From Candidatus Aadella gelida (GTDB lineage Bacteria; Omnitrophota; Gorgyraeia; Tantalellales; Tantalellaceae): 54,197 bases of DNA. The position numbers were made by a program, and so were the translations under genes. The stretch's first letter is position 1, and every line of letters starts with the position of its first letter. Positions 1 through 54,197 of the stretch are shown here, in pieces. The notes under the pieces were generated by a model. The model worked only from the letters and a program-made list of their open reading frames with translations, did no database searches and had not been told where the DNA came from. Location: positions 1 through 54,197 of the forward strand of contig JAVCDB010000008.1 in assembly GCA_030765205.1 (NCBI GenBank), in the 5' to 3' direction.

Positions 1-155
1 TCTATCCACTTATCTATAGTATCTTTTTTGAAACGCCATTTTGAGCCTACTTTGAAAGCGGGGAGCTTGCCTGTTTGGGCATGTTTGTAGATTGTGACTG
101 TCTTCATTTTTAGATAATCGGCAACTTCATCTACCGTCATAACTATGTTAGCCAT
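1..155 (-). CDS. Excisionase-like (HTH_17) DNA-binding protein, truncated by window edge
   Basis: Manual translation MANIVMTVDEVADYLKMKTVTIYKHAQTGKLPAFKVGSKWRFKKDTIDKWI...; AGGAG SD upstream; not in ORF track because it is partial. Confidence 0.85.
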   Translation of the reverse strand, partial: MANIVMTVDEVADYLKMKTVTIYKHAQTGKLPAFKVGSKWRFKKDTIDKWI

Positions 156-374
156 GATAAACTCCTTGTTACTAATTGATATAAATTAATCTTTTTTATC
201 TTCCATTAATGCGGAATAATATGGATTGATGTTATCTATTACGTGCTTGAATATCTCTAGGAAATATAGAACCATAAGCGGTTCCCCCTACATAGTGCAT
301 TACTGTTTCTTGGTATGCTAGACTGTTTTTTAGTGTCTTGCCCTCTCTATTATGATAACTTGGTCGTGATGTTA

Positions 375-402
375 AGTATAATGACGTGACCATCTAAGTC
401 AA
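375..402 (-). promoter_or_regulatory. sigma70-type promoter for the HTH gene
   Basis: TTGACT-N16-TATACT on minus strand, about 215 nt upstream of the ATG. Confidence 0.5.
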
Positions 403-497
403 ATGGACGGAGCCATATTGCCCCTTGTTAGGAGAATGGAGAAAAACAGTTTAAAAAGTTTAATAGTTCATAGTAGGTAAATGAGCAGCGGGGGCTA

Positions 498-622
498 GAG
501 ATTGCCGCGTCACTCGGCTTAGGGCCTCGTTTCTCGCCGCAATTGACGGGACATTTTTCGCGCGTCATTGCGACCCCAGCTGCTCCGCTTTGCGAAGCAA
601 AGCGACGGGGGGAAGCAATCTC
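498..622. repeat. REP-like palindromic doublet (GTCATTGCG...GAAGCAATCTC type)
   Basis: GAGATTGC(498-505)/GCAATCTC(615-622) and CGCAATTGAC(538-547)/GTCATTGCG(564-572) inverted pairs; GC-rich intergenic. Confidence 0.65.
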
Positions 623-634
623 ACAAGTCACGAA

Positions 635-1105
635 TTACAAGACCAGTCTTACAATTATCTGCAAAACTAGATTTGCATATATAGCTGCTGCCAGGTCGTC
701 TAGCATTATTGCCCAGCCTCCGGGGAGTTTTTCGAGGGTTTTCAAAGGAGGTATTTTAGTTATGTCTATAATGCGGTATACAGCAAAGCCGATAAGTATT
801 ACCGGCCAGGTTAACGGGACGAAAAGAAATACTGCGAAGATGCATGCGAATTCATCAATTATTATGAAGGAAGGATCCTTCCTTCCCCCTCTCTTCTCAA
901 CCTCATTGGAAATTGGTACACCTACCGCGAAGAGAAGGATAAATAGGATTATATATGAGGAAATGTTACCATGAACAGCCAAACATAACGCGAGTCCGGC
1001 AATACTGCCCAGCGTACCCGGGGCTATAGGAGAATAGCCTATCCCGAATACGGTGGCGATGAGTTTGTATATAGTATAGCGTATAGAGTATAGAGTATGT
1101 CGCAT
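635..1105 (-). CDS. pgpA: Phosphatidylglycerophosphatase A
   Basis: APGTLGS, KDPSFIIIDE, DITKIPP, GGWAIMLDDLAA motifs; follows pgsA. Confidence 0.92.
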   Translation of the reverse strand: MRHTLYSIRYTIYKLIATVFGIGYSPIAPGTLGSIAGLALCLAVHGNISSYIILFILLFAVGVPISNEVEKRGGRKDPSFIIIDEFACIFAVFLFVPLTWPVILIGFAVYRIIDITKIPPLKTLEKLPGGWAIMLDDLAAAIYANLVLQIIVRLVL

Positions 1106-1218
1106 ATTGTGATCCGTGATCTGTGAACCGTGAGCAGTAAACAGTGAACAGTTGTTTGACTGATATTCTAATTCTACAAATTATGAACTACGAGCTACCA
1201 ACTACGAACTACCAACTA
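1067..1218. repeat. 7-nt phased degenerate tandem arrays
   Basis: 13 in-register units starting with G (GTATAGA..GTGATCC..GTGAACA, 1067-1157) and 6 CTACNAA-like units (1174-1215). Confidence 0.85.
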
Positions 1219-1220
1219 TT

Positions 1221-1814
1221 TCAATCCTTGTTATTTCCATTCAGCAGATATTTCTTGTTGCCTATAATGTAGGATGCTCCGCTTATTATTGTCAGTATGG
1301 TCGTTATTATCATCATGATGAATATTAGTTGTTTGTACCAGTATTCGAAAGACCCGTTCCAGAATCCGAAGGTTTTTACACCGGCTTCTTTTATTATTAT
1401 GAAAATCAGGATGATCAGGATAGAAAGCATCTGTGATACGGTCTTATGTTTGCCTCCCATACCCGCGGAAAGTACGTCGTTATTCTTTAGGGCTACCAGG
1501 CGTATACCGGTGATCACGAGTTCCCTTAAGATGATTATTACCACTATCCATGCGGGAACAAGTTTTAACTCAACAAAGGCCAGGAATGCGGCTATAGTAA
1601 GTATTTTATCGGCAACGGGATCCATTATCTTTCCGAAATCTGATGTTATGTTATATTTTTTTGCTATGAACCCGTCAAGGTAGTCACTACAGACAGCGGC
1701 AATAAATATAGCAAGTGCGGCGGTTTTTGCGGCTATACCCGGCAAGAACAAGAGTACCATGAAAACGAAAGTTAAAAGTATCCTGACCAAGGTTATCTTG
1801 TTGGGTAGGTTCAT
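1221..1814 (-). CDS. pgsA: CDP-diacylglycerol--glycerol-3-phosphate 3-phosphatidyltransferase
   Basis: MNLPNKITLVRI start; CDP-alcohol phosphotransferase motif DYLDGFIAKK...FGKIMDPVADK. Confidence 0.95.
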   Translation of the reverse strand: MNLPNKITLVRILLTFVFMVLLFLPGIAAKTAALAIFIAAVCSDYLDGFIAKKYNITSDFGKIMDPVADKILTIAAFLAFVELKLVPAWIVVIIILRELVITGIRLVALKNNDVLSAGMGGKHKTVSQMLSILIILIFIIIKEAGVKTFGFWNGSFEYWYKQLIFIMMIITTILTIISGASYIIGNKKYLLNGNNKD

Positions 1815-3142
1815 GTTGCGTCTCCTGTCATATCATATTCCATTGTTCCCGTTATCTTTACATCAACAAAATCTCCGGGTTTAAGGTCTTTGCCTTTGAC
1901 AAATATCACACCGTCTACTTCGGGTGCGTCTTTTTCGGATCTTCCTATAAATTGTGAAGGATCGTCATTAATGGTTTCGTCAATGAGGGTTTTCAATGTC
2001 TTGCCTATAATTTTTGTATTGTTATCGGCAGAAATATCCTGCTGCAATCTCATTACTTTATCGAACCGTTCACGTTTTATCTCTTCGGGAACTTGATCGG
2101 GAAACCCGTATGCGGGTGTACCTTCTTCTTTCGAATAGATGAACGCTCCTAATCTGTCGAACTTTACCTTCTCCAAAAAGTCCAGGAGTTCATTGAACAT
2201 GTCTTCTGTCTCACCCGGGAAACCTACTATGATCGATGTGCGTAAGGTTACATCGTCTATACGACGTCGCAGTCTATCTATTAAGGTTTTTATCTCTTCT
2301 GCTGTTGACATGCGGTTCATCTTTTTTAGTATATCACTGTTTATGTGTTGCACGGGAAGGTCTACATATTTGCAGATATTTTTATTAGAAGTCATAACGT
2401 CTATGAGATCGTCCGTAAAATGTGCGGGATGTGTGTACAGGAGCCGTATCCATCGATCTTTCATTACCGGGGTCACTTCCCTTAAAAGAGCGGCTAGTTC
2501 GCTCTGTCCGGAGCGATCTAAGCCGAATGAGGTGGTATCCTGTCCTATAATAACAGCTTCTTTTATATCATGGTCGGTTCTTAACTTTTCTACCTCTTTT
2601 ACAACTGATCCTATGTCACGACTGCGTCTTGGTCCTTTAAGATCCGGGATAACACAATATGTACATCTGTTAGAGCACCCTTCCTGTATCTTGACATAAG
2701 CATAATGAGGCAAGGTAAGAAGATTTCGGGAATAAGTATGATCATACAAAAAATCCGGAGTGGAAGTAACTTCTTTTACCCCTTTATCGGAGACAAGCTT
2801 GTTCAGAAAACCCGGGATCTTAATAAAATCCGATGACCCGAATATGCCATCGATCTCCTTTATCTCCCCTTTTAGTTCGTCCGGATAACGTTGGCTTAGG
2901 CATCCCGCGACAATAAGTTTTTGTATAATGCCCTCTTTTTTAAGCTCAGCCAATTGCAGTATAATATCAATAGATTCTTTTTTAGCGTCTTCGATGAATC
3001 CGCAGGTATTCACTATCGCTATATCCGCGCTTTCTGCTTCATCAACTATAGTGAATGATCGTTCGTTAAGTAAGCCCAAAAGGATTTCGCTGTCTAGCAT
3101 GTTACGCGGACAACCTAAACTTAAGAGATAGATGTTTTTCAT
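1811..3142 (-). CDS. rimO: Ribosomal protein uS12 methylthiotransferase
   Basis: SLGCPRN, VNTCGFIEDAKKESI, radical SAM CSNRCTYC, TRAM end DAPEVDG. Confidence 0.95.
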   Translation of the reverse strand: MKNIYLLSLGCPRNMLDSEILLGLLNERSFTIVDEAESADIAIVNTCGFIEDAKKESIDIILQLAELKKEGIIQKLIVAGCLSQRYPDELKGEIKEIDGIFGSSDFIKIPGFLNKLVSDKGVKEVTSTPDFLYDHTYSRNLLTLPHYAYVKIQEGCSNRCTYCVIPDLKGPRRSRDIGSVVKEVEKLRTDHDIKEAVIIGQDTTSFGLDRSGQSELAALLREVTPVMKDRWIRLLYTHPAHFTDDLIDVMTSNKNICKYVDLPVQHINSDILKKMNRMSTAEEIKTLIDRLRRRIDDVTLRTSIIVGFPGETEDMFNELLDFLEKVKFDRLGAFIYSKEEGTPAYGFPDQVPEEIKRERFDKVMRLQQDISADNNTKIIGKTLKTLIDETINDDPSQFIGRSEKDAPEVDGVIFVKGKDLKPGDFVDVKITGTMEYDMTGDAT

Positions 3143-3157
3143 ACGGAAGGGTATATT

Positions 3158-3967
3158 TTAATCAACGCGGGCGACCCAGGTTTTTCCTATCTTCACGCCA
3201 TCCGGCGAGACCTTAATGTTCTTGCATACACCGGATGCGACTTCACCAAGATCCTGGCCGTTTATTTCAAAATCCAGCATCTCGCCTTTCCCAGTCCAGA
3301 CGTTTATTGTCCCATCGGTGTCCCAAGTCTCCGAGCTGCCTTTCCCGAGCATACCGGAATAAAGAAGATTATCTCCTTCGGTTATGTGTATCCACGCTTC
3401 ATCCCGGGCTTTAAGCGTAAATTTGAGTGCTTTTTTGTTTATTTTCTTTTTTTCTAAGATTTCTTTTTTCTTCACTTCTTTGACTATCTTCGGTTCTGCG
3501 ACCCTTACCTTTTTTTTGATCTGTGTGCTGACTTTTATTTTCTCAGGGTTATTACGTTTTCTGATACCTTCTCTCACCTTACCCACAAGCACAAGAACGA
3601 GTATAACGAATATACATGTCAGCGCAATTGCAAGACCCTTTTGGATATTCTTGTCGGTTACGGATACCAGGTCTTCGTCTTTTTTGTCATATTCGTCGTA
3701 TTCCAGCGAAAATTCCATGCCCGGGACTTTTAATGATATCTTTTCATATTTTTTTAGGATATCTTCAACATCCAAACCCAGAAAAGTGGCGTATTTTTTC
3801 ATGAAACTTTTTAGATAAGGTTTACCTATGCGGTCCAATACTCCTGTCTCTATATCTTTGATCACTCTGAAAGATATGAGACTGCGCGCACTGACCTCGT
3901 TTATGGTCAGGTGTTTTTTTTCTCTGGCATCACTAAATATTTTTCCTAATTCTTTTGGGGGATTCAT
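3158..3967 (-). CDS. rodZ: RodZ-like protein (HTH, TM helix, DUF4115-like domain)
   Basis: N-terminal HTH (AREKKHLTINEVS...YATFLGLD), one TM helix, C-terminal AWIHIT..G beta domain; ftsK-rodZ-rimO-pgsA synteny. Confidence 0.8.
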   Translation of the reverse strand: MNPPKELGKIFSDAREKKHLTINEVSARSLISFRVIKDIETGVLDRIGKPYLKSFMKKYATFLGLDVEDILKKYEKISLKVPGMEFSLEYDEYDKKDEDLVSVTDKNIQKGLAIALTCIFVILVLVLVGKVREGIRKRNNPEKIKVSTQIKKKVRVAEPKIVKEVKKKEILEKKKINKKALKFTLKARDEAWIHITEGDNLLYSGMLGKGSSETWDTDGTINVWTGKGEMLDFEINGQDLGEVASGVCKNIKVSPDGVKIGKTWVARVD

Positions 3968-6237
3968 TCGTCCTGCTCTTCCTGTTCTTCTTCGTCCGTG
4001 TCATCGATATCTTCTATCTCATCTATTAATATCTCTCTGGCCTTAGATCCATTATGCGGACCTACTATGCCTTCTTCTTCCATCATATCTATCATCCTGG
4101 CGGCTCTGGTATACCCTACTCTGAGTTTTCTCTGTACCATGGAGACCGAAGCTTGTTGTGTGCCGATAACAATATCCACGGCCTTGTGGTACATATCATC
4201 TTTTTCATGCGCGACACCGGAAGTTTTATATTCTTGTTTCTCCATGATATCCGAGAGGTACTGCGACCCTGTCTGATTCTTGATAAATTTTACTACTTTT
4301 TTTATCTCGGAATCCTCCACTAAACTACATTGACCCCGGATAAGCGAAGACTCGCCGGGTTCCATGAGGAGCATATCCCCTCTTCCTAAAAGTTTTTCCG
4401 CCCCATTGGCATCTAATACTGTCCTTGAATCTACCTTTGAAGCCACTTTAAAAGATATGCGTGCGGGAAAGTTGGCTTTTATGACGCCTGTTATAACGTT
4501 CACTGACGGACGCTGCGTCGCAAGAATCATATGTATGCCCGCGGCTCGTGAAAGCTGCGCTATTCTCATTATCGCGGTTTCCACTTCCTGTTGACCCACC
4601 ATCATAAGATCCGCTAATTCGTCTACTATGACCATTATATACGGAAGATTTTCGTCGTCTTCTTCGGATCTGTCCTTATACGCGCCTATATTCCTGACAC
4701 CTTTTCCGGCAAAGATCTCGTAACGTCGTTCCATCTCACCGACTATCCATCCCAATGCAGATGCGGCTTTTTTGGGGTTGGTCACTATTGGAGTTATTAA
4801 ATGCGGGATCCCTTCAAACATCATAAGTTCCACTCTTTTCGGGTCGATCATCATAAATCTGACCTCGTCGGGAGAAGAATTGAATAGTATGCTGCTGATT
4901 ATCGCGTTTATGCATACTGTTTTCCCGGATCCGGTAGCTCCGGCTATGAGAAGATGCGGCATTTTCGCGAGATCTATCACTATTGTCTTGCCTGAAAGAT
5001 CTTTGCCCAGAGCGAGTTTGATCGGGGATTCTTCTTCCTCGTATTCTTCGGTCTCAAGTATATCCCTGAGAAGTACTTTCTCGCTTTTAGAATTGGGGAC
5101 TTCTATTCCTATGGTTCCTTTGCCGGGAAGAGGAGCTACAATACGTATATTCGCGGACTTCATAGCAAGTGAGATGTTGTCGCTCAGTGAAGTTATCCTG
5201 TTAACTTTGGTGCCTACGGCAGGTTCCAATTCGTACATAGTAATAACCGGACCCCTATTTATCTTGACTACAGCCGCTTCTACCCCAAATTCCATCAGCG
5301 TATTCTCAAGCATAGCCGCGCGTTGTTTAAGCACTTCTTCGCGTTCAGAGGAATCTCCAACTGAAGCCTTACTTAGAAGATCTAATCCGGGAAGGACATA
5401 TTCAATATTCTCGCCGGTAGACGTATCAGCTGTCTGGACCGTGCGCGTTTCAGAACGATCAGACGATCTGGCCGCGCTTTTAGCGGAAACTATTCTGGGT
5501 TCTGTCTTTGAATTTGACACTTCTTCGCCGGAACCGGCTTTTCTCGAAGATAAAGGTGTACTACGGACCGCTTCCACTTGTTTTTTCATTTTCTCAAGCT
5601 TCTTGGTAATCTCTTTCTTGGCCTCTCTAACGCTGCTGCGTTTTACTGCCGGATCTTCTTCTTTCGCGAAGATACTCTCTGTAAGGGTTGTTCTTATCCT
5701 GGTTATTGATTCGGAAACAAACCCGAAAAGCACCGAGAATAAAGGAAGTATCAGAAATTCTGTCGCTACCAGAACTGAAAGGATTATCATTGCGGAGATA
5801 AAGACTAGCGCACCCACCCTGCCCAGGTATTCCAAAAGAAATCCCGCTATTACTGTACCAATTAATCCGCCATTAGCATAAGCTGCTTCAGGGATTGAGT
5901 CGTAGAACATGCTTAAACTAGCGCTTACCGCGGCACATAGTACGATGGCACCGAATACCTTAAAATATAGTTTTCTTTCTTCAGATTGAATAAGACGCGA
6001 AATGCCCCAAACAAGTATAAGCGCCGGAATAACATAAGAAGCGCGACCAAGAAAAAAACGCAGGAACCCACCGATGAATGCTCCGAGTATACCCGTAACA
6101 TTATTCATATCAGTGTTGGGGCTTGAAGTGTAAAACGAAAGATCCGATTCACTGAAAGTAAAAAGGCTTAGAAAAAGGAACAGACTTCCCGCAAAAAGGA
6201 CCACCGCTATGATCTCGTTTTTTCTTACCTGATCCAT
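3964..6237 (-). CDS. ftsK: DNA translocase FtsK
   Basis: 4TM N-terminus, PHLLIAGATGSGKT, VDELADLMM, ATQRPSV, gamma domain RVGYTRAAR; ATG at 6237 preferred over TTG at 6255. Confidence 0.96.
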   Translation of the reverse strand: MDQVRKNEIIAVVLFAGSLFLFLSLFTFSESDLSFYTSSPNTDMNNVTGILGAFIGGFLRFFLGRASYVIPALILVWGISRLIQSEERKLYFKVFGAIVLCAAVSASLSMFYDSIPEAAYANGGLIGTVIAGFLLEYLGRVGALVFISAMIILSVLVATEFLILPLFSVLFGFVSESITRIRTTLTESIFAKEEDPAVKRSSVREAKKEITKKLEKMKKQVEAVRSTPLSSRKAGSGEEVSNSKTEPRIVSAKSAARSSDRSETRTVQTADTSTGENIEYVLPGLDLLSKASVGDSSEREEVLKQRAAMLENTLMEFGVEAAVVKINRGPVITMYELEPAVGTKVNRITSLSDNISLAMKSANIRIVAPLPGKGTIGIEVPNSKSEKVLLRDILETEEYEEEESPIKLALGKDLSGKTIVIDLAKMPHLLIAGATGSGKTVCINAIISSILFNSSPDEVRFMMIDPKRVELMMFEGIPHLITPIVTNPKKAASALGWIVGEMERRYEIFAGKGVRNIGAYKDRSEEDDENLPYIMVIVDELADLMMVGQQEVETAIMRIAQLSRAAGIHMILATQRPSVNVITGVIKANFPARISFKVASKVDSRTVLDANGAEKLLGRGDMLLMEPGESSLIRGQCSLVEDSEIKKVVKFIKNQTGSQYLSDIMEKQEYKTSGVAHEKDDMYHKAVDIVIGTQQASVSMVQRKLRVGYTRAARMIDMMEEEGIVGPHNGSKAREILIDEIEDIDDTDEEEQEEQDE

Positions 6238-6244
6238 AATTTTT

Positions 6245-7015
6245 TTATCTCGCAAGAACAGTGACTGTGCATCCGAGCACTAGACAGTACAGTCCGAAAA
6301 TATAAAGTTTTTTTGATACTACTACCCATTTTAAAAGCCGAAGGCTTGCAAGTCCCGCGGCAAAGGCTATTATCATTCCGGGAATGTATTCCGGTAATAC
6401 GGTTGCCGATCCGGATGTTACAGAAACCGCGGAGTATATCTTGTAAACAACCGCACCAAGAATAACGGGTATTGACAGTAAAAACGAGAACCTGAAAGAT
6501 TCTTCCGCGTTTACCCCTGCTACAAGAGCGGTTGATATGGTAGTACCGCTTCGTGAGATACCCGGCAGAAGTGCTAATGCCTGAGAAACTCCCACATAAA
6601 GAGCGGAACGTAAAGTCATCTTATCCTGTTTCGCAGTTCTCTTCAAAGCAGCCTGGCCCATAAAAAGTATGACTGAAGTGATTATCAGCATCATTCCGAC
6701 TTTTGAAGGTGACGCGAAAAAGGATGTTATTTTTTCTTCAAAGAACAGTGCGGCAAGTACCGCGGGAATCGTAGCAAGAACTATGTAGGATATTATCCGT
6801 ATATTCTTTTCCCTAAAGATCCGCGCTATATCCTTCCTGAAATATACGATTACCGCTGCCATGGTCGCCGCATGAAGGCATATATCAAAAAACACGGTGC
6901 CAGGCGTAATGCCGAAAAAATTATGTACAAGGACTAAGTGTCCGGAACTGGAAATCGGTAAGAATTCTGTTAATCCCTGTACAAGTCCGGATATTAATGA
7001 TTCGATCATTGTCAT
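6245..7015 (-). CDS. uppP: Undecaprenyl-diphosphate phosphatase
   Basis: QGLTEFLPISSSGHL and LPGISRSGTTI signatures. Confidence 0.96.
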   Translation of the reverse strand: MTMIESLISGLVQGLTEFLPISSSGHLVLVHNFFGITPGTVFFDICLHAATMAAVIVYFRKDIARIFREKNIRIISYIVLATIPAVLAALFFEEKITSFFASPSKVGMMLIITSVILFMGQAALKRTAKQDKMTLRSALYVGVSQALALLPGISRSGTTISTALVAGVNAEESFRFSFLLSIPVILGAVVYKIYSAVSVTSGSATVLPEYIPGMIIAFAAGLASLRLLKWVVVSKKLYIFGLYCLVLGCTVTVLAR

Positions 7016-7035
7016 AATCTCAATCTTATAAAGCT

Positions 7036-7488
7036 CTATCTAATGCCGGTATGTCCGAATCCGCCGTGCGCCCGTTCAGTCTCACCTAACCCGTCAGTCT
7101 CAACAAATTCCGCACGGGTAATGTCCCTGATAACCATTTGAGCCATTCGGTGACCTCGTTCGATATTAAAGTCTTCTCTGCCCAGATTAATGACTATCAG
7201 ATTTATCAGACCTCGGTAATCGCTATCAATAGTTCCTGGGGTGTTTACTAAAGTTATTCCGTGTTTCAAAGCTAAACCGCTTCTGGGTCTTATCTGAGCT
7301 TCATATCCTTCGGGAAGTTCTATATAAATACCGCAGGACACGAGTTTAATTTCTCCCGGCGAGATAATAACATTATCCTTCACATCAGCGTATAGATCTA
7401 CACCGCTGGATCCGGTTGTAGCATAAGACGGGATTGGTAAGTCTTTAGCGTCTTCCTTGCGTTTTATTTTTACTTTTATGGTTCCCAA
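7036..7488 (-). CDS. dut: dUTP diphosphatase
   Basis: [31 protein letters not shown] motifs. Confidence 0.96.
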
Positions 7489-7509
7489 TACTTGTTTCTC
7501 TTAAGTAAT

Positions 7510-7544
7510 GTCCCGGCTCATGATATTTATTCACTTGCCGGGAC
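7510..7544 (-). terminator. Stem-loop downstream of pnp (weak terminator or processing/stability hairpin)
   Basis: GTCCCGGC/GCCGGGAC stem; U-tract weak. Confidence 0.4.
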
Positions 7545-7564
7545 TTGATCTATTACAGTTTTTA

Positions 7565-9640
7565 TTATCCAGCTTGTTTTATGCTAAGTTTAACGCGGCC
7601 CTGGTCATCTATGCCAATAAGTTTTACTTTTACTTCCTGACCTTCCTTAACAACATCAGCCACATTCTTTACAAATTCTCCTGCTAGTTCAGAAACATGA
7701 CAAAGTCCTTCCTGTCCCGGCAGATATTCACAAAACGCGCCAAAATTCATTATCTTGGTGATCTTTGCGTTATATATTTTTCCTACTTCAGGTTCTTCTA
7801 CTATGCTTTTCACCCATACTATAGCTTTGTCCAGAGATTCTTTATCAGCAGAAGATATCTGACATGCACCTTCATCGTCTATGTTTATGTCAGCACCGGT
7901 TTCCGCGATTATCTTACGGATCATCTTTCCGCCAGGACCTATGACAGCCCCTATTTTATCGGATTTAAGCATGATCGTTACTATTCGCGGCGCGTTAGGA
8001 GCTACTTCTTCAAGCGGTTTAGAAATAATACCTGCCATATGATCCAATATCTTGAGTCGCGCTTTCTTTGCCTGTTCAAAAGCTTCTTCAAGTATTTTAA
8101 AACTCACACCTTTGATCTTAAGATCCATCTGTACGGCTGTAACTCCTTCGCGTGTCCCGGCTACCTTAAAATCCATATCTCCGCAATGATCTTCAGTTCC
8201 GGCTATATCCGTAAGTACCTCATACTTATCACCTTTGGTCATAAGTCCCATAGCTATACCGCTAACCGCATCCGAGACCGGTACTCCGCTCGCCATCAGA
8301 GATAACGAACCTGCACATACCGTTGCCATCGAACTTGACCCGTTAGATTCGAGTATTTCAGATACTAGACGTATCGTGTAAGGAAACTTTTCGGCCGCAG
8401 GAAGAACCGGTTTGAGCGCTTTCTCCGCTAATGCACCATGCCCTATTTCACGTCTTCCGGGACCTCTCAAGAAACGAGCTTCGCCTACGCTGAACGGAGG
8501 GAAATTGTAATGCAGCATAAAAGTTTTCACTCCGGGACCCGTAAGAGTCTCTATCCGCTGTTCATCAGAACTGCTCCCAAGTGTCGTAACGGCAAGTGCT
8601 TGTGTCTGTCCACGAGTAAAAAGTCCGCTTCCGTGAGCACAAGGAAGTATGTTGATTTCGGAAGATAATTGCCTTATCTCGTCACATTTTCTCCCATCAA
8701 CACGTTTATTCTCATCCATTATAAGATCTCTGACTATACTTTTCTCAAGTTTGGCCAGAGAAGAAGACACAGCTCTTTTAATATCATCGTCTTCTGTTCC
8801 TTCTTCCTCTTCGATAAGTCTAGTTTTCAAATTTACCAGAGCCTCAACTCTTTCCTGTTTATCCGCGATCATAAGTGTCTTTTTAAGTTCTTCTCGAGCC
8901 TTTCCGTCGATCTTCTCATACATTTCTTCGTTCTTGTCAGCGAAAGTTATATCTTCTCTTTTCTTTTTTCCTACCTTTTTCTGAAGCTTTTTCTGTATCT
9001 CTATCACAGGCTTAAGAGATTCATGTGCTTTTTTGATAGCTTCTATAACTTTTTCTTCACCAACCTTGTTGGCTCCGGCTTCCAGCATAATAACACTTTC
9101 TTCGTTAGCGACTATCACGACATCCATACTGCTTTCTTCTCTTTGCTCGAAAGTAGGATTAATAACAAGTTCACCGTCTACCATGCCAACTCTCATCCCG
9201 CCTAAAGGCCCGCTAAAAGGAACATCAGATATCGTAAGAGCAGTTGAAGCTCCTATGAGTGCTAATATATCGGGATCGGTTTTCCCATCTGAAGACAAAA
9301 CAGACGCAATAACTTGAACTTCATTCAACATCCCTTCAGGGAAAAGCGGTCGAATAGGCCTGTCTATCATCCTTGATGTAAGTATTTCTTTTTCGGTAGG
9401 TCTGCCTTCTCTCTTAAAAAACCCTCCGGGTATTCTTCCTGACGCGAATGTTTTTTCCTGATATTCAACGGTTAACGGGAAAAACCCCATATTTTCTTTA
9501 GCCTTCTTTGAGCCGACACATGTCACCAAGACCATTGTACCTCCACACTGGATGGTAACCGCCCCGCTAGCCTGTTTAGCAAGCTTCCCTGTCTCAATTA
9601 TTAGCTCTTCATTACCCAACTTTGTTCTTACTTGTTCCAT
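7565..9640 (-). CDS. pnp: Polyribonucleotide nucleotidyltransferase (PNPase)
   Basis: FFPLTVEY, RREIGHG, ESNGSSSMA, DMDFKVAG, KH and S1 domains. Confidence 0.98.
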   Translation of the reverse strand: MEQVRTKLGNEELIIETGKLAKQASGAVTIQCGGTMVLVTCVGSKKAKENMGFFPLTVEYQEKTFASGRIPGGFFKREGRPTEKEILTSRMIDRPIRPLFPEGMLNEVQVIASVLSSDGKTDPDILALIGASTALTISDVPFSGPLGGMRVGMVDGELVINPTFEQREESSMDVVIVANEESVIMLEAGANKVGEEKVIEAIKKAHESLKPVIEIQKKLQKKVGKKKREDITFADKNEEMYEKIDGKAREELKKTLMIADKQERVEALVNLKTRLIEEEEGTEDDDIKRAVSSSLAKLEKSIVRDLIMDENKRVDGRKCDEIRQLSSEINILPCAHGSGLFTRGQTQALAVTTLGSSSDEQRIETLTGPGVKTFMLHYNFPPFSVGEARFLRGPGRREIGHGALAEKALKPVLPAAEKFPYTIRLVSEILESNGSSSMATVCAGSLSLMASGVPVSDAVSGIAMGLMTKGDKYEVLTDIAGTEDHCGDMDFKVAGTREGVTAVQMDLKIKGVSFKILEEAFEQAKKARLKILDHMAGIISKPLEEVAPNAPRIVTIMLKSDKIGAVIGPGGKMIRKIIAETGADINIDDEGACQISSADKESLDKAIVWVKSIVEEPEVGKIYNAKITKIMNFGAFCEYLPGQEGLCHVSELAGEFVKNVADVVKEGQEVKVKLIGIDDQGRVKLSIKQAG

Positions 9641-9685
9641 TATGATTCCTATCCTTTTTTCCGGCTCAACTGATAAAAAACAGCG

Positions 9686-9955
9686 TTATTTCCTCAAGCC
9701 CAGTTTTTTTATAACCTCTTGATACTTACCGTTATCCGAAGATTTCAGATAACTAAGAAGTTTTCTTCTTTTGTTAACCATCATCAATAACCCTCTGCGG
9801 GAATGATGATCTTTTTTATGCTCTTTAAAATGATCAGCCAGACCGGATATACGCTCGCTCAGAAGAGCTATCTGCACCTCGGGTGAACCCGTATCTGAAT
9901 CATGTTTTTTGAAATCGTCAACGATCTCTTTTTTCTTCTCTTTAATTGTAGCCAT
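9686..9955 (-). CDS. rpsO: 30S ribosomal protein S15
   Basis: [24 protein letters not shown]; ATG 9955 with GGAGGTGA SD gives the canonical 89 aa. Confidence 0.98.
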
Positions 9956-10074
9956 TTTCTCACCTCCGATCTTAAATATCTTATGTTTCCCTTTATTGTC
10001 AATAATACTATGAACCATATTATAACCGTAACGGGTTATAATGGTATCACATACGCCTGTTTTTGTAAACCATT

Positions 10075-11859
10075 TTAGTCCAAGGACGGGACGGCACTTT
10101 TATCTCTTAACCACACCGTCATAAGATCAAGTATATCCTTATCAATATTGTACTTTCGCGAGTCCTCTCCCTCTCCGCTCCCATTCATGTATTTCCCGGC
10201 AGTTCTAACCTCCGCAATCTTGATGTTCTCCCCTTTTTCTTTGCTGATTCTCTTTATCTCCTCACCGGCCCTCACATCAAAACCTTGATCATCTCTACCG
10301 TATATAAGGAGAAGTGGTTTATTGTACGCCATAATAGTCTCATATGGCCTTCGCATTAGAATACCCCTGTACCCGCTTGAAGGTAACCGGATCCCCCTAA
10401 AAAAGACATTTTTTTCTTCCGATACCAAGATCTCTTCCCTATATTTTCCTACCTGATTAGCTCTAGACGTCATAAAACTCTGTTCGAATGGTCCCAAACC
10501 GTACCCTGAAAGTATACGTTCAAGGTCCTTTTTTTCGGGTTTTAGCGGACTATCTGTACCCTCTGGTATACCCAGTATGATGCAAGATACAACTGAAGGA
10601 TCGTCTTGTGATGCTTTTAGCGCCAAGTAACCTCCTCCTCTATACCCTATCAGGCTGATGTTTCCCTTGTTCACTCCGGGATATTTTTCAAGATACGAAA
10701 TAGCTGCTTTAATGTTGCTCGAGACAGTTTCATCATCCGTATCCGCAATATTTCCCTGACTTCTCCCTTGCCCGGGAGGGTCAAAAGAGAGAACAAAAAA
10801 ACCGGCTGCGGCAAGTTCGCGTCCGGTATTGTCTATTAAGGCTTGCTCTCCACGGGTAACGGGAGTATTAGTTGGAACAAAGATCACGCCCGGAGATAAT
10901 TCTTCATCGGAAGGTGACCAGACCTTGCCCGCAAGTACGCGGTTCTCGCTTTTAAAAAAGATCTCTTTTACTTCTACCGTGTTTTCCTTCTCATTGTTTA
11001 TAGTATTTTCTTCTGGAGTTTTCGGAATATCTTCGCCATTCTCCTCCACGGAACTTTCCTTACCTACTAGCTTTCTAAAAACTCTTTTAACCTCATCCAT
11101 GAGAATGCCAATATCACTAAACAGCACTTCGGGATATTTGGTCAATATCATCCTGGTCTTCGCCGAGGTCACTTCAATCTCGAGTATTTCATGCGAATAT
11201 TTCGACAGTGTCAAGAGTACTTCAGGAATACCTGTGGATTTCAAAGCAAAAACTTCCGCTTCGATCTTACGTCCCCCTATAGATACATAAACATCATTCT
11301 CGTACTTCATTTCTATTTTGTCACGCATCGGAGGAATCGGTTCACCTATTGGTATCATGACCTCAAAGAACTGCGACCCTTTTTTCCAAAAATTATATTT
11401 ATCCACTATAGGCATGCATAGCATCGCGCTATACGGTGAGAATACCATAGTCTTTCTACCGGTTTTGAGCTCCTTAAAAAACATAACACGGGGATACTCC
11501 GAGAATAAAAAATCGGTTACCTCTCCGTTTTGGAACAGCCATGTTGATCTTTTTCTACCCTTAACCCCTTGAATCTCTTCTAAAAACTTTTGGGGCGTCA
11601 TGGTTCTTCTCTTTAAATACATTTTCTCGTCTGTAACTGAATATTCGAGCGACCCCGGATACTCCGCATGAGATTTGTATATCACTTTATCTTCCGTGAT
11701 AAACCTGTCTATCCTAACGGTCCCCGTCTTCTCTCCGTCCCTGTATGCATCGAACGAAAATGTCCTGCGTCCATTGAAATCTACATAGATAAACGCAGAC
11801 ACAAAAAGGATTATGATTATCAAAAACGACAACATTACTATTGCAGTAAATCTTTTCAT
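10075..11859 (-). CDS. Membrane-anchored protein: N-terminal beta-rich domain plus degenerate alpha/beta-hydrolase domain
   Basis: N-terminal TM; [19 protein letters not shown] elbow, [10 protein letters not shown] typical of OsmC/S9-like hydrolase fold; catalytic Ser absent. Confidence 0.7.
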
Positions 11860-12425
11860 GATACCAACATCCCTGCTACAGAAAGATTAAGTTCGAGTGA
11901 CCCTTTTGCGCCCTCTTTAGCAAACTCGCTCTTTAATGAAAGCTTTCTTTTAACATCCTGCGGACAATTTTTCAGCAAATGTCCAAAATTCATTTCTTCC
12001 CCCGGCATTAATATCTTTTCGGGGTACACTACTGCCGAAGGATTCATTCCAGACTCATCCGATCCGCCTCCCAGGGGATTCACCCATTCTTTATAAGCAA
12101 CTGTCCCGTCAGGTTTTATGAGAGATACTTCTATCAGGATCGAAGTTATTTTTTTTCCGGAATTATTCTTTATAGTTCCCTGAAGTAATGGCACTACACC
12201 TATACCCGAAGTCTTGTCTGTTTTGATGCTTACGTTTGACAGAACTATATCGTTCTTGAACACTTCAGCAGTAAGCTTATATATAGAACTGCGATATTTC
12301 AGGGCCAGGGTATCTTGTTTCCATTGTAGATACAGATGATATCCCACCAAAGTCGAGATAAATACGATCGCGATTATGGACGACGAAAAAATAATAACTG
12401 ATATATGTTTTTTCTTAAGGAACAC
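11856..12425 (-). CDS. Membrane-anchored hypothetical protein (FxLYD-like Ig-fold domain)
   Basis: N-terminal TM; LQGTIKNNSGKKITSILIEVSL...LMPGEEMNF pattern; overlaps next gene (ATGA). Confidence 0.6.
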   Translation of the reverse strand: MFLKKKHISVIIFSSSIIAIVFISTLVGYHLYLQWKQDTLALKYRSSIYKLTAEVFKNDIVLSNVSIKTDKTSGIGVVPLLQGTIKNNSGKKITSILIEVSLIKPDGTVAYKEWVNPLGGGSDESGMNPSAVVYPEKILMPGEEMNFGHLLKNCPQDVKRKLSLKSEFAKEGAKGSLELNLSVAGMLVS

Positions 12426-12428
12426 AAT

Positions 12429-12965
12429 TTATCCTTTATTTTTACTTCTTGTCTGTTTCATGTACATTTCTCTCACTTCTTCAAAATATTCTCTCATTTC
12501 TTGGGACGCATAATCCGGATATGTCCATGGCCACGCCTTAAACTCACCGTCACAAAAATTTAGTGTTGATTCCGCAAAAATGCGCTTTCCTATGTATACC
12601 CTATGCGTATAATCTTTAGTGGTCAAAAGAACTAGCTTAGCCTCGGTAACATATCCTGGATCGATGTTAATAGTTCTTTTTTCTTTTTTCCTAAAAAAGT
12701 TTTCCAGTTTGTTAGTCCGTATCTTTATTTTTGAGATATTCTCTTTATTCACCAACTTTTTAAAACATATCAGTTCCCGTTTAAGCGGACTGCCCATTTC
12801 TTCGGCATAATAATCAGTATAATCGAACGGTAACTCTTTTTTCAGAGTTTCCATATTGCCATAGATCCTCGAAAGTCTTCTTTCGGCTTTTGCCCTGATA
12901 TCTTCAGACCGGTATATCATGCTTACAATAAGCTTAACTTTTTTCTGTTCGAAAATTTTACCCAT
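12429..12965 (-). CDS. DUF4416 family protein
   Basis: FDYTDYYAEEMG, RTINIDPGY, KDYTHRVY, WTYPDY motifs. Confidence 0.85.
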   Translation of the reverse strand: MGKIFEQKKVKLIVSMIYRSEDIRAKAERRLSRIYGNMETLKKELPFDYTDYYAEEMGSPLKRELICFKKLVNKENISKIKIRTNKLENFFRKKEKRTINIDPGYVTEAKLVLLTTKDYTHRVYIGKRIFAESTLNFCDGEFKAWPWTYPDYASQEMREYFEEVREMYMKQTRSKNKG

Positions 12966-12977
12966 AATAGCCTTGCA

Positions 12978-13075
12978 GTGACTCGTGATTCGTGACTCGA
13001 AAACAATGAACAGTTGACCATAGTCAATAGTCTAATAACGTCCCTCTTCTTTCTCCCTTCTTCCTTCTGATCTCT
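12978..13075. repeat. 7-nt phased modular array
   Basis: 14 consecutive heptamers GTGACTC GTGATTC GTGACTC ... ATAGTCA ATAGTCT ... TCCCTCT TCTTTCT CCCTTCT TCCTTCT GATCTCT. Confidence 0.85.
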
Positions 13076-13080
13076 GAAAA

Positions 13081-13497
13081 CTATTCACCTATGATCTGCA
13101 CTACTAGTTCCCGCCCACGCGGACGAGTATCAAAATCACAAAACACTATCTGTTGCCATGTTCCCAGCGTAAGTTCCCCGTCCACAAAAGGAACTGTAAC
13201 AGACGGACCCATAATTGTCGCTCTCACATGTGACGCACCGTTATCATCGTGCCATGTCATACTATGCCGGTAAACTTTATCATAAGAAGCAAAAATATCC
13301 AATGCTTCCTTTACATCTTTTACCAGATTTGGTTCATATTCTATGGTGGTCAGAGATCCCGTGGACCCGGGATTGAAAACGGTAATAATACCTGACTTCA
13401 TGCCCGACTTTTCCAAAATATCCCGGCAATTCGTCGTTATATCAATTATATCGGTATTTCCTGCGGATTGGACCGCAAGATATTCGGTAACAACCAT
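13081..13497 (-). CDS. yjbQ: YjbQ / UPF0047 family protein
   Basis: NGASHVRATIMG, LGTWQQIVFCDFD motifs. Confidence 0.9.
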   Translation of the reverse strand: MVVTEYLAVQSAGNTDIIDITTNCRDILEKSGMKSGIITVFNPGSTGSLTTIEYEPNLVKDVKEALDIFASYDKVYRHSMTWHDDNGASHVRATIMGPSVTVPFVDGELTLGTWQQIVFCDFDTRPRGRELVVQIIGE

Positions 13498-13511
13498 ATT
13501 ATGCGAGAAAG

Positions 13512-13874
13512 TTAATTGTCCCTGCTATTAATGTATTTTATCAAACGATCTCTTTCTCTTGGGAGAAGTGTGTTAAAAAATATTGCGACATCATAATGCA
13601 AGATCTTGTTCCCTTTTTTAACAGGATGTTCTCTGACAACCACCCCGTCAAGATTCATGGAAACAGGAGCAGAGCCTTTCTTGATGCCCGGAAGAGAAAG
13701 TACTAACTGTACCTGTGTCATAAGGGGTATTCTTTTAGCTACTTTGCAGTAAAGACCTGACGCACTTACGTCGAGACTCTGAGTTATCGTATCACAACCG
13801 TCGGCCGATAATTTGATAGCTATTCTATCATCTTTTATTCTTGGATATCTTCTTCTTTCGGCGCCTTTTTTCAT
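13512..13874 (-). CDS. PilZ domain protein
   Basis: ERRRYPR (RxxxR) and DVSASG (DxSxxG); ATG 13874 with GGAG SD preferred. Confidence 0.85.
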   Translation of the reverse strand: MKKGAERRRYPRIKDDRIAIKLSADGCDTITQSLDVSASGLYCKVAKRIPLMTQVQLVLSLPGIKKGSAPVSMNLDGVVVREHPVKKGNKILHYDVAIFFNTLLPRERDRLIKYINSRDN

Positions 13875-13923
13875 AAGTTCTCCAATCTTTTTCTTTCTTA
13901 AATGTGTCGCTTCTCTGCAGCAT

Positions 13924-14271
13924 TTATCCGGGAGGCCATGTAAAACTTCTCCCCCCCATAAGATGCGCATGCATATGAAATACTTCCTGACCAGCGTTCT
14001 TATTACAATTTACAACTAAACGGTATCCTTCCTTATCGATCTTCTCTTTTTTAGCTATATCCCTAGCTACGGAAAACAATTTACCCGCAATAGCTTCGTT
14101 CTTCTCGCTAAGATCGTTGACCGTAGGTATATGTTCCTTCGGGATAATAAGAACATGTACCGGGGCTTGTGGATCAAGATCTCTGAACGCTAATATCTCG
14201 TCGTCCTCGTACACAACCGATGCCGCAATATCTTTACTTGCTATCTTACAGAAAATACAGTTCTCTTTCAT
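13924..14271 (-). CDS. hinT: Histidine triad nucleotide-binding protein
   Basis: CIFCKI, PQAPVHVLIIPK, GQEVFHMHAH, WPPG C-terminus. Confidence 0.95.
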   Translation of the reverse strand: MKENCIFCKIASKDIAASVVYEDDEILAFRDLDPQAPVHVLIIPKEHIPTVNDLSEKNEAIAGKLFSVARDIAKKEKIDKEGYRLVVNCNKNAGQEVFHMHAHLMGGRSFTWPPG

Positions 14272-14318
14272 ATAACTTTTCTCTTTCAGATAGGACTAAA
14301 GGCACGGAATGGATTTTG

Positions 14319-14756
14319 CTACCAATACATTTTCTCAAACCGTTCAGAATATCTCTTTATCCATTCTTGAGAAGCTTCTTTTAAGGATACATCCTTTCCA
14401 TCCTGGAGAGAACGCAGCACACGATATTCCTCTATGAGATAGATCTGCTCTATTAATTTGACCTTGAACGCATCAGCATAAGTCTCGAAAGAAACTCCAA
14501 TCTTGTATAACCCCGCAGACTCGTCTTTCGCAGAGTGGACAACCTTGGCTTTAATGTTGAAGACTTTGTCATATACGGGCATTTTTATAAGTATGAGGGT
14601 TTCGGCAGCAACATCCGTTTTGGACATAAACATCAACCCGCCTTCACTCACATCGACAGTTTCACTTTTCTCAAAATCTTCTTTCTCAGTTATCTGGAAC
14701 TCCAAAGGATTTACAAGAAGATGCCTAATGAACCGTCTTTTTTCGTGATGAGACAT
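14319..14756 (-). CDS. PilZ domain protein with helical C-terminal extension
   Basis: EKRRFIRH and DVSEGG; ATG 14756 with GGAGG SD preferred. Confidence 0.85.
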   Translation of the reverse strand: MSHHEKRRFIRHLLVNPLEFQITEKEDFEKSETVDVSEGGLMFMSKTDVAAETLILIKMPVYDKVFNIKAKVVHSAKDESAGLYKIGVSFETYADAFKVKLIEQIYLIEEYRVLRSLQDGKDVSLKEASQEWIKRYSERFEKMYW

Positions 14757-14845
14757 ATATCCCTCCGTAGGATTTAGTATATCATACAATACCCGAACAT
14801 AAGATCGGGAAAATCTTATTCGTCATGCTGCATATCGCCCGTCAA

Positions 14846-15082
14846 TCACAACAGGTTGCCTTCTTTAAGATCATTTTCCAGTTTTTCCAAAGCCTTCTTG
14901 AGTTCAGGAAAAAGCTTAACATTTATGTTCACACCTTTACCCGTAGGAACTTTATCGTCGCCCTGCGGAGGTTGTGTCCATATACGAATATCAATAACAT
15001 CATTACCTTGATATTCGGACAGACGAACCTTAACATCCTGATACTTGTTTTTAGCGAATACCGCTACATCCTTTTCCATCAT
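14846..15082 (-). CDS. PC4/YdbC-like single-stranded nucleic acid-binding protein
   Basis: VRLSEYQG..IDIRIW...PTGKGVNI PC4 signature. Confidence 0.85.
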   Translation of the reverse strand: MMEKDVAVFAKNKYQDVKVRLSEYQGNDVIDIRIWTQPPQGDDKVPTGKGVNINVKLFPELKKALEKLENDLKEGNLL

Positions 15083-15280
15083 GTCTCCTTTTTTTCCTAA
15101 TTAACGGACATAGGTCTTTCTTCCTATATATAATTAAGTATAAATATTATACCACAATGTAGGGTTTTTCAATAAAAAATCAGTCTATCTTTTTCTTTTT
15201 TAATATACGAACAAAACAGGCTATCGCCAGGCCGATTATCATAACCCACGAAACTGTCATAAATATCCATCCTAATAATG

Positions 15281-16843
15281 TCATATCTCTCTACCTTCTT
15301 CCCTTCGTTTCTTCCAAGCAACTTTGACCATTACAGCCAAGATCAAGAATATTAGACACAATCCAACACGTGTAGCCATTATATAGGGACGATCAACACT
15401 CGAAACATTATCCATACGTATTATAGGCAGCCATTCCTGAAAGAACCATGCTCCAAGAACTATAATAAGGAATGAAGGAGTTACATACTTGATTATGTAC
15501 TTGTAGATTCCGGGTATTTTCATATCCGCCCCGTGATGTACTTCTTCCCATGCTCGGTTAATTTTGAATATCCATCCAAACAATATTACTTCAAATGTAG
15601 CGAAAAGCACGAGACAGAACGTACCTCCCCAAAAATCCAGTTCATCGACTACTCCTCTGCCGATAAAAAATATAGCCGCGTTACATAAGAGGAACATTGC
15701 TCCTCCCAATATAAGTACAGACTGTTTTCGTGATAATTTAAATTCGTCTTCCAAAAATGCTACCGCAGGTTGTGCCATAGAAACCGATGACGTAACACCC
15801 GCGAGGAATAATAATCCGAACCACAGAAATCCCATAAGCTCCGGAAGAGGCAGTTTCCCTAAGATGAGCGGCATAGTAACAAAACCGAGATTGAATGCGC
15901 CTGACGCGGCTATATCGCCTATGGCCATGGGCCCAAAAAAAACAAAAGCCGCGGGAATGATTATACTCGCCCCAAGAACCACCTCGGCTATTTCGTTCAT
16001 GCTGACCGCGGTGAGTCCTGATAGCGCCACGTCATCACCTCTTTTAAGATAGCTCGCGTATGTCAGAATGACCCCCATACCTACACTAAGAGTGAAAAAT
16101 ATCTGTCCCGTCGCGGCTAACCACACTTTAGCATTCCTGAGCTGTGAAAAATCCGGGTTCCATAAATACCCTAGCCCGTTGACTATGTTCCAATCGGGAT
16201 TCATCTTTACAGGAGCGCCCAGAGTGAGAACGCGTACTGCTAGTATTATCGCGAAAATAAAAAGCGTAGGTATAGCAAACTTGCAGAATTTCTCTATCCC
16301 TCCCCTGATACCATGGTTAAGGACGATCATATTCACTATAAACGTTATTAGGAAAAATGTGTATGCGATGATAATACTGGAAAAATATTGATTCTTTTCA
16401 AGCCCCTGAAAACCTCGCAAGAAAGCTTGCATAGAAACTTGATCTGTAATACCTGTGAATTTTTGGCTAAGAGCGAAAAAGCTGTAGGCAAGAGTCCATG
16501 ACTCGATATATGTGTAGTAGACCATTATGACAAGAGGCCCGAAGATACCTACTATTCCGAAATATTTTATGAACCTATTCTTCTTCCATAGGTTCTGAAA
16601 AACCCCGGGTGCTGTGGAGTGACCAAACCCTCCTCCGTAGCGTCCTATGGACCACTCGACCCACATAAGAGGTATCCCGACAACAAGAAGTGCCACAAAA
16701 TACGGGACCATGAACGCGCCACCGCCGTTTTTGGCCGCCTGGACCGGAAATCTAAGAAAGTTACCCAACCCTACGGCCGATCCGGCAACTGCCATGATCA
16801 TGCCCATACGCGAACCCCAGCTATCACGTATTTTTTTTCCCAT
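15281..16843 (-). CDS. NSS family sodium-dependent transporter (LeuT-like amino acid transporter)
   Basis: GSAVGLGNFLRFPVQAA.NGGGAF, GQIFFTLSVG, AGVTSS; about 12 TM. Confidence 0.93.
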   Translation of the reverse strand: MGKKIRDSWGSRMGMIMAVAGSAVGLGNFLRFPVQAAKNGGGAFMVPYFVALLVVGIPLMWVEWSIGRYGGGFGHSTAPGVFQNLWKKNRFIKYFGIVGIFGPLVIMVYYTYIESWTLAYSFFALSQKFTGITDQVSMQAFLRGFQGLEKNQYFSSIIIAYTFFLITFIVNMIVLNHGIRGGIEKFCKFAIPTLFIFAIILAVRVLTLGAPVKMNPDWNIVNGLGYLWNPDFSQLRNAKVWLAATGQIFFTLSVGMGVILTYASYLKRGDDVALSGLTAVSMNEIAEVVLGASIIIPAAFVFFGPMAIGDIAASGAFNLGFVTMPLILGKLPLPELMGFLWFGLLFLAGVTSSVSMAQPAVAFLEDEFKLSRKQSVLILGGAMFLLCNAAIFFIGRGVVDELDFWGGTFCLVLFATFEVILFGWIFKINRAWEEVHHGADMKIPGIYKYIIKYVTPSFLIIVLGAWFFQEWLPIIRMDNVSSVDRPYIMATRVGLCLIFLILAVMVKVAWKKRREEGREI

Positions 16844-16864
16844 ACGGTACCTATAAAATAAAAA

Positions 16865-16885
16865 CTACAAACTATGAATTACCAA
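16865..16885. repeat. Short heptamer array
   Basis: CTACAAA CTATGAA TTACCAA, same unit order as 1174-1201. Confidence 0.55.
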
Positions 16886-16903
16886 TTGTTAGATTTTTTG
16901 AGA

Positions 16904-17311
16904 TTATTCCGACGGGTCGACCTTTTTTCGTAGTTTTTTTATATTAGACTGTTTTTTCTTCGCCTCTAAAACCTTTTCTTTTGCTCTTTTGGATCGTTTT
17001 CGTTTCTGCCTGCGTATTTTTTCAGCTTTTTTTACTTTTTCTGCGGCTTTACCTAGAATCTGTTTTTCGATTTTATCAATTAAAATTCGTCTGGCAAGGA
17101 ATCTATTAAGAACCTGGGACCTTTCCCTACCGCATTTGCACTCCGTTCCGGTAGGTAGGTGTCTGATATGAACGCATGTGGACACTTTGTTAACATGTTG
17201 TCCTCCGCTTCCCGAAGATCTGATGAATCTCTCTCTAAGATCAGATTCGTCAATTCCGAGCTCTTTCATCTTAATTCTAAGAGCTTTTTCTTTCGCAGAA
17301 GATACAGGCAT
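16904..17311 (-). CDS. Codon-independent peptide release factor (ArfB/mtRF-R-like)
   Basis: RSSGSGGQHVNK GGQ motif, RSQ..NR, long basic C-terminal tail; no codon-recognition domains. Confidence 0.9.
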   Translation of the reverse strand: MPVSSAKEKALRIKMKELGIDESDLRERFIRSSGSGGQHVNKVSTCVHIRHLPTGTECKCGRERSQVLNRFLARRILIDKIEKQILGKAAEKVKKAEKIRRQKRKRSKRAKEKVLEAKKKQSNIKKLRKKVDPSE

Positions 17312-17320
17312 ATGAGGGCT

Positions 17321-18268
17321 TTACCTATTATAACAAGCATCGATAAGATCTTCTAAACGTGCTGTAGCAAGACATTGAACCGTATCGGCTCCACCATAAT
17401 ATATTTTCACTTCATTATTCGGCTCTAGAACTGCTCCGCAAGTAAAAACAACGGCATAAGTCAACCCGGTAAGTTCATAATCCATAACCGGTGAAAGTAT
17501 CGGAGCCTTGGCACGCGCGATTATCTTTGAAGGATCGTCCTTATCCAGCATCATCACGCCTAAATGATAAACATATTGAGCCGCACACTGTACATTAACG
17601 GCATGATATATTACCAACCAACCTTTATCTGTTTTAATCGGCACCGCTCCGGGACCATTTTTCTTCCATCCCCATTCGTCTTGCGTCTGCGCAACTGCTC
17701 TTGAGCCTCCCCAATGTATAAGATCCGGAGAATATGAAACCCACATGTATCCATGTCCGTCACCGGTGTTGGGCCTGTCAAGTCGGCAATACATACCATT
17801 AATCTTTTCAGGGAACAGCAGCCCGTTCCTGTTATCCGTCTCCGAGATAAATCCTTTCCACTTAAACTCTTTCATGTCGGGCGATTCCAAAAGACCTAAT
17901 CTGCAGGAATGACCGCTGTGACAAGCAAAAACAACATAATATGTGTCGCCTATAAGGGTAACTCGTGGGTCATAATACATCCCGGCGGTATATTCTTTAA
18001 ACTCTTCTGTATCCGGCATTTTGATGGGTTCCGGTCGAAGTGTAAAATTTATACCATCGTTGGAATCAGCCGGCCACATAAGCTGTTTCATTGAAGGTGT
18101 CTCCACCCTGCATAACATTACATACTTTCCGTCCAGAGTTTTTATGCACCCTGAATTATAAACCCCTTTAGCAGCTCCAGGTATATCTTCCTTTATCAAT
18201 ATTGGGTTTTTTGCGTACCGTACAACTATATTTTCTTTTTCCTTGGAATAAACTATTGGTTGTGACAT
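17321..18268 (-). CDS. Glycoside hydrolase family 130 (beta-mannoside phosphorylase-like)
   Basis: NPIL, YNSG, YDPRV, NRNGLLFPEKING, LDRP, IYHAV, VVFTCG, YYGGAD. Confidence 0.9.
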   Translation of the reverse strand: MSQPIVYSKEKENIVVRYAKNPILIKEDIPGAAKGVYNSGCIKTLDGKYVMLCRVETPSMKQLMWPADSNDGINFTLRPEPIKMPDTEEFKEYTAGMYYDPRVTLIGDTYYVVFACHSGHSCRLGLLESPDMKEFKWKGFISETDNRNGLLFPEKINGMYCRLDRPNTGDGHGYMWVSYSPDLIHWGGSRAVAQTQDEWGWKKNGPGAVPIKTDKGWLVIYHAVNVQCAAQYVYHLGVMMLDKDDPSKIIARAKAPILSPVMDYELTGLTYAVVFTCGAVLEPNNEVKIYYGGADTVQCLATARLEDLIDACYNR

Positions 18269-18386
18269 TTTGTTCCTTTCTTTTTTTTAGTTAATATAAA
18301 CACATTAAAAATACTCAAACAGTATTTAGAAGCTTCTTTTTCCCAAATTCAAGTTATTTGAAAAAATGACGACCGGCCAAAAACTG

Positions 18387-19430
18387 TTACACTTCGAGAA
18401 CAGAATCGGCGGTACCGAAAACATTATGCTCGGAATTGACGTTATTTGGGTCGCTTATCCATTCGTTATCCACCAAAAATTTATAGCGGTACCTGCCCCT
18501 ATCCAAAGTAAAATGAGCCGCCCAGTCACCGCTTTCAAGTTTGGTCAACCGTGTCGCTTCTGATTTCTTCCATCCGTTAAAATCTCCCAGAACGTATACG
18601 GACCCGGCTTTGGGAGCATGGAGGGAAAATTCTTTTAGAGCCACCTTTATATCTTTATCTTTAGATTTTAAGAGTTCGCCTGTCAGGTTATAAAAATCTG
18701 AAGATGCGGAACTCTTAATATCATGTTCGAATATGGTCTTTCCTAGGCTAGCAGCTTCTCTTAATCTTACGCTTGCTCTTATTTTGGATGTTAGCAAATA
18801 TGGTCCCAGCCTTTTTTTTGCCTCTTCTTCCAGTTTTCTGGCAAATTTAGACCTCTTGTCAAAAATGTTCAGAACAAAAAATATCGAGGGATCCCTTCCA
18901 GTTTCATTTTTCAGAAGACTAGATACCCTGTATACACTATTTATACCGTTGAAGGAGAAATAACTAAGATCTATGGGAACCAGCATCATATCCGCCGCGT
19001 ACATTGAATTAAGGGTAAGAAATCCAAAACTTGGAGGCGAGTCTACCACAACATATTCGTATTTATTGAAATAAGGATCCGATAACGTCCGGTATAATAT
19101 GGCCGCTGCGCCGTTAACTCCGCCCAAATTTATTTCCGCGGCGCTAAGCATCATATTGGCAGGAATAAATGAAAGATGGTCCCTGTCGTTTATTACTATG
19201 TCTTCAAAGGACACTTCTGTTTTATCGAAACTAGCCCTAAAAATGTCGTATGAAGTCTTTCTTCCGGACGCTTTCTCGTTATATCCCAAAGCAAACGTCG
19301 CATGAGCCTGAGGATCAAGATCTATGAGAAGCGTTTGTTTCCCCATGTTCGCCAAAGTAGCCGCAACATTTACAGCTAAAGTAGTCTTACCGCAACCGCC
19401 TTTTTGATTAGCTATGGAAATTATCTTCAT
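18387..19430 (-). CDS. ParA/Soj family ATPase fused to C-terminal CBM48/AMPK-beta-like glycogen-binding domain
   Basis: NQKGGCGKTT deviant Walker A, DLDPQ, VVDSPP; C-terminal SVYVLGDFNGW...GRYRYKFLVDNEWISDPNN. Confidence 0.9.
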   Translation of the reverse strand: MKIISIANQKGGCGKTTLAVNVAATLANMGKQTLLIDLDPQAHATFALGYNEKASGRKTSYDIFRASFDKTEVSFEDIVINDRDHLSFIPANMMLSAAEINLGGVNGAAAILYRTLSDPYFNKYEYVVVDSPPSFGFLTLNSMYAADMMLVPIDLSYFSFNGINSVYRVSSLLKNETGRDPSIFFVLNIFDKRSKFARKLEEEAKKRLGPYLLTSKIRASVRLREAASLGKTIFEHDIKSSASSDFYNLTGELLKSKDKDIKVALKEFSLHAPKAGSVYVLGDFNGWKKSEATRLTKLESGDWAAHFTLDRGRYRYKFLVDNEWISDPNNVNSEHNVFGTADSVLEV

Positions 19431-19450
19431 ATACCCCCTCTTTTTTCTAG

Positions 19451-19479
19451 ATTATAGCATATAACTATTTTGACGTAAA
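19451..19479 (-). promoter_or_regulatory. sigma70-type promoter of the ParA-CBM48 gene
   Basis: TTTACG-N17-TATAAT with extended -10 TG; GAGGGGG SD follows. Confidence 0.55.
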
Positions 19480-19638
19480 TATAAATATCTACATATTTAA
19501 CATAGAATGTGCTCTTTTTGCCGGACTAAAATCGCGTATTTCCAGGTCAATTCTCTCCTCTTTTTGAAAGTTTTTTAGCCAAATTGACATTTCCACATTT
19601 TAGTTCTATTACGGTCCCTCTTATGATAAAATAACCTT

Positions 19639-20604
19639 ATGAATAAGCACCGAACCAAAGACAAAATTGACGCCGAACTTTCAAAAACGTATTTCGGCAA
19701 TGCCTTAAGGACTATAGACCTTGATAGCGATTCTTTAAGCGTAAGGAAAAACACCTCCTCCGTGGAGAAAAACACTATAAAGGAGAAAAACACTATAAAA
19801 AATGACAAACCCTCTCCCGGGAAAAGGCGGTCACTGCTAATAGGCGCACTCCTTTTGACGGGTAAATTGCGTCCCTTTTTTATATCCATCATTCTTCTGG
19901 CAACATTGTCCCTTGCTATTATACTTTTCATATCGCACAATCGCATGATATTCGATTTCAATATAAACGTTAAACCTGTGAACAAGGAGCTTTTAACTGC
20001 CCCATCTTCTCCGGTCGAGGGATCAAACATACAAATTACTGCACCTGGTAGCACCGTTATCTCATATGCAAAAGAGCCTCTAGTTACCGAAAAAACACTT
20101 TATGATTTTGAGAATGGAGAAGATGGTTGGGAAATACCTTTTTGGGCGACCGAAAAGCCTGATCACGTGGCCTTATCCATAGCATCTATCAACAATATAT
20201 CTTCGAATGGTGAAAGCAGTATTGGTATCTATGCCGAATTTTTACCTGGCCGGTGGTCTGCCGCATTAATAGAAACCCAGCATTATCTTGATCTGAGTGA
20301 CTATAATTCAATATCGGCAATGGTATACCTTCCTCCCGACGCGATTGACCGGTTAAGTTGTGAGCTCATATTTACTGTCGGTGACGATTGGCGGTTTGTT
20401 GAAATGGCTCGCAAAGTGAAATTAGTACCCGGGAAATGGACGATCGTAGAAGCGGACATCTCTGAAGGAAGCATAGACTGGAAACGAACCTTAATCGATA
20501 ATGATTTCAAAAAAGATATACGCAAGATCTCGTTAAGAGTAACATCCGACGGAAAACCCCATTCAGGACTTATCTATGTAGACGAGATCAAGGTCTCTCC
20601 CTAA
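19639..20604 (+). CDS. Membrane-anchored carbohydrate-binding module protein (mannanase-associated CBM-like jelly roll)
   Basis: Basic N-terminus, one TM, then TLYDFENG..GW, DLSDYNSI, PGKWTIV, IYVDEIKV beta-sandwich pattern; no catalytic domain. Confidence 0.65.
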   Translation: MNKHRTKDKIDAELSKTYFGNALRTIDLDSDSLSVRKNTSSVEKNTIKEKNTIKNDKPSPGKRRSLLIGALLLTGKLRPFFISIILLATLSLAIILFISHNRMIFDFNINVKPVNKELLTAPSSPVEGSNIQITAPGSTVISYAKEPLVTEKTLYDFENGEDGWEIPFWATEKPDHVALSIASINNISSNGESSIGIYAEFLPGRWSAALIETQHYLDLSDYNSISAMVYLPPDAIDRLSCELIFTVGDDWRFVEMARKVKLVPGKWTIVEADISEGSIDWKRTLIDNDFKKDIRKISLRVTSDGKPHSGLIYVDEIKVSP

Positions 20605-20653
20605 CATCTTTTATCTGACATACAGAAATAACTTGCTGCACATACTTCTTTTT

Positions 20654-21664
20654 CTATTTCCCAAAAAGATCTTCCGGAGAGTCTTTTTCTGAGGAAGCCT
20701 CACCTTTCCAAAGTTCGTCAGCAGCAGGCTTTATATAATATTTGCGCCCTTTTATAAAAACAAAGTTACTCCACACTTTGCCCTCTTCTTGCTGGGAAAC
20801 TTGTATCTCTTTTATAGCATTTGCCTGTGACACCAATTCATCTGTCTGATACACTATCGTAGCTTCCAGCGTTTTTGGAAGTACCGGTGACTGCTGCTCA
20901 TATTCTCCATGATGACTAAGTATAATATGCTCTAATCTGAGCCGGAGATCATCCGGAAACCCGTCTATTTTAGAGATCTTTTCGTTTAATATCCTGTACC
21001 CTATGGTTATGTGTCCCAAGAGTCCACCTTCTATGGTGTACTCCTGTTTCTTAATATCCAATTCAAATATCTTCCCTATATCGTGGATAAAAGAACCTAG
21101 GCTGATAATGTCCCTGTCGGCTTCAGGATAAAGATCACATACTTTCACGGCTATATACATAACGTCGTATGTATGTTCCATCAATCCACCGATATAAGCC
21201 CCATGCCAACTCTTTCCTCCAAGTCCTTCCTTGAACTTATTTATCAGATCTTCATCACCCGTAAATTCGCGTGCCAACGATAGTATCCATGGGTTTTTTA
21301 TGTCTTCGAGCTGCGTCAAGATATCGCTGTATATCCTATCCCTGCCCTCAGCTATCCTTACCATATCTTCGAAGGTAAATGCCCTATCATCAGCTTTTTC
21401 TATCGAATCTATCTTGAGCTGTTTTTCTTCGCGGTACTTATCCACGGTCCCAACAACATGTATCACATCTCCGGTCTCTGCGGCTTCATTGAATTTATCC
21501 GCATTATCCCATAACCGCCCCTCGATCTTACCTGTCTTATCCGCAAGACCTATCTCCAGATACGGTTTGTCATGTTTAGTAAGTTTAAGATCTTTTTTTC
21601 TTAAAATGAAATACGAATTTACCCGTTCATTCACTTTAAGATCACTTATAAATTTCTTCTCCAT
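20654..21664 (-). CDS. yhaM: 3'-5' exoribonuclease YhaM family (OB fold + HD domain)
   Basis: OB fold (PYL..LADKTGKIEGRLW), HGAYIGGLMEHT, HDIGK, ILSHHG. Confidence 0.88.
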   Translation of the reverse strand: MEKKFISDLKVNERVNSYFILRKKDLKLTKHDKPYLEIGLADKTGKIEGRLWDNADKFNEAAETGDVIHVVGTVDKYREEKQLKIDSIEKADDRAFTFEDMVRIAEGRDRIYSDILTQLEDIKNPWILSLAREFTGDEDLINKFKEGLGGKSWHGAYIGGLMEHTYDVMYIAVKVCDLYPEADRDIISLGSFIHDIGKIFELDIKKQEYTIEGGLLGHITIGYRILNEKISKIDGFPDDLRLRLEHIILSHHGEYEQQSPVLPKTLEATIVYQTDELVSQANAIKEIQVSQQEEGKVWSNFVFIKGRKYYIKPAADELWKGEASSEKDSPEDLFGK

Positions 21665-21676
21665 AATTGCTCCCTG

Positions 21677-24600
21677 TTAATGCTCCCAACATATGTTAAC
21701 ATACTCGCAATGCCCGCATCGCCCTTTATCATCTCTTTCAGGTAACTTATCAAATTTTAAGGCCTTTATGTTTTTAAAACAGTCTAGTATAACCTCTTCT
21801 AGTTCGAGAACCATCTCATCCGTAAGATCTACCGTTATTTTTTTATAGTCGCCTTTTTCGAGATCGTATTTTTTCACTGTGACCCCAACGGGTTCAAGGA
21901 ATTGTAACACGCCTTTTTCCACCGCTCCCTTACCTTTGGTCTTGGCCGACCTTTCATACAAAAGTTTGTACGCTACAACTTGCCGATAATAATCATCACA
22001 TTCGGTATTAGAAAGATCCTTTTTTGTTGCCATCGCTTTGACATGCTTATCGGGTTTACCGGTTTTGTAATCCACGACTTTTATCTTACCCGGCGAGTCT
22101 TCTTCTATCTTATCGAAAGTCCCCCGAAAAAAATGTCCTCCGGGTAAAGTTATTTCCAGCTTATTTTCAAGAGCTACCGGCACAACCGGAAATTTTTCTT
22201 CACGCTCGTACCAAGTTTTCAGTGTCTCCAGCCTATCCTGACACCATGTCTTTATCTCTTTATTCGCACCTTGATACTCAAGTTCTGAGGTGAATACTTT
22301 CTTGAACCGTTCAAATTTAGGGAAGTCACCTTTCTCCATAAAGATCCCGTATACATCTTCAAGTGCTTTATGCGCGCAATTACCAAAAATAAGATGCTGG
22401 TTCTTTTTCCCGGGCAATCTTAACACGTTATCATAAAGAAACTTACGCCTGCATGCGATATAATTGTTCAAACTGGTGGGGTTAAGTGTTATTCCCGATA
22501 CGATATCTTTAAGCACATCTTCCGTTCCAACAAAAGGATCATTTTCTTTTTTAGTACTCAAATATTCTTTAAGAAACTTCTCTTCATCTTTAGGAGACCC
22601 CTGCTGTGCCTCTATATCAATATATCCCAAGAAGGGACTCGTAATAACCTTTTCTGCGGGTGCGGAAGTATATACAAGATGTGCTTTCGCGCGCGTAGAT
22701 GCTACATAGAAAAGCCGCAGTTCATCATAAAGATCTAAGAGTTTAATTTTCTTTTTTTCGTCCACCCTTTCCTTGCTTTTATAGATACTATACGGAAGAG
22801 GAACAACATCGGGTTTTCGTCGCAAGGGCCAGCTTTTCTGCTGAAGACAGAACGGCAGAAAAACGGCATAGAATTCCAATCCTTTAGCTTTATGCGTAGT
22901 GTATACTCGCACCCCGTCCTGGCTGAGTGTCGCGAGTTCCCCTTGAACCGGCATTCCATGTATTTCTCTTAGCTCCATCTCTTTCATGAACTCGTCAAGG
23001 TTGAGTGCCGGATTAGCGAGATCTGCTTTCTTTACCATGTTAATAAAAGATACCAGTGATCTGAGTTCCCTTATTCTGATCACTTTATCCTTTGAGTATC
23101 TTTCAAGTATAAATCCATATATCCCCGAATCCTCTATGTACCTCATGATAAGGTCGTGTACAGGACGATTGTTCCCGCCTGAAGTCATCCTGCTGATAGC
23201 CCAGGACGCCACATGCAAGGCATGTGGGTTTTTTAATTTCAATTCTTCCGTAATACTCAAATTAGCTGAATCTTTTTCACTGGGCCTTAAGAATGCACCG
23301 TCATTATCCTTATCAAACTGTCCGAAACATTCCTGAAACTGTTGAAATAACCCGAATTTGGCATTGTTCGCCGCCCCGTGATCGCTTGATGAAGATTTCG
23401 CTTTTAAAACATACCCCATAAAACTTAAAACATCCGAATGTACTGCTCCAATATAATCAGAGGTAAGCATTCGGTAAAGGAGCAAGGACCTTTTCTGATA
23501 GTCCTCACTACCGCATGCCGCAAGTTCAAGAACATCCAGTATCTGACGAACGCGTTTTTCGCTTCGTATATCCTCGGCCCCGTCAGTAGCATAGGGCACA
23601 CCTGCCTTAAGCAGTGCATCTATCACTTTTATTATATGCGCACGTTTTCGTACCAGTATCGCTATATTATTGAAAGGTTTTTCTCTTTCTTCCTGTGATA
23701 AACACTTATCCCTCTTTATATGGTCAACACAACGTACTATTTCTTTCACAATAAACCCTAGTTCTTCTTCTTCGGTGCAAAATTCCGTAATGCTGACGTT
23801 TCCGGATCCATAAGTCTTTTTACTTTTAAGTTCTTTTCCTGTTATACGCTCGTCTACAGGAAGTTTAGAGATTATACTCCCCGAAATGTCGGCTATCTCT
23901 TGGGTAGAACGATAATTGTTCTCTAGTGAAACTTGTTTAAGGGAAGGAAGTTTTTCCTTAAGCACTCTAAAATTGGAAAGTGTAGCTCCCTGAAACCTGT
24001 ATATCGCTTGATCGTCATCTCCCACACAACACACATTGGAAGACGCAGGGTCCAGTATGGAAAAAAGAAGTTCTAATTGAGCGCCATTGGTATCCTGATA
24101 TTCATCCACCATTATATACTTGTACTGTTCTCTAAACTGCTCACGTAGATCTTTATCATTTTTTAATGCCTCTATTGCGAACAGTATCATATCATCGTAA
24201 TCCAAGCGTCCCCTATCGTCAAAAAGAACGCTGCATTCTTCATCTTTCAGCTTTTCGTATTTTTCATACATAACCGATAAAGCTTTTAGACGGCTCACAT
24301 GTTTATCCTCCACATTTACCCCGTCAGGGATAAGCCCTTTAAGTTCGGCAAAAAAAGTTTGCGGAGAGATTCCTTCGTTCTTGAGCTCGCTTATACGCTT
24401 TTCTATTTCCCTGCGGTGTATGTATGGCGCTCCAAACGGCCGAAGACCTTCCGCTCCCTGAACATTATCAAGCATATATTCTAGAGCTCTCACTTTCTCG
24501 ATCTCACCTATCTCGATCTTCTCTTTAACATATTTTATAGCCTCTTCTGATTCAAGAACAATAGAATTGGCAAAGCTGTGGAATGTTTCGACGGTTACGT

Positions 24601-24859
24601 TGTACCCATCTTGCCCTATAATAAGAGCCAGACGTTCCCTCATGGCCCTTGTAGCGGCATTAGTGAAAGTAAGTATAAGAATATTTTCAGGATCGATCTT
24701 TTTCTTGTTTAGGATGTTCGCGGCCCTTACGGCAAGAAGCTGCGTTTTACCCGTTCCGGGACCGGCCAGGACCAGTAAAGGACCGTCTGTTGTATCAACG
24801 GCTGTTTTCTGTTCAGTATTTAGCAGCTTATAATATTCTTTAAATTTCTCGGTTTGCAT
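21677..24859 (-). CDS. UvrD/PcrA-like helicase fused to Fe-S PD-(D/E)xK nuclease (AddA/AdnB-like)
   Basis: AGPGTGKT, VDEYQD, GDDDQAIY, NYRS, HKAKGLEF, YVASTRAK; C-terminal GTFDKI..VVDYKTG and C...CxxCxxxxxC. Confidence 0.9.
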   Translation of the reverse strand: MQTEKFKEYYKLLNTEQKTAVDTTDGPLLVLAGPGTGKTQLLAVRAANILNKKKIDPENILILTFTNAATRAMRERLALIIGQDGYNVTVETFHSFANSIVLESEEAIKYVKEKIEIGEIEKVRALEYMLDNVQGAEGLRPFGAPYIHRREIEKRISELKNEGISPQTFFAELKGLIPDGVNVEDKHVSRLKALSVMYEKYEKLKDEECSVLFDDRGRLDYDDMILFAIEALKNDKDLREQFREQYKYIMVDEYQDTNGAQLELLFSILDPASSNVCCVGDDDQAIYRFQGATLSNFRVLKEKLPSLKQVSLENNYRSTQEIADISGSIISKLPVDERITGKELKSKKTYGSGNVSITEFCTEEEELGFIVKEIVRCVDHIKRDKCLSQEEREKPFNNIAILVRKRAHIIKVIDALLKAGVPYATDGAEDIRSEKRVRQILDVLELAACGSEDYQKRSLLLYRMLTSDYIGAVHSDVLSFMGYVLKAKSSSSDHGAANNAKFGLFQQFQECFGQFDKDNDGAFLRPSEKDSANLSITEELKLKNPHALHVASWAISRMTSGGNNRPVHDLIMRYIEDSGIYGFILERYSKDKVIRIRELRSLVSFINMVKKADLANPALNLDEFMKEMELREIHGMPVQGELATLSQDGVRVYTTHKAKGLEFYAVFLPFCLQQKSWPLRRKPDVVPLPYSIYKSKERVDEKKKIKLLDLYDELRLFYVASTRAKAHLVYTSAPAEKVITSPFLGYIDIEAQQGSPKDEEKFLKEYLSTKKENDPFVGTEDVLKDIVSGITLNPTSLNNYIACRRKFLYDNVLRLPGKKNQHLIFGNCAHKALEDVYGIFMEKGDFPKFERFKKVFTSELEYQGANKEIKTWCQDRLETLKTWYEREEKFPVVPVALENKLEITLPGGHFFRGTFDKIEEDSPGKIKVVDYKTGKPDKHVKAMATKKDLSNTECDDYYRQVVAYKLLYERSAKTKGKGAVEKGVLQFLEPVGVTVKKYDLEKGDYKKITVDLTDEMVLELEEVILDCFKNIKALKFDKLPERDDKGRCGHCEYVNICWEH

Positions 24860-24861
24860 TG

Positions 24862-24949
24862 GAGTTTGTCGTGTTTATTAGGTTTGTTGGGTTTGTTAGG
24901 TTATCTTGCCCGAGGTTCCGCGTCCTTCGTCCCTCATCTTTCGTCCTTC
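24862..24949. repeat. 9-nt array followed by 7-nt array
   Basis: GAGTTTGTC GTGTTTATT AGGTTTGTT GGGTTTGTT; then GTCCTTC GTCCCTC ATCTTTC GTCCTTC (24922-24949). Confidence 0.75.
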
Positions 24950-24953
24950 CAAC

Positions 24954-25559
24954 CTATCCCCTCGATATTTGGAATATAGCATTCAACGCCAAAAGGTTCG
25001 GCAGGATCTTAACCTCTTTCTTCTCGCATAAGAAAACACTTTTTTTTATGACTATGTTCTCTTTAGAACAAAACCTTTCAAAATCCTTTATGCTAAGAAA
25101 ATGGAGATTAGGAGTATCATACCAAGAATACGGCAAAGATGGTGTAAGAGGCACGTGCCCACCGAAAAAAAGCTGAACTCTTGCCTTTATATAACAAAAG
25201 TTAGGAAACCCTATGATAACCGTTTTCCCTATTCTCAAAGCTTCTTGTATTGCGTCTTTAGGGCGATGTACCTGCTGCATCGTCTGGTTGAATATAACAT
25301 AGTCAAAAAGTCCGTCGGGATACTCTTTGAGTCCCGTATCAATATCTCCTTGAGACACGCTAAGTCCTTTTTCAACGCACTGATAAATAGCCTGTTCGCT
25401 TATCTCGACACCGGTCCCGTCGGCTTCTTTGCTGGAAACAAGATATTCCAACAGTTCCCCGGCCCCACAACCCATATCAAGAACTTTGGAACCTCTTGAG
25501 ACCATTTCACCTATGATCCTATGATCGCATCTTAATTCTTCTTTTATTTTACTAGTCAT
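24954..25559 (-). CDS. metW: Methionine biosynthesis protein MetW
   Basis: [12 protein letters not shown]-binding motif, [16 protein letters not shown]; downstream of metX. Confidence 0.93.
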
Positions 25560-26707
25560 ATTTCTTTCTCTAACTTTTTCTTTGTGTTTTCCAAGAAATG
25601 TTTCACAAGTTTGGTTTCCTCCTCAAACTCCAAAAGAAACGCATCGTGTCCGTACTCCGAGCTTATTTCACAATATGTTACATTGATCCCGTTCATTTTA
25701 AGCGCTTTCGATATCTCCTTTGACTGAAACGGCGGATAAAGCCAATCCGAACTGAACGCTATTATCAAAAATCGGGTCTTTACTCCCTTGAAAGTTTGCT
25801 GCAGACTATTATTTTTCTGTATATCAAAATAATCCATCGCTTTCGTAAGATAAAGATACGAATTAGCATCGAACCTTTTAACAAAACTATCACTCCTATA
25901 CCTTAAGTATCCTTCGATTTCGAATTCAGTCGAAAATTCATATCCTAATTTTTCTTTTTTCAGCATACGGCCGAATTTTTTTTCCATGGAATCATTGCTC
26001 ATATACGTTATATGTCCTATCATACGCGCAACCGCCAAACCCGCCGAAGGATGTTCTTTCTCATAATAATCTCCCCCGTTCCACGCCGGGTCAGACATAA
26101 TCGCCTGTCTGCCAACCTCATCAAATGCTATCTGCTGGGCAGAATGCTTGTATGTTGTCGCTATGGGCATACAAGAAAACGTCATTTCGGGGTAAGACAC
26201 TGCCCATTGAAGAGCCTGCAGGCCCCCCATTGACCCCCCGCATACGGCGAGTAGTTTTTCTATTCCTAAATGCTCGACCAGCTCTTTCTGAGCGTCTACC
26301 ATATCTTTGATGGAAACTATCGGGAAACTTAATCCGTAAGGTTTACCTGTAGAAGGATCTATAGAATTCGGCCCGCTTGAACCTTTACATCCTCCCACGA
26401 CATTAGAACATATGACATAATATTTATCGGTATCAAATGCTTTCCCCGGACCGATCATTTCATCCCACCAACCGGGTTTCTTTTCTCCGGGATGGTATCC
26501 CGCAGCATGTGCATCTCCCGATAAGGCATGGCAGACAAGAACGGCATTGGTCTTTTTACTATTGAGCTCACCATAAGCTTCATATGCCAGTTTGAGACCT
26601 TTAAGCTCTATCCCGCTTTCCAGAACAAATTTCTTATCATCAGGAAGATTAAAGTATTTTGTCCCCACTTCCCCTAATCCAGCTTTATCTTTTTTCTTTT
26701 CAACCAT
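25556..26707 (-). CDS. metX: Homoserine O-acetyltransferase
   Basis: [15 protein letters not shown] nucleophile, [15 protein letters not shown]. Confidence 0.95.
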
Positions 26708-26742
26708 ATGCTTCCTTGAAATATTGTCAGTTAACTCATTTA

Positions 26743-27675
26743 TCAGTCCAAATAATCTTCAAAAAGCCATGTACTTAAATATCGTTCTCCTGAATCCGGA
26801 AGTATCGTCACTATAAACTTATCTTTAGACTCTTCTCTTGAAGCTAGAGCTATAGCTGCCGCTACATTGGCCCCACCCGAGATCCCCACCAGTAATCCTT
26901 CTTCCCTAGCAAGTCTGCGGGCATATATTCCGGCATCTTCGTCAGAGACGGTTATTATCTCATCTATTAGTTCTTTTTTCAAGACATTAGGAATAAATCC
27001 TGCGCCTATCCCTTGTATTTTATGAGGCCCGGGATCTCCTCCCGAAAGAACCTGTGAATTTTCGGGTTCAACACCTATTATTTTGATCTCCGATTTTTTT
27101 TCTTTTAAGACTTCCGCGACACCGGTAATCGTCCCGCCTGTACCTATCCCCGCCACAAAAATGTCAACACTCCCGTCTGTATCTTCCCATATCTCTTGCG
27201 CAGTAGTTTCTCTATGTATCCTGGGATTAGCTTCATTCTCGAACTGTTGGGGCATAAAAGAGTTCTTGGTACTTTTCACAAGTTCTTCAGCTTTTTCGAC
27301 CGCTCCCTTCATTCCTTTCTCTCCGGGCGTAAGAACAAGCTCCGCACCTAATATTTTTAAAAGAGCCCTTCTCTCCATGCTCATAGTGTCAGGCATGGTA
27401 AGGATAAGTTTATATCCTTTTGCCGCGCAGACAAAAGCAAGAGCTATCCCCGTATTCCCGCTGGTAGGCTCTATAACAACCGAATCCTTCCGGAGACTCC
27501 CTGTCTTCTCAGCATCCTCTATCATCGCCACACCAATACGGTCCTTAACACTTGCTAACGGATTAAAGAACTCAGCCTTTACAATTATGTTTCCTGGCAA
27601 GCCTTTGCCAACCTTATTAAGACGTATCAAAGGCGTTTTACCCGTTGTTTTTGTTATATCATCGTATATCTTCAT
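26743..27675 (-). CDS. cysK: Cysteine synthase A
   Basis: [14 protein letters not shown] lysine, [26 protein letters not shown]; ATG 27675 with AGGAG SD. Confidence 0.96.
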
Positions 27676-27711
27676 ACTATCTCCTTTTTTCATATAGGTT
27701 ACAGCATATTT

Positions 27712-27802
27712 GACCATTGACTATGGACAATTGACTATTGTCTTTTTAAAATTTTTCGAAGAAAAATTTTGGTCTATGGTCCATTGTCAATAGTCTATAG
27801 TC
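27712..27802. repeat. Inverted heptamer arrays around a central palindrome (long hairpin)
   Basis: GACCATT GACTATG GACAATT GACTATT - AAAATTTTTC GAA GAAAAATTTT - TATGGTC CATTGTC AATAGTC TATAGTC. Confidence 0.85.
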
Positions 27803-27821
27803 CAACATCTCTTCTGTCTCC

Positions 27822-29135
<1,314 letters not shown>

Positions 29136-29161
29136 TTATTACTGCCAAGCTACGAAAAATC

Positions 29162-29596
29162 CTATATCGTATAGCTTAACCCTTTCTCATTGACCTTTTC
29201 CTTAACAGAAAGTAAAAGATCCTTTATTTTTATATCTTTGAACTCTTGTGAAATTTTTTCTTCCATATCCATATTTATATCTTCGATTATTTCATCAATG
29301 ACTTTCCTTCTTGTTTCCGTATTAAGTGGCATGATATCAAGTTTTTTCCCCGACATGTATAGTATGTCCAGCAAAGTACTTTCAGAGACATCAGCCAGCA
29401 ACCGGTATCCCCCATTAGGCCCTCTTTTACTCGTCAATATCCCCTTATTTTTGAGCAGCAATAGTACCTGCTCAAGCACTTTTTCGGATATATTCAATCT
29501 CCCGGATATTTCTTTTATAGAAAAAGAATCTCTCTTCCCGAAAGAAAAAAATAGCACAATTTTGAGTATGTAATATCCCGTCTTACCAATAAGCAT
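29162..29596 (-). CDS. Rrf2 family transcriptional regulator (CymR-like)
   Basis: ISEKVLEQVLLLLK..G.LTSKRGPNGGYRL winged HTH; no Fe-S cysteines; heads the cys/met operon. Confidence 0.88.
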   Translation of the reverse strand: MLIGKTGYYILKIVLFFSFGKRDSFSIKEISGRLNISEKVLEQVLLLLKNKGILTSKRGPNGGYRLLADVSESTLLDILYMSGKKLDIMPLNTETRRKVIDEIIEDINMDMEEKISQEFKDIKIKDLLLSVKEKVNEKGLSYTI

Positions 29597-29610
29597 AATT
29601 CTCCTTTTTC

Positions 29611-29655
29611 TCTATAGACAATGTGTAGAATACTATGTGCAATGTATTTTGTCAA
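29611..29655 (-). promoter_or_regulatory. Promoter of the rrf2-met/cys operon with overlapping imperfect palindrome (putative operator)
   Basis: TTGACA-N17-TATTCT; TCTACA-N7-TATAGA dyad at 29611-29629 overlaps -10/TSS. Confidence 0.6.
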
Positions 29656-29656
29656 T

Positions 29657-29702
29657 AAAAAACAGGGAACAGTTCCCATTTAATAAAAGGCAACTATCCC
29701 CT
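29657..29702 (-). terminator. Intrinsic terminator after metallophosphoesterase gene
   Basis: Minus strand AGGGGATAGTTGCC...GGGAACTGTTCCCT followed by a U-tract. Confidence 0.7.
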
Positions 29703-29734
29703 ACTTTGGCTTTACAAACTTTCTTAAACTATTC

Positions 29735-30745
29735 TTATTGAGTCCAATATTCCCTGTCATTTAACCCGGAAACTCTTAAGGGTTCTATCTTTTTATTGGT
29801 GCCCACAACATACCCGGTTCCATAAAAGTTTCGGATCCAATAAACGGCTTCTTTCCAAAAATAATATGTTACATATTCCCAGAAAGGTGGAGATATTTTT
29901 CTTACTTCATATGTAACATAATCATTGTTCACCATAACTCGCACATAATGCAGAAATCCCCCGTCTTTTTCAGGGATCTCTATAAGCATTCCCCCTCCTC
30001 CGGTAACAATATGTTCTACCCCATCAAATGTTTCCGCTTTGAACATATGTTTGTGACCGGAAAAAGCCATATCAACTTTATATTGTCCGCAAAGCTTCCT
30101 AAATCTATACGCCCATGGACTGTTATCCATATTATACCATTCCTGCTGATATGGATCATAAGGCGGCTTATGCATAGTCACAAAGATGTGATCATATTCC
30201 TGACCCTCAACAAGTTTTTCTTCAAACCAAGAAAACTGTTCTTCGGAAAGATTCCCTTCTTCGTTATCCAAAACTATGAAAAAAGAATTCCTGTTCACAA
30301 AAGTAAATTCTTTTTCTCCAAGAAATTCCTGAAAAAGTTCCCTGTCATCATGATTCCCTATCGCAGAAACCACAGGATACTTTATAAGGTCTAAGATCTT
30401 CTCGTAATCCTTAAAATGCCGTCTGGCCCCATTAAGAGTAACATCCCCGACATTCATAGCAAAATCTATCGGGATCTTACGAAATCTATCTTCGCGGTTC
30501 ATGTGCCAGATCTCTTTTAATGTCGCAGCATCATTGAATATCAAACCCGAGTGATTATCTCCAAACACTATGAATGAAAAATATGAGCCCTCATTTTTCC
30601 CTAGTTCCTTTATTACCTCGGAATTCTTTTCCGTTTTTTCAGGACGTGGAGTTATCCAGAACCTCACTATCGGAAGAAAAGAATACAAGAACATCACAAC
30701 GAATGTCCATACTATTACTTTTTTATAATTGATCCTTTGTAACAT
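29735..30745 (-). CDS. Membrane-anchored calcineurin-like metallophosphoesterase
   Basis: GDNH, GDVT, GNHD, HKPP, GHKH motifs; N-terminal TM. Confidence 0.9.
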   Translation of the reverse strand: MLQRINYKKVIVWTFVVMFLYSFLPIVRFWITPRPEKTEKNSEVIKELGKNEGSYFSFIVFGDNHSGLIFNDAATLKEIWHMNREDRFRKIPIDFAMNVGDVTLNGARRHFKDYEKILDLIKYPVVSAIGNHDDRELFQEFLGEKEFTFVNRNSFFIVLDNEEGNLSEEQFSWFEEKLVEGQEYDHIFVTMHKPPYDPYQQEWYNMDNSPWAYRFRKLCGQYKVDMAFSGHKHMFKAETFDGVEHIVTGGGGMLIEIPEKDGGFLHYVRVMVNNDYVTYEVRKISPPFWEYVTYYFWKEAVYWIRNFYGTGYVVGTNKKIEPLRVSGLNDREYWTQ

Positions 30746-30780
30746 TTTTCCTCTCTTTTGCTGCTGCGGGATGACCCGTA

Positions 30781-31257
30781 TCAGCGCGTTATCTCTGTAA
30801 TTTCATACTCCAATATCCCCGCCGGCACCTTAGCGTTTACAACGTCTCCCAACTTGTGTCCCAGCAGAGCTTTTCCTACGGGAGAAGTAGCTGAGATCTT
30901 GTCCTCCTCAAAATCAGCCTCTTCCTCGGCAACAAGTACGTAGCAACATACCTCGCCGCTCGCCTTATCCTTAACCGTCACTGTAGCGCCAAGAAGAGCT
31001 TCATCTTTTGGCATAGATTCCTCATCAATTATACGCGCTCTCATAAGCGTATCTTCTATCTGTGAGATCTTTTTCTCAAGCATAACCTGCGCCTCTTTTG
31101 CGGCATCGTATTCAGCGTTCTCACTAAGATCTCCGTGAGCCCGGGCTTCAGCTAAAGCTTTAGCTATCTCTCTTCTTCTGGGACCTTTCAAAACTTCTAG
31201 GTCTTCGCACATCTTGTCTCTACCCTTACGTGTAAGATTTATATAATCACTAGCCAT
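30781..31257 (-). CDS. greA: Transcription elongation factor GreA
   Basis: ARAHGDLSENAEYDAAKE, ISATSPVGKALLG. Confidence 0.97.
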   Translation of the reverse strand: MASDYINLTRKGRDKMCEDLEVLKGPRRREIAKALAEARAHGDLSENAEYDAAKEAQVMLEKKISQIEDTLMRARIIDEESMPKDEALLGATVTVKDKASGEVCCYVLVAEEEADFEEDKISATSPVGKALLGHKLGDVVNAKVPAGILEYEITEITR

Positions 31258-31384
31258 TTTTTCCTCCTGTTGGATAGATTATACGGAAATACATCCCTAT
31301 TTACAAATAGAATTTACTATTCCCATCAAAACTATTTATTAAAATATTCCTTTTGTTAAATATTAAATAGCTAGCTCCCATATC

Positions 31385-31412
31385 TTGCTTTCCGTAGTTT
31401 TACGAGTAAACT
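31385..31412 (+). promoter_or_regulatory. Candidate promoter for the riboswitch-GH113 transcript
   Basis: TTGCTT-N16-TAAACT about 40 nt upstream of the aptamer. Confidence 0.4.
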
Positions 31413-31449
31413 TACTAATAGCACTATTAGTTCTTTAAAAGTCTCATTT

Positions 31450-31583
31450 GATCGATAAGGGCAAACTATTTGGAGCCGCGCATTGTGCTCCTCTTTGCTA
31501 TTAAGCAAAGCGAAAGAATAGGGCCGCAAAGTCTTGAGCCTACCTCCCGCCTATAAAGGGACATGGTTGTCGGACTGCCGAAA
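31450..31583 (+). ncRNA. c-di-GMP-I (GEMM-I) riboswitch, variant with insertion in P2
   Basis: TCG..AGGGCAAAC-TATT ... CGAAAG-AATAG-GGCCGCAAAG-TCTTGA-GCCTAC...ATGGTTG-TCGGAC-TGCCGA matches the GEMM-I consensus; G20, A47 and C92 equivalents present; lies in the 5' UTR. Confidence 0.8.
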
Positions 31584-31665
31584 TTAGAGTGTAAAGGTAT
31601 TATTTTACTTTTTATCACCCTATTTGCAATAGCTTGCCTGGAAGTTCTTCTAATAGGGAGATAAA

Positions 31666-32757
31666 ATGACTTTTACCATAAGACATAATACTACTAGAAT
31701 ACTGCGTTCCCTCATAATCACTATATTCCTTTTCAATTTTATTCTTACGCCCTCTTTCGTTTATCCGGAGGTAGCCTTTATTGCTCCGCAAAAAGGAATG
31801 TGCTATATAACCTGGGATCGGAACAGGTTCGCTTCGCAGTACTCCGATGAATCTTTAAAAAAACTTTCTACAATGGGAGTGGAATACATTTCAATCTGCC
31901 TCACCCATTATCAGGAAAAACATAATTCCACCAAGATAAAGTCTACCAGCAGAACTCCAAGCAGAAAAAGCCTTAAGCATGTCATAAAGAAAACGCATGA
32001 CCTTGGCATGAGCACGATGCTAAAGCCTCATATTGACCTCATAAGTAAAGGTGAGGGCACCTATTGGAGAGCCGATATTGGTTTTGCGTCCGAGCGAGAC
32101 TGGCAGAAATGGTTCGCAGAATACGAAAAATTTATCATTTCTTACGCGCGTATAGCTGAGAAAATGGATGTCGAGATATTTTGCATCGGAACCGAACTTT
32201 CTTTTGCTTCTCAAAGAACGTCAGATTGGAAAAACATCATTTCAGAGATAAGAAAAGTGTATTCAGGGAAGCTGGTATATGCAGCTAACTGGGACAACTT
32301 TAAGAATATAGAATTTTGGGACGAACTCGATTATGTCGGAATAGACGCTTATTTCCCTCTGACCTATACTACTAGACCTACTCTTGAAGACCTAAAGGGC
32401 GGCTGGACAAAGTGGAAGAACGAGATAGAAGCGTGGCACTCAAAAATAAACATACCTGTACTCTTTACAGAGATCGGATATGCCAGCACTGCAGGTGCTC
32501 CTTATTCTCCCTGGAAAGGAGGCTCTTTCGGAAACGCGGACATAAGCATCCAGGCATTATGTTACAAAGCATTTTTTGATACAATATGGAATGAACCATG
32601 GTTTGCCGGTGTCTACTGGTGGAAGTGGGATACAAACGTCCGCGCAGGCGGAGTTTACAATCGTCAGTTCACCCCTCAAAATAAACCCGCACAGAAAATA
32701 ATCGAAGCTAATTATAAAGGACTAACAGGAAACAGAGTTTATGCAATGGCTAAATAA
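31666..32757 (+). CDS. Glycoside hydrolase family 113-like protein (beta-mannanase-like), exported
   Basis: Signal/TM segment, MLKPHI, CIGTEL (acid/base), YAANWD, GIDAYFPL, FTEIGY (nucleophile), GVYWWKW. Confidence 0.85.
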   Translation: MTFTIRHNTTRILRSLIITIFLFNFILTPSFVYPEVAFIAPQKGMCYITWDRNRFASQYSDESLKKLSTMGVEYISICLTHYQEKHNSTKIKSTSRTPSRKSLKHVIKKTHDLGMSTMLKPHIDLISKGEGTYWRADIGFASERDWQKWFAEYEKFIISYARIAEKMDVEIFCIGTELSFASQRTSDWKNIISEIRKVYSGKLVYAANWDNFKNIEFWDELDYVGIDAYFPLTYTTRPTLEDLKGGWTKWKNEIEAWHSKINIPVLFTEIGYASTAGAPYSPWKGGSFGNADISIQALCYKAFFDTIWNEPWFAGVYWWKWDTNVRAGGVYNRQFTPQNKPAQKIIEANYKGLTGNRVYAMAK

Positions 32758-32758
32758 A

Positions 32759-32821
32759 TCCCTCTACTTTCTAGTTTCTACCCTCTGACTTTCGACCTTC
32801 AGACTTTCTGACCTTTAGACT
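32759..32821. repeat. Pyrimidine-rich heptamer-like array between convergent genes
   Basis: TCCCTCT ACTTTCT AGTTTCT ACCCTCT GACTTTC GACCTTC then GACTTT/GACCTT units. Confidence 0.7.
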
Positions 32822-32823
32822 GC

Positions 32824-33267
32824 TCACAAATCCTGATGCTCATTCTCCGATAGGTCTTCCCGGGAAATCAGTTTTCCGTCGTTATCAAATACCAGGTATA
32901 TTTTATCTTTTGTAGAAAAAGATTCGGCTGCAGGTTTATATACCCACCTTTGTCCCTCTTTTTCTTCAAGCTTTATAACCGGCGCGCCGTATTTTTTACG
33001 CACTTCTTCAGACGTCTCGCCTTTTACAAGTTTTTCGGAATCCACGCCTTTCTTAATTTTAAGATAGTTTTCAGTTTCTATATTAAGTTCCCTGACCATG
33101 TAGTCCCGGCTCTCACTGATCTCTATCATGTTCTTCAATCCGCCTTTCACTCTTTTGTACTTAACCTTATCTTTTCCTTTTGTTTCGGCATAAGAAGAAA
33201 GTGCGGCGCTTCCCATGATCAAGATCACGGCAAATATCAATAGTTTTCTGCCTCTTGTTCTCTTCAT
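32824..33267 (-). CDS. Exported protein with BamE/SmpA-like C-terminal domain
   Basis: Signal peptide; GETSEEVRKKYGAP...RWVY...IYLVFDNDGKL pattern. Confidence 0.6.
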   Translation of the reverse strand: MKRTRGRKLLIFAVILIMGSAALSSYAETKGKDKVKYKRVKGGLKNMIEISESRDYMVRELNIETENYLKIKKGVDSEKLVKGETSEEVRKKYGAPVIKLEEKEGQRWVYKPAAESFSTKDKIYLVFDNDGKLISREDLSENEHQDL

Positions 33268-33289
33268 AATTTTTAAGTCTCTTCCGGGT

Positions 33290-34606
33290 CTAAAGAAGTT
33301 CCGCTGCCAAAGATGCCAAAGGACTTCTTTCACTTCTGGCTAAAGTCATATGTCCGAATGCCTTTTGCCCTTTCATTTTCTCGACGCAATACGTAAGCCC
33401 GTTACTCGAAGAATCAAGATACGGATTATCTATCTGATAAGGATCTCCGGTAAGAACCATTTTTGTATGATTACCCGCGCGGCTTATAACTGTTTTTACT
33501 TCATGAGGAGTCATATTTTGCGCCTCATCAATGATTATGAACCGGTTCGGTATGCTCCGCCCCCTCATAAAGGTCATGGCTTCCAGTTCAATAATCTTTT
33601 CTTTCATATATTTTTCTATACGGCTCTTTACCTTTCCGTCCTTATCTTTACTTTCCGCGTTGAATATATATTCCAGATTATCGAATATCGGCCCCATCCA
33701 ACTCTCAAGTTTTTCCTCTTTTGTCCCGGGAAGATAACCTATATCTCTCCCTAGAGGCATTACGGGTCTAGAAATAAGCATGCCTCCGTATGAGTTGTCC
33801 CGGACAACCTTCTGGAGCCCCGAGGCAATAGCTAGCAATGTCTTCCCCGTACCTGCCGGACCGACTAAAGTAACCAGACTAATATCATCATTAAGCAAAA
33901 GTTCCATAGCCATCGCTTGTTCCTTATTCTTTGGACGTATAGACATTACGTGAGTTTTGTTGAATATAAGAGGCATGAGTATATCAAAATCCTTTTTATA
34001 CCTCCCTATTGCGGTGTGTTTTGGGTCGTTCTTATCTGTCAGCAAAGCGAATTCATTGGGGAAGAACTTTTCTGCCTCAAGCTTGAGTTCCTTGGTCGAA
34101 TAGAACTGATCAATAGTTGCTCTGTCAGTCTCAACAGTATGCCATCCTCCGTAAAGCCTTTCTAGATCGACTTTTTGTTTTTCAAAATCTACACTCACGA
34201 TTCCGACAGCATCTGCTTTAATTCTCGCGTTTATGTCTTTAGATACAAAAATTACCTGCTCGCCCTTTTCCTTGCAATCATACGCGGCCAGAAGAATTCT
34301 ATTGTCTATCAAATTTTCCGATAGTCCTAGCTTCGCAGACCTTTTCTTGTCTACCCATACAACTATTCTCAAGAGTCCTCCGTTATCTAAAGAATACCCT
34401 TCTCCAGGCTTGCCTTTTTCCCGCATCTCGTCGAGCATCCTGATGGCTACCCGGGCATTCCTGCCGTTCTCATCGTGGTTTCTCTTGAATCTATCCAATT
34501 CTTCCAAGACCTCTATAGGCAAAAGAACTATATTGTCCTCAAAAGATATAAGCGAATTAGGATTATGCAAAATAACGTTAGTATCCAATACAAATGTTTT
34601 TCTCAA
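33290..34606 (-). CDS. PhoH family ATPase with N-terminal PIN domain (PhoH2/YlaK-type)
   Basis: VLDTNV PIN start, SKDINARIKA, GPAGTGKT, IGYLPG, RGRS, DEAQN, GDPYQID. Confidence 0.95.
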   Translation of the reverse strand: MRKTFVLDTNVILHNPNSLISFEDNIVLLPIEVLEELDRFKRNHDENGRNARVAIRMLDEMREKGKPGEGYSLDNGGLLRIVVWVDKKRSAKLGLSENLIDNRILLAAYDCKEKGEQVIFVSKDINARIKADAVGIVSVDFEKQKVDLERLYGGWHTVETDRATIDQFYSTKELKLEAEKFFPNEFALLTDKNDPKHTAIGRYKKDFDILMPLIFNKTHVMSIRPKNKEQAMAMELLLNDDISLVTLVGPAGTGKTLLAIASGLQKVVRDNSYGGMLISRPVMPLGRDIGYLPGTKEEKLESWMGPIFDNLEYIFNAESKDKDGKVKSRIEKYMKEKIIELEAMTFMRGRSIPNRFIIIDEAQNMTPHEVKTVISRAGNHTKMVLTGDPYQIDNPYLDSSSNGLTYCVEKMKGQKAFGHMTLARSERSPLASLAAELL

Positions 34607-34644
34607 GTCTTCCTCCTCTCTTTAAGTGGATCACCTGCCGCGTC

Positions 34645-35118
34645 TTATAATTTTTTAACCAAGCTAGCCGTACGCACGCCAAGCTCACGGCACTGCTTTT
34701 CTGCCCTAGCATCAGGCGCACCTATACTAACTGCCCCATAGTGATCTCCAGTATAACTACCCTGCACTACCATGCCGTGAATAAGCATCGCATTAAGTAT
34801 ATCGTTGATAGTCGTCTCGTTTCCCCCACCTATATTTGCGGCTGAAGAAAACGCCGCACCTACCTTACCTGAAAGTTTACCATGGAAACTTACTGAATCG
34901 TCAAAAAATTTCTTTATCTCAGCTGCCATTGAACCGTAATATGTAGGAGACCCAATTGCTATGGCATCATATTTGAGCGCCGCTTCGGGAAGGAAGTCCT
35001 TTATGTCGAACATCTCGACCTTTATATCCCCTTCCTTCTGCGCCCCTTCGGCTATTATTTCGGCCATCTTTTTGGTGTTACCTCCACGCGAATAATATAC
35101 AACAGCCATATTTTTCAT
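34645..35118 (-). CDS. Flavodoxin-like WrbA family NAD(P)H-dependent oxidoreductase
   Basis: YYSRGGNTKKMA, GSPTYYG, GKVGAAFSS..GGNETT, HGMVVQG. Confidence 0.88.
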   Translation of the reverse strand: MKNMAVVYYSRGGNTKKMAEIIAEGAQKEGDIKVEMFDIKDFLPEAALKYDAIAIGSPTYYGSMAAEIKKFFDDSVSFHGKLSGKVGAAFSSAANIGGGNETTINDILNAMLIHGMVVQGSYTGDHYGAVSIGAPDARAEKQCRELGVRTASLVKKL

Positions 35119-35134
35119 CTAACCCTCCTTTTTC

Positions 35135-35295
35135 GTGATTCGTGATTCGTGACTCGTGATTCGTGACTCGTCTCTCGTCCATCTTCTTTCTTCCTTCTAA
35201 CCTCTACCCTCTAACCTCTACCCTCTACCTTCTATCTTCTAACTTCTCGCATCGGTCATTCTCTGTCTATAGTCAATGGTCAATAGTCTATAGTC
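35135..35295. repeat. 23-unit 7-nt phased array (NNNNNTC)
   Basis: Unbroken register; 22 of 23 heptamers end in TC; blocks GTGAYTC x5, TAMCYTC-type x7, WATRGTC x4. Confidence 0.92.
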
Positions 35296-35300
35296 TTCTC

Positions 35301-36125
35301 TTACATTTCGTCCTCATCATTGACCAGGTTTATGTAAGATTCAAAACTTGTACCGCCCGCCACTACTCCCTTAAGATGAGCTATGCGTTCGGAAACATAT
35401 GGATGACTTTTGCCAAAAAAATATTTCATTCTAGGGGCTTTACTTCGAAGTTCGCGCAGTGTTTCCAAGGCCCCAATAGTTCCTCCTGGATCATAACCGG
35501 CTCTTTTCATGTATTTTACTGATAATTCGTCAGCCTGCTTCTCATCCTGCCTAGAATAAGCGGCCATAAGATGTCCTATAGCTGCCCCCAAAGACACATT
35601 CGTCTGTTCGACCTGCATCTGTGTCCCCAGCAGCATTAAAAGCGTCACACCTATATTTCCCTGCATCCTTTTAACGGAATGTTTAGCTTCTACATGCGAC
35701 ATCTCATGCGCCAGTACTCCGGCTATCTTTTTCTCATCCTTTAGTTCTTCCACAAGATCTGAAAAGACATAAATATAACCGCCCGGAACAGCAAAAGCAT
35801 TATAATTCTTTTCTTTTCTCTTTTCTCCCTCTTTACCTTTCAGCACCCTGAAACGATACACTATATCTCTGCGGTCTGTCCCGGATGCTACCTTCTCTCC
35901 TATTTTCTCGATCCTTTCCTGCATCAAGGGATCCACGGGCATGTCGTAATGTTTGCACACTTTCTCGTTAATAATGCGGCCCATACTCCTTTCTTTAGCA
36001 GCAGGGATGAAGATCATCTCCTCCTCATCAGTAGCAGGATTAACTGTCATCAAATTCCCCATCAAAAAGGGCACAGAAAAAAGTACCGCAATTAAAAGAT
36101 ATTTTATTTCTTGCCGCTTCCTCAT
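35301..36125 (-). CDS. M48 family metallopeptidase (BepA/YfgC-like)
   Basis: NAFAVPGGYIYV, LAHEMSHV, YSRQDEKQAD, SHP. Confidence 0.9.
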   Translation of the reverse strand: MRKRQEIKYLLIAVLFSVPFLMGNLMTVNPATDEEEMIFIPAAKERSMGRIINEKVCKHYDMPVDPLMQERIEKIGEKVASGTDRRDIVYRFRVLKGKEGEKRKEKNYNAFAVPGGYIYVFSDLVEELKDEKKIAGVLAHEMSHVEAKHSVKRMQGNIGVTLLMLLGTQMQVEQTNVSLGAAIGHLMAAYSRQDEKQADELSVKYMKRAGYDPGGTIGALETLRELRSKAPRMKYFFGKSHPYVSERIAHLKGVVAGGTSFESYINLVNDEDEM

Positions 36126-36194
36126 GAACTATATTATAATCTAAACATAAACAAATCTCTATAGTAATATGAGAGGTGGAGTGTTTCCGACCTC

Positions 36195-36220
36195 TCATCC
36201 TGAGTGAAACGAAGGATCTC
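36195..36220 (+). repeat. Single REP-like element
   Basis: TCATCCTGAGTGAAACGAAGGATCTC, related to the units at 38846-38930. Confidence 0.5.
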
Positions 36221-36251
36221 TTATTTTTAATCTCTAACTTATGGAGCGCAA

Positions 36252-36797
36252 ATGAATACATTTAAAGAACTGGTCAAGTCAAGAAGAAGTATCCGTTCCT
36301 ACTTAGGGCGCAGGATAGATCCCGAAAAACTTGAGCTATGCGCTGAAGCTGCGCTCTATTCCCCTTCAGCATGTAACTCCCAGCCCTGGAAATTCATCAT
36401 AGTTAATGATAACTCGGCCAAAGAAAAAATGAGAAGTTCCGTTTTCTCAGGACTTTACAACATGAACTCCTTTGCGTCAAATGCCGCAGCGTATATTGTT
36501 CTTATATCCAAAAAAACTAAACTCCCGGCAAGTATAGCGGGATATTTAATGCGTACGGATTTCAGGCAAATAGATCTTGGTATAGCCTGCTCAAACATTG
36601 TACTACAAGCAGAGGACCTAGGTATAGGATCCTGTATTTTAGGATGGTTCGATCAGAGAGCCGCAAGAAGAATACTTAATATCCCTCGCTTGGTTAATAT
36701 AGACCTTATTATAGCCTTAGGATATACGGACCAGGGACCCTCTTCGGAAAGAAGACTGAAGGACCGCGATGAGACCGTTTCGTACGATAGGTATTAG
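36252..36797 (+). CDS. Nitroreductase family protein
   Basis: RRSIRSY, SPSACNSQPWKF, DLGIA..NIVLQA.DLGIGSCILGWF, IALGY. Confidence 0.93.
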   Translation: MNTFKELVKSRRSIRSYLGRRIDPEKLELCAEAALYSPSACNSQPWKFIIVNDNSAKEKMRSSVFSGLYNMNSFASNAAAYIVLISKKTKLPASIAGYLMRTDFRQIDLGIACSNIVLQAEDLGIGSCILGWFDQRAARRILNIPRLVNIDLIIALGYTDQGPSSERRLKDRDETVSYDRY

Positions 36798-36800
36798 GGA

Positions 36801-37028
36801 GAAGCTAGAGGTTAGAAGGGTAGAGAGAAGAAGGACGAGGGACGTTATTAGACTATTGACCATTGACCATTGACCATAGACTGGGAATGCCCGATGTGAG
36901 GACAGTTTTAAAAGTTAAAAAGTTTTAAAGGGTTAAAGGTCAGGTTGGACTGATGGGGGGGAACAGTCCAAAAGGTAGAGATCGACTGCTGTGAAAATTG
37001 AAAGGTCAATAGTCAATCGTCTATGGTC
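36801..37028. repeat. Composite 7-nt and 9-nt phased arrays
   Basis: GA-started heptamers 36801-36899, 9-mers 36902-36937, hairpin TTGGACTG/CAGTCCAA, GTC-ended heptamers 37001-37028 complementary to 36851-36878. Confidence 0.85.
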
Positions 37029-37077
37029 AACAGATAACTGTTTACTACCATTCACTACATACCCTGTACCCTAACAT

Positions 37078-37118
37078 AAAAAAAGGGCGTCACATTTTAT
37101 TGTGACGCCCTTTTTTTT
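37078..37118. terminator. Bidirectional intrinsic terminator
   Basis: A7-GGGCGTCACA-TTTTAT-TGTGACGCCC-T8 between convergent genes. Confidence 0.92.
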
Positions 37119-37133
37119 ATGAAGTTTCAATAA

Positions 37134-37412
37134 TTAATCTTCGGGATACCAAAAAGTCGCTATCTGCCACACTCCACCAACAAATCTTGCTATACCCCTA
37201 CCCACATCGTCATTAGTTGCACTGGTACAATCAGAGAATGCAGGAGTTCCCTTAGTATTGGTCTCATTCATATTGTCGGGCACTTCTAAATCACCGTAAA
37301 CAACATTATCCAAACCAGTTCCGAGTTTCTCTAAGGGTTTATTAGTAGAAGCAAAAACACAAGTATTTGACATTACCGTTAATATAACCAAGAGTATTAA
37401 AACCTTTTTCAT
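37134..37412 (-). CDS. Small exported protein resembling the TIGR04073 (exosortase-associated) family
   Basis: Signal peptide; KLGTGLDNV..G..EVP ... R...GVWQIATF.YP pattern; own promoter and terminator. Confidence 0.6.
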   Translation of the reverse strand: MKKVLILLVILTVMSNTCVFASTNKPLEKLGTGLDNVVYGDLEVPDNMNETNTKGTPAFSDCTSATNDDVGRGIARFVGGVWQIATFWYPED

Positions 37413-37439
37413 ACACACCCCCTTTTCGCCTTTTGGTGA

Positions 37440-37468
37440 AGTATATCCGATAGGATAGCGATTGTCAA
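37440..37468 (-). promoter_or_regulatory. sigma70-type promoter
   Basis: TTGACA-N17-TATACT. Confidence 0.7.
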
Positions 37469-37501
37469 GTTTGCGGCATAAAAATCATATCTTTTTTCTG
37501 A

Positions 37502-38017
37502 TCAGATCACGCCCACCATGCTTAAGGCCGCTATGGTCTTAGAATCATTTATACGGCTCTTCCTGAAAAGCTTCTTGATATGGCCTCTATCAAGAAGTTT
37601 CGTTTTTATAATTTCGTCCTTTTCCTTCTTGGTTCTCCCCTCTTTAGAACAAACCGCCTTAAATATATATATCTTCTCGTTACAAAATCCGGGAGTGGTA
37701 TATATGTATCCGGCTCTCTCTATTTTCTCGGCTATATACCCCGTTTCTTCAAGTAGTTCGCGTTTAGCACATGCAAGAGGAGACTCTTCTGGGTCAAGTT
37801 TACCGGCCGGAAGTTCCCAAATATACTTACCAATAACGCCCCGGTACTGCCTTAGGAACAATATTTTCTTCCCGACAAACGGTACAACCAAAGCTGCTCC
37901 GGGATGTTCAATCTCCTCAAAATAACCTACCCGTCCCTGCGGAAGGGCCTTCCTCGAACGGAATACCTTGAGAAGCTTACCATCAAAAACACTTTTTTTA
38001 TAGGTCTTCATTTTCAT
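37502..38017 (-). CDS. NUDIX hydrolase (ADP-ribose pyrophosphatase-like)
   Basis: HPGAA, RQYR, ELPAGKLD...AKRELLEETG Nudix box, TPGF, DSKT. Confidence 0.92.
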   Translation of the reverse strand: MKMKTYKKSVFDGKLLKVFRSRKALPQGRVGYFEEIEHPGAALVVPFVGKKILFLRQYRGVIGKYIWELPAGKLDPEESPLACAKRELLEETGYIAEKIERAGYIYTTPGFCNEKIYIFKAVCSKEGRTKKEKDEIIKTKLLDRGHIKKLFRKSRINDSKTIAALSMVGVI

Positions 38018-38074
38018 CCTTTCCTAGTCAGTATATACAGCATGCCCTTTTTTGTCCAGAGAGCATTTTCACGC

Positions 38075-38117
38075 AAAAAAAAAGGACAGTCAATATCTTC
38101 TGATATGACTATCCCTT
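38075..38117 (-). terminator. Intrinsic terminator
   Basis: Minus strand GGATAGTCA...TGACTGTCC followed by U9. Confidence 0.75.
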
Positions 38118-38135
38118 GATTGAAAGCAAAGTAAC

Positions 38136-38507
38136 TTATTTTTTAATATATTCTAGAACGGCTTCCGCTTTCTTCTTATTCCATTCCTCTTTAAATTCCT
38201 GCTTGTCTTTCGTCTTAAGTTCCGGTGTAACGGTATAGGTACTTTTAAATGCCAATCTCTGTGACATTTTACCGGTTTTAGCGTCTTCAACTGGTACGAA
38301 CTTAATAAGAAGGGCAGAAAAAACAAGAAAAGTAACAGCACAAACAGCTGTATACCTTTTCATGCGATGCGACCAGATAGAAACTGTCTTACATTTCATC
38401 TCAACGCCGAAGTCGATTTCGCCTTTAAGATAGTCACCCGCCATATTACTGGCATCATCGGAATCAGCTGCGTCACATAAAAGCTCTATAACTGTTCTGT
38501 ATTTCAT
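38136..38507 (-). CDS. Hypothetical single-TM membrane protein
   Basis: ORF with GGGGAG SD, central TM helix, flanked by promoter and terminator. Confidence 0.7.
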   Translation of the reverse strand: MKYRTVIELLCDAADSDDASNMAGDYLKGEIDFGVEMKCKTVSIWSHRMKRYTAVCAVTFLVFSALLIKFVPVEDAKTGKMSQRLAFKSTYTVTPELKTKDKQEFKEEWNKKKAEAVLEYIKK

Positions 38508-38561
38508 TCTCTCCCCTATAGAAGTAAAATCGCCCCACATTTTTTGTCTCTTACATGAATA

Positions 38562-38590
38562 AGTTTACCTCACTTGGATAGCTCTGTCAA
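38562..38590 (-). promoter_or_regulatory. sigma70-type promoter
   Basis: TTGACA-N17-TAAACT. Confidence 0.65.
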
Positions 38591-38693
38591 CTAACTTTTT
38601 GAAACACTAATGTTAAGCATGGACTTTTCAGATTATCCTTGTTTTATATGAAATTGCTAGCTTTTTATATACTAACGAAATAGGAGAGACGAC

Positions 38694-38777
38694 GAAGTCA
38701 GAAGCTAGAGGCTGGAGGCTGGAAGGTAGAGGTCAGAGGTTAGATGTCAGTCGGTAGTAGTTAGTTGAGAGGTGAGA
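38694..38777. repeat. 7-nt phased array (GANNNNN)
   Basis: GAAGTCA GAAGCTA GAGGCTG GAGGCTG GAAGGTA GAGGTCA GAGGTTA GATGTCA plus 4 more G-started units in register. Confidence 0.85.
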
Positions 38778-38845
38778 TTGCTGTGGGATGTGATGATTTT
38801 TAAAGATTTAAAAGTCCGGGGCGGACGGCCAAGTAAATAAAAATA

Positions 38846-38930
38846 TGTCATTTCGAACGAATGACCGGAGGGAATGAGTTGAGAAATCTTATTAAGATCC
38901 CTCGACTCGCTACACTCGCTCGGGATGACA
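38846..38930. repeat. REP-like inverted doublet (TGTCATYYCG...RGATCTT/AAATCTT type)
   Basis: TGTCATTTCGAAC...GAGAAATCTT (38846-38890) and inverted AAGATCCCTCG...CTCGGGATGACA (38894-38930). Confidence 0.7.
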
Positions 38931-39019
38931 ACTCGAGAGGCCGAGAGACGAGAGCTATGCGCTTTGTAATCAGCCATTAAAAAGTCAATAGTCAATTGTC
39001 TATCAAGACCGTTCACTCT

Positions 39020-39799
39020 TCACTGCCCTAAAAGGGCTATCATCTCGTCATGTATAAGTCCATTGGTTGCCAGTAGTTGCTCATCGTAAATATCAAATTT
39101 ATCGCCACCGAAGCCCGTTACTTTTCCCCCGGTTTCTTTGACCATTAACTGTCCGGCAGCAGTGTCCCACGGAGAAAGATACATCTCCCAAAACCCGTCA
39201 AACCTACCGCATGCTACATAACAAAGATCTATAGCCGCCGATCCCGGCCGTCTAACTGCCTGGGCATTATTCATCATAGTTTTAAAATTTTTAAAATTTT
39301 CTTCTTTCTTTTTTTTATCATATGCAAATCCCGTTGAGATTAGGGATTCGTTAACCTTCTCGCAACCTGAAACCCGGATTGGATTACCATTGATTGTCGC
39401 TCCTTTACCCTTCTCTCCAACAAAAAGTTCTTTCCTAGTAGGATCATATACAGCTCCCACCGCGACCTCTCCGTCAATAGCAACTCCTATTGATACACAG
39501 AAAACAGGAAATCCGTGAGCAAAATTCGTTGTTCCGTCAATAGGGTCTATGATCCATTTAATACCGCTCTTATTCTCACTCATACCGCTCTCTTCAGCAA
39601 GTATGGAATGTTCCGGAAATTCTTTAGTGATCAGATCTATTATCATCTTTTCCGAAGCTTTATCCGCATCGGTTACAATATTATTTATACCGCCTTTATG
39701 CTTTATCTCTCTTATATTGCCTACACGACTAACAACGTATTCTCCGGCACTTTGAGCGGCCATAATAGCTACTTCTTTGATCTTTGTAAGGTTATCCAC
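39020..39799 (-). CDS. suhB: Inositol monophosphatase family protein
   Basis: WIIDPIDGTTNFAHG, RRPGSAAIDL, PWDTAAG. Confidence 0.92.
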   Translation of the reverse strand: MDNLTKIKEVAIMAAQSAGEYVVSRVGNIREIKHKGGINNIVTDADKASEKMIIDLITKEFPEHSILAEESGMSENKSGIKWIIDPIDGTTNFAHGFPVFCVSIGVAIDGEVAVGAVYDPTRKELFVGEKGKGATINGNPIRVSGCEKVNESLISTGFAYDKKKKEENFKNFKTMMNNAQAVRRPGSAAIDLCYVACGRFDGFWEMYLSPWDTAAGQLMVKETGGKVTGFGGDKFDIYDEQLLATNGLIHDEMIALLGQ

Positions 39800-39821
39800 A
39801 AATTTTCCTTTTTTTATTTTT

Positions 39822-40490
39822 TTAATTTTTCCCGCGGCATTTTGGTAGAATTATACATAGAGGACACTTTTCGCACAAGGGTTTTCTCTTTCCGCAGAAA
39901 TTTTTAGCCGTTTCCACTAAAAGAGCATGGAACTGATTGTACGTCCTCGCCTGTTTGGGCACACAGGAATGCACTACGCTCTGCACATCTTCATAAGAAG
40001 CTTCATCGTCCGTAATGCCATGCCTGGCAAATATCCTCTTTGTGTAAGCATCCACCACAAATACCGGTTTCCCGGCAGCATACAATAATATAGAGTCCGC
40101 TGTTTCAGGTCCCACACCATTAACAGATAAAAGCATCTTCCTTAATCTTTCAGACTTCATACTTTTCATGTTCTTTATACTTCCCTCAAAATTTTCAATG
40201 ATGAATTGTGCAATAGTCTTAAGTCTTCTCGCTTTCACTCTGTGGTATCCGGACGGCTTTATAAGCTGTGACAATTCCTCTAGTTTCACGTTCTTGACCG
40301 CGACAGGGTCGATCATATCTTTTTGTTTCAGACGTTCTATAGCCTTCTCAACATTCTTCCAAGAAGTGTTCTGCGTAAGAATAGCCCCTGTCACTACTTC
40401 AAAATCAGTTTCTGCCGGCCACCACCCAAGATCCCCAAAATGAGCCTCCAAGAGAGCATACATCCTATTAAGTGTCTTCTTAATATTCAT
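39822..40490 (-). CDS. Endonuclease III-like HhH-GPD protein
   Basis: GAILTQNTSW, GVGPETADSILLY, VVDAYT.RI, C-terminal Fe-S Cys cluster. Confidence 0.9.
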   Translation of the reverse strand: MNIKKTLNRMYALLEAHFGDLGWWPAETDFEVVTGAILTQNTSWKNVEKAIERLKQKDMIDPVAVKNVKLEELSQLIKPSGYHRVKARRLKTIAQFIIENFEGSIKNMKSMKSERLRKMLLSVNGVGPETADSILLYAAGKPVFVVDAYTKRIFARHGITDDEASYEDVQSVVHSCVPKQARTYNQFHALLVETAKNFCGKRKPLCEKCPLCIILPKCRGKN

Positions 40491-40492
40491 AC

Positions 40493-40584
40493 GGTGACCT
40501 GGTAACTGGTGACTACCCTTCGTCCCTCATCCTTCGTCTTTCTTCCCTCTATCTTCTACCTTCTTCCCTCTAATCTCTACCCTC
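40493..40584. repeat. 7-nt phased array
   Basis: GGTRACT units then 10 consecutive TC-ended heptamers (40515-40584). Confidence 0.85.
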
Positions 40585-41696
40585 TATCCCTCAAACTCCT
40601 CCCCCATCCGTATCCTCTCAGATATAGGAGGATGATCATAGAGAAACACTTTTCTGAGTTTTGAAGGATCTGTATCGGCAAGATTCATCTCTGCGAGTTT
40701 TTTCATCACAGAAACAAAGTTTTCACTATTATCGATCGCTTTTAGAGCAAACATATCTGCTTCTCGTTCAAGTATGCGCGAAAAAAGATTTTTCAGTGGC
40801 AATAGGATTATCCCCATTAGGAACATAATCCCGAAAAAATAAGGGAATATAATAGGATCATCCGCACCTGCTGCTCCGCTTTCTGTAACTATCCTGTTTA
40901 TCATGAGGTATGCCGCGTAAAAAACAAGAAAAGTCGATATCCCTGAGAACAAAAGGAGTTTATGTATATGCCGATATTTCAGGTGCCCGAACTCATGTGC
41001 TACAACAGCTTCTATCTCTTCATTTGTAAATTTTTCTTTCAGCGTATCAGAAATGATAACTTTACGTGTTTTTCCGAGCCCCACCAGAGCAGCATTGGCC
41101 TTACGTGTTTTCCGGCTGAGGTCGATAAGGCTGATGTCTTCGATATCTACACCCTCTCTATTAGATAGCTTAATTATCTTTTCCTTGAGAGATTCATCTT
41201 GCAAGGGTAAGTATTTATAGAACAGCGGTATGATAAATACCGGAAGAATGCGCGTTAATCCTACTGAGACCATTATCCAGGCTATTGCGCAAAACAGCCA
41301 CCATAATTGCTCAAAATTACGCAAAATAAAATATAGTCCCGCTATACACGCAAATGTCAGAAGAGACGATAATATTGTTGATTTTACTTCATCCTTTATC
41401 CAGTCAGAAAGAGACTGACGTGAAAGATCATAGGCATGTTCGATATAAAACGAACCGATCATTCTGAGAGGTAATTGAACCAGATAAAGATATGTGAAAA
41501 ACGCGGCGGCAAAAACAAGACGTACAGCGTAATAATTACTATACGCCTTTCCTGTAAAAGATGCTAAAGGGCCTGCGAACTGTATCTCGAAAACTATAAG
41601 GGCGCAGGTTACCAAGAGAAGGTTAACGAGAAATATTCTGCTTTTTACAAGTGCATATTTTTTTCTTCGTTTTGGGTCCCCTTCTCCTTCGTTCAT
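40584..41696 (-). CDS. M48 family Ste24-like membrane metalloprotease
   Basis: Multiple TMs, ANAALVGLGKTRKV, AHEFGH, EREAD, HPPISERI. Confidence 0.9.
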   Translation of the reverse strand: MNEGEGDPKRRKKYALVKSRIFLVNLLLVTCALIVFEIQFAGPLASFTGKAYSNYYAVRLVFAAAFFTYLYLVQLPLRMIGSFYIEHAYDLSRQSLSDWIKDEVKSTILSSLLTFACIAGLYFILRNFEQLWWLFCAIAWIMVSVGLTRILPVFIIPLFYKYLPLQDESLKEKIIKLSNREGVDIEDISLIDLSRKTRKANAALVGLGKTRKVIISDTLKEKFTNEEIEAVVAHEFGHLKYRHIHKLLLFSGISTFLVFYAAYLMINRIVTESGAAGADDPIIFPYFFGIMFLMGIILLPLKNLFSRILEREADMFALKAIDNSENFVSVMKKLAEMNLADTDPSKLRKVFLYDHPPISERIRMGEEFEG

Positions 41697-42712
41697 TTTT
41701 TCTTATCCACCTCAACCATAGCTTCCTTAGCCATCTTCCTAACTTTGGTGGATTCTGCCTCCAAGAGACCTTCTAAAACAGCTTTGTCGCTACTCGTACC
41801 CATTTTACCGATCGCGTATATTGAAGCCAATTTGACTGCCATGTACTCATTATCAAGCCGCCCCCTGGCTATCTCAAGAACTTTTCCGCTATTTCTGTCA
41901 GCCAATTCAATTATCGCTCTGGAAGATACCTCTGGATACATATTTTCTGTAACTTCGATTAACGCAGCTTCTGTATTACCTTCATTAATGTTACCTATCT
42001 CTTCTACAGCAGCTATCTTTATTTCCGGTACTGGGTCAGATGTCGTCCATATCAGAGTCTGCAAACAATCTGCTGAACCTATCTTACCTAACGCTCTTAC
42101 AAGTTCCATACGAACTTCGGGATCCGGGTCACTAACCAATTTAGAAAGTGAAGGAACGGCTTCTTTAGCCTTAAGTTTCCCGAGTGCTATTACTCCGAAT
42201 TTACGTATTCTTGGATCATAATCTTCAATAGCGCTGATAAATATATCTTTATCCTTTTCCCTTGCCATACTCGACATCGCTCTTACGGCATTGTACCTTA
42301 CATTAGGAGAAAAATCGCTTACCAGGAGCTTTCTTATCGCGTCTATAGACGAATCTTTTTTTCCTATAAATCCTAATGTCCTTGCCGCTTCCTGACGTAT
42401 TCTGTGGTTCTGATCCCGAAGAAGAAGTACGACTGTGTCTTCGGCGCCTTCATCTCCAGCAGTCGCCAAAACGCGGAGAGCCGCTATACGGGCAGCGTCA
42501 TTACCCTTTTTTTGCAGGATCGGTATCATATATTCCGTTACTTCAGGACCATAGCTGGAAAGTCGTCTTTGCGCATCCACTGCCTTTTTTCTGTCGTTGA
42601 GCTGCGAAACAAGTCTTTTAATCTTTGGATTACCTTTTGACATCTCCGCATACGAAAAAACGTGCACTGAAGATATAGCTATAACTATTAGCAATAACCA
42701 TGCTTTTTTCAT
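41693..42712 (-). CDS. Exported HEAT/PBS-lyase repeat protein
   Basis: Signal peptide; repeated D.dp.VR..A..ALG.IG units. Confidence 0.88.
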   Translation of the reverse strand: MKKAWLLLIVIAISSVHVFSYAEMSKGNPKIKRLVSQLNDRKKAVDAQRRLSSYGPEVTEYMIPILQKKGNDAARIAALRVLATAGDEGAEDTVVLLLRDQNHRIRQEAARTLGFIGKKDSSIDAIRKLLVSDFSPNVRYNAVRAMSSMAREKDKDIFISAIEDYDPRIRKFGVIALGKLKAKEAVPSLSKLVSDPDPEVRMELVRALGKIGSADCLQTLIWTTSDPVPEIKIAAVEEIGNINEGNTEAALIEVTENMYPEVSSRAIIELADRNSGKVLEIARGRLDNEYMAVKLASIYAIGKMGTSSDKAVLEGLLEAESTKVRKMAKEAMVEVDKKK

Positions 42713-42744
42713 AATACCGCCTCCAAGCCTTTTTGAGCACAAAC

Positions 42745-43083
42745 TTATTTCTTTTTTTTGGGTTTTTTAGAAATGCTATTAAGCTTCTTCTTTACTTTTT
42801 CCCCTTCACAATTTATTTTCTCTATCTTCTTTTTGAATTTATCCAGGTTTTCAGCAGTTAATGACCCTTTTGAAAGCTCCTTCGCTACATATTTTCCTAT
42901 TTCATGATACAGTTTTTCTTTCTGGAGATTTTTCATCTGTATCTCTACATGTACTTGAGCCACCTTATACATCTTAGCTACATCTTCTTCCGCGGCTTTC
43001 AGAGCCCTTGACAACTGTTCCCCGGTCTTTTTGACCAAAGGCTGGTACTTCTTAACTAATTTATCCATCTCTTTTTTTTCCAT
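42745..43083 (-). CDS. Hypothetical basic coiled-coil protein
   Basis: AGGAGG SD, helical Lys-rich ORF in operon. Confidence 0.7.
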   Translation of the reverse strand: MEKKEMDKLVKKYQPLVKKTGEQLSRALKAAEEDVAKMYKVAQVHVEIQMKNLQKEKLYHEIGKYVAKELSKGSLTAENLDKFKKKIEKINCEGEKVKKKLNSISKKPKKKK

Positions 43084-43117
43084 GCTATCCTCCTTAAATT
43101 GTTATTTAAATATCAGA

Positions 43118-43909
43118 TCAAAAGAATTCTTCTTTATTGAACCTAGCTTTACATATGCCTCTTTTAGAGTCCTCTATAAACTGGATAAGATGAGCGATTT
43201 CAGAAGAGGAGGCTCTTTTCTTTATTTCAGTAATGGCATCTTTTGTGGCCATTTCAGAAAGAAAAAGGTCTTTATAGGCATCCTTGATCTCCCGAATTAC
43301 TTCTCGCTTTAAACCGGCTCGTCTTAAACCCACAAGATTGATGCCTCGTATAACCGAAGGACCTCTTACCAGCATAAAAGGCGGAACGTCCTTATTGACG
43401 CCTGTAAAACCTCCGATCATAGCGAGCCTGCCTACACGGCAAAACTGATGAAATACTACATTACCCGAAATAAAGGCTCCATCTTCCACTAAAACATGAC
43501 CCGCCAAAAGAGCGCCGTTAGCTATGATAACGTTATTTCCTATGACACAATTGTGTCCTAGATGCGACTGTACCATTAAAAAATTGTTATCACCGACAAC
43601 TGTCTCTGACCCTTCGTCCGTGCCTCTGTGTATAGTAACGTTCTCTCTTATAACATTGTTCTTACCTATCACTGTACGGGTTGGAGCGCCTTTATAGGAA
43701 AGGTCCTGAGGTTCGTTACCTATTACCGCTCCCTGATGTATAACGGTATTTTCACCTACTTCCGTTCCTTTATGTATATATGCGTTCGCGAGTATTTTTA
43801 CTCCCGCATGAAGCCGTGCCCCTGGTTCGATAACAGCGCCCGGTCCAATTTCCACTGTAGGATCTATCTCGGCATCTCCTGAAACTATAGCCCTTTTATC
43901 TATACTCAT
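43118..43909 (-). CDS. lpxA: Acyl-ACP--UDP-N-acetylglucosamine O-acyltransferase
   Basis: Hexapeptide repeats, PQDL.Y.G, RENVTIHRGT, SHLGHNC, HQF, KDVPPF, INLVGLRR. Confidence 0.92.
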   Translation of the reverse strand: MSIDKRAIVSGDAEIDPTVEIGPGAVIEPGARLHAGVKILANAYIHKGTEVGENTVIHQGAVIGNEPQDLSYKGAPTRTVIGKNNVIRENVTIHRGTDEGSETVVGDNNFLMVQSHLGHNCVIGNNVIIANGALLAGHVLVEDGAFISGNVVFHQFCRVGRLAMIGGFTGVNKDVPPFMLVRGPSVIRGINLVGLRRAGLKREVIREIKDAYKDLFLSEMATKDAITEIKKRASSSEIAHLIQFIEDSKRGICKARFNKEEFF

Positions 43910-44266
43910 CTAGCTTCCTTTCTTTCCTTCGAGCTGTGATACCAAGTCATTTATAACTCCGGCTATGGGCGCCAAATCATGATCTCTGTTTATTTTTAAT
44001 CTTACCGAATAATCGCCTTCATCTATTTGCTGGATATCTTCTTCCAGCCTTTCGAGCGGTGCGATAAACCGGAATGAGAGTATTACCGCCCAGGTCAGAA
44101 GAACAAAAAAGACCACCGGAAGACCTATCATTAAAATAGCGTTAATGCTCTGTATAACAGGCATGAGATCTCTAGCTATCATGTCCGGGAGAGCCAGTCT
44201 CTCGGCCATGACTGTGAAAATGAAATAATATAGGCATCCACCTACAACTACAGTAGGTATTATCAT
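43910..44266 (-). CDS. Small two-TM HAMP domain protein (true start probably further upstream)
   Basis: TM-TM then PLERLE...GDYSVRL...DLAPIA..IN HAMP pattern; frame open upstream to 44332. Confidence 0.75.
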   Translation of the reverse strand: MIIPTVVVGGCLYYFIFTVMAERLALPDMIARDLMPVIQSINAILMIGLPVVFFVLLTWAVILSFRFIAPLERLEEDIQQIDEGDYSVRLKINRDHDLAPIAGVINDLVSQLEGKKGS

Positions 44267-44310
44267 AGAAAGGATAAGTATAAAAAGGTATTTAGATTGC
44301 AGGGATCTGT

Positions 44311-45054
44311 TTAAATATCTGATGACTCCTCCTTACGTTCATCGCCCAAATAACCTAGCTCAATATCAGTATAGTACGCAACGGCTCCCGAATCAGTACT
44401 GTCAGAATCCGTCATGAAAGATACCGCCATTACGTCTTTTTTGGGTTCAGCCCCGAATAGGTTCTTATAATCCAGGTTTATGTCTCTCTGTTCCCTCTTC
44501 CAAACTCCGGGTTCGCCCGACTCTAGAACTATAACTTTAACGTTCTTTGTATAAGGACTGTCACAGGCCGTCCCGCTAGCTATATCCTTAGACCATACAT
44601 ATTGTATAGCTTTCGCGCTGGGGAGAAATCTGGCATAAAAAACAACATAAACTTGCGCGGCAAAATCAAACTGTTCCTTCTTCGCAAGATTATCTTCTTT
44701 GTCCGTATCCGGAAATTCCTCAACAAGCCAATCCCAGCTTATAAAAGGATTGTTTCCGCGAGATAGCCTTTTTTTGTAGAACATAGTGGACGCAGAATCC
44801 TCACTTACAGCTTTCACGCAAAAGCGGCCCTCACGCTGCATCGTTTCATATCCGGTCCTCTCTCGTGACAGTATTTTCTCCTGCCATTCGTCCATTTCAT
44901 CAGGACTGGAAAACGAAAACCTCTCTAATATTTTGCTTTTTCCTATATCTAAAGGCCTTTTCGTCCTATAAAAATAATAGGCTCCGATAATGATCGCTGC
45001 CATCAGAAAGGCTATAAGGGAAACCGCAAAAAGATGTACTCCACGTCTTTTCAC
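44311..45054 (-). CDS. DUF3047 domain protein
   Basis: N-terminal TM; ISWDW.V, DFAAQVYVVF, AIQYVWS, SPYT, D...LFG.EP, FMTDSD. Confidence 0.85.
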   Translation of the reverse strand: MKRRGVHLFAVSLIAFLMAAIIIGAYYFYRTKRPLDIGKSKILERFSFSSPDEMDEWQEKILSRERTGYETMQREGRFCVKAVSEDSASTMFYKKRLSRGNNPFISWDWLVEEFPDTDKEDNLAKKEQFDFAAQVYVVFYARFLPSAKAIQYVWSKDIASGTACDSPYTKNVKVIVLESGEPGVWKREQRDINLDYKNLFGAEPKKDVMAVSFMTDSDSTDSGAVAYYTDIELGYLGDERKEESSDI

Positions 45055-45069
45055 TTATTATACCTTCCC

Positions 45070-45408
45070 CTATATCTTTAAATTTTCCGCCCAATCACCT
45101 ATTATAGGCATCTTCCATTTCCTGCCCATAAGCACCTGAACTATGGCCGCAAGAGAAAGAATACCGCAAATAAGCATACCAAGAGTATAAATTATCGTAC
45201 CGAATATAGGGAGTACGCCTACTATCCATATCCCAACCTCTAGGATAAATAGCATTAGACCCTGACGAGCATGAAATTTAATAAATTCATTCTCTTTCTT
45301 CATAAGGATGGGAACTAAACAGAAAACCGAAAGATATGACAGTGCGCTGTAAAGGTTATTTTCCGCATCTTTTGAAGATGCGACCTTCTTATCTTGTTCT
45401 TCTACCAT
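45070..45408 (-). CDS. DUF4870-like small membrane protein
   Basis: ALSYL...FIKFHARQG, KMPIIG motifs; 3 TM. Confidence 0.8.
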   Translation of the reverse strand: MVEEQDKKVASSKDAENNLYSALSYLSVFCLVPILMKKENEFIKFHARQGLMLFILEVGIWIVGVLPIFGTIIYTLGMLICGILSLAAIVQVLMGRKWKMPIIGDWAENLKI

Positions 45409-45547
45409 GAGAGCCTCCGTTCGTTAAAATTCCATCAACTAAATTTAGATTATATTTTAGTCTATATATAATAAAAGTCAATAGGTTAGTGTCTTGAATG
45501 TATCATTGCGCCTGCCCTTGGTGAAGGCGGGAGAAGTAGTGCGAAAT

Positions 45548-45575
45548 AGTAGACGGGGTTTAAACCCCGTCTACT
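45548..45575. repeat. GTAG-type REP, perfect 28-bp palindrome
   Basis: AGTAGACGGGGTTT|AAACCCCGTCTACT. Confidence 0.8.
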
Positions 45576-45603
45576 TAAGGGTAACCTGAATTTCTCAACA
45601 CAT

Positions 45604-45639
45604 AAAAAAGCCCCGATCCGTTTTACCGGATCGGGGCTT
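45604..45639 (-). terminator. Intrinsic terminator of the beta-barrel gene
   Basis: GCCCCGATCCG/CGGATCGGGGC stem with U6 tract on the minus strand. Confidence 0.9.
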
Positions 45640-45668
45640 AATAGTCTCAAGCTCTATGCTTTATACAC

Positions 45669-47114
45669 TTAGAAGCTTAAGCTCACAGTACCAACAACAT
45701 CTGTTGCTATGTCGTCGAGCGGATCAACAAAATGATTACCCGGGATGAACCATCCGGCCAAAAGACCGAACTGTACATCTTCCGTGTAATCCCATGTGAG
45801 CTGGAGATCAATTTCGTCTCCAATATTTTTGTTAGAAGTAGCAGCACTAAACTGTTCTGCTAACCAGAAATGACCGTAAGAAGCATCGAATGTCAAGCTA
45901 TCTGTCGGTTCCAGTGTACCTCTTAGGAGAACCTGGTGCTGGTTAGTGTAAGAAGGACTGCTTGCCTGTGCTGTTGTATAGTATACGTTCTGGAATTCAC
46001 GAATAGCGGTATCAAATTTACCTCTAAACATCGGATCCCAACCTTCATAGTCACCGGTTGTTGCAGCGGTGTCTGTACCTAGGTTATCGTCACCTGAATA
46101 GAATATGTATTCCAGGCCGAGTACAGGTTTCCACGCAAAGTCATCCTGCCAGTAGCGGCATTCTAGTAAAGCGTCAAACGCCCATCCTTGTCGGTCTCTT
46201 TCATTTTGCTGATTTGCCAGCATGTATGCGCCACCCTGATAAGCACCTTCAAGAGCTATTGTCCAGTCTTCGATCGGATCGAAGCTACCGCGCATACCGA
46301 ATGTATGAACGTCGTTACTGTCGTTACCGATTGATGCGAGATCTATACCGTTTACGCCTGTGCCGCCCGGATTCCTTGATTCTTTCCAGAACCAGTATGC
46401 TTCGGCTTCCGCATTGTAGTCGTCAAATAGATAACCGACATTTACACCGTAAAGATTGACATCATCATTAGATCTTCTGGCATTCTCTGCTATCTTCGAA
46501 TAAACAGCGTCGATAGTCCAGGGATAATAATCAAGTGTCGCGCGGATCGCGTCAAAAGATGTGACAGCTGTATACTCATCTGCATAAAGACTGTTCTGAT
46601 TGTCCTGAAGCTGTGCTCCAATGATGAAACCTTTACCGAACCAAAGATCCTGTTTACCAATTTTCAATGTAAGCGGTGAATACAGGAATTCTTTCAGTTC
46701 TATGTAAGCAAGATCAACATCAACATTGAACGCATTGGCTCCTGTAATAGCAGGATTTGTTACCGTACCATTAGCATCAATTCTCCTGAGTTCGCCCGCG
46801 TTCGCAGTACCATTACTCGTATAGTTAAGGTCGCCCCATACTCTCTGGTTCACAAGACGGATAACACCGGAAACATTGTCTGTAAGATCAGCATCTACCT
46901 GTATCTCGGCGGTGCTTGTAAGATATGTCGCCCAGTCCGAATTTTCTGTGCCGGCTGCAGCGGGGATATCATTACTGTCCAGGTCATAATTATTTCTTGC
47001 CATACCACGCATTGTGATATCGCCGCTTACTTTCACACTCTGCGTTTCAGCAAATGCAGCAGTCGAAACCGCAAACATAAGTGCTATAACGCACATAACT
47101 TTCAATAACTTCAT
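45669..47114 (-). CDS. Outer-membrane beta-barrel, alginate-export (AlgE-like) family
   Basis: Signal peptide, LAYIEL..LTLKIGKQDL.FG, SFDAIRA, IGDEIDL, C-terminal Phe (VSLSF). Confidence 0.8.
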   Translation of the reverse strand: MKLLKVMCVIALMFAVSTAAFAETQSVKVSGDITMRGMARNNYDLDSNDIPAAAGTENSDWATYLTSTAEIQVDADLTDNVSGVIRLVNQRVWGDLNYTSNGTANAGELRRIDANGTVTNPAITGANAFNVDVDLAYIELKEFLYSPLTLKIGKQDLWFGKGFIIGAQLQDNQNSLYADEYTAVTSFDAIRATLDYYPWTIDAVYSKIAENARRSNDDVNLYGVNVGYLFDDYNAEAEAYWFWKESRNPGGTGVNGIDLASIGNDSNDVHTFGMRGSFDPIEDWTIALEGAYQGGAYMLANQQNERDRQGWAFDALLECRYWQDDFAWKPVLGLEYIFYSGDDNLGTDTAATTGDYEGWDPMFRGKFDTAIREFQNVYYTTAQASSPSYTNQHQVLLRGTLEPTDSLTFDASYGHFWLAEQFSAATSNKNIGDEIDLQLTWDYTEDVQFGLLAGWFIPGNHFVDPLDDIATDVVGTVSLSF

Positions 47115-47364
47115 CTTACCTCCTTAAGGCAAAATTTATAAAACAATTCTAATTATTTAAACGAACGGATAATTTCCCGTTCTTTGTTTCTCTATATAGG
47201 TATCGCCTATAAGTCGCAGTCCCGGCAGTGATTATTCAAAAATTTATTTCCTCCCCCCTTTCTTTGCCTGATTAGGTACTGCTCCGGCGGTACTGACCGC
47301 TATTCTCATATCAAATAACAACAACACCCTTACTTTTTTCAAAGTAAGAGCAAAATCTGTTTGA

Positions 47365-47392
47365 AGTATATCATGTAACAGGCTTATGTCAA
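47365..47392 (-). promoter_or_regulatory. Strong sigma70-type promoter giving an about 240-nt leader
   Basis: TTGACA-N16-TATACT with extended -10 TG. Confidence 0.7.
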
Positions 47393-47426
47393 GTTTTGAC
47401 ATTTGAATAAAACGATGTTAAGAGAA

Positions 47427-48077
47427 CTAAACTTTAAGCTTTTTTAGTATGTTTTCCGAGTTCTGTAATATCTTCTCTATTTCCTCTCTTGAACCTGTCA
47501 ATTCGCCCAGAACTAGGTCAATTTTCTCTTGTGACATAAGATCCTCCGGAGTATGGGCATCCGTATTAAACACCAATTTTGCTCCGGATATAGCAGCTGT
47601 ATCAAATACATGCCTATTCCCGCCTGAATGTCCGGTACGAGCGGTAATCTCAAGATATACCCCTTTTTGCGCCGCGAGTTTCGCATCAGATGAACTTATC
47701 TTTCCGGGGTGCGCAAGGATATCAACTCCGGCTTCTATTGCCGCTCGGTTGGTGCCTTCAAGAACCGGCTCAACCGGTGACTCCCCGTGACCTACCACAA
47801 TAAGCGCTCCTTTTCGACGCGCGCGTTTTACAAGTCCTGCATAACTCTCAAGCGGCACATGAGTGATCTCAACCCCGGGTATCACCTTTATGCCCCAGTA
47901 TCTGTTTATCACTTTCGCGGCCCGTACTATGCCGGGGATCACAATATCTATATTCGAGTGATCAACATGATCGGTCATCGCAATAGCCTTATATCCGGCA
48001 CATTCCGCCCTCCGAGCAAGTTCACTGGGAATAAGCGCCCCATCACTGAATAAAGTATGAGTATGAAGATCAATCAC
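47427..48077 (-). CDS. PHP domain phosphatase (histidinol-phosphatase-like)
   Basis: DLHTHT..SDG, TDH, PGVEITH, LAHPG, NTDAH; GTG start overlaps upstream TAG. Confidence 0.88.
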   Translation of the reverse strand: MIDLHTHTLFSDGALIPSELARRAECAGYKAIAMTDHVDHSNIDIVIPGIVRAAKVINRYWGIKVIPGVEITHVPLESYAGLVKRARRKGALIVVGHGESPVEPVLEGTNRAAIEAGVDILAHPGKISSSDAKLAAQKGVYLEITARTGHSGGNRHVFDTAAISGAKLVFNTDAHTPEDLMSQEKIDLVLGELTGSREEIEKILQNSENILKKLKV

Positions 48078-48703
48078 TATAATACCCCCAATTTCTTTCT
48101 GGCGTTTTCTAACCACTTATTTAGTTCCGAAGAGAATCTTGTCAGATTTCTCTTATCGGATAAAGTGTATGCACTTGTTTTTTCTTTAAAAAACTTTTCT
48201 CTCTCGGAAATGGTATCATGCACAAACTCTTCCAGCGGCTTAACTGCTAGCGCGGTATTTGATAATCCGTCCCATGCAAAGTTCACCGAAAATCCTAACC
48301 TGCTCAACTCATCATCCCATGTGGCGTCCAGAAGTATCCATTTTGTTCCGATGAATGCTTTACAGGCTAGATGATATGTTATCGGCAATTTTTCGGCTAG
48401 AGCCTCTAGTTCCTTATTCTGCGACGCCGCAGTATCTTTCCACAGGAATGCATAAGTATGATACCGTACCCGTATCCCGAGCTTACCATAAAGATCTCCC
48501 AAGAAATAATGTTTAGGGGTGCAAAAACCTCTGTTTTCTTCAAGCATCAGCCCCGGCCCTTTTTCTGGATCAAAATGTCCTGGAACTATGCAGTAAGGAA
48601 TACTTCGGATATTATTAAAAACATTTATCCTTTTTTCTTCCTCGGAAAGGCCTGATGTCCATTTCTCAAAAACGTTGTCTATTTTATTAGATACACTTTT
48701 CAC
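48077..48703 (-). CDS. Transglutaminase-like fold protein
   Basis: [21 protein letters not shown] putative Cys-His-Asp triad. Confidence 0.7.
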
Positions 48704-50907
48704 TTCGCCTCAAGCATTTCTTTTAATTTTACAGGTTCACTTACAGGTCTATCACATTTTCTGTCCCTGCACACATAAACCGTGCTAATCCCTTCTTTAG
48801 ATACTTTTCCCGCAATCCACGGCACAAGGTTTTCCAGATCTTCTCTTTCTTTTTCCTCTCTTGGGATAAGGACAAGTGTTTTATTGGGAAGATACGTCTC
48901 GTGTATCTCCGTGAGAAGCTCACCGGTCAGAGGTCCGTCTTCTCCCTGAACCACAGCTATCTCCCTGTCCGGGCCCAGAACAAAATCAATAGAGTTCATC
49001 ATTTCCAGATAGTTTTCGGGACTCCGGGTCAATACGCCTGAAAATGCCTTCAGAACTTCTCTGGCCTTCTTTATATATTTCTCGTCAGTTGTAAACCCGG
49101 CTATACGAGCCAGATCCATGACAGCAACAGAATTCCCTGAAGGAACGGCTCCGTCGTAGACTTCTTTATTCCTAAAAACAAGTTTTTCAGCTTCGTCAGA
49201 TACAAAGAAAAAACCACCTGAAGCATCGTCCCAAAAAAGATCTATCATCTTATCTGTAAGACTTTTTGCCTCTTTCAAATATCTGACATTAAAAGTAGTT
49301 TCATACAAATCAAGCAGAGCCTGCACTAAAAAAGCGTAATCTTCTATCATTCCGTCAATGCCGCTCTCCCCATTACGATATCTATGAAGAACTTTTCCTT
49401 CTTCAGTTACAAGGTTCTCCAAAAGGAACACAGCCGCCTCTTCTCCCGCCTTTATGTATCTTCCCTCATCAAGAACCCTGCCTCCTGTAGCCAGCGAGGA
49501 GATCATAAGACCGTTCCAATCCGTTAGGACTTTATCATCTTTTCTCGGATGTTCTCTTTTTGTTCTTTCCTGACCCAGGATATTTTTTGATGCCGCTAGT
49601 TCTTCATTAATCTTATCTTCATCTTTCTTAAAACGTGTAGCGACCGCGTCCATGTCTTTGGCTACATGTAAAACATTTTTACCCTTGAATTCACCGTTAG
49701 TGTTATCCATAGCGTTCCCTGCATCTTCTATCCCGAATCTGTAAGAAAACATTTCACCTTTATCCGCTCCTAATATCCGGATAATCTCTTCCTTGTTCCA
49801 TAGGTAATAAGCCCCTTCTTCTTCCTTTGCATCATCTCCATAAATAGAATCCGCGTCTTCCGAAGAATAGAATCCTCCAGAGGGAGATTTAAGTTCTCTC
49901 ATTACATAATCTAAAATGTCTCTGGCCCATACGGAGTATTCTTTTTTCCCTGTCACTTGATACATTTCTACATAGGCCCTTGAAAGCAAAGCCTGATCAT
50001 AGAGCATCTTCTCAAAATGAGGGATTTTCCATTGCCGGTCGGTAGAATATCTATGCACGCCTCCGCCGATCTGGTCAGTTATTCCTCCTTTTGCTATTTC
50101 CGATAAAGTCTTCTCAGCTAGTTTTAAAGCTTCTTTGCTCCCGGTCCTTTTCCAGTAACGCAGCAGGAATGAAACAGAATATGCCATAGGAAATTTAGGA
50201 GCTTCCCCTATCCCCCCATAACGCGTATCCATTTTTTTTATTAGATTGCTATAGGCCACCTTTAATAGTTCCTTTAAGTCCTTCTCGGATATATCTTTTT
50301 TCTCTTCGCCGGGCTCTTCGCCTTTCCCCGATATGGTTTCCAGAAGAAGTTCGCTTGACCTTACAAGGTCATCCCTCTTATTCTTCCATGCCTCTATCAC
50401 TGAGGTCAGTAGATTCGTCATCCCCGGAAGACCATAAGTATCCTTAACAGGAAAATATGTTCCCCCATAAAAAGGCTTCCCATCGGCTGTTATGAAAACA
50501 GTAAGAGGCCATCCTCCGGACCCCGTCATAGCGGTAACAGCATTCATGTACAGATTATCTATATCAGGCCTCTCTTCTCTGTCAACCTTGACCGGCACAA
50601 AATGTTCGTTAAGTATTTTAGCGACCTTTTCATCTGAAAAAGATTCTCTCCTCATAACATGACACCAGTGACACGCGGAATAGCCTATGGACAGAAAGAT
50701 AGGTTTATCTTCCCTCTTGGCTTTGCTGAACGCTTCTTCTCCCCATGGATACCAATCAACCGGATCATGGGCATGCTCCTGAAGGTAGGGGCTGCTCTCT
50801 TTTATTAAACGGTTTCCTTCCATCAACTCACTTTCCCCTATTGCCGGAGAGCCGGGAACAAGAACAAGGAATAACAATAAAACTGTCAGTGCGGATGCTT
50901 TTATCAT
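48700..50907 (-). CDS. YyaL/SSP411 family thioredoxin-domain protein
   Basis: [57 protein letters not shown]. Confidence 0.93.
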
Positions 50908-50933
50908 CTGTCTTAGGTTCTTTCTGTTAAATT

Positions 50934-52172
50934 TTATCCAATGATGTCCTTTTTCTCTTCATCCCAAAGAAAGACCTTATCTTTCGGACGCACATTGAAC
51001 GGCAGCTTTATCCCTACTTTTTGTCCTTTCTGAGCAAACTCGACACGGCCATGTTCAATCTCCATTTCTTTCACATTAAAGAATTCGGCGGGCGTCTTTT
51101 TCCCTGTTATCAATATTTTTTGTCCCGCCTTTAGTGATCCGGTTCTCAAGAATATTTCCGCAACATTTATTTTCTTGTAGAACTTCATAACCTCACCTAA
51201 ATACGTCTTTTCATAATCTCTCTCAGCATCCCCTTCACCGTTCCTCGGGATACCGAAATAAAATCCGTCCGTAAAACCTCTATTAAAAGTTTTAAGTAAT
51301 CTTTTCTCTAATTTCTTCTTTTTCTCTAGAGATAGCTCCTCCTCATAGAAAGCGTCAATAGCCTCTCTGTAAACCGATGTGACTTCACTAACATATTCCG
51401 GAGGCCTGTTCCTCCCTTCTATCTTAAACGCGTCTATCCCGGCCGTTATGAGCTCGTCAATAAATCTTACAGAACACAGATCCTTTGCGCTTAATATATA
51501 GTCTTCGCCTAATGTGTATTCACATTCATTTTCTTTATCCTTGATCACAAATTCTCTGCGGCACGGCTGTATGCACTCCCCTCTATTAGCGGACCTGGAA
51601 AAAGATTCGTGCGAAAGCAGGCATCTTCCTGAAACACTTAAACACATCGCTCCGTGCACAAAAGTCTCTACTCCGCATTTTATCCCTTCTTTCTCCGCTC
51701 TTGATATAATGTTTTTTATATCTTCCAAAGTGTTTTCCCGGGCAAGCACTATTCGTTTAATGCCGAGTTCGGAATAGAACTTAAATGCTTCAAAATTGGA
51801 TACGCTTGCTTGAGTTGACAGATGAACATTAAGACCCATTTCTTTCGCCATGCGTAAAATAGCGGCATCCCATAGCACCACCGCATCGACTTGAGCCTCT
51901 TTAGCGGCTCGAAGTATATCCCGCGCCTTGCCCAGCTCGTTATCGTAGATCATAGCATTAAGAGCCAGATATCCCTTCTTCCCTTCTTCATGAAGAAACT
52001 TCATTATCTTCTTTATCTCCAGGATATCAAAATTCTCGGCTCCCTGGCGCATATTGAACCCTTTCACACCGAAATAAACGGCATCGGCACCGGCGCGACA
52101 GGCGCTGCTGAGGCCGCTCCAGTTTCCCGAGGGAGCCACCAGTTCAGGTCTTTTATTTAGTTTAGATTTCAC
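50934..52172 (-). CDS. Peptidase U32 family protein (TrhP/RlhA-type Fe-S hydroxylation protein)
   Basis: [31 protein letters not shown]...[16 protein letters not shown]. Confidence 0.92.
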
Positions 52173-52228
52173 GCAGGATACGTCCTTTTACTATTGGGCC
52201 GGATATATGGTCTTCTTGAAGCTTTCTT

Positions 52229-52654
52229 CTATGATTTATCGGCAGGCGCCGAAGATTCCGATTTATTGACAAGAAACGTTTTCTGTCCAAACACCTCTTC
52301 GTTCGCGAATATCCTGAACTCATATTTCCCCGGATGCAGAAATTTTAGACCGACCAGGTTAAAAACAAGATCATGTGTAGCCAAAGGATCGTTAACAGCG
52401 ATATTTTTGGGGATATCACTTCGTCCTACAACAGAACCGTTTTCTAGATCTATGAGCTCCAAATGAAACTTATATTCACCGTTAGCATCGGTGAATTTTA
52501 TGTAAACGGATAAAAAATTATGAACACAAGGAAATTTAAACGTGTTTATATTCCCAAATATCCCTATTAAACTTTTCTTGTTAGTATGCGCTTCTGTTAT
52601 GACCTTATCGCATATAAGCATAGCGTTCACTATCGGTCTTGCGCTCTTACCCAT
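52229..52654 (-). CDS. DUF6941-like hypothetical protein
   Basis: MLICDKVI.E...KKSLIGIF..I....FP and PGKYEF pattern; AGGAGG SD. Confidence 0.7.
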   Translation of the reverse strand: MGKSARPIVNAMLICDKVITEAHTNKKSLIGIFGNINTFKFPCVHNFLSVYIKFTDANGEYKFHLELIDLENGSVVGRSDIPKNIAVNDPLATHDLVFNLVGLKFLHPGKYEFRIFANEEVFGQKTFLVNKSESSAPADKS

Positions 52655-52764
52655 ACTTCCTCCTGGTTATTAATAGTGTGAAAGAAAACAATTAACATTC
52701 GTTTTAATACTCTACAGCATTCTTCTGATCCAAGTCAAGTGTTTTAGAAAGGTCCTTCATGCAT

Positions 52765-53388
52765 CTAGATCCTTTTGACATAAAGAATATTGTGGGTTCT
52801 GTCGGATAGGCTCATCTCGGACAGTACGGAGCCTTTGAAAGTAGAAAAAATATGTTCAGCAAATCCTTCGAGAGAGGATACATTTACTTCGCTAAGTTTC
52901 GCGTTATCAAAGTACATATATTTCCCGTCTTGTGTAAAAGCGCATATGGCATGACTCTTTCCCCTGTCCCCTAAAGCAAGTACTTTAGGAGTATATCCCA
53001 GTACTTTAAGTACTGTGGCATTAAGGAAAGCATAATCTTCACAGTCTCCGTAACCTCTTTTTAAAGTCACATCCGAATCTGACCATACATCAAGCTTTCC
53101 GTCCAGCTTATATTCAACGCTGTTCGATAACCATTCGGCGTAATCTTTCAAGGACTTTATATTGTTCCGCGCTATTATGCGCACGATCTCATTATCTACC
53201 TCAACGGGACGAGATACCAGTACATGCCCGGTATGTTCGATTTCCTGCCTGACATTATAACTCCCCGATAGGGGCGCATTTATCCCTTCCGTAGCGAACA
53301 ATACAGTATTATTGAGGACCAAAGACACTATTATTACCGATATCATCCTGCCAATTACTTTTCCTTTTCTCTTGACCAAGGCTCGCAT
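52765..53388 (-). CDS. Exported transglutaminase-like cysteine peptidase (BTLCP/LapG-like)
   Basis: Signal/TM segment; Y..D...DVW....TL.RGYGDCEDYA, HAIC, YFDN. Confidence 0.8.
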   Translation of the reverse strand: MRALVKRKGKVIGRMISVIIVSLVLNNTVLFATEGINAPLSGSYNVRQEIEHTGHVLVSRPVEVDNEIVRIIARNNIKSLKDYAEWLSNSVEYKLDGKLDVWSDSDVTLKRGYGDCEDYAFLNATVLKVLGYTPKVLALGDRGKSHAICAFTQDGKYMYFDNAKLSEVNVSSLEGFAEHIFSTFKGSVLSEMSLSDRTHNILYVKRI

Positions 53389-53537
53389 TCACTTCTCCCT
53401 TTCAATACTTTTACAATACGCACCTCTAGCGTAAATATCGTGTTATTAATTTATTGATTTTTGTTATTTTACCCTAATCTCCATGCAAATATAAAGCGTT
53501 ATATCACAACCATTTACAAACTAACAATGAATTCGGC

Positions 53538-53580
53538 AAAAAAAATGGCGGAGACAAACTCTTAATTTTGCCTCCGCCAT
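53538..53580 (-). terminator. Intrinsic terminator
   Basis: ATGGCGGAG/CTCCGCCAT stem with U8 tract on the minus strand. Confidence 0.85.
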
Positions 53581-53619
53581 GATACTTCCCAAAGCTTACT
53601 AATCTCTTTCCTCAGCTCA

Positions 53620-53973
53620 TTAATTTTCGGAAAGTTTCTTGATCTCTTCGGATAATCTTTGCTTATCCTGAGTAAGACTTTGTTTTTCCTTAGCAAGCGT
53701 CTTATTCTCTTCAGAAAGAGTCTTGATTCTTCCTTCCATTGCCTTTGCCGCATTCTCAAACTGCTGCTTTTCCGTATTTAGACTCTTGATCTGATTTTGA
53801 GTCTCTTCCTGGGTCTTTTTGACCTGTTCGTTATATGCTATTATTTCGTCCTGCACGCGCGCATATTTTTCTTCAAGTTTTTCATGTTCGCTTTTAGGCA
53901 CCCCACATCCGGTAACGATCATGAATGACAGTACTAAAGCAGAACAAAGAACAACGCTTAAAACTTTTTTCAT
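53620..53973 (-). CDS. Coiled-coil lipoprotein
   Basis: MKK-hydrophobic-VTGC lipobox, heptad-rich remainder. Confidence 0.75.
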   Translation of the reverse strand: MKKVLSVVLCSALVLSFMIVTGCGVPKSEHEKLEEKYARVQDEIIAYNEQVKKTQEETQNQIKSLNTEKQQFENAAKAMEGRIKTLSEENKTLAKEKQSLTQDKQRLSEEIKKLSEN

Positions 53974-54001
53974 ACCCCTTCTCCTCCTTAACAATAACTG
54001 T

Positions 54002-54197
54002 TTACAATTCTTCGTTATTCAACTCCCTTTTATATTGCACATACTCCGTCTCAATAACATCTTCAGCAGCCTTCTTCCGAACAGTCTCTTTAGTAGAGGC
54101 GCCTTCTTCCTGCGGCTCACCGCTTTCACTCGACTCCGAACCGGAAAGAGCGCAACATCCCTCACCCGCAAAAACCCCTGTCCCGAACACCGCCACA
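54002..54197 (-). CDS. Small acidic hypothetical protein, probably exported; 5' end outside window
   Basis: Open frame runs to the window edge; ...GVFA signal-peptide-like end, then acidic tail. Confidence 0.5.
   Translation of the reverse strand, partial: VAVFGTGVFAGEGCCALSGSESSESGEPQEEGASTKETVRKKAAEDVIETEYVQYKRELNNEEL

Follow-up and report, generated by a model that had tools for sequence, protein, structure and literature searches.

The locus

The window analysed here, a stretch of 54,197 nucleotides from the genome of Candidatus Aadella gelida (Omnitrophota), encodes a ParA-type ATPase joined to a predicted sugar-binding domain of the CBM48 type, to which we refer as the fusion, and a divergently oriented membrane protein, which we call its partner. 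The two genes and their features are the following:

18387..19430, minus strand: ParA-CBM48 gene (the fusion), 347 aa, a single intact open reading frame with an ATG start; stop codon at 18387-18389
18657..19430, minus strand: Soj/ParA-like ATPase domain, residues 1-258, delimited by solved relatives, Foldseek and conservation
19380..19403, minus strand: deviant Walker A motif KGGCGKTT, residues 10-17, with the signature lysine K10, read from the sequence and invariant in the alignment of relatives
18621..18656, minus strand: linker, residues 259-270, of variable length among relatives, with insertions of up to ~50 residues in the alignment
18390..18620, minus strand: predicted CBM48 (AMPK β-type) domain, residues 271-347, from Pfam and the alignment to the AMPK β1 CBM
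19431..19638, no strand: divergent intergenic region between fusion and partner, holding a promoter-like site
19479-19451, minus strand: promoter-like site, TTTACG, 17 nt, TG-TATAAT, 10/12 matches
19639..20604, plus strand: partner gene, 321 aa, encoding an N-terminal peptide, a single membrane-spanning helix and a CBM-like domain that faces outward; divergent from the fusion
19660..19695, plus strand: conserved partner peptide, residues 8-19, core ELSKTYF, from an alignment of 22 sequences
19870..19935, plus strand: partner membrane helix, approximately residues 78-99 (AF2 helices at 65-76 and 78-99); N-terminus predicted cytoplasmic
20086..20601, plus strand: partner C-terminal β-sandwich, residues 150-321, CBM27/CBM11-like, predicted periplasmic, pLDDT >90

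An initial annotation of this stretch had placed a sigma70-type promoter directly in front of the fusion gene. The promoter-like site does lie there, 21 nt upstream of the ATG, but its candidacy as a promoter is a lead only, since the intergenic region holds four such sites against a shuffle mean of 4.0.

The ATPase domain

The same annotation had described the gene as a Soj/ParA ATPase fused to a CBM48 domain, and its reading frame, all the quoted motifs and the Pfam scores confirm this description. DLDPQ is found at residues 37-41 and DSPP at residues 130-133 of the fusion, while GDFNGW (282-287) and the YRYKF...W..DP block (314-328) lie in the C-terminal domain. As judged by sequence profiles, the matches to AAA_31 (151.5 bits, cut-off 27), CbiA (67.8 bits), AMPK1_CBM (44.6 bits, cut-off 26.8, residues 276-346) and CBM_48 (28.6 bits, cut-off 22.4) are far beyond chance. 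The AF2 model of the fusion has a pLDDT of 88.2 and a pTM of 0.81.

By sequence, the best solved relatives of the ATPase domain are ParA 8ray (1.2e-36) and then Soj 6iub and 1wcv. Likewise, Foldseek with the fusion model retrieves 8ray, 9a6n, 6iub and 1wcv, with E-values of 1e-21 to 1e-23 and target-normalised TM-scores of 0.86-0.93. The protein thereby shows features by which ParA/Soj ATPases are recognized, namely the deviant Walker A motif KGGxGK[ST], DxDPQ, D-SPP and a Soj-like fold. Its catalytic residues are conserved throughout 80 relatives: D37 and D130 are found in all 80, and K10, K15 and D39 in 79 each.

The basic residues that the initial annotation had seen at the DNA-binding positions of Soj are present in part. 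According to our manual mapping onto the four DNA-binding lysines given for H. pylori Soj (PMC11229316), only the equivalents of K199 and K230, at positions 193 and 222 (R193 and R222), are conserved as basic; at the equivalent of K227 the residue is non-basic, and at that of K247 it is basic in just 17 of the 80 relatives. R193 itself is conserved in 79/80, and a lysine or arginine occupies position 222 in 65/80 and position 224 in 74/80. A C-terminal amphipathic helix of the MinD type was found neither in the sequence nor in the AF2 model, in which the fusion ends in the last β-strand of the CBM, in agreement with the initial annotation; MinD-like membrane binding was therefore ruled out.

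The CBM48 domain

The assignment of residues 271-347 to CBM48 is a sequence-based one, because the Foldseek search with the full fusion model gave ATPase matches alone among the matches listed. Among solved structures, residues 277-346 match best to the CBM of AMPK β1 (1z0m/1z0n/4yef, ~2e-7), in which W100, K126, W133, G147 and N150 align to W287, K317, W324, G339 and position 342 of the fusion. Mutation of W100, K126, W133 or G147 abolishes or weakens glycogen binding, as described for AMPK β1 (PMC6274970), and this kind of domain acts as a glycogen sensor in AMPK β (PMC2642990, PMC6274970). Among the 80 relatives, W287 is retained in all, W324 in 79 and G339 in 77, position 317 is a lysine or arginine in 73, and position 342 is an asparagine or aspartate in 78. 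The domain is a genuine AMPK β-type CBM48, as annotated initially, and its putative glycogen-binding residues are nearly invariant. In AMPK β, however, the CBM sits on a kinase scaffold, whereas here a bacterial, cytoplasmic protein combines it with a P-loop ATPase, and the ligand of the domain is a predicted one.

As a whole, the CBM and the ATPase domain are conserved to a similar degree, with mean identities of 42.1% and 45.1%, respectively, over the 3160 pairs formed by the 80 relatives. At short evolutionary distances the CBM diverges faster (62% identity versus 76% for the ATPase domain).

Distribution and genomic context

The ParA-CBM architecture is common to more than 100 protein clusters and occurs in ~224 of 301 sampled Omnitrophota genomes (hand count) and also in other phyla. 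The fusion is therefore real and not an assembly chimera, a possibility that the initial annotation had raised for the case that relatives lacked it. These computed figures likewise document its prevalence within the phylum, where its presence follows families in an all-or-nothing manner: it was found in 15/16 and 15/15 genomes of families f1 and f2, and in 0/5 and 0/7 of f5 and f6. In close loci, the fusion is 65-74% identical, compared with 59-84% for conserved neighbouring genes.

The genome carries its own parA-parB (Soj-Spo0J) pair on contig C84, apart from contig C61, to which the window belongs, and the fusion is therefore an orphan ParA. In a genome-wide profile search, three ParB_N matches were obtained, all of them outside C61 (contigs C84, C35 and C86); the earlier statements that the ATPase is an orphan and that no parB lies in the window thus both hold.

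The initial annotation had also asked whether carriers might lack glycogen metabolism. The present genome encodes a glycogen phosphorylase (1102 bits), a GH57 amylase/glucanotransferase and GT5-type synthase candidates; for GlgC, it yielded matches below the cut-off only, and canonical GlgB was not found, the sole CBM_48 match in the genome being the ParA-CBM48 gene itself. Across families, carriage of the fusion does not follow glycogen phosphorylase perfectly. For instance, the fusion occurs in all genomes of families f13 (5/5) and f15 (3/3), in which phosphorylase PF00343 is found in 0/5 and 0/3, whereas f7 has phosphorylase-like genes in 5/5 genomes and the fusion in 0/5. In 22 of 80 loci, a GH57 gene closely precedes the partner on its upstream side.

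The window further encodes a GH130 protein next door and a GH113 protein at 31666-32757. GH130 was ruled out as a component of the system, because it is adjacent in only one of three close loci.

The partner and its peptide

We found 27 homologues of the partner, all from Omnitrophota where named. In an alignment of 22 sequences, D8, I10, L14 and F19 of the N-terminal peptide are invariant and D11, E13, T17 and Y18 are conserved to at least 90%, while the linker that follows is not conserved; in the AF2 model, a predicted helix (residues 9-23) spans the peptide. The orientation in the membrane follows the positive-inside pattern, with an average of 5.3 lysines and arginines before the helix and 2.3 after it, and with the richer side being the N-terminal one in 52 and the C-terminal one in 2 of 60 partners. 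The β-sandwich resembles the mannanase CBM 1wky (1.2e-8), CBM27 (1pmh/1of3), CBM11 (1v0a) and CBM28 in Foldseek searches, and Pfam gives a weak match to Mann_GBD_bact (18.4 bits, below the cut-off). Pfam detects no ParB or HTH domain in the partner. The outer domain evolves fast, with ~40% identity where the ATPase has 72-74%.

Related peptide motifs are present in the partners of distant fusion subfamilies. Profiles built from the window-type partner matched only the three closest loci, and the distant partners were found by clustering neighbouring genes. With a loose motif and a background control, a peptide-bearing gene adjoins the fusion in 62 of 81 loci, as opposed to 13 motif occurrences in 876 distant background ORFs; a strict pattern of motif plus membrane helix undercounts, with 38/81 loci. 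The side on which the gene lies differs between subfamilies (upstream on the same strand in 36 cases, downstream in 23 and divergently in 3), with adjacency being kept. By computation, the fusion is thus linked to a partner with a conserved peptide and a predicted topology. The view of the initial annotation, in which the CBM within the ATPase takes the place of a separate adaptor, is therefore wrong or incomplete.

In partners of the downstream type, the peptide begins with a ParB-like LGRGL motif, whose leucine and arginine are given as the ParA-contacting residues of H. pylori ParB (PMC11229316). Furthermore, the length of one loop of the ATPase, which in H. pylori ParA clamps the ParB peptide, changes along with the type of partner peptide; this apparent co-variation is a lead only, because it is confounded by relatedness. 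A complex prediction with two fusion chains, two ATP molecules and residues 1-45 of the partner (score 0.10, mark 0.32) counts neither way.

In a second locus type, the fusion travels without a membrane partner and instead with a degenerate ParA (CbiA, ~31 bits) and a nuclease-like protein that weakly matches the candidate defence families PDC-S11 and PDC-S18 (27 bits). PADLOC returned nothing for the fusion or the partner beyond an 18.7-bit P-loop match.

Relation to known systems

ParA/MinD ATPases place chromosomes, plasmids, carboxysomes and chemoreceptor arrays. In the McdA-McdB system, which positions carboxysomes, an orphan ParA-type ATPase works with a small dedicated partner encoded alongside. 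The McdA structures 6non and 6nop match the fusion (Foldseek 4e-17, sequence 8e-15), and the two systems have in common an orphan ParA with a dedicated adjacent partner that bears a short, conserved terminal peptide. They differ in that the predicted cargo-binding module is here on the ATPase itself and that the partner is anchored in the membrane.

With the Soj/ParA proteins of ParABS systems (M. xanthus 8ray; H. pylori 6iub and 8jmj; T. thermophilus 1wcv and 2bek), the fusion shares the fold and the nucleotide-binding motifs, at ~30-35% identity to chromosomal Soj/ParA over 255-267 aligned columns, and the LGRGL start of the partner peptide at the second kind of locus is a further likeness to ParB. 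By contrast, it has an additional CBM48, no ParB/parS partner and only part of the DNA-binding lysine set described for H. pylori Soj.

The architecture itself has been described by computation, as ParA-CBM of branch ConB5, in a preprint that proposes an immune role (bioRxiv 10.64898/2026.10.19.760177, 22 Oct 2026). It presents two variants, the fusion with a single-pass membrane protein carrying an outward CBM, and the fusion with a nuclease-like protein and an additional ParA that is inactive. Both are seen among our loci, although the partner in this window is divergent and not co-directional as in the first variant. The preprint calls the family sporadic and its CBM rapidly diverging, and names these as grounds for immunity; the figures of 42.1% versus 45.1% identity and ~224/301 Omnitrophota genomes show neither, apart from the somewhat faster CBM at short distances. 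Its main text does not contain the terms ‘Omnitrophota’, ‘N-terminal peptide’ or ‘ParB-like’. The earlier remark that no example had been characterised still applies, as the description in the preprint is a computational one, and our literature search returned no paper linking ParA/MinD ATPases to glycogen except this preprint, which reads the family as immune.

Proposed role and alternative explanations

We propose, with a probability of roughly 40%, that the fusion and its partner form a two-gene ParA-type module that handles cytoplasmic α-glucan, i.e. glycogen. The Soj-like P-loop ATPase would most likely dimerise as an ATP sandwich and has probably retained a degree of non-specific DNA binding. 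Because each subunit carries a CBM48, such a dimer could grip glycogen particles via two sugar-binding sites. Its ATPase cycle may be set by the N-terminal peptide of the partner, in the way the peptides of ParB, McdB and MinE act on their ATPases; the partner at this locus is predicted to be a single-pass inner-membrane protein that exposes the peptide to the cytoplasm and the CBM27/CBM11-like domain to the periplasm. The most likely outcome would be that glycogen does not diffuse freely but is tethered and distributed between nucleoid and envelope and shared at division. The binding of the fusion to glycogen, DNA and peptide, and this cellular outcome, are what we infer from these data, and the positioning of α-glucan granules, as suggested initially, appears plausible.

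In its fullest form, which we put forward only tentatively, this would be the first dedicated bacterial system for placing or tethering a storage polysaccharide: a ParA that grips glycogen via a CBM48 and has as its switch a ParB-like peptide, borne by a membrane partner that binds external glycan. Granules would thereby be handled in connection with the envelope and perhaps with feeding, as a core trait of Omnitrophota with variants in several other phyla. If the glycogen reading is true, it raises the question of how the main carbon store of bacteria is organised and passed on, and it would give the nanosized, uncultured Omnitrophota a core and defining cell-biological trait. Against it, we count the imperfect tracking of phosphorylase, the partial set of DNA-binding lysines, the faster divergence of the CBM at short distances, the lack of conservation of the GH130 neighbour and the placement of the family on an immunity-linked ParA branch in the preprint. 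Furthermore, a membrane partner with a conserved, outward-facing domain is unlike a simple granule adaptor.

That the fusion is an ordinary second DNA-partition ParA, with a sugar-blind β-sandwich serving protein contacts or dimerisation only, is highly improbable. The closeness of its ATPase domain to chromosomal Soj/ParA and the conserved R193 and basic positions 222 and 224 would suit such a protein, but the adjacent genes encode neither a ParB domain nor an HTH or other DNA-binding partner, and the score with the NCBIfam ParA_partition model NF041546 (109.1 bits) stays below the cut-off of 180. In addition, almost all of the 80 relatives retain the residues that AMPK β needs for glycogen binding, for which a β-sandwich that binds no sugar offers little explanation. 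Another alternative is a transmembrane switch for carbohydrate status, in which the periplasmic CBM reports mannan-like glycan and the CBM48 stored glycogen, and the ParA couples foraging to storage without moving granules. Two predicted sugar-binding modules on opposite faces of the membrane, the GH130 and GH113 genes in the window and the sensor function reported for the AMPK β domain point in this direction; we nonetheless consider it rather doubtful, as neither protein has a DNA-binding, kinase or cyclase output domain, a membrane partner is missing altogether from the second locus type, and the adjacency of GH130 is not conserved.

The role proposed in the preprint is that of an anti-phage or anti-plasmid sensor, in which the CBM detects a carbohydrate that is made or depleted in the course of infection and the ParA then multimerises and blocks the invader. 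The assignment to the conflict branch ConB5, along with both locus types, argues for this, as do the fast-evolving outer domain of the partner and the degenerate ParA and nuclease-like protein of the second locus type. We regard it as improbable, however, since the gene is common in Omnitrophota, present or absent by whole families, and resides among conserved housekeeping genes to which it is equal in conservation. In addition, the sugar contacts are nearly invariant in a CBM that is not markedly more divergent as a whole than the ATPase, fusion and partner lack an effector domain and a real PADLOC match, and 22 loci have a linked GH57 gene. A conserved cellular role in glycogen handling fits the data better than an immune one. 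If the immune reading were true, the fusion would be unusual among defence genes in being so widespread and retained vertically; whichever reading is true, the two short proteins (347 + 321 aa) lend themselves to tests in a laboratory host.

A conserved ParA-CBM48 fusion

The window harbors a real, conserved, orphan ParA-CBM48 gene with a dedicated, peptide-bearing partner, which was overlooked in the initial annotation. The two genes are:

18387..19430 (-), fusion of a Soj/ParA-like ATPase and an AMPK-beta-type CBM48, 347 aa
19639..20604 (+), divergent partner gene, 321 aa

The fusion is one uninterrupted ORF with Pfam matches to AAA_31 (residues 1-176, 151.5 bits), CbiA (67.8 bits), AMPK1_CBM (residues 276-346, 44.6 bits, cut-off 26.8) and CBM_48 (28.6 bits, cut-off 22.4), and every motif quoted in the initial annotation is found in it at the implied position. 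Since it scores 109 bits against the NCBIfam partition-ParA equivalog, under the cut-off of 180, it belongs to the ParA ATPase family without being a standard partition ParA. Its orphan status was likewise borne out: the same genome (G000; 1.59 Mb, 113 contigs, 92% complete) has a separate canonical parA-parB pair on contig C84, with overlapping genes and a ParB that opens with the customary LGKGLEAL motif. Against the fusion-family profile, the window gene reaches 590 bits (residues 1-347) and the genome's own Soj 217 bits (residues 1-259). Two more ParB_N matches in G000 (C35:15888-16145 and C86:2953-3219, loci L003 and L004) score 63.7 and 29.5 bits; neither adjoins a reported ParA match.

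Distribution

A protein search returned at least 120 clusters, nearly all full-length ones with both domain families; those named Candidatus Omnitrophota or Omnitrophica are 57-80% identical, a second group about 40%. When one genome per species was scanned, 592 relatives emerged, and nearly all of the best 80 span query residues 1-347. Their labels, which are depositors' names for metagenome bins, comprise Omnitrophota, Krumholzibacteriota, Margulisiibacteriota, Gemmatimonadales, Desulfobacterales/delta-proteobacteria, Planctomycetota/Phycisphaerae and Acidobacteriota. Because the fusion recurs across these clusters and species, an assembly chimera, a concern raised initially, is excluded.

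To gauge prevalence, 301 evenly drawn Omnitrophota genomes were searched with the fusion-family profile and counted by hand. Best E-values are two-peaked: about 224 genomes have a match at 1e-75 or better, a class outside which the Soj of the window's genome falls (1.7e-64), 66 have a Soj-class match only and 11 have none. One of the 150 matches listed is cut by a contig end; the others span the whole profile. Presence and absence follow whole families (f1, 15/16 genomes; f2, 15/15; f12, ~35/41; f13, 5/5; f5, f7 and f10, 0/5 each; f6, 0/7; f17, 0/3). AMPK1_CBM by itself matches in 260 of the 301 genomes, an excess due partly to separate small CBM-only proteins of ~95-130 aa. Such ORFs, found in many Omnitrophota genomes (e.g. 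G256:C63:20973-21221 and G053:C5:70118-70336), often score 60-70 bits, above the CBM of the fusion; an AMPK1_CBM search of the window's own genome found no stand-alone ORF.

The partner and its peptide

The partner has no Pfam match over cut-off and 27 homologues, several on contigs equal in size to fusion-bearing ones. Their alignment displays an N-terminal peptide with invariant or near-invariant residues (D8, I10, D11, E13, L14, T17, Y18 and F19). Next come an unconserved basic linker, a hydrophobic helix, another linker without conservation and, at the C-terminus, a well-conserved domain of ~170 residues. In the AF2 model, residues 9-23 form a helix, 65-99 the membrane helices and 150-321 a confident beta-sandwich, for which Foldseek retrieves a mannanase CBM (1wky, 1.2e-8), CBM27, CBM11 and CBM28. 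Lysines and arginines are in excess before the membrane helix (5.3 vs 2.3 after; richer on the N-side in 52 of 60 partners), and the peptide is therefore predicted to be cytoplasmic and the CBM-like domain to lie outside.

Clustering the neighbour genes of 80 loci yielded three arrangements.

Arrangements of fusion and partner genes
a: window and loci L017-L019; partner divergent, membrane-anchored; core ELSKTYF
b: 32 + 7 loci; partner upstream, same strand; core HLAKIYL or LADIYF
c: ~21-23 loci, mostly non-Omnitrophota; partner downstream, same strand, soluble; core LGRGLEDISHLFLS and variants

The partner of arrangement b is built like that of a, with peptide, lysine-rich stretch, membrane helix and beta-rich domain. 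Two of eight arrangement c partners tested match CbiA weakly, as expected of degenerate ParA. In the non-Omnitrophota locus type, the gene after the degenerate ParA encodes a nuclease-like protein (L044:8079-8741 and 11 similar loci).

The cores align as [D/E/H]-[I/L/V]-[S/A]-x-x-[F/Y]-[L/F]. A loose version of this pattern occurs in residues 1-75 of a neighbouring ORF at 62 of 81 loci, against a background of 13/876 ORFs more than 1.5 kb away at the same loci; several of the 19 loci missed are near-variants by eye. According to the accessible part of PMC11229316, the H. pylori ParB peptide MAKNKVLGRG, with conserved Leu7 and Arg9, binds near the ParA dimer interface, LGRG being its ParA-contacting end. 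We infer a similar contact between partner peptide and ATPase. The equivalent of the H. pylori ParA loop that clamps the ParB peptide (fusion residues ~49-60) differs in length between subfamilies in the alignment, matching the partner's peptide type, a correspondence confounded by relatedness; the window type has the longest loop and the HLAKIYL type the shortest.

ATPase domain and sugar-binding module

The solved structures nearest to the ATPase domain are M. xanthus ParA (8ray, 1.2e-36), H. pylori Soj (6iub) and T. thermophilus Soj (1wcv), with target-normalised TM scores of 0.86-0.93 for the AF2 model (pLDDT 88.2). The lysines that PMC11229316, as far as accessible, assigns to DNA binding in H. 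pylori ParA (K199, K227, K230 and K247) were placed on the fusion through sequence alignment with solved relatives. The initial claim of basic residues at these sites holds for the equivalents of K199 (K192/R193; R193 kept in 79/80) and K230 (R222; K or R in 65/80). It fails at K227 (A219; the adjoining R218 is R in 25/80) and largely at K247 (K239, basic in 17/80); position 224 is K or R in 74/80. Given this mixed conservation, non-specific DNA binding appears plausible but not secure.

The closest structures for the C-terminal 82 residues are the CBMs of AMPK beta1 and beta2 (1z0m, 1z0n, 4yef; ~2e-7), whose chain numbering agrees with the residue numbers in the accessible part of PMC6274970. 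In this alignment, W287, K317, W324 and G339 correspond to W100, K126, W133 and G147 of AMPK beta1, where W100G and K126Q abolish and W133L and G147R weaken glycogen binding (PMC6274970, same part). In an alignment of 80 members (79 loci and the window, one truncated locus left out), W287 is present in all 80, W324 in 79 and G339 in 77; at position 317, 73 members have K or R and seven have Q.

Genomic context and the alpha-glucan link

At 22 loci of arrangement b, the gene immediately upstream of the partner, with the same orientation, is a GH57 gene (PF03065, 231 bits). An operon-like locus of a distant Omnitrophota subfamily (L036:1980-7507 and ~20-30 similar loci) has the order Alginate_exp-type porin, GH57, partner, ParA-CBM48, small DUF4870-like membrane protein (19 loci) and small basic protein with an EF-Tu domain-2-like barrel (29 loci). 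The window's genome has genes for a glycogen/maltodextrin phosphorylase (1102 bits), a GH57 amylase/4-alpha-glucanotransferase (677 aa) and GT5/GT4-type synthase candidates; GlgC has no match over cut-off there. Phosphorylase (PF00343, E 1e-20 or better) occurs in 204/301 Omnitrophota genomes. In a tally of 30 families, its association with the fusion is positive but imperfect, and relatives are not independent samples; ~14 families have both genes and ~8 neither (e.g. f5, f6, f17), f13 and f15 have the fusion without phosphorylase, and f4, f7, f8 and f25 have a phosphorylase-like gene without the fusion.

Possible functions

Literature searches on ParA/MinD with CBM48, glycogen and positioning found no publication on a glycogen role for ParA. 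The architecture itself is already described in a preprint of 22 Oct 2026 (bioRxiv 10.64898/2026.10.19.760177), whose accessible text devotes a section to a ParA system with a CBM and covers the fusion, a membrane partner whose own, second CBM faces outward, and a variant with inactive ParA and a nuclease; a word search of its main text found no 'Omnitrophota', 'N-terminal peptide' or 'ParB-like'. Its immune function, with the CBM sensing carbohydrates in infection, is a proposal. Our counts do not agree with two of its arguments, a "sporadic" family and a rapidly diverging CBM: presence follows whole families, and mean pairwise identity in the 80-member alignment is 42.1% for the CBM vs 45.1% for the ATPase domain, the CBM being clearly faster only in close pairs (62% vs 76%). 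The nuclease-like gene of arrangement c does match the candidate defence families PDC-S11 and PDC-S18 weakly in PADLOC (27 bits), but neither fusion nor partner has a meaningful match there, and we consider a defence sensor improbable.

Our tentative preference, at a probability of roughly 40%, is a role of the fusion in tethering glycogen, or distributing it, between nucleoid and envelope. We regard a switch responding to sugar status as rather unlikely, and plain DNA partition, for which the retained basic residues might speak, seems very improbable for an orphan under the partition cut-off.

Neighbouring genes

The fusion's neighbours in the window are ordinary genes (GH130, ArfB-like RF-1 domain, SNF transporter, two PilZ proteins, HD/OB nuclease, UvrD/PD-(D/E)XK helicase-nuclease and MetW). 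L017-L019 retain them with 59-84% identity, compared with 65-74% for the fusion and ~40-55% for the partner. Those discussed here, with a more distant glycosidase, are:

17321-18268 (-), GH130 (beta-mannoside phosphorylase family)
31666-32757 (+), GH113 (beta-mannanase family)
13512-13970 (-), PilZ-domain gene
13924-14271, HIT-family gene
14319-14789 (-), PilZ-domain gene

GH130 and GH113, together with the likeness of the partner's outer domain to mannan-binding CBM27, hint at beta-mannan use; GH130 adjacency is retained in only one of three close loci. The PilZ-domain genes flank the HIT-family gene, whose ORF overlaps the first of them by 47 nt.

Follow-up and report, generated by a model that had tools for sequence, protein, structure and literature searches.

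The 182-base spacer between two co-oriented minus-strand genes of Candidatus Aadella gelida is filled by an extreme example of the long-known bacterial heptamer repeats, a heptanucleotide repeat array of the STRR type. The spacer was expanded in this lineage alone, from about 10-60 nt to its present length, by the in-register joining of four modules that recur elsewhere. Dozens of other spacers of the genome contain these modules in the same order; there they begin at or a few bases past a stop codon and read GA-first along the coding strand. Genetically, the repeats are tied to the four-helix-bundle family (23S rRNA IVP / TIGR02436, Avd-like). The tract displays three properties of these repeats cleanly: constraint on the core, a strand preference linked to transcription, and a grammar of position relative to stops and starts. 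The account that we favour, and to which we give about an even chance of being correct, combines whole-unit turnover in an STRR array, copied composites, a constrained GA(C), a filter at the RNA level and an IVP-linked system.

The DNA analysed, here called the window, is a 54,197-nt stretch (contig JAVCDB010000008.1, assembly GCA_030765205.1), and all positions refer to it unless another scope is given.

The focal tract and its flanking genes

The two flanking genes, which most likely form a two-gene operon, and the parts of the tract between them are as follows, in the order in which they are transcribed.

35301..36125, minus strand: upstream gene, M48 peptidase, with its stop codon TAA at 35301-35303
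35121..35295, minus strand: complete in-register tract, with 24 GA-led units among its 25 heptamers (unit parsing, shuffles)
35268..35295, minus strand: module 1, GACYATW x4, the module that directly follows the stop codon on the sense strand
35247..35267, minus strand: junction, GACAGAG followed by a 14-nt linker that contains the sole out-of-register unit
35170..35246, minus strand: module 2, 11 purine-rich GA-led units
35135..35169, minus strand: module 3, GARTCAC x5 (GTGAYTC on the plus strand)
35119..35134, minus strand: last two in-register units, with a Shine-Dalgarno-like GGAGGG right before the ATG (35116-35118) of the flavodoxin-like gene
34645..35118, minus strand: downstream gene, flavodoxin / FMN-reductase-like protein

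The initial annotation had described heptamers in strict register from 35135 to 35295, and this description holds: parsed into heptamers from 35135 on, the plus strand has TC at the end of 22 of 23 units. Two extra in-register units, at 35121 and 35128, extend the run to 25 consecutive heptamers (35121-35295), of which 24 end in TC, the exception being GGTCATT at 35254. Column 6 is T in 25/25 units and column 7 is C in 24/25. The tract includes 19 distinct units, and adjacent units agree at a mean of 4.96 of 7 positions. As both flanking genes are on the minus strand, the GA-led strand is therefore the sense strand. TRF returned three period-7 arrays from the spacer (35132-35171, 35196-35247 and 35265-35296), all with 0% indels, and the tract is the longest among about 350 period-7 arrays of the 1.59-Mb genome.

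Of the 36 TC dinucleotides in the spacer, 24 lie in one phase. When the spacer was shuffled 5000 times with its dinucleotide content preserved, the mean number in one phase was 8.1, the maximum was 15 and 0/5000 shuffles reached 24. Together with the TRF arrays and their 0% indels, this refutes chance or a parsing artefact for the focal tract, leaving that reading a negligible probability; the features that speak for it lie elsewhere, in the register breaks at 12978 and the loss of register across interruptions described below.

The sense RNA of the tract is purine-rich and C-poor (21 C vs 59 G in the spacer), with no more structure than shuffled sequence. Folding of the spacer gave z = +1.07, with 173/200 shuffles folding at least as well, and the z-scores obtained for the tract were +1.07 and +1.03. 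A sequence scan found no promoter-like or terminator-like sites inside the spacer, and its heptamers run in one orientation with no inverted partner array able to pair. A hairpin or terminator reading of the tract is ruled out by the folding z-scores and the terminator scan. With Rfam at gathering thresholds, the single match in the whole window was a c-di-GMP-I riboswitch away from the tract.

The M48-flavodoxin pair is kept in 11 relatives (13 loci listed, the window's own and 12 from family relatives), the nearest of which share just 66% protein identity with the source genome. In both same-genus genomes the spacer is short and has no heptamers, while two other genera have different heptamers in it. 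Contigs of four DNA runs were also compared. One contig from another sample spans the focal spacer in full without any difference, a second covers 34907-35296 with 3 substitutions and 0 gaps, and a third covers 35176-35498 without any difference; the remaining short contig matches are paralogous modules. Spacer length thus does not vary across the contigs of three other metagenome samples, in which rare variants are invisible, so at that scale units do not turn over quickly.

Arrays, constraint and orientation across the genome

Genome-wide, intergenic identity peaks at lags 7, 14 and 21. The value at lag 7 is 0.300 against about 0.27 at neighbouring lags, an excess for which the initial annotation had proposed to look. 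TRF returned 349 period-7 rows (9420 nt) from the whole genome, compared with 39 of period 6 and 106 of period 8. Of the period-7 arrays, 270/349 lie mostly outside crude ORFs, and they fall into 104 canonical units, many without GA or UAG yet all with the 7-nt period. The units are exact 7-nt units placed head to tail, and the arrays are non-coding, found at many loci and drawn from many families, as in STRR arrays.

The unit families had been taken to be unrelated. Instead, they recur as modules that have been copied among spacers in fixed order. GACYATW occurs 85 times in the genome in arrays of at least three units and at more than 123 loci in other phyla, and the GACAGAG-linker junction after GACYATW arrays recurs in other spacers of the genome. 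The top GA/TC runs have a common order that reads, on the TC strand, junction, three to five WATRGTC units, linker and pyrimidine units. Runs spanning at least two unit families make up 28/54 of the GA/TC runs, 15/37 of the AC/GT runs and 11/39 of the AG/CT runs, and BLAST between different spacers of the genome gave 1417 HSPs.

At least nine other spacers of the window had been reported to carry similar phased arrays, and most of these tracks are present. GA/TC-phased tracks were found at 1111-1147 (5/6 units), 24927-24963 (5/6) and 27773-27809 (6/6), and further arrays are listed here. The track at 32758-32785 is weak (4 units), the spacer at 16865 lacks a phased GA/TC track, with no more than 1 in any one phase, and at 12978 the register is broken.

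13024..13074, minus strand: composite copy, track 7/8 units, with GTGAYTC units at 12978-12999 out of register by 1
27710..27809, no strand assigned: inverted GACYATW / WATRGTC array pair, a hairpin-type element
36823..36894, plus strand: composite copy after a plus-strand gene, 9/11 units, made up of purine-rich units, a 7-nt linker and GACYATW
38694..38744, plus strand: GA-led track, 8/8 units, antisense to both adjoining genes
40520..40598, minus strand: purine-rich GA-led track, 11/12 units

An inverted WATRGTC arm (37005-37030) lies near the composite at 36823-36894. The GTGAYTC units at 12978 are shifted by +1 with respect to the later units, so register is lost in that spacer. Across the genome, GA/TC phase was kept after interruptions in 11/42 cases (6 expected by chance) and shifted by +3 in 12/42, and neighbouring TRF arrays of different families aligned best at shift 0 in 13.3/60 pairs, where 8.6 are expected. 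These two comparisons rule out a strict spacer-wide register. GA as a universal anchor is likewise ruled out, as AG-phased tracks outnumber GA-phased tracks in 85 genomes of a phylum sample, the reverse being seen in 34. In the GACYATW arrays of other phyla, flanking in-phase GA drops to background within about 3 units, and long multi-family tracks are therefore not typical there.

The GA/TC columns are nevertheless less variable than the rest. In 198 imperfect TRF arrays they vary at 8.5%, against 13.9% in the other five columns; the resulting ratio of 0.61 is the lowest of any dinucleotide class (AC/GT is next at 0.64), and 0/5000 column permutations reach it. This supports a real constraint on the GA(C)/(G)TC core. 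A neutral model of slippage plus substitution was simulated with 3000 runs at each of five rates (15000 in all), and a run counted if one column pair was at least 96% invariant while the other columns matched the observed diversity; 0/15000 did so. Whole-unit slippage with substitution preserves phase by construction, and phase across families hence needs no special mechanism. The proposal that phase and dinucleotide are both selected or imposed is thus supported for the dinucleotide but not for the phase.

Orientation and position follow rules that are visible genome-wide. Of the GA-phased tracks with at least six units in co-directional spacers, 29 are sense and 4 antisense, which agrees with the bias that the initial annotation had noticed; the exception it gave, at 38694, was confirmed. 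Purine-led arrays are on the sense strand 29:1, at a median distance of 7 nt from the stop upstream, while CAC-type arrays are on it 16:3, separated from the downstream start by a median of 19 nt. In sense-strand composition, arrays that follow a stop within 40 nt are richer in G than in C in 65 cases and the reverse in 22, and for arrays that precede a start by at most 40 nt, C exceeds G in 40 and G exceeds C in 13. Genes that precede a GA track end in TAG in 43/66 cases, compared with 26% genome-wide, and in 20/43 of them that TAG is in register with the track.

Under the favoured account, arrays would gain and lose whole 7-nt units while units drift by substitution, so that register would be inherited with no need for separate enforcement. 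Composites would be copied from spacer to spacer, and constraint would hold the GA(C) core at the unit head on the transcribed strand. Orientation and position would be filtered at the RNA level, leaving G/A-rich, C-poor arrays after stops and C/A-rich, G-poor arrays before starts.

The same observations could be produced by slippage with no dedicated factor, that is, by neutral or selfish replication slippage that prefers 7 nt, with purifying selection on the mRNA alone shaping orientation and composition. For example, an operon whose sense RNA contained an untranslated C-rich, G-poor tract would attract Rho and suffer polarity, which would leave the purine-rich orientation as the sole survivor; the IVP correlation described below would stem from a common tolerance of insertions. 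Slippage with substitution retains phase automatically, Rho is encoded in the genome, and the sense spacer has few C. A 7-nt bump is seen among gap lengths in paralogous spacers (28 gaps of 6 nt, 48 of 7 nt and 15 of 8 nt), but there are 517 gaps of 1 nt, many outside arrays. The same-genus orthologous spacers have no arrays, so these are dispensable for the M48-flavodoxin pair, and the Introduction of PMC4679880, in summarising the work of Mrazek et al. 2007 on bacterial heptanucleotide repeats, credits it with an origin of heptamers by polymerase slippage. Slippage alone does not account for the invariant dinucleotide in the simulations or the lower variability specific to the GA/TC columns, and the C>G excess of pre-start arrays is opposite to a simple Rho filter. 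The specificity of the IVP correlation and the recurrence of the GACYATW family across many phyla also argue against it, and, while it is possible, we lean clearly away from it. If there is no dedicated factor, the tract would be a natural example of operon spacers tolerating long insertions in one orientation only.

Rho could also act on the opposite strand. The strand with TC every 7 nt, if transcribed, would then be a Rho loading site that insulates the upstream gene from antisense transcription. Rho, which prefers a certain spacing of YC sites, is present, and the antisense spacer strand, made up of 59 C and 21 G among its other bases, offers YC every 7 nt. However, a sequence scan found no antisense promoter-like site downstream, and the other unit families and the IVP link would be left unexplained; we consider this insulator very improbable.

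The focal sense RNA may instead be a binding track for a periodic single-strand RNA binder other than the IVP protein. One candidate is a TRAP- or HutP-like ring that reads (U/G)AG every 7 nt; others are S1, cold-shock proteins and the 16S anti-Shine-Dalgarno, which would read GAGG/AGGA at the same 7-nt interval and might hold or pass on terminating ribosomes. When module 2 is parsed one base earlier, it becomes 7 consecutive UAG-plus-4-nt units, and arrays of at least three TAG-plus-4 units number 107 genome-wide, with 63:21 on the sense strand and a median position 10 nt after the stop. The RNA is unstructured, two cold-shock genes are present in the genome, a PNPase with S1 and KH domains is encoded in the window, and S1, Csp and CsrA are proposed for other heptamer repeats in the available sections of PMC4679880. 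Yet TRAP and HutP had no match at E<=1 in the 92%-complete source genome and Hfq and CsrA were not found in it (E<=1 or E<=0.001 over the four), which weakens the initial analogy to a TRAP-like ring. The 7-nt period is common to 104 unit families, many of them without GA or UAG, and the tract is not within a leader with an attenuator. Such a track is improbable.

Finally, the heptamers might be insertion footprints, either 7-bp target duplications from a mobile element that prefers GA(C) or the products of a templated heptamer-adding enzyme. The period of exactly 7, the short conserved core, and the clustering in composites that would be expected if arrays supply growing targets fit this reading, and the genome has four Y1-transposase matches and one broken reverse-transcriptase locus. 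No element with flanking 7-bp direct duplications was seen in the analysis, however, and the one repeat family of the genome that is tied to a transposase is a palindromic REP-like hairpin, not heptamers. Y1 counts correlate weakly with heptamers, and adjacent units mostly differ, unlike fresh duplications. Footprints are quite improbable, and the heptamer-adding machine that the initial annotation had suggested gains no support from the present analysis.

The four-helix-bundle gene family

The initial annotation stated that similar arrays often flank four-helix-bundle genes, and a link was indeed found. Over a set of 151 genomes from this phylum, the abundance of heptamers and the count of four-helix-bundle (23S rRNA IVP) genes are correlated, with a Spearman coefficient of 0.65 (raw, kinship ignored). 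The partial correlation is also 0.65 and the values in four subgroups are 0.55-0.74, while heptamers correlate with Y1 transposase at 0.20 and with genome size at 0.03. An IVP match is present in 64/72 genomes with at least 10 heptamer hits and in 34/79 with fewer; 8 of the 72 thus have none, and 34 IVP-positive genomes are heptamer-poor. In other phyla, 9/9 heptamer-bearing genomes, which were picked for carrying heptamers, have 4-10 IVP matches.

Lag-7 arrays were found in the 130-nt flanks of IVP genes at 14/19 Omnitrophota loci and at 22/29 loci of cyanobacteria, Bacteroidota and an acidobacterium, compared with 0/57 control segments. At 36/48 loci in four phyla the IVP gene lies between heptamer arms, and the arms are complementary at 17/29 loci vs 0/28 control pairs. 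In the source genome, IVP matches consist of one intact gene and one fragment, located on contigs C16 and C13; neither is the contig of the window, in which a four-helix-bundle gene had correctly been noted as absent. This IVP gene is inside an operon, between AGGTTTT units and their complement, and these arms have no GA. With one intact IVP gene for about 350 arrays, 104 families and arms without GA, a single GA-reading protein is not a straightforward explanation. GxxExxY / PDDEXK_3 had no match in the source genome.

We infer, from the common modules only, that the focal tract may be a gene-less, one-armed descendant of the IVP cassette system. If some factor reads or propagates the 7-nt register, the strongest candidate at present is the IVP protein, which we put forward as a tentative hypothesis. 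A more specific version, which we hold to be doubtful, is that it forms an oligomeric ring that reads single-stranded nucleic acid in a 7-nt register via a short core, here GA(C), and so spreads or retains arrays, with heptamer repeats as its cis partner; the closest solved relative of the IVP protein, PDB 2GSC, was deposited with five chains. If true, this would explain both the period of 7 and the role of the IVP family, and such tracts would be parts of a selfish protein-plus-repeat system present in more than ten phyla.

To our knowledge, bacterial heptanucleotide repeats, though recognised for decades, still lack an accepted function and any account of why the unit has seven bases, and we know of no explanation for the function of the widespread 23S rRNA IVP four-helix-bundle family. 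A literature search that covered few subscription journals turned up no paper in which heptamer repeats and the IVP family are connected, and no study of such repeats in Omnitrophota. The link between the two merges these old puzzles into one question, namely whether the IVP protein binds or propagates heptamer arrays.

Comparison with known repeat systems

REP/REPIN elements (RAYT/Y1) are likewise dispersed intergenic repeats. The focal tract differs from them in being non-palindromic and free of a REP-like motif, and in the weak correlation of heptamers with Y1 counts. The source genome has a REP-like family of its own, a palindromic hairpin with 58 cores that is found on both sides of a Y1 gene. 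A copy of this hairpin is present in the window at 45555-45568.

The targets of TRAP and HutP, RNA-binding rings of Bacillus, resemble the tract in having regularly spaced (U/G)AG triplets on single-stranded RNA. A HutP site consists of three UAG triplets, four nucleotides apart, and the spacing of TRAP triplets is shorter than 7 nt. The focal tract differs in that it follows a stop codon, has no leader-terminator and keeps 7-nt spacing throughout.

In the IVP (TIGR02436 / PF05635) cassettes, a small four-helix-bundle gene is enclosed by complementary arms made of heptamer runs. What the focal spacer has in common with them is the unit families and the register only, and it lacks the gene, the arm and the fold; it contains neither an IVP ORF nor complementary arms. 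Intervening sequences of 23S rRNA that bear ORFs were reportedly described by Ralph and McClelland in 1993. PF05635 is homologous to the DGR protein Avd according to the part of PMC10053308 available.

TAACTGA direct repeats occur in marine Beggiatoaceae, cyanobacteria and Bacteroidetes (MacGregor 2015, PMC4679880). In the available sections of that paper they are intergenic and forward-oriented near starts, often without a canonical ribosome-binding site and with other heptamers mixed in. Indels that separate related strains there come in multiples of 7 nt, the spacers of close relatives are shorter and repeat-free, and a binding protein is proposed; these sections do not mention the four-helix-bundle family. 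The CAC-type arrays here likewise end close to starts, at a median of 19 nt before them, and one Fischerella IVP gene is flanked by a TAACTGA unit and its complement. Unlike the TAACTGA repeats, the focal tract starts at the upstream stop, and purine-rich GA-led units dominate it.

The STRR repeats are like the focal arrays in being tandem intergenic 7-nt units, with many families per genome and a patchy distribution among lineages. They are heptanucleotide repeats of cyanobacteria and other bacteria, reportedly described by Mazel and colleagues in 1990, and GACYATW itself is found in Calothrix, Nostoc, Fischerella, Tolypothrix and Anabaena records. The arrays described here differ from them in forming long one-register composites of several families with a fixed module order, in being tied to stop codons and the coding strand, and in residing in an Omnitrophota-type genome.

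The heptamer tract and its history

The initial annotation described 23 consecutive heptamers in 7 nt steps from position 35135, 22 of them ending in TC, and a recount agrees. Two additional upstream units share the register, so that 24 of 25 units end in TC in the tract as bounded here.

34645-35118, minus strand, flavodoxin/FMN-reductase-like protein (downstream gene)
35121-35295, heptamer tract within the 182 nt spacer
35301-36125, minus strand, M48 peptidase, stop codon TAA (upstream gene)

As both flanking genes lie on the minus strand, the GA-led strand of the tract is the coding strand. All 25 units carry T in column 6, and 24 carry C in column 7. In each of the other five columns the most frequent base accounts for just 36-48%, and the tract comprises 19 distinct units. 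The spacer contains 36 TC dinucleotides, 24 of which share one phase, compared with a mean of 8.1 and a maximum of 15 for the best phase in 5000 dinucleotide-preserving shuffles. The tandem-repeat finder (TRF) reported three period-7 arrays in the spacer with zero indels, and with one miss allowed the tract is the longest dinucleotide-phased run in the genome. The GGAGGG that precedes the ATG of the downstream gene is located within the final two heptamer units. The sense RNA (73 A, 59 G, 29 U and 21 C) does not fold better than shuffled sequences (z = +1.07; +1.03 for the opposite strand). A consensus-match scan found no promoter-like or terminator-like sites within the spacer, and a promoter-like site, also a consensus match only, upstream of the M48 gene. 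In the ESM Atlas, the structural cluster closest to the M48 protein is made up mostly of Candidatus Omnitrophota.

The spacer was compared at 13 loci, the window's own and those of 12 relatives from the same family, 11 of which have the M48 gene followed by the flavodoxin-like gene. Both genomes of the same genus have a spacer of about 10-60 nt that lacks heptamers, and two other genera carry different heptamers at this position. Therefore, we conclude that the 182 nt tract was gained in the source lineage. Three other metagenome samples yielded contigs that cover all or part of the spacer without a gap, one of them with 3 substitutions in 390 nt; thus, the tract is not visibly unstable at the scale of metagenome samples.

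Register and the GA/TC pair

Similar arrays had been noted in nine other spacers of the window. Seven contain clear GA/TC-phased tracks, the one at 32758 is weak and 16865 has none. The leading unit family at 12978 is offset by 1 base from the remaining units, and 38694 is indeed the exception in strand. The ORF at 31666-32757 is preceded by a c-di-GMP-I riboswitch (31450-31582, plus strand), which scores 46.7 bits against a gathering threshold of 35.

The window is contig C61 of the assembly (1.59 Mb, 113 contigs, 40.5% G+C, 92% complete). Period 7 extends across the intergenic DNA of the whole assembly, where nucleotide identity is 0.300 at lag 7 and approximately 0.27 at the lags on either side; the signal recurs at lags 14 and 21, and coding DNA has a period of 3 only. 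TRF returned 349 period-7 rows (9420 nt), compared with 39 period-6 and 106 period-8 rows, and 270 of the 349 are mostly outside ORFs, which were called crudely. These rows include 104 canonical units, the commonest being GACTATT (41 arrays), AGGTTTT (22) and CACTGTT (15).

The register is held within contiguous tracks but does not govern spacers as a whole. From one strict GA run to the next in a spacer, phase is kept in 11/42 cases (6 expected), and a shift by 3 is as common (12/42). For neighbouring TRF arrays of different families, shift 0 gives the best match in 13.3 of 60 cases (8.6 expected). Retention of phase across unit families had been read as the mark of a special mechanism, but a neutral simulation of whole-unit duplication and loss with substitution (five rates, 3000 runs each) keeps phase by construction, and phase alone therefore requires none. 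The invariance of the dinucleotide was not reproduced: 0/3000 runs at each rate gave a pair at 96% or more with the other columns as diverse as observed. It is the invariant pair, not the phase, that needs explanation.

GA/TC is only partly special. Many dinucleotides are in excess at lag 7 (AC/GT 2.3-fold, CG 2.1-fold and TC/GA 1.9-fold), and the excess persists at lags 28-35 for TC/GA, CG and CC. Strict runs of at least five units are alike in number for GA/TC (129), AC/GT (130) and AG/CT (105), and those of at least eight units number 16, 7 and 5, respectively. With one miss allowed, at least two unit families are covered by 28/54 GA/TC, 15/37 AC/GT and 11/39 AG/CT runs. In 198 imperfect TRF arrays whose register was chosen without using GA, GA/TC-consensus columns show 8.5% variation versus 13.9% in the other five columns of those arrays. 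This ratio (0.61) is the lowest of all dinucleotide classes and was reached by 0/5000 random adjacent-column choices. As AC/GT is right behind at 0.64, the conserved core is really GAC.

Among 151 genomes of the same phylum, 97 have one or more period-7 runs of six GA; the source genome has 122 overlapping hits and five others have more than 100. AG at the same period, used as a built-in control, is commoner than GA in 85 genomes and rarer in 34, and we therefore consider the anchor dinucleotide to be lineage-specific. Runs of nine GA are common in five rich genomes, in two of which they far exceed the AG control (50 versus 1 and 65 versus 0), and one rich genome has tracks in which nearly all neighbouring units differ while GA is constant. 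Three GACYATW units followed by GAC were found at more than 123 public loci. Among the matches listed, the hosts include Calothrix, Nostoc, Fischerella, many Bacteroidota, Ignavibacteria and Acidobacteriota, and in-phase GA drops to background within approximately three units from the core.

Composite modules and their orientation

The long GA/TC runs reproduce a single ordered design. On the coding strand, this consists of the stop codon, purine-rich GA-led units, a 7 nt linker, three to five GACYATW units and a conserved junction starting GACAGAG. Beyond the junction there is often a variable insert and then an inverted WATRGTC array, after which CAC-type units lead up to the next start codon. 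The focal tract has the identical grammar, entered at GACYATW. An all-against-all BLAST of spacers gave 1417 HSPs linking different spacers, in which gap lengths fall steadily from 517 of 1 nt to 28 of 6 nt, followed by 48 of 7 nt and 15 of 8 nt. Three spacers of the source assembly share a conserved insert (about 90 nt, non-coding) with the GACYATW arm on one side and the inverted WATRGTC arm on the other; it may be a small RNA or what is left of a lost cassette gene.

Contig C6, 8912-9247, spacer with insert
Contig C48, 28956-29157, spacer with insert
Contig C31, 6885-7118, spacer with insert

The strand bias suspected in the initial annotation is borne out in spacers between co-directional genes, where GA-phased tracks of at least six units are sense in 29 cases and antisense in four. 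Purine-led arrays (29:1 sense to antisense) lie a median of 7 nt past the upstream stop codon, and CAC-type arrays (16:3) a median of 19 nt ahead of the downstream start codon. The weaker bias of GACYATW arrays (44:24) is expected if these double as inverted arms. G exceeds C in 65 and C exceeds G in 22 of the arrays starting within 40 nt of a stop codon, and for arrays ending within 40 nt of a start codon the figures are 13 and 40. Of the 66 genes with at least four GA-phased units within 20 nt downstream, 43 end in TAG, a stop codon used by 26% of all genes, and in 20 of the 43 the TAG is in register with the track. In 11 cases, the GA-phased track starts one unit within the coding sequence, and arrays may thus have trimmed or replaced the original gene end.

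The convergent spacer 36798-37133, which bears heptamer arrays too, has a canonical bidirectional intrinsic terminator at its end (37085-37110), with a G+C-rich stem flanked by an A-run and a T-run. Hence, in this spacer the arrays are no substitute for terminators.

IVP genes and comparison with known repeats

A link to the small four-helix-bundle (23S rRNA IVP) family had been proposed, and is now quantified. Across the 151 genomes, PF05635 matches correlate with heptamer-phased hits (Spearman 0.65; 0.55-0.74 in four subgroups), and with Y1-transposase matches and genome size controlled the partial correlation is also 0.65; heptamer hits correlate with Y1 matches at 0.20 and with genome size at 0.03, kinship being ignored throughout. 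An IVP match is present in 64/72 genomes with at least 10 heptamer hits versus 34/79 with fewer. The source genome has a single intact IVP gene (TIGR02436, 115.8 bits; the DGR Avd model gives just 26 bits), preceded by AGGTTTT units and followed by complementary AACCT-type units.

Contig C16, 5804-6169 (extracted locus L001, 1483-1848), intact IVP gene within an operon

Another 19 genomes of the phylum contributed 19 IVP genes (a twentieth locus, at a contig end and with no ORF, was excluded). With a lag-7 array defined as at least 16/21 matches in a 130 nt flank, arrays flank 14 of these genes, and lag-6 or lag-8 arrays flank none of the 19. Outside the phylum, in four cyanobacteria, four Bacteroidota and one acidobacterium picked as heptamer carriers, lag-7 arrays were found at 22/29 IVP genes (one duplicate locus excluded) versus 0/57 control segments 570-700 nt away, and the arms are complementary (at least 17/21) at 17/29 loci versus 0/28 control pairs. 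A same-family relative (G024 contig C31; locus L043, 1029-1575) carries nine identical GACTAAC units after an IVP gene; these extend as far as the next gene's ATG, and there is no Shine-Dalgarno-like sequence. We found no paper linking heptamer repeats with the IVP family, though curated database notes may mention the link, and none on heptamer repeats in Omnitrophota.

We propose that the register is passed on via whole-unit changes, that orientation is filtered at the RNA level, and that the heptamer system derives from, or is serviced by, the IVP cassette family. The IVP protein, for which the closest solved structure is that of an uncharacterised Xanthomonas protein deposited with five chains (PDB 2GSC), is a candidate reader of the repeats. 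However, the source genome has one IVP gene against 104 unit families, the arms of that gene lack GA, and an IVP match is absent from some heptamer-rich genomes. Among other factors, HutP, TRAP, Hfq, CsrA and PDDEXK_3 have no match in the 92%-complete source genome, which encodes Rho and two cold-shock genes. An RVT_1 reverse-transcriptase frame on a short contig (C106, 429-1086; loci L003 and L004) is interrupted by two TGA and one TAA.

Two further repeat families are present. A separate family, a palindromic hairpin, numbers 58 cores genome-wide and occurs in 46 of 623 spacers, with one copy in the window; it flanks both sides of a Y1 (RAYT-like) transposase gene that contains one in-frame TAG.

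Window 45555-45568, palindromic hairpin copy
Contig C37, 33383-33948 (locus L038, 1398-1963), flanked Y1 gene

G+C-rich hairpin modules, interspersed among heptamer arrays in spacers on contigs C16, C22, C113, C13, C11 and C62, are a third family of short dispersed repeats; one has a CCTGCCTGCCGGCAGG core in eight spacers.

The palindromic family resembles REP elements, which flank RAYT genes in the same way, but is no part of the focal tract. The tract itself is an extreme member of the known STRR-type heptanucleotide repeats. New relative to the literature consulted are the long, multi-module composite form held in register, the rules for strand, stop and start codon, the constrained GA(C) core and the quantitative link to IVP genes.
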